From contig OZ004614.1 of the NCBI GenBank assembly GCA_963924565.1, positions 4,278,001 through 4,342,000 of the forward strand: 64,000 nucleotides of DNA, in the 5' to 3' direction. Under the pieces are notes generated by a model, which was not told the DNA's origin, did no database searches, and worked only from the letters and a program-made list of their open reading frames with translations. How positions within the stretch are numbered: the stretch's first letter is position 1; each line of letters starts with the position of its first letter. Source of the stretch: Ascidiella aspersa. Taxonomy: Eukaryota. Of the stretch, positions 1 to 64,000 are shown piece by piece. A program made the position numbers and the translations under genes.

Positions 1-553
1 GGTAGTTCATTTTACATCTAAACCTCTATTCATTAAGTTCCAGTAACAGGTGTTTCAACACGTTAACTTAAAAGCGTGACAATAATAGTAGCTTGGTGGG
101 CTTGAAATGCCCAGTGAAGCGTGCTACCATCAACAGGAGCACAATAGTCGGTACGCCGAATTACCATCATTGATATCCGGTCAATGTTCATCGAACAATT
201 CCTACTCCGACAAATAATACAATCCTTTGCGGCGTTTTGAATCGTCTATTTTAAGCATTTTTAAAGGGCTGGTGTAAAAAGCATAGATAGGGGTAATAGA
301 AATGTCGAACCAATTGTTAGTTTATTCAATGATGCCAAATAGGTGTAAATTAATGTTTGTCGGCTGCGCTATGCTTGTTAAATGTTAGAATCCAATTCCA
401 CCATAGATTTCAAAGACAAACATTTAGGTTTTTTGTTGACATACTATTGAGGGAAAGATTTGCTTGAAACTTTGTTTAAAAATATTTAAATTTTGAAAGT
501 TAAGGAGATTTTGAAGAAAAAGTTTTCTTTTTAGAAAAAAAACAAGTAAATAC

Positions 554-1319
554 CTGTGAGTCGCATTTGGTGACCTCCTGCCTTCTCCTCGTTCCTGCGT
601 TTCTTCGCCTCCTTGCCTTCAGGACTCGCAAAGAGTTGGCGTTTCGAAACCGACCTCTGACCAGAAGCATCCTTTGCGGACGAGGACGATGACGTCACAC
701 TCGGTGACGTCACAGCAGGCGATGGCGAGGTGGTGACTTCACGGAGCGGTGACGTAACAGGGAGAGCGGCGCCGTCGAAGGTGGGGGCAGGGACGCGAAG
801 GGCGGTGACGAAACGAGCCAGTGACGTGTTAACGTTGCTGTGGGTGATTCTTGGAGGGCTGGCGAAGTTTAACCCTGTGCAAAGGGGGCGCGTGGGTTCG
901 ATGCGCTTGCCTGGGGCAGGGCTGGGGCTGGCGTTCTGGTCGCGGCAGGATAGGGGTAAGGGTGAAGGGCGGCTGGGGCGACGCGGCTTTTCAGAATGAT
1001 GCTTCCTGAAGGGTCGAGTGTAGAAGTGGGGAACCTTCTTACTGTCTTGGAGCTCCCATTCGTAGCGCTTGGCGGGGATCGGGGAAGCTGGGACGGTTTG
1101 GCGGGGATTCGAGCCTCGATTTTCGGCCGAAGTGAGTGATGACGGGTCGAAGTTCCAACCGTCGCGCAGACGCCGCGCTTCGCGGTCCATTGTTGCGTTG
1201 AGCATCTTTCTTGTTTCTGTCGGGTCGGACTTGCCGAAGAGCGACTTGCACGCCAAACGCGGTTTGCTGTTGTCCGACTGGCGCGAGAACACGGTCAAGC
1301 TGTTGCGGTCAATTGCCAT
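554..1319 (-). CDS. Cdkn1: Cip/Kip family cyclin-dependent kinase inhibitor (p21/p27/p57-like), main coding exon; paralog 1
   Basis: CDI-domain motifs in order: ACKSLFG (cyclin-binding), GWNFD (CDK-binding), RYEWELQDSKKVPHFY (cf. p27 KYEWQEVEKGSLPEFY). Also many S/T-P sites and a KKRR NLS. ATG at 1319. The ORF runs into a donor CAG|GTATTT (GT at 553-552) in phase 1 after QMRLT, so the ORF tail GIYLFFF is intronic. Acceptor ttttttctcgtAG| upstream (exon starts 1364). Confidence 0.92.
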
Positions 1320-1841
1320 TATGAAGTTGCAGATTCGATTTAAACTCTTACAACTGGAGAATTCCTACGAGAAAAAATAAGTCGGTTAACAACTTGCCTG
1401 TCCAGGCTTGCTCGGGCAAAACGCAAACATTTGATCAGGTTAACTCTACGCTGCCGAGTTCTTTCTAACAGCGCCGCGCACCACCGCCCGGTATTTCCAT
1501 GAATTGTGACGTCACATAACGTTTTGTGACGCACCGGTAGTTTTCTGTTTGAAGAATAACAACGGAAACTCATAGCGCGAAGGCTACCTCATATAGTAAA
1601 CAACAAGTAGCGGTTTTAATGCAGTAATGAATAATAACTTCACTAAATTAAAAGCTTAACATCCATGTTTATAATAATAACAAGCTATTCCTACTGTTTC
1701 CTAACTGTACATGGCAACTAAGTCGCCCTGTAGTAGCTGTACCTTTGGTAGTAGTAAAACGCTGCTATACCAACAACAGCCAACGGCCCAACTGGCAGCC
1801 TGGCACTTGTCCCGACGCGTTTACTACGCCGAGACTCGCAA

Positions 1842-1861
1842 ATACAAGCCCGGGCTTGCCT
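1842..1861. promoter_or_regulatory. Candidate p53-family response element
   Basis: ATACAAGCCC-GGGCTTGCCT matches RRRCWWGYYY x2 at 19/20 with no spacer, ~520 bp upstream of the Cdkn1 paralog 1 ATG. Confidence 0.6.
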
Positions 1862-1949
1862 GGCACCTTTCTTGCCGTTTTGAAGCTCAACCGTCTCAAC
1901 AGACCGTTGAAAACTCAATACTACGCTTCGCAAAGAAAGACTCGCTCTT

Positions 1950-2070
1950 TGTAAGGAGGCGCGCCGCCTTTTTCTCTCTACTCTTTTTTCTCTCTCTTTA
2001 AAAGTCGCGCGCTTTTGCCTTTTTCCTCCGCCGGCCCTCTCTGTCTCTCTCTCTCGAGAGAGAGCGCGAT
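1950..2070. promoter_or_regulatory. GC/CT-rich candidate core promoter of Cdkn1 paralog 1
   Basis: CT/GA tracts (ctctctctcgagagagag palindrome), GCGCGC boxes and a TTTTAAAG element on the minus strand in a CpG-rich segment. Confidence 0.35.
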
Positions 2071-3614
2071 AACATCTGTCGCCGCTCCCCAGAATAGAAA
2101 GGATTAAATCGATTCTGTACGCTCGGCTGGGCCAGAAGAAGCACAACACATGACAGGCATTATACGAGCGGCTGGCGTCGAACAACTGGGAAAACACATC
2201 GATTCCCGAGCTGACAGGTTGAACCTGCAAGAACTTGCGCCTTTTCCAGTTGCTTCTTAGGCTTTAAGTCGGATTTAAACGGATTTAGACAATGGCATTT
2301 ACATGGCTCAAACGCCATCTTGTTGCCCACTTTGTATAGTTCAAATCAAATCAATAACGTGTGATTTTTGTTTGAGGTTATTTGCCTTTATTAATTAACT
2401 AGTTTGATTGACACAGTATAAACTTCAGTCGAACTCTAACGCACTAATGTTATTTTCTAATTTGTACATTTTAAGTTTAAAACATTTGATGCAATGCATG
2501 ACCTCTTACAGGACTATGTCTGGTTATCTGTTTGAACAAATTTGCCCCAATATTAAATCCATAGACTCGAGTGGAAATTAGCTTAAGGCAAGACTTCTGG
2601 TACGCATTTTCTCGAGTTATTAAAACTTGGACAACATGAATAATACTCAGAAAATATTGTTTTTACTTAGTTTGTCTTAGTTAAGTGTATATCGCTCCAA
2701 CCAAACAGGGGTTTAGCAAAAAATCTTGAGCTTGGTGTTTGGTTATGTTTGGTTTACTATACATTGCAAGACCACTTGCATGTCATCGTAAATAAACAAC
2801 ACTCGGGTTTTATCGTCGTTGCTCGCTTTATGTTTGTTGTTCCAAGGCGTTTTAAACCGCGGGCAAATGCAAGACACGCAACGTTTTATCAACTGCTCGT
2901 AAATTGTTTGTAAACAATTTTAACTGGGTTGACTTTAGTTGAGGTAACACCAGGGGTAAGAGCAGAATAATTTTTTTTTTTTGAAAGCAGTGACACTTTT
3001 TCTTTTTGGAACGCATGAAAATGTTTAAAGATGTCGTCACAAAGTTACGTCATAACCGGATGTTTAAAAGAAGTATTTTTTCGGAAACCTAAGGTTACCT
3101 TTCGATGTAGTGCACAAATAAGCAACTGAAATCTTAGGTTAAATAAATTCAAGGAAATGGCAGAAAAGCCTGATTATAAACAAACTTGGCCCGGTAAAAA
3201 AATAACATTTTTTGGCCTATACGACGTACCTATAACTAATAATTTACCGAATAATAACACTGTGCACGCGGAACAATGTACCGCTAATTACGAATAAAAA
3301 GTAAATTAATAGAGTAAATTGACTCAAACTAAACAACTTCTTTCTTATTCCTACTACCTATACAGCTTATTACCTTAACGACAACACTTCGAGTGAAAGT
3401 CGAACAAGAATTGAATATGTACGTGAGTGGCTTGATCGTTTTAAACTTGCGATGTTTGCAGAAAAGCAAACTATTTTGTAAAAATATGTCGGTTATGGAA
3501 TTGACCTAATTTTCTTTGTCAATTGGGCCTGGAAGTTTGATATTATAACTTTTTGTTGCTGTTTTTCTTCGTCCTTGTTTTTGATTTTAACAAAACAAAT
3601 AGTAAACGAATTTT

Positions 3615-6600
3615 CGTTTATTTGTTATGTAAAGTAAATATGACTGACTGATTAATTGACCATTCGGATCGAAAACGTGTATCTCCAATTAAATCAATAG
3701 AATTAGATGGCAGTACAAGTTGTGTTAATCTACAAGGTATTAAATCCTACTTGAACACATTGCCCAACTAAACAACACAAGGCGCATTAATCTCGAAACA
3801 AAAGCACCGAGAAGTCGGTTTGTTCAACGTCACATTTTCCATTGTTCGCTCACAAAGCAAGGTCGGGCGATTAACAGAGCGACAGTTGTTCGTCAACAAT
3901 TCAACAACTGTCGACGCAATAACTTCCAGAAAACTGTCGCTTTTCAAGCAGCGCACGCAGCTCGCGTGTCGCCCATTGTTACGTCAGAGGTGCAGTGTGA
4001 CGTAACAAAGCGCCGTTCAATTTCAAAGCCTTCGACCAAAGGCGATAATTTGTATCTGGCCTCTCCAAGCCGCCCGATGTTCAACATATGGTCCAGGCCC
4101 GCCACCCCCACGAAACGCGCGCGCTCGTCGGCTGTTGCCGTGTGACGTCACAATGCGACAGATGGAAGAGTGAAAGTGCAACCGGGCGCGCGCGCTTTCC
4201 ATTGTTGGCTAATAAAGTGCGATTGTGCGTGGATGGAATGGGATAAGTTCAAGCAAAAACGTTTTAATGTGATTTTAGATTTAACAAATTGACGCAAATG
4301 CGGTTAAAGTTTCTCGTTTGAAGTTATAAAAGTAATTTTAACTCTTTTTTCACAGGTTATAAAACCATCTAGTACAAGTAATGGCCGACATATCGCCAGC
4401 TAAAATGCAAGCGCCCAAATGAAATAGAAAAAGTTAATTTGAAACATAGAACCAAATATTAAATGACAAATCGTTTTTTTGTATTTTTTTAGCCACAATT
4501 ACAAATTTAGCATCTTTGTCTAGCATTTCAAAAAAATATACATTAAACGACCTTTAAAGTTTACTTGCAAAGAGTTAAGTCGTTAGCTTGTTTAAAAACT
4601 GTAGCTCTGAAGATAGCGTTACATAAATTAACAAAAAGTTCAGATGTTGATTAGACAACCATCAGTCCGCAATATTCCGACTGCATTTTGCTCGAACTTG
4701 CCAAGTTAGTCGTGTTAACACTTATTCCTTTTTAAGGTGTAATGTTTTTGATTCCCCCCAAAAGGAAATGAGTCAGTTGGTATGACGTAACCAAAACCAG
4801 GGGTATTCCATAAACGACATTTAAGCCCCGGTTTGGCGTTTAAGCGAAGCAAAATGCAACGTAGCGTGTATCCTGTGTCATGCCGTTTTACAGCTTATAG
4901 AAATGGTTTATCTCACGAAGTTGCCTTACCACAAAAAACAAAAAAATACAGAAAAATAAAGTAACTTGTATTTGGAGCATAATAGGTTGGAGGTTGTAGT
5001 GTTGTATTAGACTAAGAATGAAACTAAATGCCCATACAGAAGTAGGGTACCATGTTGAAAGTGGATTACTATTTTGAGACACTTTTAGAATTGCTACCAT
5101 ACTTCTGGATGGGCTTTGGCATGCTTTCGTCGGATAAAATTGCATTAATTATTCATTACGAAATGTTTAAGATTTCCATATAAGCTTACATTTGCTTAAT
5201 ATCTAGGACTGACGAAATTTGTTTCACCTCAAATAAAATAAGTAAAAAACAAAACCCTTCATGCATGTTGTAAGTTCTAATGTCTTAGTTTTAAACAACT
5301 TCCTAATAGTTTTATAGTAGTCTTTGGTTTGGTTAACAGGATGCCTGACGTGATATTGTTATTATTTCATAAATAATCTGATTATTATTACGTCATACAA
5401 AACATTGCGTGATATCATGAGTTGTTCCCTTTTCATCAAAGTTATTTCCTTCGACTCCAAATCGACGTTTGTACTTCAGCTTAGCGCCGTCGTGACCATT
5501 GTTACATCATAGAGCGACTTCCCTCACCGACGCCTTTTGTGTTCAATGTGACGTCATAAATATGTGCTAAAACATACATTAGGACACAACAAATGAAGAA
5601 CACTGGTGGTTACACTATCGCAAGCTATGTTACAGCAGCATACCGAATTATGTTACAGCAGCATACCGAACAAACGAATATACATTTAAGTGTTTTCATT
5701 TTGCTGTCAATTTATATGGCCTTAATGGTGTATTACACTTGTCAATTTACTCCAATGTTAGGATCAAAATAACCAGAGTTAGGTTGTTCTTTGATACCCG
5801 GTGTACATATCTGTCATATTAACAGCACATATTCCCGGCAGAGTCGCACAATTTCCCTAAGGTCCACACAATTGACAATCAATCAATCAATCAACATTGG
5901 ACTAGTTCCTTTCACTGAGTCTCTAGGATTTGCAAAATGCGCTTCAACATGTAAGATTCACCAATCAGGTGCTTCATACAGGTCACGTGTCTACAAATAA
6001 TTCAGAATCCTTGTTTTCTCCAAACGTTTGGATAGTTGAACGCTAAATTATAGGGTCATAACTATTTATGGCTTGTGGCAACATGAAGAAAACATAAATA
6101 TATTGCGGCACCCCCACTAGAATTTTCGCGGAGTAACTCACTATAATATAATGTCAAGTGGTTTACTATAAATAAACGAAACTGGAACAAGACAATTAAA
6201 CTCAAAGCAAAGTAGAAGTTATATTTTGATCTATTTATATTCTATAATCATACATAAAGAGTAAAAGGCTTCGCAATAATAGCAAAAATAAATTTCTAAA
6301 GATTTTAAAATATCTCGCGGCACCCTTGAGCATTAGAAATAGCACCCAGTGTACCGCAGCAACGCGGTTAAGAACCACTGCGCTAAACCCATCAGAATCT
6401 TTAAATCTAAACCGAACGGTGCATCGTATGTAGCACATGCAGCTTTAACCACGTGGCACCGCGGAGCGATCTGATTGGCTGTTGGGTGCGCAGGTGTGTT
6501 CGACCAGCCCTCATCCTTTGGATGTATATTTTTACTAGGAACACGCCACCAAGAAACCGTATATAGGGCTGCGGCAGCCGAATATAGGCACGCCTATATT

Positions 6601-7267
6601 TAAATACCGTGTAGGCCTGCAGAACATGTCGAGCAAACACGGTGATTGTTTTTACAACAGGGAATTAAACCACGGGTTTTACTGAGGGCACGCAAAGCAT
6701 TTGTTCGCTTTGTAAATCCTTGCAATGTTTTTAACCAAGAACAATCGTCTATTTGACAGGAATTTATACCTCTTTGCCTCGTAATACTGTTAGCAAGTCT
6801 GTCCCTGGGTAAAATGATGTTCCGCTTCTATTTTGGTTAACTATAACAACAAGCATGTTCCGTATTACAACCGTTTGTATCTTGTATGTAAATGTCCACC
6901 GGCAAAGGATTCCTTAAATGTTGACATGATTGACAGCCTGTGTACATTTATAGCGCATAGACTTAAAACCAGTGCTGTATGGAATTACATCGGATTTTTA
7001 ACACAATCTAATGCATTGTTTTACATGCTCACTAAGCAAACAATGGAAACTGCGACGTTGAACAAACAGACTTCTCGATGCGTTTGTTTCGAGATTAATG
7101 CGCCTTGTGTTGTTCAGTTGGGCAATGTGTTCAAGTAGGATTAAATACCTTATAGCTAACACAACTTGTATTGCCATCTAATTCTATTAATTTAATGAAA
7201 GATACTTGTTGTCAACCTGCGTGGGTAATCAATCAGTCATTTTTATTTTGCATGTAAAATAAACAAA
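3615..7267. repeat. Dispersed inverted duplication, arms ~3615-3850 and ~7035-7267
   Basis: Arms are reverse-complementary with high identity (both ORF tracks translate ...TLNK.TSRC.CFEINAPCVV). Confidence 0.88.
5626..5670 (+). repeat. 22-bp tandem duplication
   Basis: tatgttacagcagcataccgaa x2 with a 1-nt spacer. Confidence 0.9.
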
Positions 7268-10200
7268 AGCGCAGTTAATGCTTCTTTTCAAAAACTTTTG
7301 CCAAAAAGTTAGCCTTTGACTAACATTTAAAGTTCTTGACGAAGTAGTTCGTCAAGGAAAAAAATACTGTTGTGTTTCAGCAATTAAAAACAACATAAAG
7401 TTGATGACGTCATCTAAATTAAAAATCGGAAAATTACTTTTTTTACGCTTCTTGTTACATTTTGGTAACTGGGGAAAACTATTTTGGCGGAATGATTTCC
7501 CTATGTTACTCTAAACAAGAACACCAATCGCACAACACAGGGGTTGCGTGGTTATTGGATTTGTTTTATCTCAACAGGTGGTAACTTACTAAATATTTTT
7601 TCTGTAAAATCAACATTAGCAAAACATATAAGCATATGATGAAAAAAACTATACTTCCTCCGTAAAAAAATTACAGCTATATCTTATCGAAACATTCTTT
7701 GTTAAAGCAAAGGCTAAGAGAGAAAAAACTTCCATAGGCGATACCAGAACAAATCACCAATTTAAGACGTTATTTAAAGCGGTGAAATCGTAAAACGAAG
7801 GTTCAGTGGGCCAGAGGGAAGTAATTTACCGAGTTTCTTGCGTCCTGGTTCAACTTAGATCGGGTCACACACAGTGGCGAAAGTGACCTAGTGCTAAGTA
7901 GGTGTCGCCTGGCACATTTACAACCTGGCACCAAACCTCAAACTGGGTTCTGTTGGTTCTGGCCGCTTGCTGCAGGAGACGGAGTGAACTCTGCGTTGTG
8001 AGACTAAAAAATAAAATCGTCGTACGTTCATTTATTATATGTGACCGATAATATTAGATCAGAGCCGATACGCGATATCAAGTGGAAGTTGTACGATACT
8101 AGGTATCGGTTCCGATCGGATAACGTAATTATAGAAATACATTGCAGCGCTTTTGCCTTTTGATTTTTTTTAAATAAGAAGTAATCGATAAAGATAACTA
8201 AGCTTTCTTAACTCTAAGACTCAACCACAAAACACAACCAAATTCTAAATCAGTGTTTATTTTACATTTTTATCTCCGAGAAACCACTTTTAATTTTTAT
8301 GGCTTTTTGGAACTGCGACTCAACAAGTTTTTTTGTTTTTGTGACACTTTTAGGGACACTATACGCTGCGCTCTATGAGAACCGGAAGCAATCTTGATCA
8401 AATCGAAATTTAATCTATTTAGTATTAGGAGTAATTATTTATACTTTTCGGAAGCGGCTAGATATCATAAAAAATTGAAATCTACTATTTTTTGGCATAG
8501 AATCATCACTTGGTATCGACGTTAAACAGATACTTTCCCAAATAGAATGCAACATATGCTTACGATTACACGACAACATTTATTTATTGCTACCGTAGCT
8601 GCCAAGACAATCCATCACCGTATATCTAGAGAGTCATAGTGTTTAAAATACAATATTTCATATTTGAATCTTTTGTAATCTATCAGAAATCCAGAGATAC
8701 ATAAGGAAGCTAGGACAATCAATCACCGTACAAGTACATACATATAGAATTCGTATATTGACAGACGGCCTCAACGGTTTGCGACAATTCCGCGTCGTTG
8801 AAATGACCGCCGATAAAGCGGGACCACAAACAAACCAAGGCAGAAGTGCCTACACTTGAGTGCTGGTTGTCTGTGACATAAACAACACAACGGAACATCT
8901 CCAGCCTTCAACCAGTCAAGTTAACAGTGGCTTGACGCCCCCTCAGCACAAGTATGCTTTCAGACCCTTGTCGCCGACAAACTGACAGTATTTGAGTGCT
9001 CTTGTGAGTTGCGTGAGTGACAGATGGCTGAAGAGGAATAAAGTTCATTGTTGATAAATGATTTGAATTGGTTCTTCTGTTTCGATTAGTGATTAATAGC
9101 GACATCGATTTCTAAGGGTTGGAAAAAAGTCACGTTCCGCTTTTGCTGTAATCTTCCACGAGAGGCTATTTTAAAGCAAAGGACAAGCACCAACAAGTTT
9201 TATCATGCCATTTTTAAGTAATTAGTGAAGTCCTGCTTGGTTGTTATTCGAGTTTTAATGAAAATGTACAGATTATAGCTGTTTGTGTTTGTATTAGGCC
9301 ATCAAATGAATACTTGCATCACAAGCAAACCAAAAATATTTTTAACCGAATCCAGAAAATTTCTGTGATGGTTCACTCTAAGTGTGGCGACTTCCATATT
9401 CATACAGCACCTATTCAGGGGTTAAACTTGCTGTGGTTATTAAGGGTAAAAAATGTTACACCTAAATAGGCTTTTAAATTCGAATTGTGGCCACCTCCAT
9501 GTTTATTCCACACAAAGAGAGATCGCTTCCCTGGGTACAGGCACACCTGTTACCGTTTCACACCAGCACTTATCTTACTCAAATACGGCGTACAAGCGGC
9601 CGCACAGCACAGCACGCAACGTTTACCACATTAGGCCTGTTTACCACCTCAAATATCAACCTTTTGACCCTTGGTTAAGCTAGGGGGGCACTTGTGTACC
9701 CACAAAAGAGTTAGTTAAATATCAACTTTTAAATTGTGATTGGTTCTCTTTACACCGTAGTGTGGACTTTGCGGTTAATTTTTCCTCAATTTGTTGTTAC
9801 AAATCGGTTTTTAAACTTTAAATCCTGTCCAATGTTCAATTGCGACGATCACAGGACATATACGCCTCCGGGATGGTTAAACATAAACTTTCCGCTTACA
9901 TAACCGTTGGTGAATTATTGTTTTGTAATGTTTCCAGTTGTTTGTAAAAGCCTATGGTAACATATTATTGCAGCCGGGGTTTGAAGTACAAAATCCAAAC
10001 AAATAAATAACTAAGCGACTTTGTTCAAGTAGCTTCGGAACCTTTAACTATATTTACTAAATCACTGCATATGTTTTAAACAAGAATCTGGTTCGTGTTG
10101 TATATCTTAGAAAATATGTTTATATTTTACTTATAAGAGTAAGAAAATTACTTTCTTTGGTGAATAGTGCGTAATAAAACCGACCCTCGCGCGTTTTAAT

Positions 10201-11234
10201 CTTTTTACTTGACGTTGCAAGAAACGCTTAGAAATAGTCTTAAGCCTTATATAATTGCAACCAACAAACCGAATCAACTACAAACAGTGGATATTGTACT
10301 GAGCCCAAACCACCCTAAGGTTGTTACTAATGTCTTTAATGTTGGATTTCTAAAACTGGGGCGCACCTTGGAGTTCGTCAATTAGTTTTAAAACTATGAA
10401 TGAAGGTCGAATTAAGACTTGGTGCATACCTTGAAAAATGGATTGAATTTTCAGGGTTTAATATAAACAAACAACTGGGCGCCTAAACTTATATGTTTTT
10501 AGGCCGAATTTCATTTTTATACTTGCACATGAGTTCGACCGAAAACAGCAGGTTTTTTAAATCTGCCTATTTCTGACTCGTGTCCAAGAACATATTTGTA
10601 AGTCGGGTGCACGTTTAAAAAGTTTTAGAACCCTTCTCTCAATGTATTAAGGCAAAATGTTCACGGGTCAGCAGAGGCCAAAACTTTCAAATTTAATCGT
10701 GAGAAAACTTCCTTTCAGCCTGTTTCCAGCGATCCTAGTGGTCCTCAGTTGGTCTGCGGTTTGTTTGAACTAACCACGCTGAGTTTTGAACATGCGTGGT
10801 GGCTGGAAGTTGCTTGGGTTGGGTAATATTAAGGTAGATACACATCTAGGTTCACTTAATGTTAACCCCCCACTTTGGTAAGCATTTATTCTTTATTATT
10901 TGCCGTTAATTTTTAAGCAAAGTTTGATCGACAGACAGACGCCATATCGCGGTCAACTAAGGGTGCCAAGAGATATTTGTGAATCTAGAATGTTTTGATT
11001 TTTGCTCTCTTGATAAGCCTCTTCATGCTATACTGTTTTTCACTATTAGAGTGCAATACATCAAATATTTTCCTATGTGTGTTTCGTGGTTGTGTTGTTT
11101 CAAATTAGTTTAAAGTGACATTAAACTGACCACTTAAATAATTATTCTAAAGGGGCCCCACTGACTATTTATTTTTCTCTGGGGGGCTCTAAGTTATACA
11201 AGGCTACTAGGCTAGGCATCACTACATATATAAT

Positions 11235-11482
11235 GCGGTTGAATGGTTTCTCAGTTGGCAGAGCGACGGTCCCGGCTTGACCGGAGGTCGTGAGTTCGAA
11301 CCTCACTGCAGGCTAGTTGTTTTTCTAGTCTGCTCTGCTTGCATCATAGATCAACAGATTCGGTGAGTCTGCGATGGCTTTCGGTGTACTAATTATACGT
11401 AAGCCGTAGTCGTTGGTCAAAAAGCAGCTTCGAAGGGCTAGATCTCAGTTTATTAACACACATATGTGTGAATGTTTCATTG
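11235..11482 (+). mobile_element. tRNA-derived SINE
   Basis: A-box-like TCTCAGTTGGCAGAGCG and B-box GAGTTCGAACC (11292-11302) without a proper cloverleaf; the 3' body recurs at ~22811-22878. Confidence 0.7.
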
Positions 11483-12633
11483 TCTCGTAAAAGACAACAA
11501 AATCACATTGACTCGTTGCCTTATATCCATCTTATTTCAATTTAATCCGAACGTTAGTTAAACCAAACCTTGTATTTAAATGAGAATTTTAATAGCAAGG
11601 AAATTTAATAGCAAAGGGCACCATAAAAAGGTGAAAACCTCCATAAAACAAAACTTGGTAATGGTTTGACCGTGAAGCCCGTATATTGCTTCCCACCACG
11701 AGCAAATTCAAATAAACCTCGTCAATTTCACCAGCTGTGTAAAACTCGATTTTAGGTTGAAATGCTTTGTGTGCTCAACAGTTACGCGGCGGTTGCGAGA
11801 CCAGCTGATTCAACCCGCTCGGTAAACCACATAAAATCGACCGGTGCTTTTGGCAAACTCAAACACCGTATAGGCTGTGGTTTATTACACTGCTCCGCAA
11901 CGATTTTTCACTTGCGGCAAACGAAAAAGCTTTTAAATTTTCACACCCACGCACGAATATACCTTGAACGATGTTAAACACATATGAACCGATTGCTTAG
12001 CACTGGTTAATTACTGATTTTATGCTTATTAATGTTATTGTTTTAACCTAAGGGGTTTATGATATATAGTTTCATTTTGGGGGCCGTGGATAACATATCA
12101 AGCATTTACAGTAACAGAACCGTTGCATTATTCCTATTTCCTTATAATCTCTATTCCTATTTTCCTTATAAAGACCTGTTTAAGCTCTTGGTTTTTTACG
12201 ATTCTTTAAATACATTTATTTCGTTGCTTTTTGTATTTAGACCATTATTTTTTTTAACACGGATTAAAACGCTTTTCAATCGGTGGTTTCCAGTTTTAAC
12301 CATTTGTTAGAACTGTTTCAGTTTCTATGTTAATCAAGGGTAACAGTAGAATAATATTTACCGGAGCGCAGGAGATTTTTCGGAAATGACGTCACAAAGT
12401 TACGTAATAACGAGCGTCATTACCAGACCAGCCTTAAGAAACCTGGACTTTTTATCATTTGATGTGGTAAACAAATACGCAGCAAGAAAGGCAAACATAG
12501 TTTCTGGACATACATGACCTTAAGGAAAAGGAACATCTTTTTAACAGTCGCCATTCCAGCTTACTTTCGCCTCTGGTGTGAATTAAACAATGCAATGCTC
12601 AGTATAAATCAGAAGTGTTGTAGTGACTTACGT

Positions 12634-12981
12634 CAGTGTTTTCAAAAGACTTGACTTGACTTAAGTCTTTTTAGCAATATTTCTTGACCTGAGTTAAATC
12701 TTTTTGGCAAAATTACTTGACTTGACTTAAGTTTTTCAGACAAATCACTTGGGTGAAATGAAGTGGTTTCATTGAACATTTTTAATGAAATTTGCTTATT
12801 TATTCTACTTTTTGCACATAAACAATTTGCTTGCGTTCTAGCCATTTTTCAGTTAAGGAATGTGCATAATCGAACGGGAATGTGCAATTTTTATGACTAG
12901 GACTTGATGTAAAATTGACTGACTCTGAATGTGACTTGACACGGACTTAATTTATTTTAAAATGACTTGTTTCCATCACTG
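12634..12981. mobile_element. MITE-like element, GACTT-rich family
   Basis: CAGTG...CACTG ends with internal GACTTGACTT arrays; related copies at ~40705-40810, 46710-47072 and 63085-63582. Confidence 0.6.
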
Positions 12982-15900
12982 TGAATCGATGGATTAATTA
13001 TTATTGCCTCACAATTTTGCTGCATTTGCAGACAGCAGCTTCTGCATATTGATTTTGAACGAGCGCTTGACAGGATTCGTTGGAAAGTTTCGCTGAAATA
13101 TCAGCTGCGTGGTGCCGTTGTATTGAAAGCTGATTGGCGCCAATCACGTTCCAAAAACGGCGCCGTTTTAAGGGTGAACAGAGTTAGGCAGACGAGTGGA
13201 ATATTGAAACTGGGCAGGGAAGTATACATAAAGCTCTAAAGGTTTTAAGTGGTATTATCTTTTGAAAGTAGACGTAAACTGTTTCCAGTTTTATTGCTAA
13301 ACACGCCTGGAATTTGTAATTACTACCAACGTGAATTCCGTTACGCATTTACTCCTAACAGACTGAATACAATGTTGTAATAAACGGTTTCCAGCAATAC
13401 TATGCGTTTTTCGCGAAGTCCTAAAAGTTTTAAAACAATAATGTAAAAATAAAAGTGGAAAGATCTTAAACGCAATACACTGAAAGGATCGGAACTGTTA
13501 GGAACTCGTAAAGTCTTTCAGTAACCTAAGTTTATTCCGTTTGTTTCAGGTTTAAGTGACCAAAACTTCAGATTTAATTTGTGATAAGAACTAATTTGTG
13601 GACAAAGACAAGTGGTGTTTCATAAACGAAGAGTGCAAAACAGTTAATTGAATTTTTTTATATGATACACCCTTGGACTTTAAATGAAGCCATAATATGA
13701 CATTTTAGTGTTTTGTATACATTTGTTGCCGGTTTAATCATCCTATATTTTGAAAGTGTCCAATGATATCATTCTAAATAAGATCTACAAAGACAGAAAA
13801 AATATCAATCTGTTTCTGGAACATAAGTCGCCCCTGGTGCACATATTGACAAGAAACTACCAAAACAAACAAACAAAACAAAATAAATCAATTGACGCTT
13901 TGATTAGCATTCATTTCGTCCAATATGGCGGATATTCAAAAACATACTAACTTTTTTTAATTGGACGGGATTTCTGAACACAGGTTGACCCCCCACGCCC
14001 CCAAAACCCCATTGTCCATCCACAACAGAACAATCGTGTACAAGCGCACAAGCGAAAACCATATTGAAAGCGTGGAAATGTCTGGGAACAATCCGACGCA
14101 ACTCGTTCTCGATTTTCGCCGAAAGTTTCCAGCTAGGCTCAGGAAAAGCTCAGGCGACTCTCTATTGGAATAGAGCTATACGTCTGGCAACTTGTTTACC
14201 AGCGATGACTGACAGCGCACGCCTCAGCCCACTACTACTACTGCTGATACTGTGGAGTCCCTTCTTTCCCGGGATTGTCAATTTATGCCGACAGGGAGCG
14301 AGCCTACATTCGATTAGGAGGGGTAAATATCAGGGCGCTGCCATTATTTCTCTTCGGAAGGGAAGTTAAAGTTGTTTAGTTTGAATACATAGGAGTATGT
14401 AATCGCTAAAGTGTTTCTAAAACTTTTTTCGTGGTGACTTAAATACTAAGCGTAAGTATAGCAGGAAAGCTTTGGCGACCCGATTTAAATATCTCAACGA
14501 AACTTTATGTAATCTTCAAGTGAACAAAACACAAAATAAGGCAAATCACGTTAATCTATTCATTAATACGATCCATGTCTTCGTAATTTTTTTATAATTT
14601 TTTTAAAATTTCGTAAAAATGTTTGTCAGAACCAATTTAAATGAATTTATAATCATTTAAAACTTTTGCATTTGGCAACCTAAACAAATCAAGCGGTGTC
14701 AACAAATCAAGACTGCTCCAGGGTCGTTTTTCTCGGGGGGGGAATAAGCAGGGGCAGATTCAAGGGGCACGTGGCCATGACCCCCCAACTTTTTTTTTGC
14801 CCATTGCAACTACGTAAGTGCAAGCAATTTATGTCTTACACAACTCTGATTAATTTGTTTTGGCCTAAAGGTTCAAAACGTCCCTTGGGTCCATGTAAAG
14901 TTTGGGCAACTTAAACTATATATAGAGGCGCTTTGTGACGTCACGTTTTGACGCAACTTTGTGACGTCAATCCTGAAAAAAAGATTATGTTCCCCCAAAA
15001 AAGCTTGGATCCGCGCCTCGTCTGAGAAACCCTGGGCTAAGCAAACTTGCAACTGATAAGCCCATTTTCCTGCCTTCTTCACTCTATCATATCTCGCTGC
15101 ATGGGATAAGCGTGCGCTCCTCCAAGAGAAAGAAAGAAACAAGGCGGGAGCAAAGGACTCCTTCACTCCTCTTTTTTCGGCGCAACAGAGTATTGAAGAG
15201 GAGATTGATCGCGGGGCTCAACTTTTCCCGATAGCACTGTGAGGTGTTTACCGTTTTATATAGAGAGTTGGAAAACTTGGTTGCTTTTAACCTTGATACA
15301 GGCAAGAGTTGTTTACACCCAAAGGCCCTCAGTACGCCAATGGGCAGGCATTTTGCAAGTTCTGACGTTTTGCGTGATAAGAATATCAAAGCCCATATTG
15401 GAAGTAGACATAATTTTAAAACGTTTCAAATATTGCTTTATTTTCATCTGTTAAACATCAATAAAGAGATAATCGAAACGTTCACAAATTACTACCTGCT
15501 TCTATATGGGTTTTGATATTATTACAAATGTTATCCGCGTAAGACGCATCTGTAATGCTTTCAAATGGAAATTTTCATGCGTGTGCAGTCTTGAAAATCG
15601 GCGTAAACAAGTCTGCCACTCTCCCTAATGTGTAAGCGCCCGAATTGGCGGAAAATCCAATTCCACTTCTCAGCGTCGCTCAGCCACCAGCTTTTCCCGC
15701 GCAAACCGCATCACGTGACAGCTGCAGCTCGCAGGTTTGCACGAGGCGAGAATCTCTGCAAACATTCGACGTGATAGTAGGGAGGGGAAGAGGGTGGGTC
15801 GTTAACCTTTTGCAAAGAGTTTATTGGGCTGGTGATACTTTTCACAAGATTCTACAAACATGACCCGAACTATGAGTTTAGATTTGGCGCTTGATATTAT

Positions 15901-18900
15901 GATTCCCGGTCAATTATCTGCTGGAAACATTGTGTTGTGAATATGATTTTGTTGCAGACTTGCTGTTTTTCGGATTTAGTTTCTTGTTTGCATTTAGCAA
16001 GAAGAAACCTCATTTTTAAAGAAACATATAAGTGTTTTCCGATTTAGCGTTTAAATAGTTTTTTTGTTGTTCGATATTTCTGTAGGGAGAAGTTAGGCAA
16101 GGAATTCTTAATCTCTTTTAAGGTAGATCCCTTTTCCGGTCAAAAAATGGAAATTTAAACAGAGTCTAAATACTTTCAAGTAGATGGCACTAAAGCGTTT
16201 TTTTACATCATACTTTTTCTTTTGAAACATTCATTCGTTTTTTTAAATAATAAGCTAATATTACAATTAGACCTTTCTAAACCTCCCTACAACTGGTTCA
16301 CGGACAAGTTTAAGAACCACTAAACTAGGTGGTCCCAAACACAAGGAAACATGCACACAGTTTTACTGGTCTGTCTGTTTAGGATTGAAATATCAATAAA
16401 GCAACGTTGCAACTTGTTGCATGTAACACATTAACAAATGAATATCACAAACCACACTTTGAAAATACGGAAAGTAAGTCAACTACTTATTTTCAACCAA
16501 AACAAATGTTAACGTTAGAAAAGGAATCTCAAGTTCACCGACGATTCCTCGTATTTTACCCAATAAAACACCAGGGTCTGCCTTTATTATCCCAGGACAT
16601 CCATAAACTTTATCACCGAAGAGAGTGGTATGGTCGGATTTCGCTCAGATGCGGCATCAACGAGGTTGGGCGTCGCGTTTTGCTGATGCTGCAATGCAAA
16701 ACAACACAGTCTCCTTGAAAAAGCCAGGCACTATTTCTAGCTGCGCTTTCTGGCCGTTTTTACAGTCTAAGGCAGGGACTCATGAAATGGGGTCGTGGGT
16801 CCCTTGGGCCTAAGTAGACTAGTTTTAGGGGGCCCATGAAGGCCAAAATTACAATTAGTGATATTATTGAAAGATGGAAGGTAATTTTCCAAATTAAAAG
16901 TTTGTTTAAGGCGCCTTCTCTTTGAATGAATTTATACTTCACTGAAGTTTCACGTTTTTTTGAACCGAAAATAGCCGACTTTAAAGTATATATATTTATT
17001 TTATGACGCTACTAATTATGACGTCTGCTCTAAATATTGAATTCCGACCATGTCCATGCCATCCAAAAGAAGTTGGGGCGTTAAAATCCCTGAAATCCAG
17101 TTAACATAGCCACCTTTAAACAGTTTGTTGTTTATAAACAAAACAACTGTTTTCGTGCTGATCGTGCAGTTACAACCTCAGTTCCAGAACAACACGGCGA
17201 AAATTGGGCCAAAAATAAGAGTGCTGGCGCCTTTTTAAGAGGCCTCGTAAACGGGCCTGGTGTGATTTTGCACGCTCTGTGCATCTCAGACAACACAGAG
17301 CTCATATTTTCGCTTTCGGCGAGAGATATCAAAAGCACTCGCGTCACACTACAGTGAGTAGAGGCGGCTAAGCGTGACGAATCGGTGTTGGCGCCTCTAA
17401 GCAACTATTGCAATGCTCGGAATAAACGTAAAGCCAAGACGCATTTTACTTGATCGAATTGTTAGCTTTTCAACAACAAAGGTTATGTTTCAGCAGGGCT
17501 TTGAGGTCGGTTAGTAATGACCCGAGTTCAATTCCCGAGTCCGGCTCCGGTCAGATGTGCGATTTCTTTGAGTCCCAAACCCCGCTGGGTCTCAACAGCC
17601 TGACCCCTCTACATAAATTTGAGTTGATAATCAGCAACTCACTCATGTGGGTTTTACATAACCCATCCACCCACAATAGCATACTTTGTTGGAAAATGTT
17701 CCACAATTTGCTACTTCACATTTATCAGTTTCAAAAACAAATCTGACATGTCATTATTTAGAAAAGCAACTGTAACCCTTTTCACAGTATTTAATTTTCA
17801 AACAGTTGAATTTTTTAATTTTTTAAATTATGTGGCTCATTTTGTAAGGAGTCGAGATATTTTAATTCTCTAGGAAAAGTTCACCAAATAAATTTAAAGC
17901 ACGAGTGCAGTTTATTTTATAGGATAAAATAACTAAATCGTACTTATTGCAAAGCACAGTTGCCTAAAAACTAAAACCGTATAGTTAATTATTGAATTCT
18001 ATAAACGAGAAATATGTGAAATAAATCCAACATGTGACCACCAAACATGAATTGACAAAACTTGTGAACGGCGACTTCCTATCCGAAGGATTATCCCAAT
18101 GAGTTGAGAGTTTGTAATAAATCGTGTAGCATCGGGATATCCGTGTTCTAATACTTAGCAGTATAAACCTTAATATGCTGATTTTAATTTCCGTGTTTTC
18201 ATGTGACAAGCCAGCCTAATCCCAATTTCCTTTCGCTAATCAGATTACGGCATATGTCACAAGAATAAAAGCCAATTCACACAAACAAGTAGCAAAAAGG
18301 GCAGACAACAGCCGATATCTGATATCCGAGTGTAAGCGGCTTCGTATACAAGCCCTAATCGCATTATTAGTCATGCATCAGCGCGCACCAATAGGATTAG
18401 AGTATAGCGGCACAGCGGGATCTCCACAAATGTTGATCTCACAGTTGGGTGTGGTTTTGCTTTCCAGAAACCCGCTGGGCTGTTTCAGCGTACGATTTTC
18501 AGTGATGTCAGCAAAATAACGCTTCTGATATCAAAGTACGGGCGAATTCAGGAGCATCGTGACCATAGCCCGCAAAACCGGGTTTCTTTGCCTATTTTAA
18601 CCACCTAAATGCAAACATTTTTCCCGAAACTTTTTGTTAGGTTTCCAATATGTCTAAGCCTATTTTATAATGGTTTAGGCCAAAAGGCGTCGCGCGTCTT
18701 ATCAAACCTTTGAAATAAAAGTTTTGACAACTTAAACGATCTAAAAGCGTTTTTGAAAGTAGCATCCAAAACCTCAAGCTTTGAGAAAATAAGCGAAATA
18801 AACGAACTTTGGCTGTTCTTCAAGTTACTTCTTTATAACGTCACGTTAAGATATAACATTGTGACGTCACTTTCTGACGTGACTTTGTGACGTAACGTCT

Positions 18901-20375
18901 GAAAACAACTTTATGCCCCCCTAAAAGCGAATGAAATTAAAACCCAATCGAGTGAGATTTACGGCTAAAGGAACATCGGTTTAACAAAATTTCCGCAGTA
19001 AATTAAAATAATCGTTTACTGTTTGGAATGAGAAAAATTTTAAACGCAAAACCAAAAAAACAGAGAAATTTCAAAAGTCGCCTATAACGCGATTTAAACG
19101 AGTTTGAGACATGTCAACAACGCTCAATGCTCAATGGGTTTCCCATCACACTGATACCTTTTGAACAAATAATCACCAGTGTTTTACAAGACAGAGTGCT
19201 CATTTTATCGACACATGAAACATCACCATGAAATTATTACTACCTAAGAACCAAGCTTCCCTTCGAATTCATTCAAAGAACGCTGTGTTTCCTAAAAGCA
19301 GCGAATTGTGCGATAACCATTTATTGCCTTGGCGGAAATAAAACCGCAAATAAAGAGGTACGATCAACGCGTGATGAAACAAACCTGTTGCAGTCTCTGG
19401 GAAGATAAAAATCAATTTGTGAACATTCTGGATTTACTCGATTAACAAAAGTATTTTCCGGGGACAAGGCTTATTTAAATGAGTACGGGGAAGGAAAAAG
19501 TGGAACAGGTGTCGCTACTAGGTCTATTCTGGAGGCAATTGTCATTTTCTAATATATAATAGGTAAAATGCGTTTTTGGTAATATGTTGTTAATGCTTTT
19601 GTAATGATCATAATGCCAATTTTTTCAGTGCTCTGTTCTTATACAACCTTTAAAATATTTAGTAAAATCTGCTTTTGTGGGGATTCGATGTTATTTGTCG
19701 GATCGCGGCACTTTTTGTCAAAAATATTGGATATAGGTATCGATATAAAATGTCAAGTATAGAACATCCTTTTAGTTTGAAATAACGTTTTTTGGCATTC
19801 AACAAGCTTCAACTGTTTTCCAAAGGTTGCCTACGTGCCGCAAATGTAGATTTTGTTTGCAGATTAATTGCTCGATTGGTCTCCGACCTTACACTTGGAA
19901 AGCTCTTAAATGTCGATAAATTTGACTCCTAATCAGGGAAGGCTACAATTTCCTGAATGCGCGATAATTCGCATTTCCAGCAGCCGCTTTTGAATTGTCG
20001 GGGAGAAGAGAACTTGAATGAGGAACAAGAGAAAGATCTCTAATCCTACTAATTGACAAGTTTTCACCACGATTGCGGCAATTTAGGAACGCATACAATT
20101 TAAATTGAAGAAAAATTATAAACCGTTGCTATACCATGCATAATATTAATAAGCAGCTCCTTTGGAAATTGTTTGTTAACATCAACCTATTCAAGTCGCC
20201 TTCTTCAAGGTGAATGGACCTGTTTTGGATTTAAATTTTTGAGGTTATTCTGAATTATGGTGAACGCGAACACATAAAACACGTCAAATATTTTGGAACA
20301 CTATATACGGATCTGTTCATAAGTTTAATGGTGAAAATAACGGCTCAAATAGACGTAAAAAGCGACATGCTTTAT

Positions 20376-20417
20376 TTTCAAACGTTTCGGCAAATGCTCA
20401 TGCCATCATCAGTGATA
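20376..20417 (-). ncRNA. Second minimal hammerhead motif, inverted copy
   Basis: Minus strand TATCA-CTGATGA-T-GGCA(tgagcatt)TGCC-GAAA-CG-TT-TGAAA; the stem II loop differs from the plus copy while core and stem II are conserved. Confidence 0.7.
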
Positions 20418-20510
20418 TGAAGGCCACATCGGTTGCACCCGTTTATACACACCTTGGTTTCTTGGTGCGACTAAGGTGTGTATAAACGGGTGCAACCGAT
20501 GTGGCCTTCA

Positions 20511-20552
20511 TTTCACTGATGATGGCATTAGAAATTGCCGAAACGTTTGAAA
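20511..20552 (+). ncRNA. Minimal type I hammerhead ribozyme motif (Penelope-like/retrozyme type)
   Basis: TTTCA-CTGATGA-T-GGCA(ttagaaat)TGCC-GAAA-CG-TT-TGAAA: intact core, 5-bp stem I, 4-bp stem II, palindromic ACGT in place of stem III, followed by AATAAA. Confidence 0.75.
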
Positions 20553-20741
20553 ATAAATCATGTCGCTTTTAACGTCTATTTGGGCCGTTATTTTCACCAC
20601 GTCAATTATTATTATGTTTTTTTTGAAGTTCAGGTGGATTAGATTAAAAAAGCATGCGAAACGCTGTAGAAGTTCTTGTAAGAGTTTTGAGCACAGGTTT
20701 GATGAATAAACTCCTTATTTCATTATTTCGTTCTCTTAATC

Positions 20742-21017
20742 AAGCGGTTCTTAAACATGTTTTGCCGTGGACCCGTGGTTTTGCTTTTGCTTTGAGTGGA
20801 CCAAGTTAGGCAAGAAACGTCGCAATACAAATATACTTCAAAAATATGTTGTTTTTGGTCCAAATATGTATAGGTGAAATTAAGTCTATATACATTTTAG
20901 TGGATCAACGATTTATTTTCAATTAAACCATTTTCTTTGAAAAATTAATTACTTTTTAATTAGAGGCTAATTCGCGTACCTCGAAGGGGTTTATGGACCA
21001 CAGTTTAAGAACCCCTG
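20742..21017. mobile_element. hAT MITE, same family, opposite orientation
   Basis: AAGCGGTTCTTAAAC ... GTTTAAGAACCCCTG; TSD tcttaatc/ttttaatc. A further partial copy lies at ~59370-59610. Confidence 0.72.
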
Positions 21018-22586
21018 TTTTAATCCCTAACGATTCAAAAACGCTCTTTAAAAATCCTTAATAGCCACAAAACCTGGCCGTAAAACAGAGCCGGCCAGTC
21101 AGGGGCCGACAAACTGGCCAAAGGGCATATGACGTCCCACACAGACGAACGTGACATGAAGGCGTCCCGTTGATTCAACAAACCGCGCAAGTGGAGCCTT
21201 TAGAGCTTGTTTTGTCGTCGACCCTAAAGCTGTGAGTTCGTTGTTGAATGTTGACCGCACAACCCGGACCTCGGGCGCTGGGTTCAAGCCTTGCTCTTTA
21301 AAGCTTCGCCTAAAACACCAAAAGCTAGTCAGCAAACAATTTTTAACAGATTATTCCTATGCCAAATTAAACTTCTTTATGAATAATTTTTTTCCCAAAA
21401 AAATTTTACAACCGTCTAAAAAGACTGGTCAATATTTTATAAATTAAAAAAAAAATTAATATTCGAAAAAATATTGATAGGATCAGTCAATAGGGGGTAA
21501 TTTAATTTTAATTAATTCAGACAATAATACAAGTTCGTATCGAAACGTCTTAATCAATATGATGTCGATCTTCTCGACCTTTTTGGCTTTGAAATTTATT
21601 ATCAAGCTACATTACAAATCCTTGTACATGTTGTACCAGACCTAGTTCAAACATGTTGTAATAGAAAATAGGAAAACGTGGAAACTTAAGCATTAGAGTT
21701 CAATAATCAAAACAAACTGACGCAGCCCTTCCTTGTGCGTATTTGTCTTGTTGCCGTTGCACTACCCACAGCCCCCATAACTCACAACTATCAACCTCGC
21801 CCATAAAGTTCCCGCAGACGAAGTGGATTGAAACGCCCTGAAACGACCTCGACATTGCGGTGGCAGTAAAATCAGCAGCACTCAAGAGAGGAGACGAAGT
21901 GAGAAATATAAAGAACCATTTCATCTGCTAGTCTTTTAACAGGGTTTTTTAGTGGGTAGCATGTTTTTTAACGTTTAAAACGCCAACCATTTATCATAAA
22001 TTTTAAAGCTTTACAACTTGCTACCTACTACTGTTCGGGCTTTGTTATTCGTCTAACCACAAACCTCCAGCCATTATCTTAAGTCTTATACGAAATGTTT
22101 ACAAAATGTTACCTATACTTGTATGGGCATGATATTCACTTTACAGTATGTCTAAGTACAATCTCAAGCCATTAATATATTTATGGGCGCCGAACATGTT
22201 ATGTTTTTATTTTTTTGTTATTGTTGTTTCATTGGGTGAGAAAGAAACATTCAAATGGGGTAGAATTCAAAAGCGGTCCTACATTCTGCTTACCGAGATA
22301 GTCGAAAAATAACACATCTAGATTTTTCGATTTAACATTGTTTTCCTTAAAACGCAAAAGAGTACCTTTGATTTTTCTGTAATTGATCACCATATTACCA
22401 TGAAAATAAGGTTAAAAGAGAAATATATACAGAAAACGAGGCAAAATTAAAGTTCTACCTATTTAGCCAATGAAGATGGTCGTTTTGAAAACACATGTCA
22501 ACACTTTCAAGGCTGAAAATTGTGGTGTTCGGTTCATTAAAGGCAACAAAAACTGGGTTAAAAATAGAGTAGAAGAAGAAAAAAAA

Positions 22587-23057
22587 CAGTGGCGTAGCCA
22601 GCCGAATTTTTTTTTTTTTGGGGGGGGGGGGCAAAAGTTTAAACTTTTTTTGTTTAGCTTTTTCCATTGTATGAAGTGCCGTATCAAACACAAATAAATA
22701 TGCCAGCAAACCGTTTCGAGCAGCAACTGGCTGAGTGTTAACGCAATACTAAAAAAACTTCCAAAGAGCAAAAACAAAATGACTAAAAAGTTATAAAACT
22801 ACAGTAATAAGTTGATCAAAAGCAGCTACAGAAGAGCTAGATTTCAGTTATTAACATATGTGTGTGCACGATTTATTGAAGTATAGCAAACGTAATAATA
22901 ACTACATCGTTTGTGACGTAACAGTGCGTGACAATTGAATGTGTGGCATGCCTTTGATCGACTGTTGTACTGCTCATAAATGCTAGAAAACAAATATTAG
23001 AGTACAATATTTAAAAATTTTGCCATGGCCCCTGCGCCTCCCCTGGCTTCGTCTATG
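22587..23057. mobile_element. MITE-like element with CAGTGGCGTAGCCA termini and poly-G tract
   Basis: Degenerate inverted end tggcttcgtctatg; contains the SINE 3' fragment at ~22811-22878. Confidence 0.5.
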
Positions 23058-26000
23058 GAAAAGACGAGATGTAGTCGTGACGTAGCATCACGCCACTCTC
23101 TGTAGACCACAAGCGACGTGACTTCACATACACAAGTGGTGCCATGTTCACGTGTTTGTGTGTTGGGTTGGCGCGTGCATTTATATGTGTGTGTTTCTGT
23201 TAGGTGCCCCTGGGTCTAATGTCTATTAAGTCAGTGACCTTAACGACCCAATACCTCCCCCAATACCCCTCTACAACAAGACTAAATATACGTTAAACCT
23301 TTAGGTTACAGAATACGTTTTCATTTTAGGGAGTTGGTTCTTGCCATTTACTTTATCATTGCGCCTAATGATAGGGATGACAAATACTTCAATACTTGAC
23401 TAATTGTCTCACAAACCTTTATTTGCTTTAATTTTACCGGTTAGGAGATTCAAGTAAAAGTCATATCACTTTGCAACAGTTCGGCTCTTGCTATTAGCCT
23501 TATCTAATCAGCTTTGTGAAGACAAACGAGTTATCTGTTTTACATTCATTTTATTTTGCTTTACCTTAATTAGTGAACTCCATAAGATTAAAGGTTCTCA
23601 TCTCGCAGGAATACTTTCGACTTCAGACGAAAACACTGAAATCAACGCAACCATGACTGAGATTTTTTGCTCTTGCTAATCAGGTATTTCGTTATTTTGT
23701 AAGTTCATTGCAGTCATAAACATTAATTAAAAAAGCATAGTAAAATTCTAGTGAAAAAGTATTTTGTATGCATAAAGTTTGTGCTTTTACTATCACTGCG
23801 CTTTCATAAATCTATATGTTTGTTTTACAAATGCTCACAATAAAACGAAACTCAAAGTATTGTTTTCTTCGCCGATTTATTGCCTGTTTCCGTTCAGGAA
23901 AATCTGTTAGAAGAAAACAATGATTAGAGCCCTTATAATGCAACAAAGCAAAACAAACAAATCAATTTGGCGACGGCGTGAAACATCGCGCACGCGTTTG
24001 CTGTTTGTATTGTTAGTATTCCAAACAGGGAAATTGCATTGTTGCACGCTCCATTGTTACTGTTATGTCATCAATCGAAGAGTGCGCCTTTAACAATGCA
24101 AACGGAAGGCAGTAGACCGTAAAACAACAACTCTATCGGCCCAGTAATTGTGTCGTCCGGTGCTTTTAACTACAAAGCAATTCGTTTGGCGCAAATTGGC
24201 TTTCGCTTGTAGCTACCTTGTCATTAGAAGCGTATTTTCTGCTGTAATTGCAGCGAAAGATGTAAGTGCCAGTCAAGTACATTTTTACTACGTAGAGTAA
24301 CAACAGTACGCACGAATAAAACCGTTATTACCAACGTTTGAACTCTTTCCTAACTAGTGCTTCTTAAAACTTTAGCATCGTTACCCATGAGAAGATATTA
24401 TTTTAATTCCTATTTTAGTTTGACACAATTGCACAGTCAAAAGCACATACTGAGAATTTGCCTCTTTCCAACCTATTTTCATTCACAGATTTGTGATTTG
24501 AATCGTTCCCATAAGGCTATATAAATATTTATTGCCACATTACCCTGTTAAGGCAATTGGAAAGAAAACAACTTCTTTCAAAGCCAAGGTTGCAGTTCAA
24601 CCTTTGATTTGATTTCAACACACAGTTATTCCCACGACTATTCAGTTTCCTTATAGCCGCTTTATCTTTCGTTCGACCTTGAGAGCTCATAAATGACCTT
24701 GGCATCTTGTTAAAGGTCAAGAAGCAGATTAACCTGTCACAATTGCAGTTGTTATCTTGCCCAAATTCGCACGTTTGAAAAACAGCAGATGTTTTAGCTT
24801 GTCTCTCACCCTAACATCGACTTAATTACAGATTGTTACAGGTTATATAACACCATATTTGCCCAAGGTAGCTCGATTTAATATCCTTTAATGAAATAAC
24901 ACAGGTTTAAATACAAAAATCTCCCGTTTTCTGCCAAACATTTTACCACGTGTGTTTAACCTTGAGACAGTTTCTATTTTAAACGCTCGTCGTATGTTTA
25001 TGCTCCAGAAGGCAATTTTAATGTCTGTGCATATCATTGTGGCTACGAAAACGATCTGTGTAAATAATTAATTTTATTAAAAGAGTTATCTCCAAATGTA
25101 AAGACTTTGCTGATCGATACCAAGTTGGTGCTTAGTAAACGTCATTTATATTTTAATAAATCTGCGTTACTACGCTACGATAAGTTCCAATTACAAGATG
25201 TTATGTTGTAAAACGTTACTGTTCACAAGAAAGTGTTGAATATTGATGAAATGTCAAGCCGTTTAATTGAAAAATGGACTAGTCACCAGCTAGGTATTCG
25301 AACTTAATTGTACTTAATTCAGACTCGAAATTAAAAAAAATGATCCTTCTCATTTTGTTATTATTTTTCAGTCTAACAATCGTCAACAAAATCGTCTGCT
25401 ATGACCATATCTACTTTTAAGTTTCAACAAAAAAGTAACATATTTTAAAAGACAAAGGGAAAATCAGTTCGTCATGAACGTTCACAAAATTCAATTTATT
25501 TTCAAATAAATCCATTTACAGCGGCTTGCGGTTTTCCTTATCGTGTAACTCCCTGGAAACAATATTAGCATTTCATCAACATCAGTATGCTGCCCACAAC
25601 ATGGTTTAAAACACGACCGCACATCCTATTATGACGTCATCTCCCACGCCAATAAACCTCCCCTGGCGCCCCCCTGCCGTGCACCCCCGGATTATCTTCG
25701 CACATGTTGCGCCAAAGTAATTGGATTCCATCACGTGATCCGAACAGCTATGTTGAACAACACATTTTTTCTCGCGGGCGTAAATTTGTGACGTCACAAT
25801 GTCAACGCGATTGTTTTCGCAGCGTGCGGAATTCTAAATTTGGAAAACATTCTTTCGCGAAGCGCGTTGAAGAGTTTTTGGCTTTAATCCCCTTTAACCA
25901 ATTTGTAGTTCTACAATGTCGGGAAAACATGTTATTTATTTGTTTAAAATTGTGTTTCTCAACCTTTATCGCAGCGACTCAAATACTAAACGTAAGAGTG

Positions 26001-26498
26001 AGGCTTTGGCGACTCAATTATCTTCACCCAACTTTTTGTAAGCGAACAAAAACGTATGATATTAGCTGTAATAAGTTCCAATATAATTATCATTAGCCAT
26101 GTCTTTACTTTACAAGTATTAGAGAATTTTTACAAAAAAATAGACATTTTCCCCTAAAAAACTGGAAAATACATGGTAACTGATTAATAGGTTTTGGTCT
26201 AGGTTTACTTTAACTGCCCACCTTAACCCCAAACTCGTCCCTAGTTTTGCTGAACTATTTTTACAAGTATTAGAGAAATCTTGTTCAGAACATAGCTTAA
26301 AAATTTAACTTTTAATCGGCGACCCAACCGAATTAAGATGCGGTCCATAGGTTATAAAGACTGGCCTGAAGAACAGGTCTTCAATCTGTGGCATAAGGTA
26401 ATAGGTGAGATATACAATTATTGGAAGTGGGATATTACTGTAACGGCACTAAATTGTATTTTTTCTTTGTCACAATAATCGACTTATTAAATCTAAAC

Positions 26499-27037
26499 CA
26501 GGGGTTCTTAAACAGGGTTGCATGAACCCTTTAGGGGTCCGTGAACTACTTTTAGGGGTCCGCGAAAGCCTAATTGGAATATTACTTATTATTTAAGAAG
26601 TAATCTTTGGAGCATAATGGTTGGAGGTTGTAGTAAGACGTAATAAGAATATCAAAGCCCATACAGAAGTAGGTATCATTTTGGACGTTTCGAATAACTC
26701 TTTATTCATTTTCAACATCTGTTGAAAATGAATAAAGAGTTATTCGAAACGTCCAAAATGATACCTACTTCTGTATGGGCTTTGATATTCTTATTAAGAA
26801 GTAATCAATTTATCAAAGAAAATAGTTCATTTGAAAATAAAACAGTTCTGCACTAAATGTATTTAGACTCCATTTTCCTTTCCAATTTTTGGACCGAAAT
26901 CAGCAAACTTATGAAGCCTATTTGTACTGTGACCTAAATTTATGACGTCGTTTTTGAAACCGTTTTGCCTAAAGTGGTCCACGCGAGGCAAAAAAAAAAT
27001 TTAGGAGTCCGCGTTAGAAAAAGTTTAAGAAACCCTG
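26499..27037. mobile_element. Non-autonomous hAT (Charlie-like) MITE
   Basis: TIRs CAGGGGTTCTTAAAC / GTTTAAGAAACCCTG; perfect 8-bp TSD atctaaac (26491-26498, 27038-27045). Confidence 0.88.
26606..26796. mobile_element. Fold-back repeat, abundant family, best-preserved copy (nested in hAT MITE)
   Basis: 35-nt unique leader plus perfect 77-bp inverted arms (26641-26717 / 26720-26796); duplicated target ttaagaagtaatc at 26593-26605 and 26794-26806. Related copies at ~4971-5119, 15381-15520, 22020-22178, 27918-27997, 31037-31270, 34899-35032, 35732-35920, 39209-39555 and 42541-42840. Confidence 0.85.
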
Positions 27038-30000
27038 ATCTAAACTCTGCGGCTAGCGCTAAACGTGAGGTGTTGATGTTATGGTTGGGCTTTAATAAAC
27101 AACACAGGTAAAATGTGCATTACGGCTCCCTTGAAACTAGGTGGTAAACAGTGACAGTAAAGCAACCCTAAGTGGTACATGGCCGAAAAAATTGACAATC
27201 TCTGGTTTAAAGGTATATAATTCGGTGAACTTAAAATTCGCCATAAAATTAAGATTTAAGCGTTGACCAAATCTGTTTATGGCTTTCATCGCAATTTTTC
27301 GGCCGAAATCAGATATTAGCAAATTATCACCAAGTTCTTCTATAACAATTTCCGATCAAACACTTTTCGTGGACTAAAAAAACAGTGTTTTGCATTTGGC
27401 TTTAGTATTTTAGCCGGCTGAAAATGTTTACCATTCCATTCGGGAGTGAGCTTGTTAAACATGCCATTTTACGATCTGCCCTCCCCCTTTTTAATAATGC
27501 TGTACGCTATTCTCTCCCTATAGCCTACCGGTGTTTTTTTTCAATTTATTTGTTTACCCTGAGAATTAACTCCTTGTGACACATAATTGGTCTCAAAAAT
27601 GATTTTGCTGTGGTGCACCCCTGGGCGGGTCCAATGCCTCTCCCAAATTCTATTTACGCCTATTTTTACCAAGTAAATTTTAAAAATTTGTTTGGTATGT
27701 AGGAAATAAGTTCCACTACTTTTCACACGTTCTTCTAATAATTTTCACTTCGCACAATATTTTTTTTTAATTACTTCGACCCGATGAAGAACGGTCGTGC
27801 CACAGTCTGTCAAGATTTTAATATAATTTGTCGTTACAAAGTGCCATCTGATCTTCAGATTTAGAATCACACAAACACGGCTATCATCAAAGATTTATGG
27901 AAAGAAGTTAGCAGTTTTGTGCATAATGGTTGGAGGTTGAGTTACTAGTTGTTTCATTATCCCTGATAGAAGTGCGAGACAGATTACTGGCCCATACAAT
28001 TTGCGGTTTCGTTTTCGTGCTGGCAAACATACAGAAGCGGGGAGTTGCTATCGTCCCTGGAAGCGAACTGAGGAGGGAGGGAGTCTACTTTTAGCGCGAG
28101 TAAACATGTTGACGCAGCTTAAGTTGAACGTTGGAATCCAACTTTGTCCAAAACACAAAAACACAAGCTAATCAACACTCAACCAGTGCTACGACGCCTA
28201 CATCCACTTGGGAGTCTAGTCTGGCGTTATGAGATGTACTTTGCAGGTCGGCACTGATACCGCTAGGGATGTCCGATAATATCGGATCGGAGCCGGTTTC
28301 CGATGTCAAGAGATCGTATCGCTATTCGTCCGTTACTAGGGTGGTATCGCTGCCGATCTGATATCGAATTATTATAAGTTTTTCAGGCATAATTTGCAAT
28401 CTAACGCAGTGATTCTATTCTAGAGTGGCATCGTTGGCCATACGATACCAAATTAAATTTACCATTACAAACATGTTTTTCATTGTAGTGATTTCTACTT
28501 TAAAAGGTGAATTTCTAAGAAAATACCATTAAATATACGATAAATAGGAACCCCGACGCATAAGCAAATTTATACCTAATAACTAAAAATCACTGCATTT
28601 ATAATTTTTTCTTATATAATCATAGTGATAAAGTCACTGGTATTGGTATCGAAAAAGTTATCTGAACTTCACAACTATTGATGGCTTAATCGTTGAAAAA
28701 CTTTCGATTCGCGAATGCACTGTTTGATCTTCGAAAAAGAAATATTTTGCTGCGCAGCCAACATAGAGATAAACCTGATTCGTTAATTGGGAAAACCTGT
28801 ATTAGTATGGCAGCTCCCTTTTTGGTCACATCTAATATCTACTTTGTGTGCGAGGCATTACACAAAACACAACTTGATAAACGCATAGAGCCTTGTATTT
28901 TCCAAGTTGAACAAAAAAACCGGCTTAAAGCAACAATAAAAAGTCAAGAAAATAGCAGTTTTTGTATAAATGAAACACCAGCATAAATAGAATATATTGA
29001 TATGTACACAAAAAACGCAAACACAGATATTAGGATGGCAAACGGCGTAATGAAACTATTCGTGCACGATATCTTTTTATCTAAAAAGTAAACAACAGTT
29101 GTGGATAGGTGGGATAATGATGATTTTTTTTTATTTAGAACAATAACAAATGTCCTATAGGTGAAAAACAAATGGCTATTTCATGGCTTTAAAAAATATA
29201 TTTAAAACTGTTTAAAGGCGTTTTTATATAAATAACGTATTCGCACTAAGTTCAATACAAAGATCCCAGATGTGTTTCAATTAAAAAAAACACTTCCCAT
29301 TGATTTCACCTAAAAGCGCCGAACAAAAATAATGTTGAATTTTGCGCCAAAAAAATGAAATGAATAAAAACATTTAAAACAGAAAATACTGTTTTGTATT
29401 TTGGATGTCGATAATATGACTATTTGTTCTTTAAGGAAACTATAAAACCCGAGCCTATACTATTAATAGTCGTAAAGAGTATTACAAGAGCGCTTGTGAG
29501 GTATAAATGAAAAAGTATTTCATTTAATAACAAACAAAATGTCAAGATGATTTGGCGAAATAGCGTCTCATAAAATATAGAATTTTTTAATGTCAAGTTA
29601 GAATCAAAAATCAAAATAATTCAATAAACTAGAAAAAATTAAACAAAAACTGTAGCGAAAACAATTACCGATAAACATTGTTTATACTGGCTGCAAAAAA
29701 TACACACGGCATAAAGCTAAATAAAGGTATATAATATATTTGTTTTACATTATCGTAAATGCGGGGAGTTAAGTATCTGCTTAATGTAATTGCATAGTGC
29801 ATAGTTTTCTGGATTGGAACATTATAAATTTATGCTGATTTAACACAGCGAATCACGAGTCAATATTTTTTTTTAATAAGGCCTCAATAGCGCCCTCTGT
29901 CGTCAAAAAGGCTCAACTTTTTCCATTTTTGCTGCGTTGGGGGAAATATCAAGCACAATGTTGAGTGTCAATTTCATTTCACAGCAAAGTCATCAGTGGT

Positions 30001-31929
30001 AAGCTGGACAAAATAAAATTCGGTTAACAAATGGATGGAGGTGGCGATTTCAGGAACAAACTATAAATATCAAGTAAAACCTGCTTGTATTATCATTTGT
30101 TAAATGTTTATCAAGATGATGTCGATTTACTCGCCCCTTTTGGTTTAAAAATGCATTATTAGGCTACATTACAGATCCGTGCATTACAGATCAAGTGTGC
30201 CTAATCAATTAATAATTCGATAAAAGTACACATGATTCCTTCGGAAAGGCTATTACCAAACTCAGTCGGCCTAATCACAATTGGGCAAGGCTTGGCTCCA
30301 AACGTTTTTGGAAAGCGCGCAATATAAAGTGTGCCCTTATGGGCCAGTACGACTCAAGAGACCTTAATCACAGATTACATTGTGAATATGAATGTTTTAC
30401 TTTAAATACAATAAATAGGTTTTCGTAGTAATTATATTATTTTAGAAAACCGACACAGTTTATCAGCGAAATTTGTCGAATTGTCGAATACCATTAAGTT
30501 CTAACAATAAACATTTTGTTGAACCGAAGATTTATTTGAAAGAAATTTAACTGCAAATTTAACAAAACCTTAGGACGTTTTTTGTATCTTTTCAACACAG
30601 GCCAAATCACTTGTTTTAAAACAAAAGCCCAAAATGTCTTGACGCAAAGCATTTAATCGCGTTTTACAACAACAACCGGCTCGTGTCTGGCGTAATGCAA
30701 TCACTCTTTCGCGCTTCAGTGCGCAAATATTTAACTTTTCGAGGAGACTCTCACTTCGCGTCACGCTTGATCAAATCTGCAGCGACACATGAATCGCTTA
30801 GCAACGACCCGTGATGAGCTGAGCAACGAACCGTGACGAAAGGCCGATAGTGGAAAGTCCAGACACTAATTTGAGCGATTTATTTTTAGTCCTTTGGCTC
30901 GCTTGTTTGTGTAAAATCACCACACCCGGGATTATGGAAGATCGGAGTTCTTAAGTCTATTTATAAAAATGGAACTTGAGACCGTTCTATGTTATGGCTC
31001 AACAATGTTCCTCGAACGATAATTCTCATATGACACTTTATTCATTTTCAACATAGTTAAAAGTAGAAAAATTACGAACGTTTTGAATAATTCTGAATAC
31101 TATGGATGTAGGTTGTACTTAGACGAACGGTGAAAAGCTCAAACCAAAGTAGGTTGCATTTTGTGAACAATCCAAAAAATATTTAGATAATGGCTGGTGG
31201 TTGTGGTTGGAAATGTACTGAATATCAAAGCCCATACAGAAGTAGAGCGCATTTCGTAAACGTTTTGAAAAAAAAACAGTTATTTATTTCTTACAAAACA
31301 CTAAATGTTAAGACTTAAAACCTGACTTTTCACGTGATTTTTTTGATTATTATCACTTGTAAAACACCAAAAGCATTACCAGACCTATCTAATAATGACC
31401 TCTAGCAATTTGTTGCCCTATTCCCCCCAAAAAATCTCAGGTGCAAATGAAGCGACGAACGGGCACGGTTTAAGGTTAAGGTTCATTTAAAGTGTCGACA
31501 CGCGAGGTCATAGGTGACAGCTTTCAAGTGGAGACGCGCTTAGCAGGGCAGACTTTGGGGATTTGCGCCAAATTCTGTCTAGCCCCACAGTAATAGCTGT
31601 CAAGGTGCTGTTTGCATAACGCCAAGTTGTAGATTATTATGACTCCCCGTAGTTACTTGGTAAAAACTTTGACGGACAATAAATGGAGTAGGAGGTATTT
31701 ATACAACATTATAAAGTCTTGTAATTCAAATTTTTTTGTGGGAGAAGTTATTTCAATGAACGTTATGGGCCTTGTAAATTTTCACACATATGAAATGTTT
31801 TTACAACTTTTTTTATAATTTTTTAAGTTTGTTAGAAGTATTTTGGTCGGAGATGTCTAAAAAATCACTTAACGATTTGTTATGTCATATTGGTAAATTA
31901 CAGTGAGTATTATGATTAAAATGTTTTTA

Positions 31930-32397
31930 GATTTTCCGTTGAGTGCTTATTTACCATTAACAGTCTATTTTAACAAAATTCACAAATCTGCTTTCATATT
32001 CATCATACAACTCCACGAATCAAAATAAAATCAGCATTATATTCATCAAAAGAGGAAAAAGGTCAAAATCACCCTACAACCACCACATAGATAGATTGGG
32101 GTGAGGTCAGAACCCAACCATATTACTCACTCCATTTCAATCAATTGCTAAATTACAATGAAGATTGTCGTTAAACTTTTGTTGAATTTTTTGTTAAACG
32201 AACAGTGTATTTTAACAAAAAACACAAATCTTTTATTTTATCCTACAACTCACTGAGTCACATTAAAATCACGATTCTATTCACCAAATGATGGAAAAGT
32301 CACTTTTACTTCGCGACAAAGTTGTCCTACAGCAACCGCATAGATAGATTGGTGGCGAGGTCAGAACCCGACCATCTTACTCAATCCATTTCAATCT
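31930..32397 (+). repeat. Diverged ~220-bp direct duplication
   Basis: ~31930-32141 versus ~32172-32397; both end catagatagattgg...gaggtcagaaccc.acca...ttactca.tccatttcaatc. Confidence 0.8.
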
Positions 32398-35300
32398 CGG
32401 TGAAAAAAGTCCCTTTCGATGCTTGACAGCCCAAAACTTTCCACTAGCGCGCGAAGCAAGACGCTCGCGTTTTGGCCTGAAACAATTGGCAGTGATCCCG
32501 GTTTGGTCACGCCCCAGCGCACCCGCAACACCAGACGCGTGCCACGTAATAACAACAAACTGAGCCTCAGGGATTAGACGTAAAAAGCCGGCAGACCGAG
32601 GCACTAATCCGAAACACCAGGGTCGTCTGGCTTGTGGCAATTTCGAAAGAACTTGATCGAATTAGCCAATTTTAAATTATTTTATTGCGTTTCAGGTCGA
32701 AAACGGCGCGAAAGTTTGTGATTTTAGTCAGCGCGTGATTGATGTGCGCAACATCACTGAGTATCGAAAACGTTTTGTCACTTGGAATATTTCCAGTATT
32801 GTGTGAGTCAAAGCTTTCCGGAAGTTAAACGTTTTCCGGTTAGCCGTGATGAACCTTTTACAACACTTAAAACTAAGTGGAATTTCCATTCAATGGAAAT
32901 TCGTCAACTGAAGAAGTTTCGTTATGTGTTTTTAACACATAAATATTTGTATTTTTGTAAGAGACCGACCGATATCAATTTTTCAAACAGATAGCCTATC
33001 CTATTTTTTGCAAACCAACTCGTTGTGCGATTAAAGTGTTTTATTGCATTGCAACAGTTGTTTACGTGTTTTAGTGCTTGTCTCAAACAAACAACTACAC
33101 TATAGACTATAGTACAAAAAAGTACATTTTTTTCGCAAAGACAATGAGAATTTAAGTTTCCGGCAGGTTAGTTGGTATAGTCATTTAAAATTGGATTTTA
33201 CTAATTTGAGGGTGGAAAAATCACCTAATCATGATTATAAAGGGAGCCCGGCCAACCGTTTAAAGTGCCTGCAACTTAACAACGCGCAATGCATCATTTT
33301 GACAGAATTTCGAGATCTACATAAAGTTCCCGTTTAACTGATCGTTACACAACATAAGCGGAAAAACCCGAGTCATGAATTGTCGCCAAACAACGAATCA
33401 ATTGGGTTTTTCCATCCCAAGGAAGCCGAATATCAGTGTTTCGTAGTCGCCTGACTTCTGTGGCTTACTAAGGGCGGTTAAACTGCCCAACTTGGCCGTT
33501 TTTCACTTACTGTGCACATTTCACCGCGTGTTTTGAGATAAATATTGCCTATAGACTCCCTAAGTGGAACGAATTTCCCGGCTGCGGCCATGTTTTAGCC
33601 ACCAAACAACAAAACATAACTCCATACAAGCCATAACAAAAATGACTCCCTTTAATGGAAAACAAAAATGGCTCTACTAAACTTATAACAAAACATAAAA
33701 AACTCCTTGTACATATTGCTTTTGTCTCGGTGTACTGTGACATGTGTGCCGTTATTGCTGGTTAGTACGACTTCTGAATTAGTGAGAAGCCAGATCGTAG
33801 TTGTACACACTTGTGTACGAGTGTTTCAGTCTCCCTATACGCATTATAATTTTTATAGCTACTACCTTAACCCTTGCACGAAACCTTTGTGTTTGATTGG
33901 AGCAAAGAAATAGCACTTCCGGGCAAAAAAACACAAACCAAATCTAAAATGCCGTTTGCGTTTTTTTTTCTTAAGCAAACAGGGATTTTAGCAAACGAAA
34001 ATGCATTTCGCCGAACCCAACTTAAAAGAAAACACGCAAAAAAAACAGCTGAGTTTAACTTTTTAATCTGTTTTAGCTCGACATTGGGATCAATGAATTG
34101 GGATCAATGAAAATGTATACGAACGGAATAATAACGCAAAAGAAAATGGTTGAAAATGCAACCAACCCATTGGGTTATAATGGGTCATATTACTATTGAG
34201 CTGTTTTGGGGTTCTACGTATATTATACTATGGCCAGACGTGCATTTCAGTCAATTATTCTTTGCAGCTTGGCTATTCATCGTGGTTTCCTGTTTTCGAT
34301 GCTATACAATGTTTTCACTAAGCGCCTTAATATTGCTGACGGAGTGTCTGTTATCACAACAATAACAAATCGAAATGATTCGAGGTTTACGGACCCTGAG
34401 TGTTTTGCTTTCGTTGAACAATAAAGCAAATGAATGGTTATGAAAGTGATTGATGAATGTCACCGCATTAAGGCACAATAATGGCAGTTTAATTAGGTAG
34501 GGCTATCATTTCTAAGTTGAAATCGTTGAAAAAATTTTCACATTAATATGGATTAGCGTTAGAATTTCGCAGTAGGCCGTATTCCAGCAGCATTTCTGTA
34601 CTATATGATTCAGACTCAATGGACACTATTTCGTATTTAATTAATGTTAAATAGCGTCATCATTTCAAATTAGGGAAACTTCGGAACGACCAAACCAAAA
34701 ATTATCTCTCAAGCTACTCAGTTGATAGTGAGGTTAAACGCAAAAAATCGTTTATTGTAACACTAGACAATATGTTTCTTAGGAAGTGAACGATTTCGAG
34801 TTATTCTGTTTATTTAAAAAAATAATTTAGTTTTACTACAAAGATTGCCTTTACACACTACACTTTAAATTATTACAGAACGCGCACAAACCAGAATATT
34901 TTGGAGCATAATGATTGGATGTTGTAGTTAGACGTAGAATGAATATCGAAGCCTATACAGATGTAGGTAGTGTTTTTAAAAAAGAGATAATCGAATCGCT
35001 TAAAATAACCCTACTTTTATATGGGCTTTGATAAAACAGTATATCTTCAGTTCACAGTGCTTGCAGATTGCTCTGTAAAACCAGTCTGTGCGGAAACAAA
35101 TCAGCCATTATGAGTCATAATGAGCGTCGCGACGGGCAGATGATTGGCAACCTCCCCGTGACCCAGGTTTCGCGCGCTTTCTAACTCCAGGAAAGGTTTT
35201 TACCCCCGCTCAGCTATCAAAACACCACCAACACTCCAAACTGGGCCAGACAAGGCCCGTTTATTGCGCAACAGACGACACCACTATGAGTCACAATCTG

Positions 35301-35955
35301 TCGCGACGTTCGGTCCCCACGTGTGCATTGGAGCGTATCGCAACACCGGCAAAAATCACCCGCGGTAAACAATGGGACGATTGTTATGCAACAAAGGTGG
35401 TTTTGACGTTTAGCGAGCCATTACCGACCAGGTTTAACGGCTTGTCAGAAGAGTTATTACATTGGTGTTATGGCGTGTCGTGGTTAGCTTTCGCGTTTGT
35501 GGTTGGATGTTGTTAAACAAACCGGTTAAACAAGTCGGCAAAATAGTGAGTACTCTTTTATTAAATAAACTTTTTTTTCCCAACTATTAGTGAATTATCC
35601 AAAAGATTATTCGTGAATTGTGACAACGGTAAATTTTAGTTCCTCAGTATCAACACATACAAGGTCGAAAAATTATGTTCTGAAAAAATTATTTTCCTAT
35701 TTCGCCAAAACAGTAACAGACGACATGTTTACGGAGTATAATTGCTGGAGATTGGTTTTAGACGTAGAATGAGTATCAAAGTCCATAAAGAATTAGGTTT
35801 CCTATTGTGAACGTTTCAAATAATCCTTTATTCATTTAAACTTTCTTTAACATATTGTAAATGAATGATAAACTATTTGAAACGTTTACAAAATTCTAAC
35901 TACTTCTGTATTGGCTTAGTTAAAACATGTTAGATCTTAAAACGCCCAATTTACC

Positions 35956-36110
35956 TCAGAATTCGGCCGAAAAACGGAAATTCTTTTTCATCGTCGTACC
36001 GCGTCGCCTCTCCTTGGCAACTTTTGACGTTTCTGGCCGTGGCCATGACGTAGACAATAGGGAGGACTGATGACGCAATCGGTGTGACGTCTTTCGCGGC
36101 CGATACCAAT
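35956..36110 (-). CDS. Cdkn1: Cip/Kip paralog 2, terminal coding exon (completes PIP box)
   Basis: Acceptor cttgttccAG|ATTGGTAT. G+AT gives D, yielding QRKITDWYRPRK...RFSAEF-stop (TGA 35958-35956). A donor G|GTAAAT follows 1 nt after the stop. Confidence 0.8.
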
Positions 36111-36330
36111 CTGGAACAAGCGGATTTACGATTGAATACTTATTAGGAGCTCTTGTTCTGACGAACAACCAAATACAGAGGCAGTGAAACAGGTCATAAG
36201 AATTGTTGTGGCCGAAAGGAGTTTGTTAGTCATGGGCGTCAATGTAAAGTTGTTTACATGAATGAAAAACGCGCATGGTTGTATAACGCGCAGAACGCAA
36301 TTACCATTGCAACGTAAACCAATAATTACT

Positions 36331-36574
36331 GCGCCTTTGGGACGCAAGGAAAATACTAACGCGGGCAACGTGTGCATAAGGCGTGCATGTTGCAGGGCAG
36401 TAGACATTTAGTGTGTGACAACAAGATACAGGATACAAAATTAATACAATGGAGCGCCTTTGGGACGCAAGGAAAATACTAACGCGGGCAACGTGTGCAT
36501 AAGGCGTGCATGTTGCAGGGCAGTAGACATTTAGTGTGTGACAACAAGATACAGGATACAAAATTAATACAATG
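36331..36574 (+). repeat. Perfect 121-bp tandem duplication in Cdkn1 paralog 2 intron
   Basis: 36331-36451 equals 36454-36574, separated by GA. Confidence 0.92.
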
Positions 36575-37747
36575 ATCGAACTCTATGACAAATTGTTTTC
36601 TAAGATTCAATCTGAATTTTTACTTGTATGTTAAATCAAGCCAGTGGTTTATCAATGTTTTTTCTTGCGACGCCTTTGAAAACGTTTTGAAAACGACTTG
36701 CAACTAATGACCGGACTTTTAATTACTTCATTTAATCGTTTGTTTGTAACAAAAAATCAAAATTAATAGATGTATATGAAGTTTTTTGTAACAATTATTT
36801 AAAATGCACATGGTAGAGTAAAATATCATCTTGCAAGATTTTTGTTATAGAAATTGAGTTTACATAGGAAACGGAAATATTGTGCGAAAAAATTAAAACA
36901 ACGCACAGTTTGAGAATCTCTAAATTAAGCAATATTGAAAATAACAACGTGCAACTTATTTTTCTGTTGTTATACAAAACTTTCGTTCTTCAGTCGACTA
37001 AATTAGCCGCATCCATCCAAACTTTAACCCCGTCCCATTTGAGGTTTATGCTTCATTTATCACGAAAAAGGGCTTAGAACGTAAAACGCATTTTGTGTAA
37101 ACTAAGTCACCCCTGCAAAGGCAATATCCACACAAAATACAGTTGAAAGTGCAAGTTGAAAACCTAATTTCTCGGTGTGCGAGTCTTTTGTTTGTTTTGA
37201 GGTTACACGGTGGCAGGCATATTGGCTCCTGGGCAGTAATCTTACAGTAGAGCAAGTCTCTCTTGCGTTGACACAACACAATAAACGCACTCGTATTACA
37301 GCTATTTTTGGTAAGTCGAATGAGTCATGAGTCATGTCACACTTTGATTTAAGTTTCGAGTAAATAAACAAAGGGTTCTAGTGTGGCGACGGTTGTACAA
37401 GTTTTACTGGATTGAATCTACGTATATTTTCCTCCGCACTTCTAAGGCAAACCGTAAAGCCAGGAAATATAAACAAGACGATTTGTCCTAATCCTTTAAT
37501 GGAATTGAGATATAGGCTATACCATGGCTTGATCCATGTTTAATCATAGGAAAAAGCACTCTATTTAGTCGCCGACTGCCAAAAAGCCTTTTACAAGAGT
37601 TCAAGACCCAGCAAGTACATTTCCTGACACGTTTTTGCAAATCCCAATTGGCATTGTGCGCCTATCACAAGTCTACAGTCTAACACAAGCAAATGGTTGC
37701 TTGGCTGCTGGAACAAATCCCTACACAAACATCCGGTCTAAAATTAC

Positions 37748-38471
37748 CGGTTATTTTCCGTTGCTTTGATGCTTTTCTTCTATCTTCTCGTGAGCTCACT
37801 GGGGTAAATTTCAGGGGTGAAAGGGGCGGGGTGAGGCAGCCCCTGTTTTCCTGGGTGATTTTGCGGGGACTCCCCGCCAATTCCACTTCTTTGTCTTCGT
37901 CATAATGAAACGAAGTCGAGGGAATTCTTTCGTTCAAGTTGAACAGGGAAGGTCTTCCGGAATCGATTATTGTCCCACTGTTGACGTCATAATTGCGTTT
38001 GCACCGGAGTCGCCCCGATTGGAAGGGAACTGGCGAATCGGGCCGCTTGGTGTCGCTACGCTGGCAAGATTTGACCCCTAATGACCTCATTGGCTTGAAG
38101 GTCAAATTTTCGACGCTTATCCTAGCCAGAGCGAGTCTCTTGAGCAAGTAAGGCAGCTCGTCCTGTGATTGGCTGATCGGGCGCCAATCAGAGCACGCCG
38201 GGCGCTTTGGGATTGGCTCGTCGTTTGTCACGTGACCCAGCGTCAGCGAATCACAGCGGCAGGACCAGCGCAATTGGAAGGAGCTCTGTTCCTTGGCGAT
38301 TTCTTGGGCCAAGAGTTCTCGGGCGCCGCCCGGGGGGTCGGAACCGAAGAGGTTGGCGCGCCTGGCCACCGACGGAGTGACGTCACTGCGGATTTCGAAC
38401 TTCTTGAAGGCGGAGTTGGGAGATGGCAGTTCTACCCGGGTGTCTGACGTAATTTCACTTAAACACGACAT
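37748..38471 (-). CDS. Cdkn1: Cip/Kip family CDK inhibitor, divergent paralog 2, coding exon 1
   Basis: ARRANLFG cyclin-binding motif, helix ARELLAQEIAKEQ, W at the WNFD position, DW...ELPY remnant and SP/TP sites. Ends KQRKIT-G with donor ACCG|GTAATT (GT at 37747-37746), the same phase-1 position as paralog 1. Acceptor ttccgtAG| at 38492-38491 lies 19 nt before the ATG. Confidence 0.8.
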
Positions 38472-41400
38472 AATTCTACGTTGTTAAATCCTACGGAAAT
38501 CTGTGGTAAAAGTGTAGTTTTGCTGTAAATAAATCGTTGGAATAAAATATTTTTATTAAAATTGCTTTACTCAAAATGTATTTTTTTAGAATAGCAATCA
38601 ACACAAAGGCAGTCATAAATAAGAAGGAGCTGTTTACTAGAAATACAGTACGAGTCAGTATCAAATCAGCAGAGAGTTCTAAGTCAAAATGAATCTATTA
38701 ACTGCATTTTAGTGGGAGCCTAGTTTTGTGCTTGCAACTCCTTTTTGATAAACAGCAAAGCATCAGTCTTGGTATCATCAAAGGGTCGAAGGAGAGGCGG
38801 CGAATTGAGGGAGCTGGAATTTGGAACGTTCGTTTCCTTCGCAGCAAACGCTTTCGACGAGGATTAGTTTACGTTAGGAAGGCATTTGCATTTCGAGCCC
38901 ACTCTTAATGAAAGGCAGCTCCCATTTTCAACGGAAAGTGAAATCCCACTTCCCTCTTTACAGAATGCGCGCCTTTAAATATTGCCATCCACACGGAAAG
39001 TGGAATTTCGAGCTTAAAGCCCATCCGGCCGTACAATGCGTTACAACCACGTGACTATAATACCACGTGTGATGAGCTGACAAACTTTCGCTAGGATTTT
39101 TTCTGCATGGCAGTTCTACAAAAGTGTGTTTTTTTGCGGACCTCGGTAATACATAAAGCCCTGCTTTTATCAGCGGTTGTCTGTATATATTTTTATTAAT
39201 AAAAACTACATGTTAGAATGAATAAATATTTATTCGAAATGTTCACATAATACTTTTCAATTCTGTATGAATTTTTACAACCTCCAGCCATTATCTTAAT
39301 ATTGCTACCTACTTCTGTATGAGCTTTTACATTCATTCTATATCTTACTTCAACCTAAAGCCATTATTTTAGGATTTGTTCGCAACCTAGCTAAAATGCC
39401 ACCTATAATTTTGTATGAGCTTATTATATTCATTTCACGTCGAACTACAACCTTAAGCCAAACACTTCATAAGTATTATACGCGCTAACAAACTGCTACC
39501 TACTTCTGTTGGGCTTTAAAATTTATTCTACGTCTAACTACATCCTCAAACCTACTAAAAAGTTTTGCAAATGTACTTTGCGGCACTTTTACGATCACCT
39601 AAAGGCCTTCCTCACATTTGCACAGGCCTTCCGTTTTCTGAAGCGTTCAAAACTTGCACCAGTTTACCTAAACAATATGAATATTGACAACCTCTGGAAA
39701 AGTTTCATTAAACCAGCAAACAATATTTACAAAAAAGCATTGTTGTTAAATTGCACGCAATTGCATTGAACTAAGAGAGCACCCCGTCAATAAAAGTTCA
39801 GTCTGCGAGTTCTCAATGTTCATTCAATTATGTCTGAGTACGTGACGACGATGTCCTTCAAACAGAATTGTATGCAAAGACTTTTTCCGTTTCTAGATTA
39901 TCGTTAGTGTATAATAGGTCACTTAAAAGTCACACTTCTGACAATCAGGGACCTAGTCTTATCTAAAGCAAAAGCAAAACGCACACTTCTAGCACAAGTT
40001 AAACCTCTGGCAACGAATCCCATACTTACAACAGAAGATTTGTGGGCTTCGGGGTTACTGTAGGTCACCTTCGAACGGTTACTTTGGGTCACGGTTACCC
40101 ACTTTTCAGCCAGCGAATACCCAAAAGATGCACATTAAAAAAAATAAAATTAGTTTCCAAACTTGGATTTTTTTGTTTTTGATTTTGAATCAGTAAGTCA
40201 ATGACTTCGTATCTTCTTAAACTTGTCGCAATACATTTTTAAATGAATGATGCACTCTAACCTACGTTACTATGAGCAATTGTAACCTTCGAAGACATTT
40301 AGCAAAAATACATGTGAATCGTAAAAAGTAGAAAGATGTGTAAACTTCTTTAGGCCAACATGGCAATAAAATCATCGGGGGACAAAGACCCCTCAAAGAG
40401 TTACTCGAGTTCATTTGGAAAGGTCATAATATGTCACAAGAACAGGACTTGGCGAATGCTGACGATTGGATTGGCCGAGCTTGATTGCCACGCCCATGAC
40501 ACCACCTCAGTACAAAAATTCGCAACAAATTCGAGGTCAGAAAACGGAAGCGACCCACCATATCATACACAAAACACAATGCCGTTCGAAATGCCACGCT
40601 CTTACGCACTGTTATTATGACGTCACAACGAGAACGCGATGATTTCGAGCTGCGGAAGAGTAGAACGCCTGTTGTGAGCGCGACATGTGTCTTATTAATG
40701 AAAGTGTCTTGAGACTTTACCAGTGTTGTAACCAAGTCAAAGTCAAGTGTTTTGCAAAAATGCAATTGCTACCTTTAATTGTACACGAGTTAAAGTCAAG
40801 TCTTAAAAAAATACAAATTGTTACCAAAAATGCAGTTGTTACCTTTAATCGAAGAATTCATCATAGAATTTAAATTCACATATTTGCAAAGCTGCTTTAC
40901 AAAGGCAATTGAATACGAAAATACAACTTTTCGAGACTCCAGCAAGTTTGATGGACGCTTTTAAATTAACACAAACGAACTAAAATAACTGCATTTAAAT
41001 CAGAACAACGATTTCCACAAAAATAACATAATTATAGTAAAAAAAATATTTTCGTGTCAAATGGTTGCCCTAATTCTATATCTTAGAACTAGCATTGATT
41101 TCGACTAGTGAGCTATAACAGGTTAGAAACCTTGTAGTCGAACTACTAAGCTGACGCTTTATTCTTTCAAAACCTGAAGTAATGCAAAAAATGCCTTAAA
41201 TTCGCTTACGTTAAAATACCGCTGCAGTACCAAATTTGCTTTGCTGCAATGAATCAGAAATCACCTCCTTCTTTTATATATGTAAAATGGCGAGCCAAAA
41301 TATCATCATAAGGTTTTTTACGTCACCTCATACAGCAAGCTTTTCAGCTCGTAAAAGCCACAAAACGCCAGAAGTAAAACCAGCAGTGGCGCAATTTGTA

Positions 41401-43237
41401 AACACACGTTAGGCCAGTTGTAAAACTACGCGTCAGCTGTATTACAAGCTCACATTGACATCTTTGCGCTACAGTGCTTGTGCTAACAGGCAGATGTTGT
41501 GTTTAGGCGGTCATAGAGAACCTATTTGCTGACTCCGCCGTATTTGGACTACGTAAGCAAACAATTCAATGAAATGCGTTTTGCCAGCTGAAGTATTCAG
41601 GCAATTAAGTAGCAATTAAACTGTCGTTGTCGTCTTAATTGCAAAATAAAAACAACTTCAAGGTTGAATAATAAAATACTTTTGCCAGGTATGTTAGGTT
41701 TTTTTCTTACGATTTACCTTAACTTAGCTAAAAAGTTGATTTTTAACTACAGAAACTATGAAACTTTGACCTTACAAAATAGACCTAAAATCACAAACTA
41801 ATACAAAACATACTCATTTAGTTACGAAACTTATTGCAGCATCATTTAAATTATTTATACCGCGGTTGTTTGCTAAAAACCGCACATTTTGCAACTAATA
41901 GCACTCAAGCCACTAATAACTGTCTCCTCTATTTGCCTTTGACAGCTAATCGAGAATATCTGACCATATTATTGCGTCACAAACCTTCTTTGCACTTGTG
42001 GGAAGAAGCGTACAACGATTCGAAAGAACCGACCCGCACAGGCGAGGCTATTGGCGCACGGGTCTGAGTGAATGTGTGCAAAACGTAGTAAACAGGGCAA
42101 GCCTAAACTCGGGTAAGGTCATACCGTAGCCGGTAATTACAGACTCAGCGTACACCGTTCAGCGTTGAGAGAAACGACTTTCGCGCCCAAACTGGTGCTG
42201 GTAAGTTGTAGTAGATTAGCTTTTAATCGTGACTGGCTTTTAAGCCAAGTTTACCCCGAAAACCTGAGCTCAATACACAGTGGGGAGAATAGCTTGCCTT
42301 CCAAAGCCAATTTATGAACAGCTGGATTTCATTTTCCAGCTTACGTAAGCCATTTTTGCATGGAAAACACCGTAACAGGGTAACAAAAGCCACTTTTTTA
42401 AATGTAGATGTTGACTTACTGGACAAAAGTTGAAGCATTTCGTTCGAGTTTGATTAAAAATGAGAACAAGCACTTTTAAATAGCAATGTAAACCGACCCA
42501 AGACAATTGTAAACAGACTAAGTGGGTGGGAAACACGATGTGGGCCTTTACAGCGAAGTAACAACATTGGATTATAGTTCAAAGTGCACGTTTTATACGG
42601 TAGTATGACTATCAAAGCCCATACTAAAGTAGGTAAAGTTGTATTTTGTAAACGTTTCGCATCTTTACCAGTGCTTTCTTAACCATGTTGAAATGAAAAA
42701 AATGGTACCTACTTTATATGGGCTTGAGTATTCAATCTACGTCTAACTAAACCTCCAGCCATTATCTTCAGATTTACTTAAAAAACGTTTACAAAATACC
42801 AACTTCCTCTGTATGGGCTTTGGTGTTCATTCTACGTTCTGTAAGGGATTTTTATGTAATTTTACTTGTTAAACTGCAATAGTTCTGGCAGTCCAACATA
42901 TAACGCCCACAAAGCAACTCGTATCCACTTGCCTTCAAATAGTGACTATACTAAATGAAAGAGCTTGTTTAATAAATCGCGTATGAGCTTGTCATAAAAC
43001 TGACGTTGGTGCGTCACAAATAAGCTTACACGTAATCCACCCAAGATAGATTTCCTGATGGGGACTTAACTTTATTCATGACACATTTTACATGAAAAGG
43101 TAATTATTTCTTATTAATTACCAAGTTGTGTCTTACTACAGTTCAAGGTTTAAACTAGCTTTAATATAAAGAGAATATTTTCGTTTTTTACTTTATGCGA
43201 CACTGCAGGAATCTAAGAGTAGTAAAGCTACCAATCA

Positions 43238-43311
43238 TCTACAAGTAATACACAGATTATACAAGCAACACTAGTCTACAAGTAATACACAGATTACACA
43301 AGCAACACTAG
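43238..43311 (+). repeat. 37-bp tandem duplication
   Basis: tctacaagtaatacacagatta(t/c)acaagcaacactag x2. Confidence 0.9.
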
Positions 43312-45328
43312 ACACGGCGATGAAATCTACAGGGCTACGTTATGTGTGACTGATCTAGTTTCCCACCACGATTTAAACGAACTTACTCTTATTGCTTTAA
43401 CCCAGCTGGGTTTGAGTCATGCCACTACACATCAAACGACTGCCAAACACACTAAACCAGTTTCCGGGCTTTTTTCATTCTTGCAATGAAACGAATCCAC
43501 TAGGCCTATAGGGCAAAGGTGACTATTATGCCTACTATTGACTAAAACAGCGGCGGCCCAGTAAAACCTATATTCATTAAATTCCGTACAAAAAGCGAAC
43601 AGAAAATTAGAGTAAAAACGACTATTGAAGTATATCTAACTTAATTTCGCCACCACAAAACCTATTTTTTAGAACATAACATTATGATTTTGCAATTGTA
43701 AGTAATCCAAATGGAATTGTGCTATATACAGTATTGCAATGCTTTCCACATTCAACCACAACAAAAGGCATTCTGTGATTTCTGAAAATACCCTGATATT
43801 TTCCTGTCTATACTTTTCTTTTGTAGACATAAAATAAATAACACCCAGTGTATTTTAAAAAACATGGCGTAAATTAATAAATAAGACTGAAACAAATGCA
43901 AAAAAGGACTGGACACACACAAAGAAGTTGTACTATGGCAAAACGATTATCCTAGTTCCAAGTCTATTCGCATTCATTTGTCTGAAGTCAAGTCATTTAA
44001 TAAAAACAGTGACTAAACTGCCTTTAAGTCTTTACAACACTACTGACGTTAGAATCAAAAGTAGTGGTGTTAGATCACCAAATAGTAATCACTCTAACGT
44101 TAAACACGTATTCAGTTTGGGTTATTAAATGAACTTTAATTTTAGTGTAGTTAAGACTAATTACCATGTTATTAAACGGGAACCCCCTAATAAAAAGGAA
44201 ATTGGTCATCTAATGTAGTGAGTGTGTACGAAGAGTAGCAATCAAGCTTGTATTCTGTCTATTTAAAGGTTTATAACTTAGAAACACGCTCGATTTGTTC
44301 AACAGCTATTCAATCACATTTTCGTGCAGTGTTATGCAATCTAATCGGATTAGGTGTCATTGAGGGCATTTATCAGAAGTGGTCTATTAGTCCAGTGTCA
44401 CGTTTACAATGCTGCTATTGTTACATAAACAGTAATCAAGTAAGCTATTGTACATTATATCAAGTTTTCATTTTCAAATAACCTCAACATCCACTTGGAA
44501 ATACGTATTTCAATTGCTAAGGAATCAAATGCAATGGTCCAAGTATAGGTTGCAATAAATGACTACAGTTTAAAAAATGGTACAACGCTATTTTACTAAC
44601 CAGCATTAGTTTAAACAAGGTCATAGAAATACTAAACAGCAGGCGTCGTAATAAAAAATACAACGAGTCATAACCTTCAAAGTTATTCAATTCAATTAAT
44701 TAAAACCGCTTTAAATCATATCTGGTCTGCTAAGCTCTAGCTGAGGCAAACTACTAAATGGGTGCAGCAATAAGCCTGTATTACAATGGCATCCTGTGTC
44801 ATATGCACCGCTCTGCACGCACGATAATTCAAATAATGCAGCAGCCATTATTTTGACACGAAGCGCTATTGTGACGTAGTGAATAGTCATTCCGCATTGG
44901 AGGACTCATAGGAAATGAATGCCGTTTTATCCTCGGCAGTTTGATGCCCACTATTCTGTAGAGTCGACTCCAAACTGACAACAAAGGGCTTTTAAAGAGA
45001 AATCAATGGAAACATAAACAAACAATAAAGCGTGGATCGATATAAAATGCAATATGTATGAACGGAAATTCTTCTTAGTAAAGTAACTTAGTTCAGTCAG
45101 GTTAACAATGTTAAATCAAAACACTAAGTTAGGTCGACCAGGAAATAAGGTTAATACGCTACAGAAACTCACAACGAGTTGAATTTTAATATTGAGCACG
45201 AATGAAGCGTGTTGCTATTTGTTTATGTCAAACGTGTCAAATCGTCATTTCCGACTAAGTTGAGCCAATAGTAAACAAGCGCAGAGTAAAAAAACACCAA
45301 ATACAGACGTAAACTGTATTTACTAAAA

Positions 45329-46297
45329 AGGGCCGGATCCAGGAATTTTTAGGGATGGTAATTTATTAAGTTATCCTATAACTTGACGTCATAATATAAA
45401 TAAAACTACAACCGCCTGTTATTATTTTTAGGCCAAATCGTGGGCAAATATGTAGCACAGTTTATTCTCGCAATACACAAAAAAGCATTGTTTCTTTGGT
45501 TTGAATTAGTGTACTTATTTGGCACATAAAAGAGAGTGTAATATTTCTCGATAGACATAATTGTATTTTATACCTATTGGTGTAATTAACTGCACAACAT
45601 TCTAAAGCAGGGGTCTAAAATCCCGCAGAGTTAATTCTACCCGCCTACGACATATCTCCTTATTAATGATAAAGTTCAATTGAAATGTTGTCAAATTCGA
45701 TTCCAAACTAAATTTTGGTGAAATTTTAAATTGAACGACAATTTATTAAAGCTCACTAAACTTTTTCTCGCATAGTCATTTGTATTTGCATCGTTTAACG
45801 ATAATCAAGATGGCAAAGTTCGACACAAAATTTTATATCCGGCAGGCGATCGCCAGGCCTTTCAGTTTTCCGGCCCTTAAAAAAAATAAAAAATAAAAAA
45901 ATAAATTGTGACCGATGTGATAACGCATGCATGGCACCTTTGGGCTGAGTAGATTTTCCAAAACTGGGAAAAACATGCTATAACAACAGATCATAACAAA
46001 CAAAAAAACTTAAAAAAAATACAGTTTGAGGCGTCGTGTCCTTGCCCCCTAAACCAGGACATAACCCCTCAGGTCATGTCCTGTTCTGTGCACCCCTAGA
46101 TGGTATCTTTGGTTTACAAAGATTTTCCCAAACGAGTAAAAACAAACTATATTAATGGATAAAAGTTTTAAAAAATGGCATTTAAATAGTGCAGTCAAAG
46201 TAAAAAAATGAATTTAAATAATTTTAATAGTAAATAGTTTAGTTGGAAAAAATGTAGTTTGGGGGAAATGACCTTTGTCCACCTGGATATGCCCCTG
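45329..46297. mobile_element. Degenerate MITE with GGGCCGGATCCAGG-type termini
   Basis: agggccggatccagg / cctggatatgcccct; a similar-ended element lies at ~14749-15018. Confidence 0.45.
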
Positions 46298-49200
46298 CTC
46301 TTAAGGTAGAAATCCACTCGGCACAAAGCCATTCGTCAATTTCAGTTTTTCCAAGCGAGGGATCACATTTGTTTAACCCACCCACAGAGCTACAAAGCAC
46401 CCGTTTCAATTGTTCCCCTTCCCACCCTTTGTTGCCCTGAGGTTTACCAAAATCTAGGGTTACCTGGGTAATTTAATCATCACCCTCCAGAAGGGGGCAG
46501 ACCCCCTTTGTCCGTTTCACCCCTAAACAATGGCCAGGGTGACTGGGTGAAGTTGTCTTTCACCCCAGCACGTGTGCCCGATCATTAAACGATCTTTCCG
46601 AGTAGCTATTCATTACAAAGACGACTACAAACGAAAAGTGCAGGTGCGGGTCTATGATTTGCCAAAACCCTTGTGCTTTGGCCTGAGACACAACAGACTT
46701 CTTTGCAACTAGTAATCACTTAGGTTCATGACTTTACTTAAAGGCACTTAAGTCACTGTTTTCAAATGCCTTCACTTGACTCGAGTCCTTTGACCAAAAA
46801 TGACTTGAATTGAACTTGTTATTTTGACACAAGTTTACTTGGGTTGAAGCATATTTCTTGACAATTGGGTATTTTACATATTGCGTTTTTTTCATTTTTT
46901 AGTTGAGTGGTTGCTCATAATCGAACGAGTTTTGCCAATTTTATTCCTTGAACGTTTTCTTTTTATGATTGACTTGTAGTTGACCTGCTGCTTTAATTGT
47001 GACATGACTCGTTGTTTAAAAAACAACCTTGATCGGGATTACGTCAATTCAAAATGACTTGTTTAGAACGCTGGCGACTGCAATAGGAGTTTGGTAGCAA
47101 CTTGAATGCAATTCGTGTAAACTGAATCCATTTTTCTGATATTGTAATTCAATACGAAAGTCGTCCCTAACATTTTATTGCCTCGGACTCAATATTTTAC
47201 AGACTGACCCTATTATTATCAATAACTTTGACAATTAGGCTTACATTTACAAGTTATAGCGAATTTTAAACGCAATATTGTAGTCAAATTAATTAAAAAC
47301 AATGCTTAAATATAACATGATACGTACAACAACTGTTGCCTGACACTAAAAAACTGCTAATTTTAGTTGCACCCACGAACCCTGTGATCCCCTTTACGGA
47401 CCCTTGTTGACAACCATTAAAAATACAATAACTGTATTTTTTTATCACTCACCTTTTATTGCTTAGAAATAACGCAAAATTTTAAGCAATAAAATATAAT
47501 TTCATTAAACATCGTTTGGCGAGATACAAGTTAAGAAACGCCTGCCGTAGGTTTTACGCAAAGTAGTTTTACCACTTTTTGCAGTTATTTCGCCTAAGAC
47601 TTAGCAGAAAGTATGCATTTTGGGCAAAGCTGCAAAACGTATCTACAGCTGCAAAAAATAGTCAAAGATTAGCAATGTATCACTATGCGGAAATGTTGAA
47701 AAGTTATTTTTTTAATTTGCGTTCAAGTCTGTAATACTGAACAAAAGAGCTTGTTAAATCCATTTTCTAGGTTAATATCAGCAACATTTTCAGTTGTGAT
47801 ACATTGATGTGGCTCTAATTTACAAAGTATTCCTTACAAAGGAAACCGAGGGAAAATCTGTGCAAACGTAAATGATTTGATTTCGTGTGAGACGAGTACG
47901 TTTATTTCGGTCATTTTATGTGTTTCAATTATGGTACCTCAAATACTCTCTAGCGACACCTAGTTACGGTTAATTTTTGTCTAATTTAAACCTGAATGAA
48001 AAACGCTAAACATAAACTAAACACCTATTGCACATAGAAGTTGGACTAAATAATGATTAGAAGAAATACTTCGCCACCATTGTTTTTTAAAACGATTAAA
48101 GCTCCTTTACCATACCCAGTTTTCACCATACCAATTAAAATATGGTTTTAAATATTTAACAGCTGCAAAATTACATTTACTTCGAGTAAATAAATTTGTT
48201 ACAGTGGAAAATAAGAAGTATATACCAACTTAATTCATAATTATCAACTACCAAGATTCATTTGGTGAAGTATTAGATTTGATCAATATGACGTAACAAG
48301 CAAAGCACAAAGTTAATGTTTGACTGTATAACAGAGAAATACTAAAAAACGCTCAACAAACGATTGGAAAACCCCGAAACCTAAACATAATGTTGGTTAT
48401 CCCTCTCCGCTCGTATTACATTAAACTTCCTTTTGTCCACACCCAGACAGACTATATTTGATCAATTTGACAATCCAGTCGCATCGTGATAACACTGTCT
48501 AGTCAGCAGCCTTATTAACATAGCAATCTTAATACGACGGGGATCGATAGAGTTTCCCGCCAAAACTGTCACGCGATCGCCTTGACAAAGAGGCCAGTGA
48601 CCTCACAATACACTTTTCTAGCAGAGAAGTGAAATGGGTTTGTAGGATCAACGTTAACAATGTTTATATGCAGTTCCCATTTTTATACACGCAAGTCGCA
48701 AGTAAAACTTGAGAAAACGAATTGAAATTTTAAAGCAGTTGTTTTGGAATAATTTGTTTACATTTAAACTCAAATGCCCAGATTTTAACATTTAGACGTT
48801 TAAATTTAACTTGAATATTGTGAAATATTTTCTCAACGTAGAGATTTTGTTGTCTTTGCAACAACGTAAGCTAAAAGTTTTAAGTCTAGTCGATCCTTAT
48901 TTTCTAGGCATTATAACTCCATTAATTGGCAACACAATTTAAATTAACTTTCAACTCACAAATTTCTCTTTTTATATTGTAGTCCGCAATATAAGCTATA
49001 GTGTTAAATTAACCTACACGCTTCTGCAGGAATAGAACGCCAAATGATTTTCATTTTAACTTAATTAAGTAAAAGCACTTCCTTGTAAATTTGTCAGTGA
49101 AATGCTCTGTTGTAAATTCATTACTAAAAGTTCAGCGTCTATCAACGCAATTGTATCCGTAAAAGAAAAAATTACCAGAAGATTTTTTCACAACTTGCGA

Positions 49201-51808
49201 AATTCAGATTTTCAGGATTTCCACAAACTACCTCGCGGTGTTTCCCCTACAGGTGAGCTTTCGCGCGCGATTGCACCACCAGGTCTATTTAAGTTTGTGA
49301 CGTCACAAAAGAAGGGAAAAATGGTGTTGCAACATTGATTCGCTTGAACGCACTCGGGTATTTGAAATGAGTAAACCGATTCAACGAAGCGTGACAGTAT
49401 ATTAAAAGCTTAACCGAAATGTTTTTCGCTTTACACTTACTACAGAGTTACAGTTACTATTTCTGCAGTTATAGTTACCACAGAAATTCGGAGGCTCACA
49501 AATGTATTTATGATAGAGCAAAAGAACCCAAGACCGTCTGCTTATTTTCCTTTCTTACATAACCACGAAATGTAAAACGTAATTTCGCAATTGAATATTA
49601 TAATCCAACTGGTAACACAATAAACAGGACGTTTTTTGTTTCTTATGTTTTTTGTTATACGATTTCGGGTATTTTTTCTTGTCCGTAACTTGGTAATTTC
49701 CCCAAAGGAAAAACTGCAAGGTGTATTGCGCCATTCTATTCAAGTTTAGGCGTGTAAATATCACGGTACCTAATATGGCGAAAAGTAATATCCTGCTAAA
49801 TGTTATCGAATTACAGAAAGTATTGACTTCGTTAATTTTAAACCGTGGTGTAACACTCCTACCAAGGGTAAAAATGTACATTTAGAGGAAAAATTATGAG
49901 ATTTCCTGAAGTGTTTGCTTAATTTTATAAATTTGCCAAGTTTAGTCCTTAGCGGGCTTTTTTCGATCGAAATGAATAAACTCATTGTTAAATTTTCATC
50001 CCAAATATAATATTGTTGAATACGGTAGTATCTTTTTAACGCAAACAGATTAATTCGAGGTCAAAAACACGCAATATCGAGCATAGGTTTTGGCTTTATG
50101 CAGTGGATCCAATCTATCTTACTTTCACGTTTCCCATAGCAAATACAATTAACAAGGCAAATGGCAGTTCACAAGTGGATATAAAGCGGACGATCTTGAT
50201 ATGTTTGCGTAGGAGTCAGTAGCTGTCGTCTCGATAAAGGAAAACGCCCTTATAAACACACAGAAACGACCACCAAACGACTAACTGGCAGACACCCAAG
50301 TTTGCTGAGCTGTCAATAAAGCGATAAGGTCTAGATTTGACCTGTCGTATCTCCGTGATTAATAAAGGGAGCATATTGAGTTCGTCGCCAGCTTTTTGCC
50401 CCTTTTTTGCACTGTTTGCGTTTCAATCCCAGACAGCTTGGTTAAAGCCAGGGTCGGATTTAGAGTTTTCTTTGCGGGGCATAAAATTTCAGAAACGTAT
50501 TCACAAAGTCAAGTCTAAAAACATATTTAAAAAACATTTGCTAATCTTGAGCTATCTCGTTTACACATATGCATCTGAAATCCACTAAAAGATTACATTT
50601 GTTTGGTTTAAAATTGGCAAGATTTGCAATTTCAAACGGTTCGTTAAACATTGGCCAATTAAAGCAATAAACATTTAGTCTAATAAAAAAAGTTGTAGTT
50701 TGATTTGGTTAAAAAATCGCTTTATAAAGAATATAAGTTCAAACGACACTCAATAGTTTACATAGCACGTGAGGTTTAGATAGGTTGAAAAGGTCCCAAA
50801 AACATAAAAAAGTTAAAATAAAATAAAAAAATGAATTTGAATGGAAGATTTTTTAAAGATAGTTTAGTAGAACATACCCTAGTGGTCTCTCTTCTTTGAT
50901 CTGACCCTGGGTGAATTACCCTCTGATGTTTCGACACCCCTTCATAAGCCGGTGCTTTTATTGCCAGGCGAGAACCGCCTTAGATCACACGGGTTTTTAA
51001 GTCTGTGGCGACAACCTGGCGTTCTAGCCTTTGGTGTTCACTTACGTTTAGATCAGGTGGTAACTTGTAAAATTCTCAGTAAGAAACATTTGTGCGGGAA
51101 AATATATTCTTCGTTTGGTTGTAGGAGTTATATGTTGTTATGTATATTCTTATCTGCAGAGTAGTTTATTATTTATTTTATTATTATTATTTTTTTGTTA
51201 ATTTCAAAGCTTTGTCAGTCGTTGTTTTGGCAATTGTTTTCCAAATAAGTTTCAAACATTACAGTTTTTTTAGAATATCTTATAGCCGAGAAGAGTTTGA
51301 AATAAAATAACTCACTCTAAAATATGTTTTAAAAATGCAAAGTACACCTAAGTACCTATGCACCCATACTCACAAGAACCTTTAAAAGTAAACAGTAAGA
51401 CAACTGAACGAACGAGGTTGTTTTTATTGAATAGGAATCACTCGAATCGAAAACAATGAAAAAAAATGAAGAAACATAAATTTACACAACTTTCAATCCT
51501 GTACTTGGTTAACTCAATACGAAGTTAAGGGGTAGATTGTTAATTTAACATTCGGCCCACTGTTACATTAAATGGATTTTGTATGGCAAACTTATGCTTT
51601 AATGTCGATTGCGTTTTGTCCCGGCTATTAAACCTAAAATTAAACCGAAAAAATGAAAGTTTCTTCTTCTCTGATATTCAAGACACCTTAAGAAGTTTCA
51701 GTGAAAAATTACAATTATAAAGGGGGGAGTAAAGGCAATTTGAACAGCAATGCTTGGAGCGTTAATAACAAATATGGATGTTACTCTCACACTTCCGATA
51801 AGCAAACG

Positions 51809-53245
51809 TCACAACTGTACGGGCGTCATGATGACGTCACCGTTCTGCCTCGGCGGTGTCAGTGACGTCATAGGCACGACGGTGGCCCAGCGCTTCGGGT
51901 CGTTCTTCTTCTTGCACCATTTTCGAACAAGAACAAACAAAATGAGTGACACAACAATGTCGGCCGCGATCGACAATAGAACGATTGTGACGTAAGACTT
52001 GTTCGACTTCTCTTGTTTGTCGACGCGAAACGACGATTCGTTTGTGTTTTTATTCTTGCTCTCCTTATTATTGATAACGTGCTTTGAAGAAGGGATGTTT
52101 ACGTCATTAGTGATGGCGTAATCACGATTAGCTGTTTTCTTCCGGGAAGGGTTCCCGGTTGTATTTACAAATAAGCTCGTCAACTTGGCAAAACCGGTTG
52201 CTGTGGCAACAAAAGTTGTTGGTTCTGGTACTGTGACGTCACTGTAGTTCTCTGCAAATGCTGTGACGTGATAGGGTCTAGAAGTTGTGATTTCATTCAG
52301 TTTCGTGACGTCGAAGTGACGTGTTGTTTCTGTTACAGCCAGTACCTCAGTGGTTTGTGATGCGTCTGTCCGAGAATCATTTGCAATTTCTTGAGGGAGA
52401 GTTGATAGAGTTGTTGGTGAAGATGTTTTAAGACTTCCATCGATGTTTACCCCTAAGCTTGTGTTTTCTTGCACAGACTCCGCTGTGTTTTTTAACACTT
52501 CTGCTCGGGCAACTGTTAGTGTAGAAGCTGAAGAGCTTTCGTGGTCATTTGTTGCCGAGCTTGTTACAGAGTTCGCTGAAGTTTCCGACTCATTACCGAC
52601 TCCTTCGCTGGTCGTTTTAGTTGCAGATGGAATTGTGAACAAACTTGGTTTAGCCTTAACCAGGCGTGGAGTTGACGATGTCATTACAACACTCGCATCC
52701 GCGTCCAAGAGTGTTGATGCCGTAACACCAATCTTATACCAAGGTGAAGTCATAAACTCTAATTCATTTGTTGTCTCTGTAGTCGACGTCACTATATTTT
52801 CTTCCTGTTGTGTCGTAGTTGGCGTGGTAATCACTTCATTCAAAACAGATAACGTTTTTGATGACGTCACGTTTGCTTGATCTGCAAGTGACGTAACTTC
52901 TGGCGTTACGCACTGATCGATCAGCAATCGCAGAGTCCAAATATTTACCATTCCCTCAACGTAGACATCCAACAAAGCGGATCCGCGTATTCGGCTAGGA
53001 TCATAACATATGACGTCATGATAACCTTTGACGTCAGAGAACCAGGCTTGATGACGTAACAACCACGCAATAAAGGGCAGCATCTCACAGTCGCACAACC
53101 ACGGGTTTCCGCTCCAATCTACAGACATTTGATCGCTAGCGCCGTTGGTGTTTGTCTCCGTTTGAAAAGTTTGACCGTTAGATGGCGTAAGTTTAAGATG
53201 TTGTTTAATGAAGTCAATTGACGAGCTGATGGTGAAATTCGATTT
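51809..53245 (-). CDS. LRR membrane protein, last exon (LRRCT, Ser/Thr mucin-like stalk, TM helix, short tail)
   Basis: ttcttatctAG acceptor in frame with the 439-aa ORF; LRRCT GNPWLCDCEMLPF...C..P...C; long T/S-rich stalk; TM YVTIVLLSIAADIVVSLILFVLV followed by RKWCKKK; stop at 51811-51809. AATAAA on minus strand at ~51423-51428. Confidence 0.92.
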   Translation of the reverse strand, partial: KSNFTISSSIDFIKQHLKLTPSNGQTFQTETNTNGASDQMSVDWSGNPWLCDCEMLPFIAWLLRHQAWFSDVKGYHDVICYDPSRIRGSALLDVYVEGMVNIWTLRLLIDQCVTPEVTSLADQANVTSSKTLSVLNEVITTPTTTQQEENIVTSTTETTNELEFMTSPWYKIGVTASTLLDADASVVMTSSTPRLVKAKPSLFTIPSATKTTSEGVGNESETSANSVTSSATNDHESSSASTLTVARAEVLKNTAESVQENTSLGVNIDGSLKTSSPTTLSTLPQEIANDSRTDASQTTEVLAVTETTRHFDVTKLNEITTSRPYHVTAFAENYSDVTVPEPTTFVATATGFAKLTSLFVNTTGNPSRKKTANRDYAITNDVNIPSSKHVINNKESKNKNTNESSFRVDKQEKSNKSYVTIVLLSIAADIVVSLILFVLVRKWCKKKNDPKRWATVVPMTSLTPPRQNGDVIMTPVQL

Positions 53246-53426
53246 CTAGATAAGAAATAGAAATCATTACATATTGGTCTTAACCAAACAGGACTTCTTT
53301 TATAAATAATGTCAAACTTTGCTTTTAGGTTTTAAACAATATAGCTAAATTTTTAGTGGTTTGACTATCTGACTTGAGTTTTAAGTGTTTCTTAAAATTT
53401 AATGATGACTCTATGAATTTACTCAC

Positions 53427-53512
53427 TTGTGGCAGTTTTCCTTCGAACCAGCGGTAATCAACTAGTTTTAGTTCGTTGTTGCGTAAACTTAGATGACGTA
53501 ATTTGGGACAAC
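53427..53512 (-). CDS. LRR membrane protein, exon 5
   Basis: Translates GCPKLRHLSLRNNELKLVDYRWFEGKLPQ; donor |GTGAGT; phases 1 to 0. Confidence 0.88.
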
Positions 53513-54200
53513 CTTTAGAAGCAAGATAGAATTGTTACATTATACACAAGAAAACACGATTCTATCATACGTTTTCTATCTTCAACAAACAAAAAGTAGT
53601 AAAACTTTCTAACACCGGGCTTTTATTAGGTTTTGTAATTATTGCGTTAAACTTTGGGAAACAAGCGCTTGACTATGATAAAAGACAGGTATGCCGAACT
53701 TTTTCTAACACGACCTTAATCCTCACAAATGCACAAGTGGGTCATATATTTAACTATATTCTAATTTTAGGCGAAACTTGGCTGCTGCGTTGTTTCAAGT
53801 GCTATTGTCTTGGTTGGCAATTCAAGGTTTTTAAACTATCTCTATTTCACATCGGATTCCTACGAATATTAAGAACCTAAATTGGTAACAAATGATGCAG
53901 CATTTTTCATGGGATTACATGGTCTTACCAGGGTTTAATTTTTACTTTTGCACAACCCGGAAATTGGGCGGCCCTCATTTAAACAGTATAGTGCTAACTA
54001 ACGAAGAATTGTTTTTTACATTTATCCTTTCCTGAAATTGATTGACAGCACTTGGCATTTCTATAGAAACAAAACAAATGGGTCATTAAAAATCTGTGGT
54101 GGGTCACTTTGTGACCCGCGGGTCGGTGGTTCCCCATCCCTGATCTATGATGTAATGGTTATGAATCATTGAAGTTCTCTTAGTTTTCAAATCTACAAAC

Positions 54201-54464
54201 CTTGAATAAAGTCTGGCGGCAATTCTCGGATAAAGTTATTCTCCAAATCCAGGTAGACCAATGAGAGCGCGCCACGTAGTATTTCGGGGTGCCACGTGAC
54301 TATGAAGTTATCTGATAGGTCGAGGCTGGTCAGGTGATCAAGGCCTTGGAAAGCTGACGAGGAAACTGCAGTGACGTCACAATTGGAAGCCTTAATGTTT
54401 GTAATTCGATGGAGGCAGGAGAAAAAACCTTCAGTCGTAGAATCCGAAGAAGATGGCCATTCGT
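54201..54464 (-). CDS. LRR membrane protein, exon 4
   Basis: Translates ...AFQGLDHLTSLDLSDNFI...LVYLDLENNFIRELPPDFIQ; 264 nt, phase 1 to 1. The acceptor is a weaker AAG, so the 5' boundary is less certain. Confidence 0.85.
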
Positions 54465-55034
54465 CTTTTTAAAAATATATATTTTTTTCGTTTAATTGCA
54501 AATAAACCTTTTTCTAAAAGTTATCCCAGTGCGCTTTTAAAATAATGTTCAACATTCGTTTTATAAATCTTTTATAAACTTGGATAATTGTATTTAAAAA
54601 ATTTACGCATAAATGTACGATTGTACGTCTTATCATTTTTTTTTTTTGCAAATGTTTACATTTAGTACAAGTCTACTTTTATGATTTTGCCATCACTCCG
54701 TTTTGTAGTTCATACCTATGTTATTTTGCTCTGATAACATTTTCATTTCGTTTCAAATTTCTCAATTTTGTATCAAACTGGTTACATACTTTGCATCCGA
54801 CAAATTAATTTTGTATTTGTTTATCTTATTTCGCATACTTTATTTACGATTTTATTTCGTATTTTGTTAGTGTCAGTTGTTTTCCTAAATAAACGAAATC
54901 AACTCAAATTTGTCTAAATAATTTTTGTCATGCGAAGAAAGACATCATTCTGATCTTATGCAATGATACGAAAGAATTAGTTTTTGTGAAAAAAACGTGA
55001 AGATTCTTTTTAACCTCAGCTTATTTTAACTTAC

Positions 55035-55188
55035 CGCTGAACAGCTTCGGGATTCGGTTATTCGACAATCGAAGTACAATCAAACTTTCCAGGTCACAAA
55101 GCGCTTCTCGCGGTATGCATTGTGACGTCAGGCGATTGTGGCTCAGGTCAAGTTCAGTTAACTTCTTCAAGTTGGAGAAAGTCTTTTC
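55035..55188 (-). CDS. LRR membrane protein, exon 3
   Basis: Translates EKTFSNLKKLTELDLSHNRLTSQCIPREALCDLESLIVLRLSNNRIPKLFS; donor G|GTAAGT; phases 0 to 1. Confidence 0.9.
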
Positions 55189-55393
55189 CTAACCAGATCA
55201 AAATAATATTTGTCAAAGATTTGTAAAAAGGTTATATTTGTAATACACATTTTTTTATTATTTGTGCTGTATAACATGTTGTGAACCCCACAAGCACATA
55301 GTAAATGAACGACATTACAGGGTGGGCGTGGAATATTTCTAGTTTTTCCAATCTACATTCAAATTATATTTGAACCAAAATTTCTTAACAAAC

Positions 55394-55601
55394 CTGAATG
55401 CACGTAATCTTGTTATGGGCCAGTGAGAGATAATCGAGGTTTGTTGTCGTTACAAAGTGTTCTGACGTCAGCGCCCCCTCAATCTTGTTCCACGAAACGT
55501 CAAAGTCGTGGAGTGACGTCATATGACGTAGAAAGGATTTGGGTAATTCCCCAATTCGATTGTTCCTCAATATTAGTTGTTGAAGAGAGCCACGTGATGA
55601 G
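55394..55601 (-). CDS. LRR membrane protein, exon 2
   Basis: ttctttctAG acceptor; LQQLILRNNRI, LHDFDVSWNKI, LDYLSLAHNKI LRR repeats; donor CAG|GTTTGT; phases 2 to 0 fit. Confidence 0.9.
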
Positions 55602-56005
55602 CTAGAAAGAATTTAAAATTTTGGAAATATAAATGATTTATGTGTTGTGCTTCCACAAATAAAGTATTTTAAACTTTTTGCTTTTATTCCGTATTTTTTC
55701 ATTTACTTTTAATAAATCAGAAATTTTTTTACGAACTGTTTTTATTATCAATTTCAAGTAACTTTGTTGTGCTCATAGTAGTGGTAACAACACCCGTAAC
55801 TTTTTAATAAATCTTTTATTTTATTATATTTTAGCGCCAATGTTTCTACAAAAGTAATTAATACTGCACATACAGAAATAGTAAGAAAAACGCAAATTAA
55901 AACAAAAAAATGGAATAGGTTTATTACCAGTAGCATGCATATACCAAACCTGCACTACACAGGCTTATGAAAATAATCCAAACAACACGTTTATATTCAA
56001 CTCAC

Positions 56006-56244
56006 TTAATGACGTAATCTTCACTCAATGACGTCATCAAATTGTCGCTGAAGTCAATAAGAGTCAAAGGTACTTTCCCGAGTATGGGCGGAAATGACGA
56101 CAGATTAGCCGAATTGCAAAAGGCGGAAGCGGCGTTGACGTAACAAAGGCAATTGTTATCCTTGCAATTCTCGGCGCGCGATAACCGCGAGGTGGCAGCA
56201 GTGAGCAAAATGCAAATTGCGACGAATTTTGTCATAACTCTCAT
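56006..56244 (-). CDS. LRR type I membrane protein, exon 1 (signal peptide, LRRNT, first LRR)
   Basis: ATG 56244; hydrophobic signal FVAICILLTAA; LRRNT CKDNNCLC...FCNSANLSSFP; LTLIDFSDNLM; donor AA|GTGAGT (phase 2). Confidence 0.88.
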
Positions 56245-58218
56245 CAACTCATATGTATGGCATTATATGTTCGAACAACTAAATTTTGTCAGACACGTGT
56301 TAAGTACAAACGGCAAAAAGTGCTAACGGCAAAAGTTTTACAGCAAAAAATATTTGTTCGCCCAAACTGGTATTTGAAAAATAACAAGTAAAGGCTGCCA
56401 AGAAAAATAACGTCCAGAAACCCTTTCCAAATTTACTAACTTTTACAATATTCAATTTGAATCAAACCGATCTTTTATTTCCAATAACTAATAAGTGTTC
56501 TAACTTTAAACAATTTCTTAAAATAGGATCTAGAATGCTACAGACTTTAGCGGTACATTTAAGTGTGTGAAAAAAACTAATTGTTACCATAGAAATCAGA
56601 CAAACGACACTTAATATACCTAACAATCATGCTTCATTTCAATAAAATGCAGAAAATATATATTTTACGTATTTTACTATCGATTGACTGCAAGTTAATT
56701 GGCTTGCTGTGCCTTGAACTGCATATTAGCTGTCTACTGAAACCAAACAAGCATGAATAACTTGAACTTATACTTTGAAACTCTTCCATTAATAACACTG
56801 TTCAACTCTTTGGTTTACCGGTACTTTTGCATTTTTGTTTACTGTTTAAAAGTCTTATCACAAACATAAACTTTTAATCTATTTTTTTTTCCAGTCCTCT
56901 CTTACAACTTAAAAAAACTCCCAGATAAAAATTAATCAAGGTCTATTGCCTTTTTTAGCATAAAATATTTCTATAAAGTAATGAATAACTTACACTTACA
57001 TAAATAATACCGTTCAACATTTTGTTACATTGTTACATTTTTTATACTGTTTAATAAGTTTTATCAAAAACAGATAATTTAACCATAAATTTCGCTCCGG
57101 TTCAATCATACATTTTTTAAAAAGCAGGTCTTATCACAAACATATCAATTTTAATTTTAGTAGTTTCAAATTACACAACTAGTTTTTCATCTGTTGTCCC
57201 GCACAAAATGGATTTAAAATGATTTGACGGTCAGCACACTGACAAAGTCCACAAACCCGTATCTCCGGCCCACTTTGCACAATGGAACGTTCCAGAACGC
57301 CTGCTGTGCCACCCCACATCAATCTAAGTTTATTACTTGCCATTGTTACGTCACAAGAAACCGTTTATTTGCCCGGTCAGTGTGACGAAACAGATGAGTT
57401 AATTTGAATGGAAACAAGTTTAATGGATAACGTTAGATCTAAATACGTTTCGTTTAATAGCGATAATAAACGATAAAGCAAATAGTTTCAACACAAACAT
57501 TAGAAAGTTCCAATATGAAATGTTTATTGGATTGCTCTATACTTATTTGTACTTTAGTTGTAAATCAAAAAACAACAAACTTTTATTTGGTTTTGGTTAC
57601 AGACTTATTAAGAACGAACTAAAACATAATTTGCCTTTACTTATTTTCGTCAACACATTATCTCTCATGGTTTTACAGACCATTAGCATATTATAAGATT
57701 TAAAGATATCGGAGATAAATGGAAACAACCAGAATACGAAGTAAAGTAGGCAGAAACACCTTTAAGATAGCAAGTTTCTTGAATTATTTTTGAATCACAA
57801 CCTACGGCTTATCAACATGTAAATGACAAAGAAAGAAAACTAGGCACAAAAAAATAATAACGGAATAGACATATCTTGATCAGTGGTGTCATAATTTGTG
57901 CCATCGATAATTATATATTTAGTAAATAAATTGGTAAAGTACTTAATATGCATTACTGTAAAAGCAATTTCCAGACGTTGCTCAGTTAAAAATAAAACAA
58001 AAATATTGGAAAAATTGTTCTTTAATAGATTTCAAGTTGCATAATAAAGAATTTGTAATCGATTAGGTAACCTTTTTACCTCGTAGCTAAGTTATCTTGG
58101 ACCTTTAAACCAATTCGCTCCAATCTTGCGAAGAGAGTTATCTTCTAAAACGCTTATTAAAATACAGGGGAAAAAAGAAAAGTTCTATACCCACAAAAGA
58201 AACGATTAGGGCATATAA

Positions 58219-58551
58219 CAGGGGTTCTTAAACTGGGGTCCATGCACCCCTTGGGGGTACGTGAACTAGTTTTAGGGGGTTTATGAAAGCCTAATTGAAA
58301 TATTTGTGTATATTTAGAAAGTAATAAATTTTTCAAGGAAAAGAGTTTAATAAAAAATTAAAGTTTTTTTCTGTAAATGTATTTATACTTGGTATCATAT
58401 TAATTTTTTTTTAATTTATTGGAAAAAAACAGCGGATTTCTTACGTCTATTTGTAATGTGACGTCATCTCTAGAAATTTCTTCCATACTCTGGACCACGC
58501 GAAGCAAAAAAAATTTAGGGGTTCGCGGTAATAAAAGTTAAAGAACCACTG
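58219..58551. mobile_element. hAT MITE, same family
   Basis: CAGGGGTTCTTAAAC ... AAAGAACCACTG; degenerate 8-bp TSD gcatataa/gcgtacaa; colinear with 26499-27037 minus the nested insert. Confidence 0.82.
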
Positions 58552-58562
58552 GCGTACAATAA

Positions 58563-59131
58563 CTATGGCGTGATGGGATCGCTCGACCGATATTGATGAA
58601 CTGTGTTCTCGGTGCAACTAAACCTCACAGACTTGCACTGACAACCCGCAGTGTCAGGCGCAGCTGGTATCCGGTCGTCCGCGGTCTCCTGGCGACTGTT
58701 GCCTGGGACAACGCACACCTCCCTAGCAACGACAGGCTTGGAATTGTTGAGCCTCACAACCCGGTTGACCTTAAGCGGTGTCTTTGGTCTACAAGGAGCA
58801 AAATGCTCTCCTACAATTCCAAGTGTTCTTTCTTCGGAAAGCACGCACTCGCGACCTCTAGCGAACGCTCTTGACACTGCTACAGCGACGCTTGATGGCG
58901 CTCGCGACACGCGACGATAAGGCGGTCGTGGTTTGTTCATTTTTTGTTGGTTTGCTTCGTTTTGCGGCTTTGCTGGTTCAGGGGGGAGTGGGGGTGGTAT
59001 CTTCGCGTCGTATTGTGACGCCACAGATGTAACGACCCCACTTTGAACCCTGGGGGTGTTTTGGGGGCTTGGGAAAGGGGCTGAGTAGGCCCTTGTACGT
59101 GGCAGACGAGAACGATCATACGTTATTTTAT
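58563..59131 (-). CDS. Uncharacterised low-complexity protein, last exon (Pro/Arg-rich, RVxF motif)
   Basis: Acceptor tttttttgttgacAG|AT gives DKITYDRS in frame; PPPLPPEP; KSVRF near C-terminus; TAG at 58565-58563. The four exons total 1254 nt = 417 aa + stop. Confidence 0.72.
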
Positions 59132-59980
59132 CTGTCAACAAAAAAATAGGTTAGACATGAGGTTTTTAAGCTAGGCTATTGTTTAAAATTTCAAAACAAC
59201 CATGGAACAATTGCTGTAGTAGGTAACAGTTGGTTATTATCCAGTTCATAATTTTGAGTCAACAATCCTTAACAAAAATCGATGGTTGACGGAGGCAGAA
59301 AGCGGATTTTATTTCACACTAGTGTGAACTATCAACAAAACATAACTGCAAAATGTGCTGAATTTTCAACCATCCGTTGAACCCTAGTTTGGGGGTACAG
59401 GAAGGCCTAATTGAAATCTTGGTGTATGATTGGAAAAATAGAAAACATTAAAATAAGAGTTAATTTGAAATAAACGCTTTGACTCCTTCTGTTTTGCTTT
59501 TCATATGACGTCAGGTTATGACGTCATCTCTAAATATTCCAAACCGACAATGGTTTACGCGAACCAAAAAGATGTCAGTGTTTCTGCGGTAAAAAAATTA
59601 TCAACCCCTGAACTAGACTAAGGTACGATTCAAAGATATTTTTGCGAGTTTATCAAATAACCAAGGTCGTCTTACGCTTACAAAATGTTAAGATCTACCC
59701 AAGATATTTGTTGGACAGCTCTCAACTTCTATACGCGAAATGTTTCAAACGTATTGTGGGTATGAATTAGGATTAGGACGGTAGTTAGTCAGCTAGCGGG
59801 TTATGGTCATTACTAGGAGCAGTGTTTTTTCAAGGTGTCTTGTGTTTTTTTTAAGGTGAAATTTCTCCAGCGGTTTCCCAAATTTTGGACTTGCAACTTT
59901 TTGGTATTTAAATGAAACACTTGCGGTCTCTTAAAACTACTTAGCGGTCACCCAAACCAAACCTTAAAAAAAAACCTGAC

Positions 59981-60353
59981 AAGGGATGTCCGATAATTAA
60001 TTTACCAGTTTATTCCGGCACCAATACCTCATATTTGGACCAAAAGTATTGAGATCAGGTATCAAATGACGTCATAGATATGCTAAAATTTATTTGAAGG
60101 CATGTTTTTTTTACGTTATTCGGAATAATTTTGCTTTAGCGTTGAGAAGTTAGTAAGGACAAGTTGTTAACTTACTATTTTGTGATGCATTCAAATTTCA
60201 AAGAAGAAATCACTACGATTGACCGAAAATCAAGGCTAAATTCTTATAAAAATTTGGCGTCAGAACGGCACCGATATTACAATATCGGACCAATGCCGAT
60301 ACTAACAGTTCGTATCGGATATCGGTTTCATCCGATTTTATCGGACATCCGTA
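59981..60353. mobile_element. MITE with AGGGATGTCCGATAA termini (CGATA/TATCG-rich family)
   Basis: Inverted termini agggatgtccgataa / ttatcggacatccgt; related fragments at ~8040-8130, 28264-28655 and 62425-62625. Confidence 0.65.
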
Positions 60354-60664
60354 GTCATTACCATCTCGTAAATAAAATCATTTATTCACGCGATCGGTTT
60401 ATTTAACTTTGTTATCAGTATAACCTAATATGAAAAAAACTGAGTTTTTAAAGTGCGCCATTTAGAAGAAGTTAGATGCGGATAAGTATAATTATTTTTA
60501 ACAAGAATATTTTTCGTCAACCCTTTTTTTATCCATCCAAAAGCACAACATTTCAATCAGCAATCAAACCCAGATTTTCACAACCTTGTTTAAAAAAATA
60601 TTCTTTTTATAATTTTTTATTGTTTTTTGGCTAAAAACATTCTTCAAGCAGTTTTTCCACTCAC

Positions 60665-61064
60665 CAGATCTCGTGTTTCGCCTCGTTTCCCGAGGTCTTA
60701 CTTGTCCGCCCGGAGCGGTGTGAATATACCGGTAGCACCCGCCGGTCACATGACTCAACTGTGACGTCATCAATTCACTGTTTCCCAGCTCGTCTGTGAC
60801 GAAACAGAAGTCGCGGTCGAACGCGCGACTATTTCGCGACGTTTCGGCGGTAGGTCGTCCGCACGGCGTCGCTGCTGAGTTGTCCTCGAATATTCGGTAG
60901 TTTAGGTTTCCGCTAGACGACAGTAGAGAGCCTGGAGCGGTCGAGGGCTTTGAAGGGAGTTTGTAGACTGGTTGACGCGACTGGATTTGGCTAAGGGTGA
61001 TGTTTGCTTTTTCCACGTCGAACTTCAGGGGAGGAATAGAAGACAATGTCTCTTTGCCTGGATT
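60665..61064 (-). CDS. Uncharacterised low-complexity protein, exon 3
   Basis: Acceptor aatcgtAG|AATCCA in frame with ORF 60564-61046; GC-rich; donor TCTG|GTGAGT (phase 1). Confidence 0.72.
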
Positions 61065-61840
61065 CTACGATTAATAATAAAATTTAGCATGAAATGTTGC
61101 ATGAAATTCCAAAGTTAAATTTTTTTTAAGTTTTATTCATTTAAACGTCATTTGGATATTAATTAACGAGGAGGTCTGCAACAAATATTGTAAAGCTTGA
61201 AGGTCTTTAATTTCAAACAAATAAACTAGTAGACATTGTTTATTATCACTGAATATTGCAATTATGGCCCGGTAAACTCTAACTTAAAACATAAATCTTA
61301 GACTTTGATTCAAGGCAAACCAACTAAAAGAAAAGTTTTTTCGTTAACAGGTTTGTGAAAACTACAATACTTTAGGAAATACAAACTAACACAAAGCAGA
61401 ACAAAGAAATTAAGAGTAGATTTAATTGGCAAATATTAAAATAATGTCACGGAAAAGTTAAAACAAGTAAAAAAAGTGTTACTAGGTTATAAATCAAAAA
61501 AAAAATTTAAGCTTTTCACTCCGCGGTGGCTTACACTTTACAATAAAAACAAAATTGAAATATCAACGAAAATATGCGATTGGAGCCGGTTGTCTACACA
61601 TTTCTAACTTCACGTGCACCGCAAGTGGGTTAAAAAGTTCACGAAACGCGTGCGTGTATGACGTCACAAGGCCCCTCGACGCGATCGCGAGAGTGGCAAT
61701 CCAGTGTGGCGTTGCGTCGCGTCTGGCAGCGATTTGTCACAAAGCACGAACGCTTGATACAAGAAGTATGAGCCTGGCCTCAAGTTTGATGTGAGAGCAA
61801 AACATGTCGAAGTGTTCGCTGTTACGTTAAATCTGCCACA

Positions 61841-62252
61841 TAAACTACCAGAGACCACGTGAAACTATCAGAGACCACGTAAAACTACCAGAGACCACGT
61901 GAAACTACCAGAGACCACGTAAAACTACAAGAGACCACGTAAAACTACCAAAAAACACGTAAAACTATTAGAGACCACGTAAAACTACCAGAGACACGTA
62001 AAACTATTAGAGACACGTAAAACTGCCACAGACCACGTAAAACTACCAGAGACAACGTAAAACTACCAGAGACCACATAAAACTACCAAAAACCACGTAA
62101 AACTACCAGGGACCACGTAAAACTACCAGAGACCACGTAAACCTACCAGAGACCACGTAAAACTATCAGAGACCCAATTAAAACTACCAGAGATCACGTA
62201 ACACTATCAGAGACCACGTAAAACTACCAGAGACCATGTAAAACCACCAGAG
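61841..62252 (+). repeat. 20-bp minisatellite (TAAAACTACCAGAGACCACG)n, ~20 copies, intronic
   Basis: Head-to-tail units with scattered substitutions and no spacers. Confidence 0.95.
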
Positions 62253-62886
62253 TCCGATGTGCGCATGCGCAGTACAAAATTTTAAAACTGATATGGCCGA
62301 CAACTGTAAATTGTAATAGCGGTATAGCATAAGGTGAATTTTTTTGCCTTTAGGTCCTGTCTATAATAACAAATCGGGGCCAAATATTTGATGCCAAGTT
62401 GAAGCATTGCTAAATTTCAAATTCGGAAACGAGTGTGGTATCGTTTACTTGCCCGATACTAGGGTTATATCGGTGCCGATTCGATACAAAACCCATCCGA
62501 AACTAGTGTGGTATCGTTCCTTGTCCGATACTAGGGTGGTATCGGTACACGTCCTTACTTGGTGGTATCGTTCCTTGTCCGATACTAAGGTGGTATCGGT
62601 GCCCATACGATACCAAATCACTATATGTATTTTAGCTATGACTGGCGATCTAACGCAGCGATTTTTACTTTGAAAATGAGTTGGGGGGCGATAAATTAGG
62701 CCCTAGTTTGGCTGAATGGGCATACACCTGAAAGAAATCCATGTTTGTTATGCTGTACAGCAATGGAATCTGATGGGCGCAAATAAGAGTCAGTTTTCGG
62801 CTGCTTAGAGCGGAGCACCAAGTTTTTTACCATGGCTGTTAACTGTGAGGACTAAAGGTCGTTTGTTGGGTATTTTTAAAAATCAC

Positions 62887-63014
62887 CTGATGTAGAAGCA
62901 GAAGGGCGTTATCATTGCGGATTGCCCGAAGTTTAGAAAGCTTCTCTCTGCACAGTAGGACAGTGCGATCATCCGACTTCGAATGACGAGGTCTCGTGGG
63001 TCGGCGTCGGTCAA
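62887..63014 (-). CDS. Uncharacterised low-complexity protein, exon 2 (not in ORF track)
   Basis: Strong acceptor ttttttttcAG; open frame VDRRRPTRPRHSKSDDRTVLLCREKLSKLRAIRNDNALLLLHQ; donor CAG|GTGATT; phases 1 to 0 fit both neighbours. Confidence 0.68.
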
Positions 63015-63755
63015 CTGAAAAAAAACGGGGGTTTTGTTGGTTTTTGAATCACCTCAAAAAGAATCGTTGTTGACCTGAGCTGTGCACTTAAGTCACTGAT
63101 TTTAAATGACTTGGCTTGACCTAGGTAGTTTCGGTAAAATTAATTTATTTAATTGTTTGGACAAAAGACATGACTTGAACTTCATAAAATCATAGAGTCA
63201 TAAAATCATGAAATCACCTGTGTTGGAATTATGTGTTTTTATTTACAATTTAATTGTAAAATTGAGCTATTTGTCAATTACACGTAAAACAAACAGTTTG
63301 CTACATGTTGATTTTCTTTATATTTTAGTTAACTTACTGCTCAAAATCGGAGGAGTTTTTTAAAAACTATTTTTTAAAGCAATTTTAAAGATTTATTGTT
63401 TTATTTTGATATTTGACTTGGAGATGACTTGCTCTAAAATGACTTGACTCGGACTTGACTTTTGCAACTGATGACTTGGACTTGACTAGTTATTTACTAA
63501 ATAAAATTGACTTTGACTTAAGTTATTTCACAAATGACTTGATTCGGAGTTAAGTCATTTCGAAAAGACTTGTTTACACACTCGAAAAGCAGTAAAACTT
63601 AAAAAAACACGAACCTCAGTTTAACATAACCGCAGCTATACTACAATACATTTGTAGGCTCTACTACCGTTTTGGTAATTGTTAATTAATATGTTTTAAA
63701 TTTCCATATTGGGAGAGAATTTTTCTCGAGAAATAAACAAAACAACCAAACCTAC

Positions 63756-63912
63756 CTTCGCCTTGTGACCTCATTGACCTTGCGAACGCACTGCAGCATT
63801 GTCTGACGTCATGAGTTGGTTGTTGCGTCAGAACGACGTCACTCGGGTAGGTGTTACGTAACAAACCAAGTCGACGCTGCGGTCGAAATCTTTCTTGAAG
63901 CAAGGACGACAT
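63756..63912 (-). CDS. Uncharacterised low-complexity protein, exon 1
   Basis: aaaaaATG at 63912; donor GAAG|GTAGGT, phase 1, matches next exon. Confidence 0.65.
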
Positions 63913-64000
63913 TTTTTACATTTTGTTTTTTATTTCTCGCGCATTAAACAGAACAATATATTTGCGTTGATTTGCGCATTTTACATTTTATTCAAAGTAC

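What the first reader, a model, noticed from the sequence alone, without database searches (positions are those of the whole stretch)
1390..1861. Near-perfect p53 response element upstream of an invertebrate p21-like gene
Seen: 19/20 zero-spacer site at 1842-1861, plus half-sites at 1803-1812, 1390-1399 and 1404-1413 (AGGCTTGCTC, perfect). Established: p53 induces CDKN1A in vertebrates, whereas fly and worm p53 homologs are not regarded as acting through their Cip/Kip genes. Inference: the p53-CKI arrest circuit may predate vertebrates.
Basis: partly seen in the sequence, partly recalled or inferred. Interest (0 to 1): 0.75.

Follow-up and report, generated by a model that had tools for sequence, protein, structure and literature searches.

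The report
Likely p53 site at ascidian CKI
A near-perfect p53-type binding motif sits about 500 bases upstream of a sea-squirt cell-cycle inhibitor gene, and the only other copy of its core in that genome sits upstream of Mdm2, so p53-driven arrest through such an inhibitor may be older than vertebrates, though nothing has been shown at the bench.

Summary
Window 1842-1861 reads ATACAAGCCCGGGCTTGCCT, 19 of 20 to two RRRCWWGYYY decamers with no spacer. It lies 523 bases upstream of the ATG (1319, minus strand) of a Cip/Kip CDK-inhibitor gene (Pfam CDI). The nearest homologues are ascidian.

It is the only such site in 64 kb (0.10 expected) and one of 624 in the 308.6-Mb genome. The chance of one in the 600 bases upstream is about 0.001-0.003. 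The genome encodes two p53/p73 homologues with most DNA-contact residues kept and a tetramerisation domain.

New here:
- The Mdm2 orthologue carries a perfect 20/20 zero-spacer site 496 bases upstream of its inferred ATG.
- The 14-base core CWWGCCCGGGCWWG occurs only twice in the genome, at Mdm2 and at this gene.

Against:
- There are no binding or induction data, and the transcription start is unknown.
- The site is absent from the orthologous locus of one distant ascidian.
- The sestrin, EI24 and p53-family loci have none.
- The gene is generic Cip/Kip, not specifically p21-like.

Verdict: probably (about 0.55) a working p53-family element. An ancestral circuit remains unproven (about 0.25).

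The parts
1842..1861 (.). Candidate p53-family response element: two decamers, 19/20 to the consensus, zero spacer, 523 bases upstream of the CKI ATG
   Evidence: Single-copy context.
1845..1858 (.). Perfect 14-base palindrome CAAGCCCGGGCTTG, the core of the element. The class CWWGCCCGGGCWWG occurs only twice in the 308.6-Mb genome.
1803..1812 (.). Extra half-site, 9/10, 30 bases from the full site
   Evidence: read directly
1390..1413 (.). Second full site, 19/20, with a 4-base spacer (9/10 plus 10/10 half-sites), 71-94 bases upstream of the ATG
1668..1673 (-). TATAAA on the gene's strand, 169 bases gene-ward of the element. A possible core promoter (inferred only).
1507..1514 (.). Palindromic CRE-type octamer TGACGTCA between the element and the ATG
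1365..1380 (-). Pyrimidine tract plus AG on the gene's strand. A possible cis- or trans-splice acceptor in the leader (inferred, no read support).
   Evidence: read directly. One search gives no reads here.
554..1319 (-). Coding exon 1 of the Cip/Kip gene (ATG at 1319-1317, GT donor at 553-552). The CDI domain is residues 26-61. Exon 2 lies outside the window at L005:8972-9084, minus strand.
   Evidence: A few RNA reads lie over 751-1200, with the first mate on the + strand.

Best explanation
The 20-mer at 1842-1861 is a working promoter-proximal response element for the ascidian p53/p73 homologues. It is probably helped by the 4-base-spacer site at 1390-1413.

Proposed mechanism: a p53/p73 tetramer binds the site, one dimer per decamer, with no spacer between them. 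It activates transcription of the Cip/Kip inhibitor gene, whose ATG lies 523 bases away. The inhibitor then blocks cyclin-CDK and stops the cell cycle. The same factor would act in parallel on the Mdm2 orthologue, which has a perfect site of the same type, so this genome would hold the two-gene core p53 -> Mdm2 and p53 -> CKI.

Shown: the motifs, how rare they are, where they lie, and the presence and conserved residues of the factors.

Inferred: binding, activation, the trigger (genotoxic stress is my first choice, developmental cell-cycle exit the second), and the arrest itself.
For: 1. Motif quality. The site is 19/20 with zero spacer and both CWWG cores intact.

2. Rarity. There are 624 sites with at most 1 mismatch in 308.6 Mb, which is 2.0e-6 per base. 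That gives 0.001-0.003 for the 600 bases upstream of one ATG. The stretch is not part of a repeat.

3. Clustering. The only two sites in the 64-kb window with at most 1 mismatch and spacer 0-13 both lie within 550 bases upstream of this ATG.

4. Cognate factors.
- There is an intronless p53/p73 gene with Pfam P53 (E 2e-50), P53_tetramer (E 2e-15) and a weak TAD match.
- In the alignment to human p53, C176, H179, C238, S241, C242, R248, R273, C277 and R280 are kept. A276T and R283S are changed, and the K120 lysine is offset by one position.
- A second, multi-exon gene keeps R248, R273, C275, C277 and R280 and has an oligomerisation exon.

5. A control chosen in advance.
- I asked whether Mdm2 has a site.
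- The SWIB-domain hit at C3:27037369 belongs to an Mdm2 orthologue. It has a SWIB exon and a RanBP2-finger plus RING exon, and its best solved relative is human MDM2 297-489 at E 1e-20.
- One of only 25 perfect 20/20 sites in the genome lies 496 bases upstream of its inferred ATG. An 18/20 site lies 115 bases further upstream.
- The chance of a perfect site within 4 kb of one gene is about 3e-4.

6. Shared core. CWWGCCCGGGCWWG occurs exactly twice in the genome, at Mdm2 and here, against 1 for the reversed control. Of the 10 sites with the looser core CWWGYCCGGRCWWG, the other 8 have 2-4 mismatches in the 20-mer.

7. Same layout at both genes. The order is a GC-rich island (GC 0.50-0.57), the element, TATAAA 80 or 169 bases gene-ward, then the ATG about 500 bases from the element.

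8. Precedent. Candidate p53 sites 320-540 bases upstream of the Trichoplax Mdm2 coding region bind its p53 in vitro (PMC5039725, passages).
Against: - This is a motif-only inference. A review passage I read says that under 8% of in-silico canonical sites recruit p53 in mammals (PMC7498329).
- The cores are CAAG/CTTG, not the CATG that I recall as the strongest.
- There is no transcription start. The RNA run gave only a few reads over 751-1200 and none from 1201 to 3000, with about 6% of the run read.
- The orthologous locus of one other ascidian (metagenome contigs, 43% identity over the best segment, and matching only this paralogue) has no site with at most 1 mismatch at spacer 0-13. It also has no site with both cores intact and at most 3 mismatches at spacer 0-2, in 20.7 kb.
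- Other candidate targets have none: sestrin (20 kb), EI24 (10 kb), the p53 retrogene upstream region (10 kb) and the p53/p73 multi-exon locus (20 kb). That is 0 sites with at most 1 mismatch and zero spacer in 60 kb.
- The two other CDI paralogues have none with zero spacer.
- I wrote the 14-mer pattern after seeing both sites, so its count of two is not an independent test.
- Perfect sites genome-wide (25) are close to the count of about 14 expected from base composition, so most such sites are chance.
- In Ciona, the published regulators of Cdkn1.b are Brachyury and Zic factors. That preprint does not mention p53.
Confidence: 0.55

Rival explanations
1. Chance motif. The 20-mer is one of the roughly 600 consensus-like sites that an AT-rich 308-Mb genome holds anyway. 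It happens to lie near a gene that makes a reader think of p53, and it does nothing.
For: - There are 624 sites genome-wide against 426 for the reversed control, so most are background.
- 9 of 100 shuffles of the window give at least one site.
- Half-sites are at chance level.
- The scan reads many windows, so a 0.1-0.3% event near some CKI gene is expected now and then.
- The site is absent at the orthologue of another ascidian.
- Under 8% of in-silico sites are bound in mammals (PMC7498329 passage).
Against: - The position-specific probability is 0.001-0.003.
- There is a second 19/20 site 430 bases away, and there are no others in 64 kb.
- The only other genomic copy of the 14-base core is at Mdm2, the one gene where a p53 site is most expected. 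A single random second copy would fall within 1 kb of that ATG with probability about 3e-6.
Confidence: 0.3
2. Developmental use. This is a variant of the best explanation, and its probability is part of the 0.55. The element is bound by maternal or zygotic p53/p73 as part of programmed cell-cycle exit, for example in notochord or muscle. It is not a DNA-damage arrest switch.
For: - In Ciona, Cdkn1.b stops division in notochord, muscle and epidermis, and depends on Brachyury and Zic-r.b (bioRxiv 10.1101/2022.05.16.492211, sections 7 and 8 read).
- A paper whose title I saw only in reference lists (Noda 2011, Dev Biol) reports that maternal Ci-p53/p73-a and -b regulate ZicL and notochord differentiation. 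A direct p53/p73 -> CKI link would close a feed-forward loop.
Against: - I did not test whether this gene is orthologous to Ciona Cdkn1.b.
- The preprint does not mention p53.
- The twin site at Mdm2 points to the classical stress module instead.
- I could not read the Noda paper.
Confidence: 0.15
3. Another factor's site. The 14-base palindrome is bound by a different dimeric factor that recognises a GC-rich palindrome, and its resemblance to a p53 site is incidental.
For: The element is a perfect palindrome over 14 bases with a CCCGGG centre, and many dimeric factors bind palindromes.
Against: - The AP-2, EBF/COE and LSF/CP2 consensus sequences, as I recall them, do not fit the spacing. This was not tested with a motif library.
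- The flanks fit RRR/YYY at 5 of 6 positions.
- The twin at Mdm2 fits all 20 positions.
Confidence: 0.05

Closest known systems
p53 response elements of vertebrate CDKN1A (p21)
   Same: A canonical two-decamer site upstream of a Cip/Kip inhibitor gene, with a second site nearby. The expected output is CDK inhibition and arrest.
   Different: - It is promoter-proximal, about 0.5 kb from the ATG. I recall the human sites as lying 1.4 and 2.3 kb upstream.
- The cores are CAAG/CTTG.
- The gene is a generic ascidian Cip/Kip without an aromatic PIP box.
- No functional data exist.
p53 sites of the MDM2 promoter, and the candidate sites upstream of Trichoplax Mdm2 (PMC5039725, passages read)
   Same: The ascidian Mdm2 orthologue has a 20/20 site plus an 18/20 site about 500-630 bases upstream of its ATG. 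The Trichoplax sites lie 320-540 bases upstream and bind Tap53 in vitro. The CKI site shares its 14-base core class with the ascidian Mdm2 site.
   Different: The target here is a CKI, not Mdm2. For the CKI I found no invertebrate precedent in my searches.
Drosophila p53 and dacapo
   Same: An invertebrate p53 homologue together with a single Cip/Kip-type inhibitor.
   Different: In flies dacapo is not radiation-responsive, and the p53 response was long held to be apoptosis only (PMC2828916, passages read). Here a strong site lies at the CKI promoter.
Ciona p53/p73-a and -b acting on ZicL (Noda 2011, Dev Biol; title seen in reference lists only)
   Same: Ascidian p53/p73 paralogues, one multi-exon and one intronless as in this genome, used as transcriptional regulators.
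   Different: The target and the setting differ (embryonic fate). I did not read the paper, so what it says about binding sites is recall only.

Membership tests
canonical p53 response element | Two decamers RRRCWWGYYY with few mismatches | tested here: met
   19/20; the one mismatch is at an outer purine position
canonical p53 response element | Spacer of 0-13 bases between the decamers (0 in strong sites) | tested here: met
   Spacer 0 at 1842-1861 and spacer 4 at 1390-1413
canonical p53 response element | Both CWWG cores intact | tested here: met
   CAAG and CTTG; also passes the core filter
canonical p53 response element | A cognate p53-family factor in the same genome, with DNA-contact residues and an oligomerisation domain | tested here: met
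   Two genes. Pfam P53, P53_tetramer and a weak TAD match. S241, R248, R273, C277 and R280 are kept, A276T and R283S are changed, and the K120 lysine is offset by one. The second gene keeps R248, R273, C277 and R280.
canonical p53 response element | Bound by the factor | not testable with these tools
   Needs EMSA, DAP-seq or ChIP
canonical p53 response element | Confers p53-dependent transcription on the neighbouring gene | not testable with these tools
   Needs a reporter and an induction assay. The RNA run gave only a few exon reads.
canonical p53 response element | Kept at orthologous loci (supporting, not defining) | tested here: inconclusive
   Absent in the one distant ascidian reachable.
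Cip/Kip CDK inhibitors (Pfam CDI) | CDI domain over the curated cut-off | tested here: met
   27.1 bits against a cut-off of 25, E 4.4e-6, residues 26-61. The genome search gave 25.2 bits.
Cip/Kip CDK inhibitors (Pfam CDI) | Homologues named as such | tested here: met
   Phallusia mammillata 'Cyclin-dependent kinase inhibitor 1B', 48% identity, E 2e-50
p21/CDKN1A type specifically | C-terminal PIP box Q-x-x-[LIM]-x-x-[FY]-[FY] (consensus recalled) | tested here: not met
   The position reads Q-M-R-L-T (end of exon 1) then E-M-L (start of exon 2), with no aromatic pair. The two ascidian homologues have the same pattern.
p21/CDKN1A type specifically | One-to-one orthology with vertebrate CDKN1A | not tested
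   No tree was built. The genome has at least three CDI genes plus a divergent one in the window.
Mdm2 (the control locus) | SWIB/p53-binding domain, RanBP2-type zinc finger and C-terminal RING in one gene | tested here: met
   SWIB E 4e-8, RING E 5e-11 and RanBP finger E 4e-4. Human MDM2 297-489 at E 1e-20. Exons were searched apart.

The most novel reading that the evidence does not exclude
A two-gene p53 core network, p53/p73 -> Mdm2 (feedback) and p53/p73 -> Cip/Kip (arrest), was already in place in the common ancestor of tunicates and vertebrates. That would be before p53, p63 and p73 separated and before p21, p27 and p57 separated. The arrest arm of p53 would then be ancestral to chordates' crown group Olfactores rather than a vertebrate invention, and the ascidian sites would be its surviving trace.
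Probability: 0.25. Interest if true: 0.7.

Novelty: new member of a known kind. Interest (0 to 1): 0.5.

Why it matters
The textbook view is that invertebrate p53 homologues guard the germ line through apoptosis, and that arrest through a CDK inhibitor came with vertebrate p53 and p21. The review passage and the fly passages both reflect this view.

A working p53/p73 site at a Cip/Kip promoter in an ascidian, the sister group of vertebrates, would move the arrest arm back at least to the tunicate-vertebrate ancestor. Failing that, it would show the link can arise more than once.

The finding also gives a concrete and cheap experiment. There are two 20-mers, one at Mdm2 and one at the CKI, in an animal group where reporter electroporation and morpholino or CRISPR knock-down are routine. 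The Mdm2 site is a built-in positive control.

Tried and rejected
- **Transcription start and splice pattern from RNA reads.** The single read-laying run read about 6% of the RNA run. It gave depth 3.55, 1.45 and 0.23 over 751-1200 and nothing from 1201 to 3000. It listed no start, no joint and no spliced-leader end, so the TATA, the acceptor and the start site stay inferences.
- **Variation between individuals.**
  - Contigs of runs X1 and X2 span the site, and no difference is listed between 1787 and 1928.
  - The table is cut: 26 of 35 differences are listed for the X1 contig and 18 of 26 for the X2 contig. I therefore draw nothing from it.
  - A low-depth X4 contig stops fitting at 1836 with 29 letters unplaced. 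This is unexplained.
  - X4 ('organism B') shares many variants with X2, so it gives no cross-species test.
- **Paralogues.** Two other CDI genes (10 kb each) have no zero-spacer site with at most 2 mismatches. One has a 19/20 site with an 8-base spacer about 800 bases upstream, which is within chance.
- **Other candidate targets.** Sestrin, EI24 and both p53-family loci have no strong site. The Pfam families BTG and DOR were not found in the genome, and those answers warn that absence is not shown.
- **Repeat origin.** Rejected for the CKI site. It is true for five other perfect sites.
- **Other palindrome-binding factors (AP-2, EBF/COE, LSF).** Set aside on recalled consensus spacing only.
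- **Literature.**
  - Ten searches found no paper linking p53 to a Cip/Kip gene in a tunicate, amphioxus or other invertebrate.
  - The library lacks most subscription journals. PMC2890203 and PMC2869528 were not held, and I could not read Noda 2011.
  - I did not ask for supplements. Table S5 of PMC11555623 (list of invertebrate Cdkn1 genes) may bear on how this gene should be named.
- **Not run.** I did not run the large protein search, structure prediction or Rfam, because the protein family was not in doubt.

Full report
**The observation.** In one search the window reads ATACAAGCCCGGGCTTGCCT at 1842-1861. Against two RRRCWWGYYY decamers this is 9/10 plus 10/10 with no spacer, and one search finds it as the only match with at most one mismatch in the 64-kb window. 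My own scan shows that the last two form a second 19/20 full site with a 4-base spacer.

**The gene and the organism.**
- On the minus strand an open frame runs from the ATG at 1319 to a GT donor at 553-552. It carries a Pfam CDI domain (27.1 bits, cut-off 25).
- The word search returned 2 proteins among 1,869 candidates. These are a Phallusia mammillata protein named CDKN1B by UniRef (48% identity, E 2e-50) and an uncharacterised Clavelina lepadiformis protein. The window therefore comes from an ascidian.
- The homologues run on past the end of exon 1. A tblastn against the 10 kb before the window places a short second coding exon at L005:8972-9084, minus strand.
- I searched only exon 1 and left the joined model out.
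- At the position where p21 has its PIP box, the end of exon 1 and the start of exon 2 give Q-x-x-L-x-x-M-L, with no aromatic pair. All three ascidian proteins share this pattern. The gene is a Cip/Kip inhibitor, but 'p21-like' is not supported.
- The genome has at least two more CDI genes. I saw a 263-residue frame there but did not study it.

**How rare the site is.**
- Shuffles of the window expect 0.10 such sites, and 9 of 100 shuffles have one. Perfect half-sites are at chance level: 19 seen against 18.2 expected.
- Genome-wide there are 624 sites with at most one mismatch in 308.6 Mb, against 426 for the pattern read backwards. 25 of the 624 are perfect.
- That is 2.0e-6 per base, or about 0.001 for the 600 bases upstream of one start codon. 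A Markov model of the local sequence gives 0.0026, and 0.0022 for two or more sites at any spacer from 0 to 13.
- In the whole window, the only two sites with at most one mismatch and spacer 0-13 are the two upstream of this gene.
- The 221 bases around the site are single-copy in the genome.

**The factor.**
- Pfam P53 finds two loci in the genome. One is an intronless frame of 385 residues. It has the DNA-binding domain (E 2e-50), the tetramerisation motif (E 2e-15) and a weak transactivation motif.
- Aligned to full-length human p53, this frame keeps the zinc ligands, S241, R248, R273, C277 and R280. It has A276T and R283S, and the lysine of loop L1 is offset by one position (residue roles are from recall).
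- The second, multi-exon gene keeps R248, R273, C275, C277 and R280 and has an oligomerisation exon.
- One multi-exon gene plus one retrogene is the pattern described for Ciona p53/p73-a and -b (PMC9091270, passages).

**A control chosen before looking.**
- If canonical sites are in use in this animal, Mdm2 should have one. A search with the SWIB/MDM2 family gave a hit at C3:27037369.
- The locus has a SWIB exon and a last exon with a RanBP2-type finger and a RING. The best solved relative of that last exon is human MDM2 297-489 (E 1e-20).
- One of the 25 perfect sites listed, AGACTTGCCCGGGCTTGTCC at C3:27035946-27035965, lies 496 bases upstream of an ATG followed at once by a GT donor. I take this ATG for the start codon, which is an inference. 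An 18/20 site lies 115 bases further upstream.
- A perfect site within 4 kb of a given gene has a chance of about 3e-4.
- The two sites share the centre GCCCGGGCTTG. The class CWWGCCCGGGCWWG occurs exactly twice in the genome, at Mdm2 and at this CKI, against 1 for the reversed control.
- The looser class CWWGYCCGGRCWWG has 10 sites (control 20). The other eight have 2-4 mismatches over the 20 positions.
- I wrote these two patterns after seeing both sites, so the count of two is descriptive. Still, a single random second copy would fall next to Mdm2 only with a probability of a few in a million.

**Layout.** Both elements sit in a GC-rich island (GC 0.50-0.57) flanked by AT-rich DNA. A TATAAA follows on the gene's strand, 80 bases on at Mdm2 and 169 bases on at the CKI. 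The ATG follows about 500 bases from the element. At the CKI, a palindromic CRE-type octamer (1507-1514) and a possible splice acceptor (1365-1380) lie in between. The start sites are inferred, not seen.

**Results against.**
- Sestrin (two identical tandem copies, 20 kb), EI24 (10 kb upstream), the p53 retrogene (10 kb upstream) and the multi-exon p53/p73 locus (20 kb) have no zero-spacer site with at most one mismatch. Neither do the two other CDI genes.
- The RNA run gave a few reads over 751-1200, with the first mate on the + strand. That fits a minus-strand transcript in the usual stranded library. It gave none upstream.
- The only other species I could reach was an unnamed ascidian in JGI metagenome contigs. 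There are four loci from one species, and its protein matches only this paralogue in my window and paralogue loci (43% identity, E 2e-31).
- Its 20.7-kb locus has no site with at most one mismatch at any spacer 0-13. It also has no site with both cores intact and at most three mismatches at spacer 0-2. Its best site is 18/20 with a broken core, 4.5 kb upstream.
- Ascidian non-coding DNA turns over fast (recall), so this argues against deep conservation without excluding function in this lineage.

**Literature.**
- Fly dacapo is not radiation-responsive, and the fly p53 response was long held to be apoptotic only (PMC2828916, passages).
- Ciona Cdkn1.b stops divisions in notochord, muscle and epidermis under Brachyury and Zic factors. 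p53 is not mentioned in that preprint (sections 7 and 8 and a term search).
- Candidate p53 sites 320-540 bases upstream of Trichoplax Mdm2 bind its p53 in vitro (PMC5039725, passages).
- Under 8% of in-silico canonical sites recruit p53 in mammals (PMC7498329, passage).
- Ten searches found no report of a p53 to Cip/Kip link in a tunicate or other invertebrate. The library lacks most subscription journals, so this is not proof that nothing is in print.

**Reading.**
- A motif alone would be weak evidence. Four things raise it: its position-specific rarity, a second site beside it, conserved factors, and above all a twin at the one gene where a p53 site is most expected.
- I put a working p53/p73 element at 0.55, a chance motif at 0.30 and another factor's site at 0.05, leaving the rest open.
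- Within the 0.55, a stress-induced switch seems more likely than purely developmental use (0.15), because of the Mdm2 twin.
- The wider claim, that the arrest circuit predates vertebrates, needs the site in more than one tunicate lineage. With one negative species I put it at about 0.25.

**Limits.** There are no close-relative genomes, no start site, no binding or induction data, one RNA run read at 6%, and no motif library for rival factors.

Noticed in passing
G000:C3:27035946-27035965 (L018:7947-7966); Mdm2 exons up to C3:27040992: The ascidian Mdm2 orthologue has a perfect 20/20 zero-spacer p53-type site 496 bases upstream of its inferred ATG, an 18/20 site 115 bases further upstream, and a TATAAA 80 bases gene-ward. 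This is a candidate p53-Mdm2 feedback element in a tunicate.
   Followed up: yes
G000 C1:10647662, C3:7466451, C4:25770983, C9:7679796, C9:7688532 (L034-L038): Five of the 25 perfect p53-type sites are the same 20-mer inside a dispersed repeat that aligns over about 450 bases or more. A degenerate second copy of the motif lies about 200 bases on. So a repeat family carries a perfect p53-type site.
   Followed up: partly
G000:C3:7925977-7960028: Three identical perfect p53-type 20-mers lie within 34 kb, probably a local tandem duplication.
   Followed up: no
window 3001-3150: A short stretch with very high contig depth (about 5,000-9,500 against about 60-120 around it) and many loose ends in all runs, RNA included. 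It is a high-copy repeat.
   Followed up: no
window 680-840 (inside CKI coding exon 1): A run of TGACGT-type, CRE-like motifs (gtgacgtcac and variants) lies inside the coding sequence, where the protein has V-T-S-P-type repeats. Similar CRE-plus-ccattgtt groups stand at about 3960-4160 and 5500-5560.
   Followed up: no
It ends in Q-R-K-I-T-G, like the exon 1 end of the gene studied here. No p53-type site lies near it.
   Followed up: partly
G000:C7:19634376-19638098 and 19642194-19645916: The sestrin gene appears twice with identical scores, 7,818 bases apart. This is a tandem duplication or an assembly duplication.
   Followed up: no
window 1836-1865 in run X4: A low-depth contig of 'organism B' fits up to 1836 and then has 29 letters that do not fit, just before the element. 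X4 otherwise shares many variants with run X2 of organism A.
   Followed up: no
G000:C7:6289954-6289973 (L031:4992-5011): GGCCATGTCCGGACATGTCA, an 18/20 site with the ideal CATG cores, lies inside a 175-residue open frame of unknown identity.
   Followed up: no
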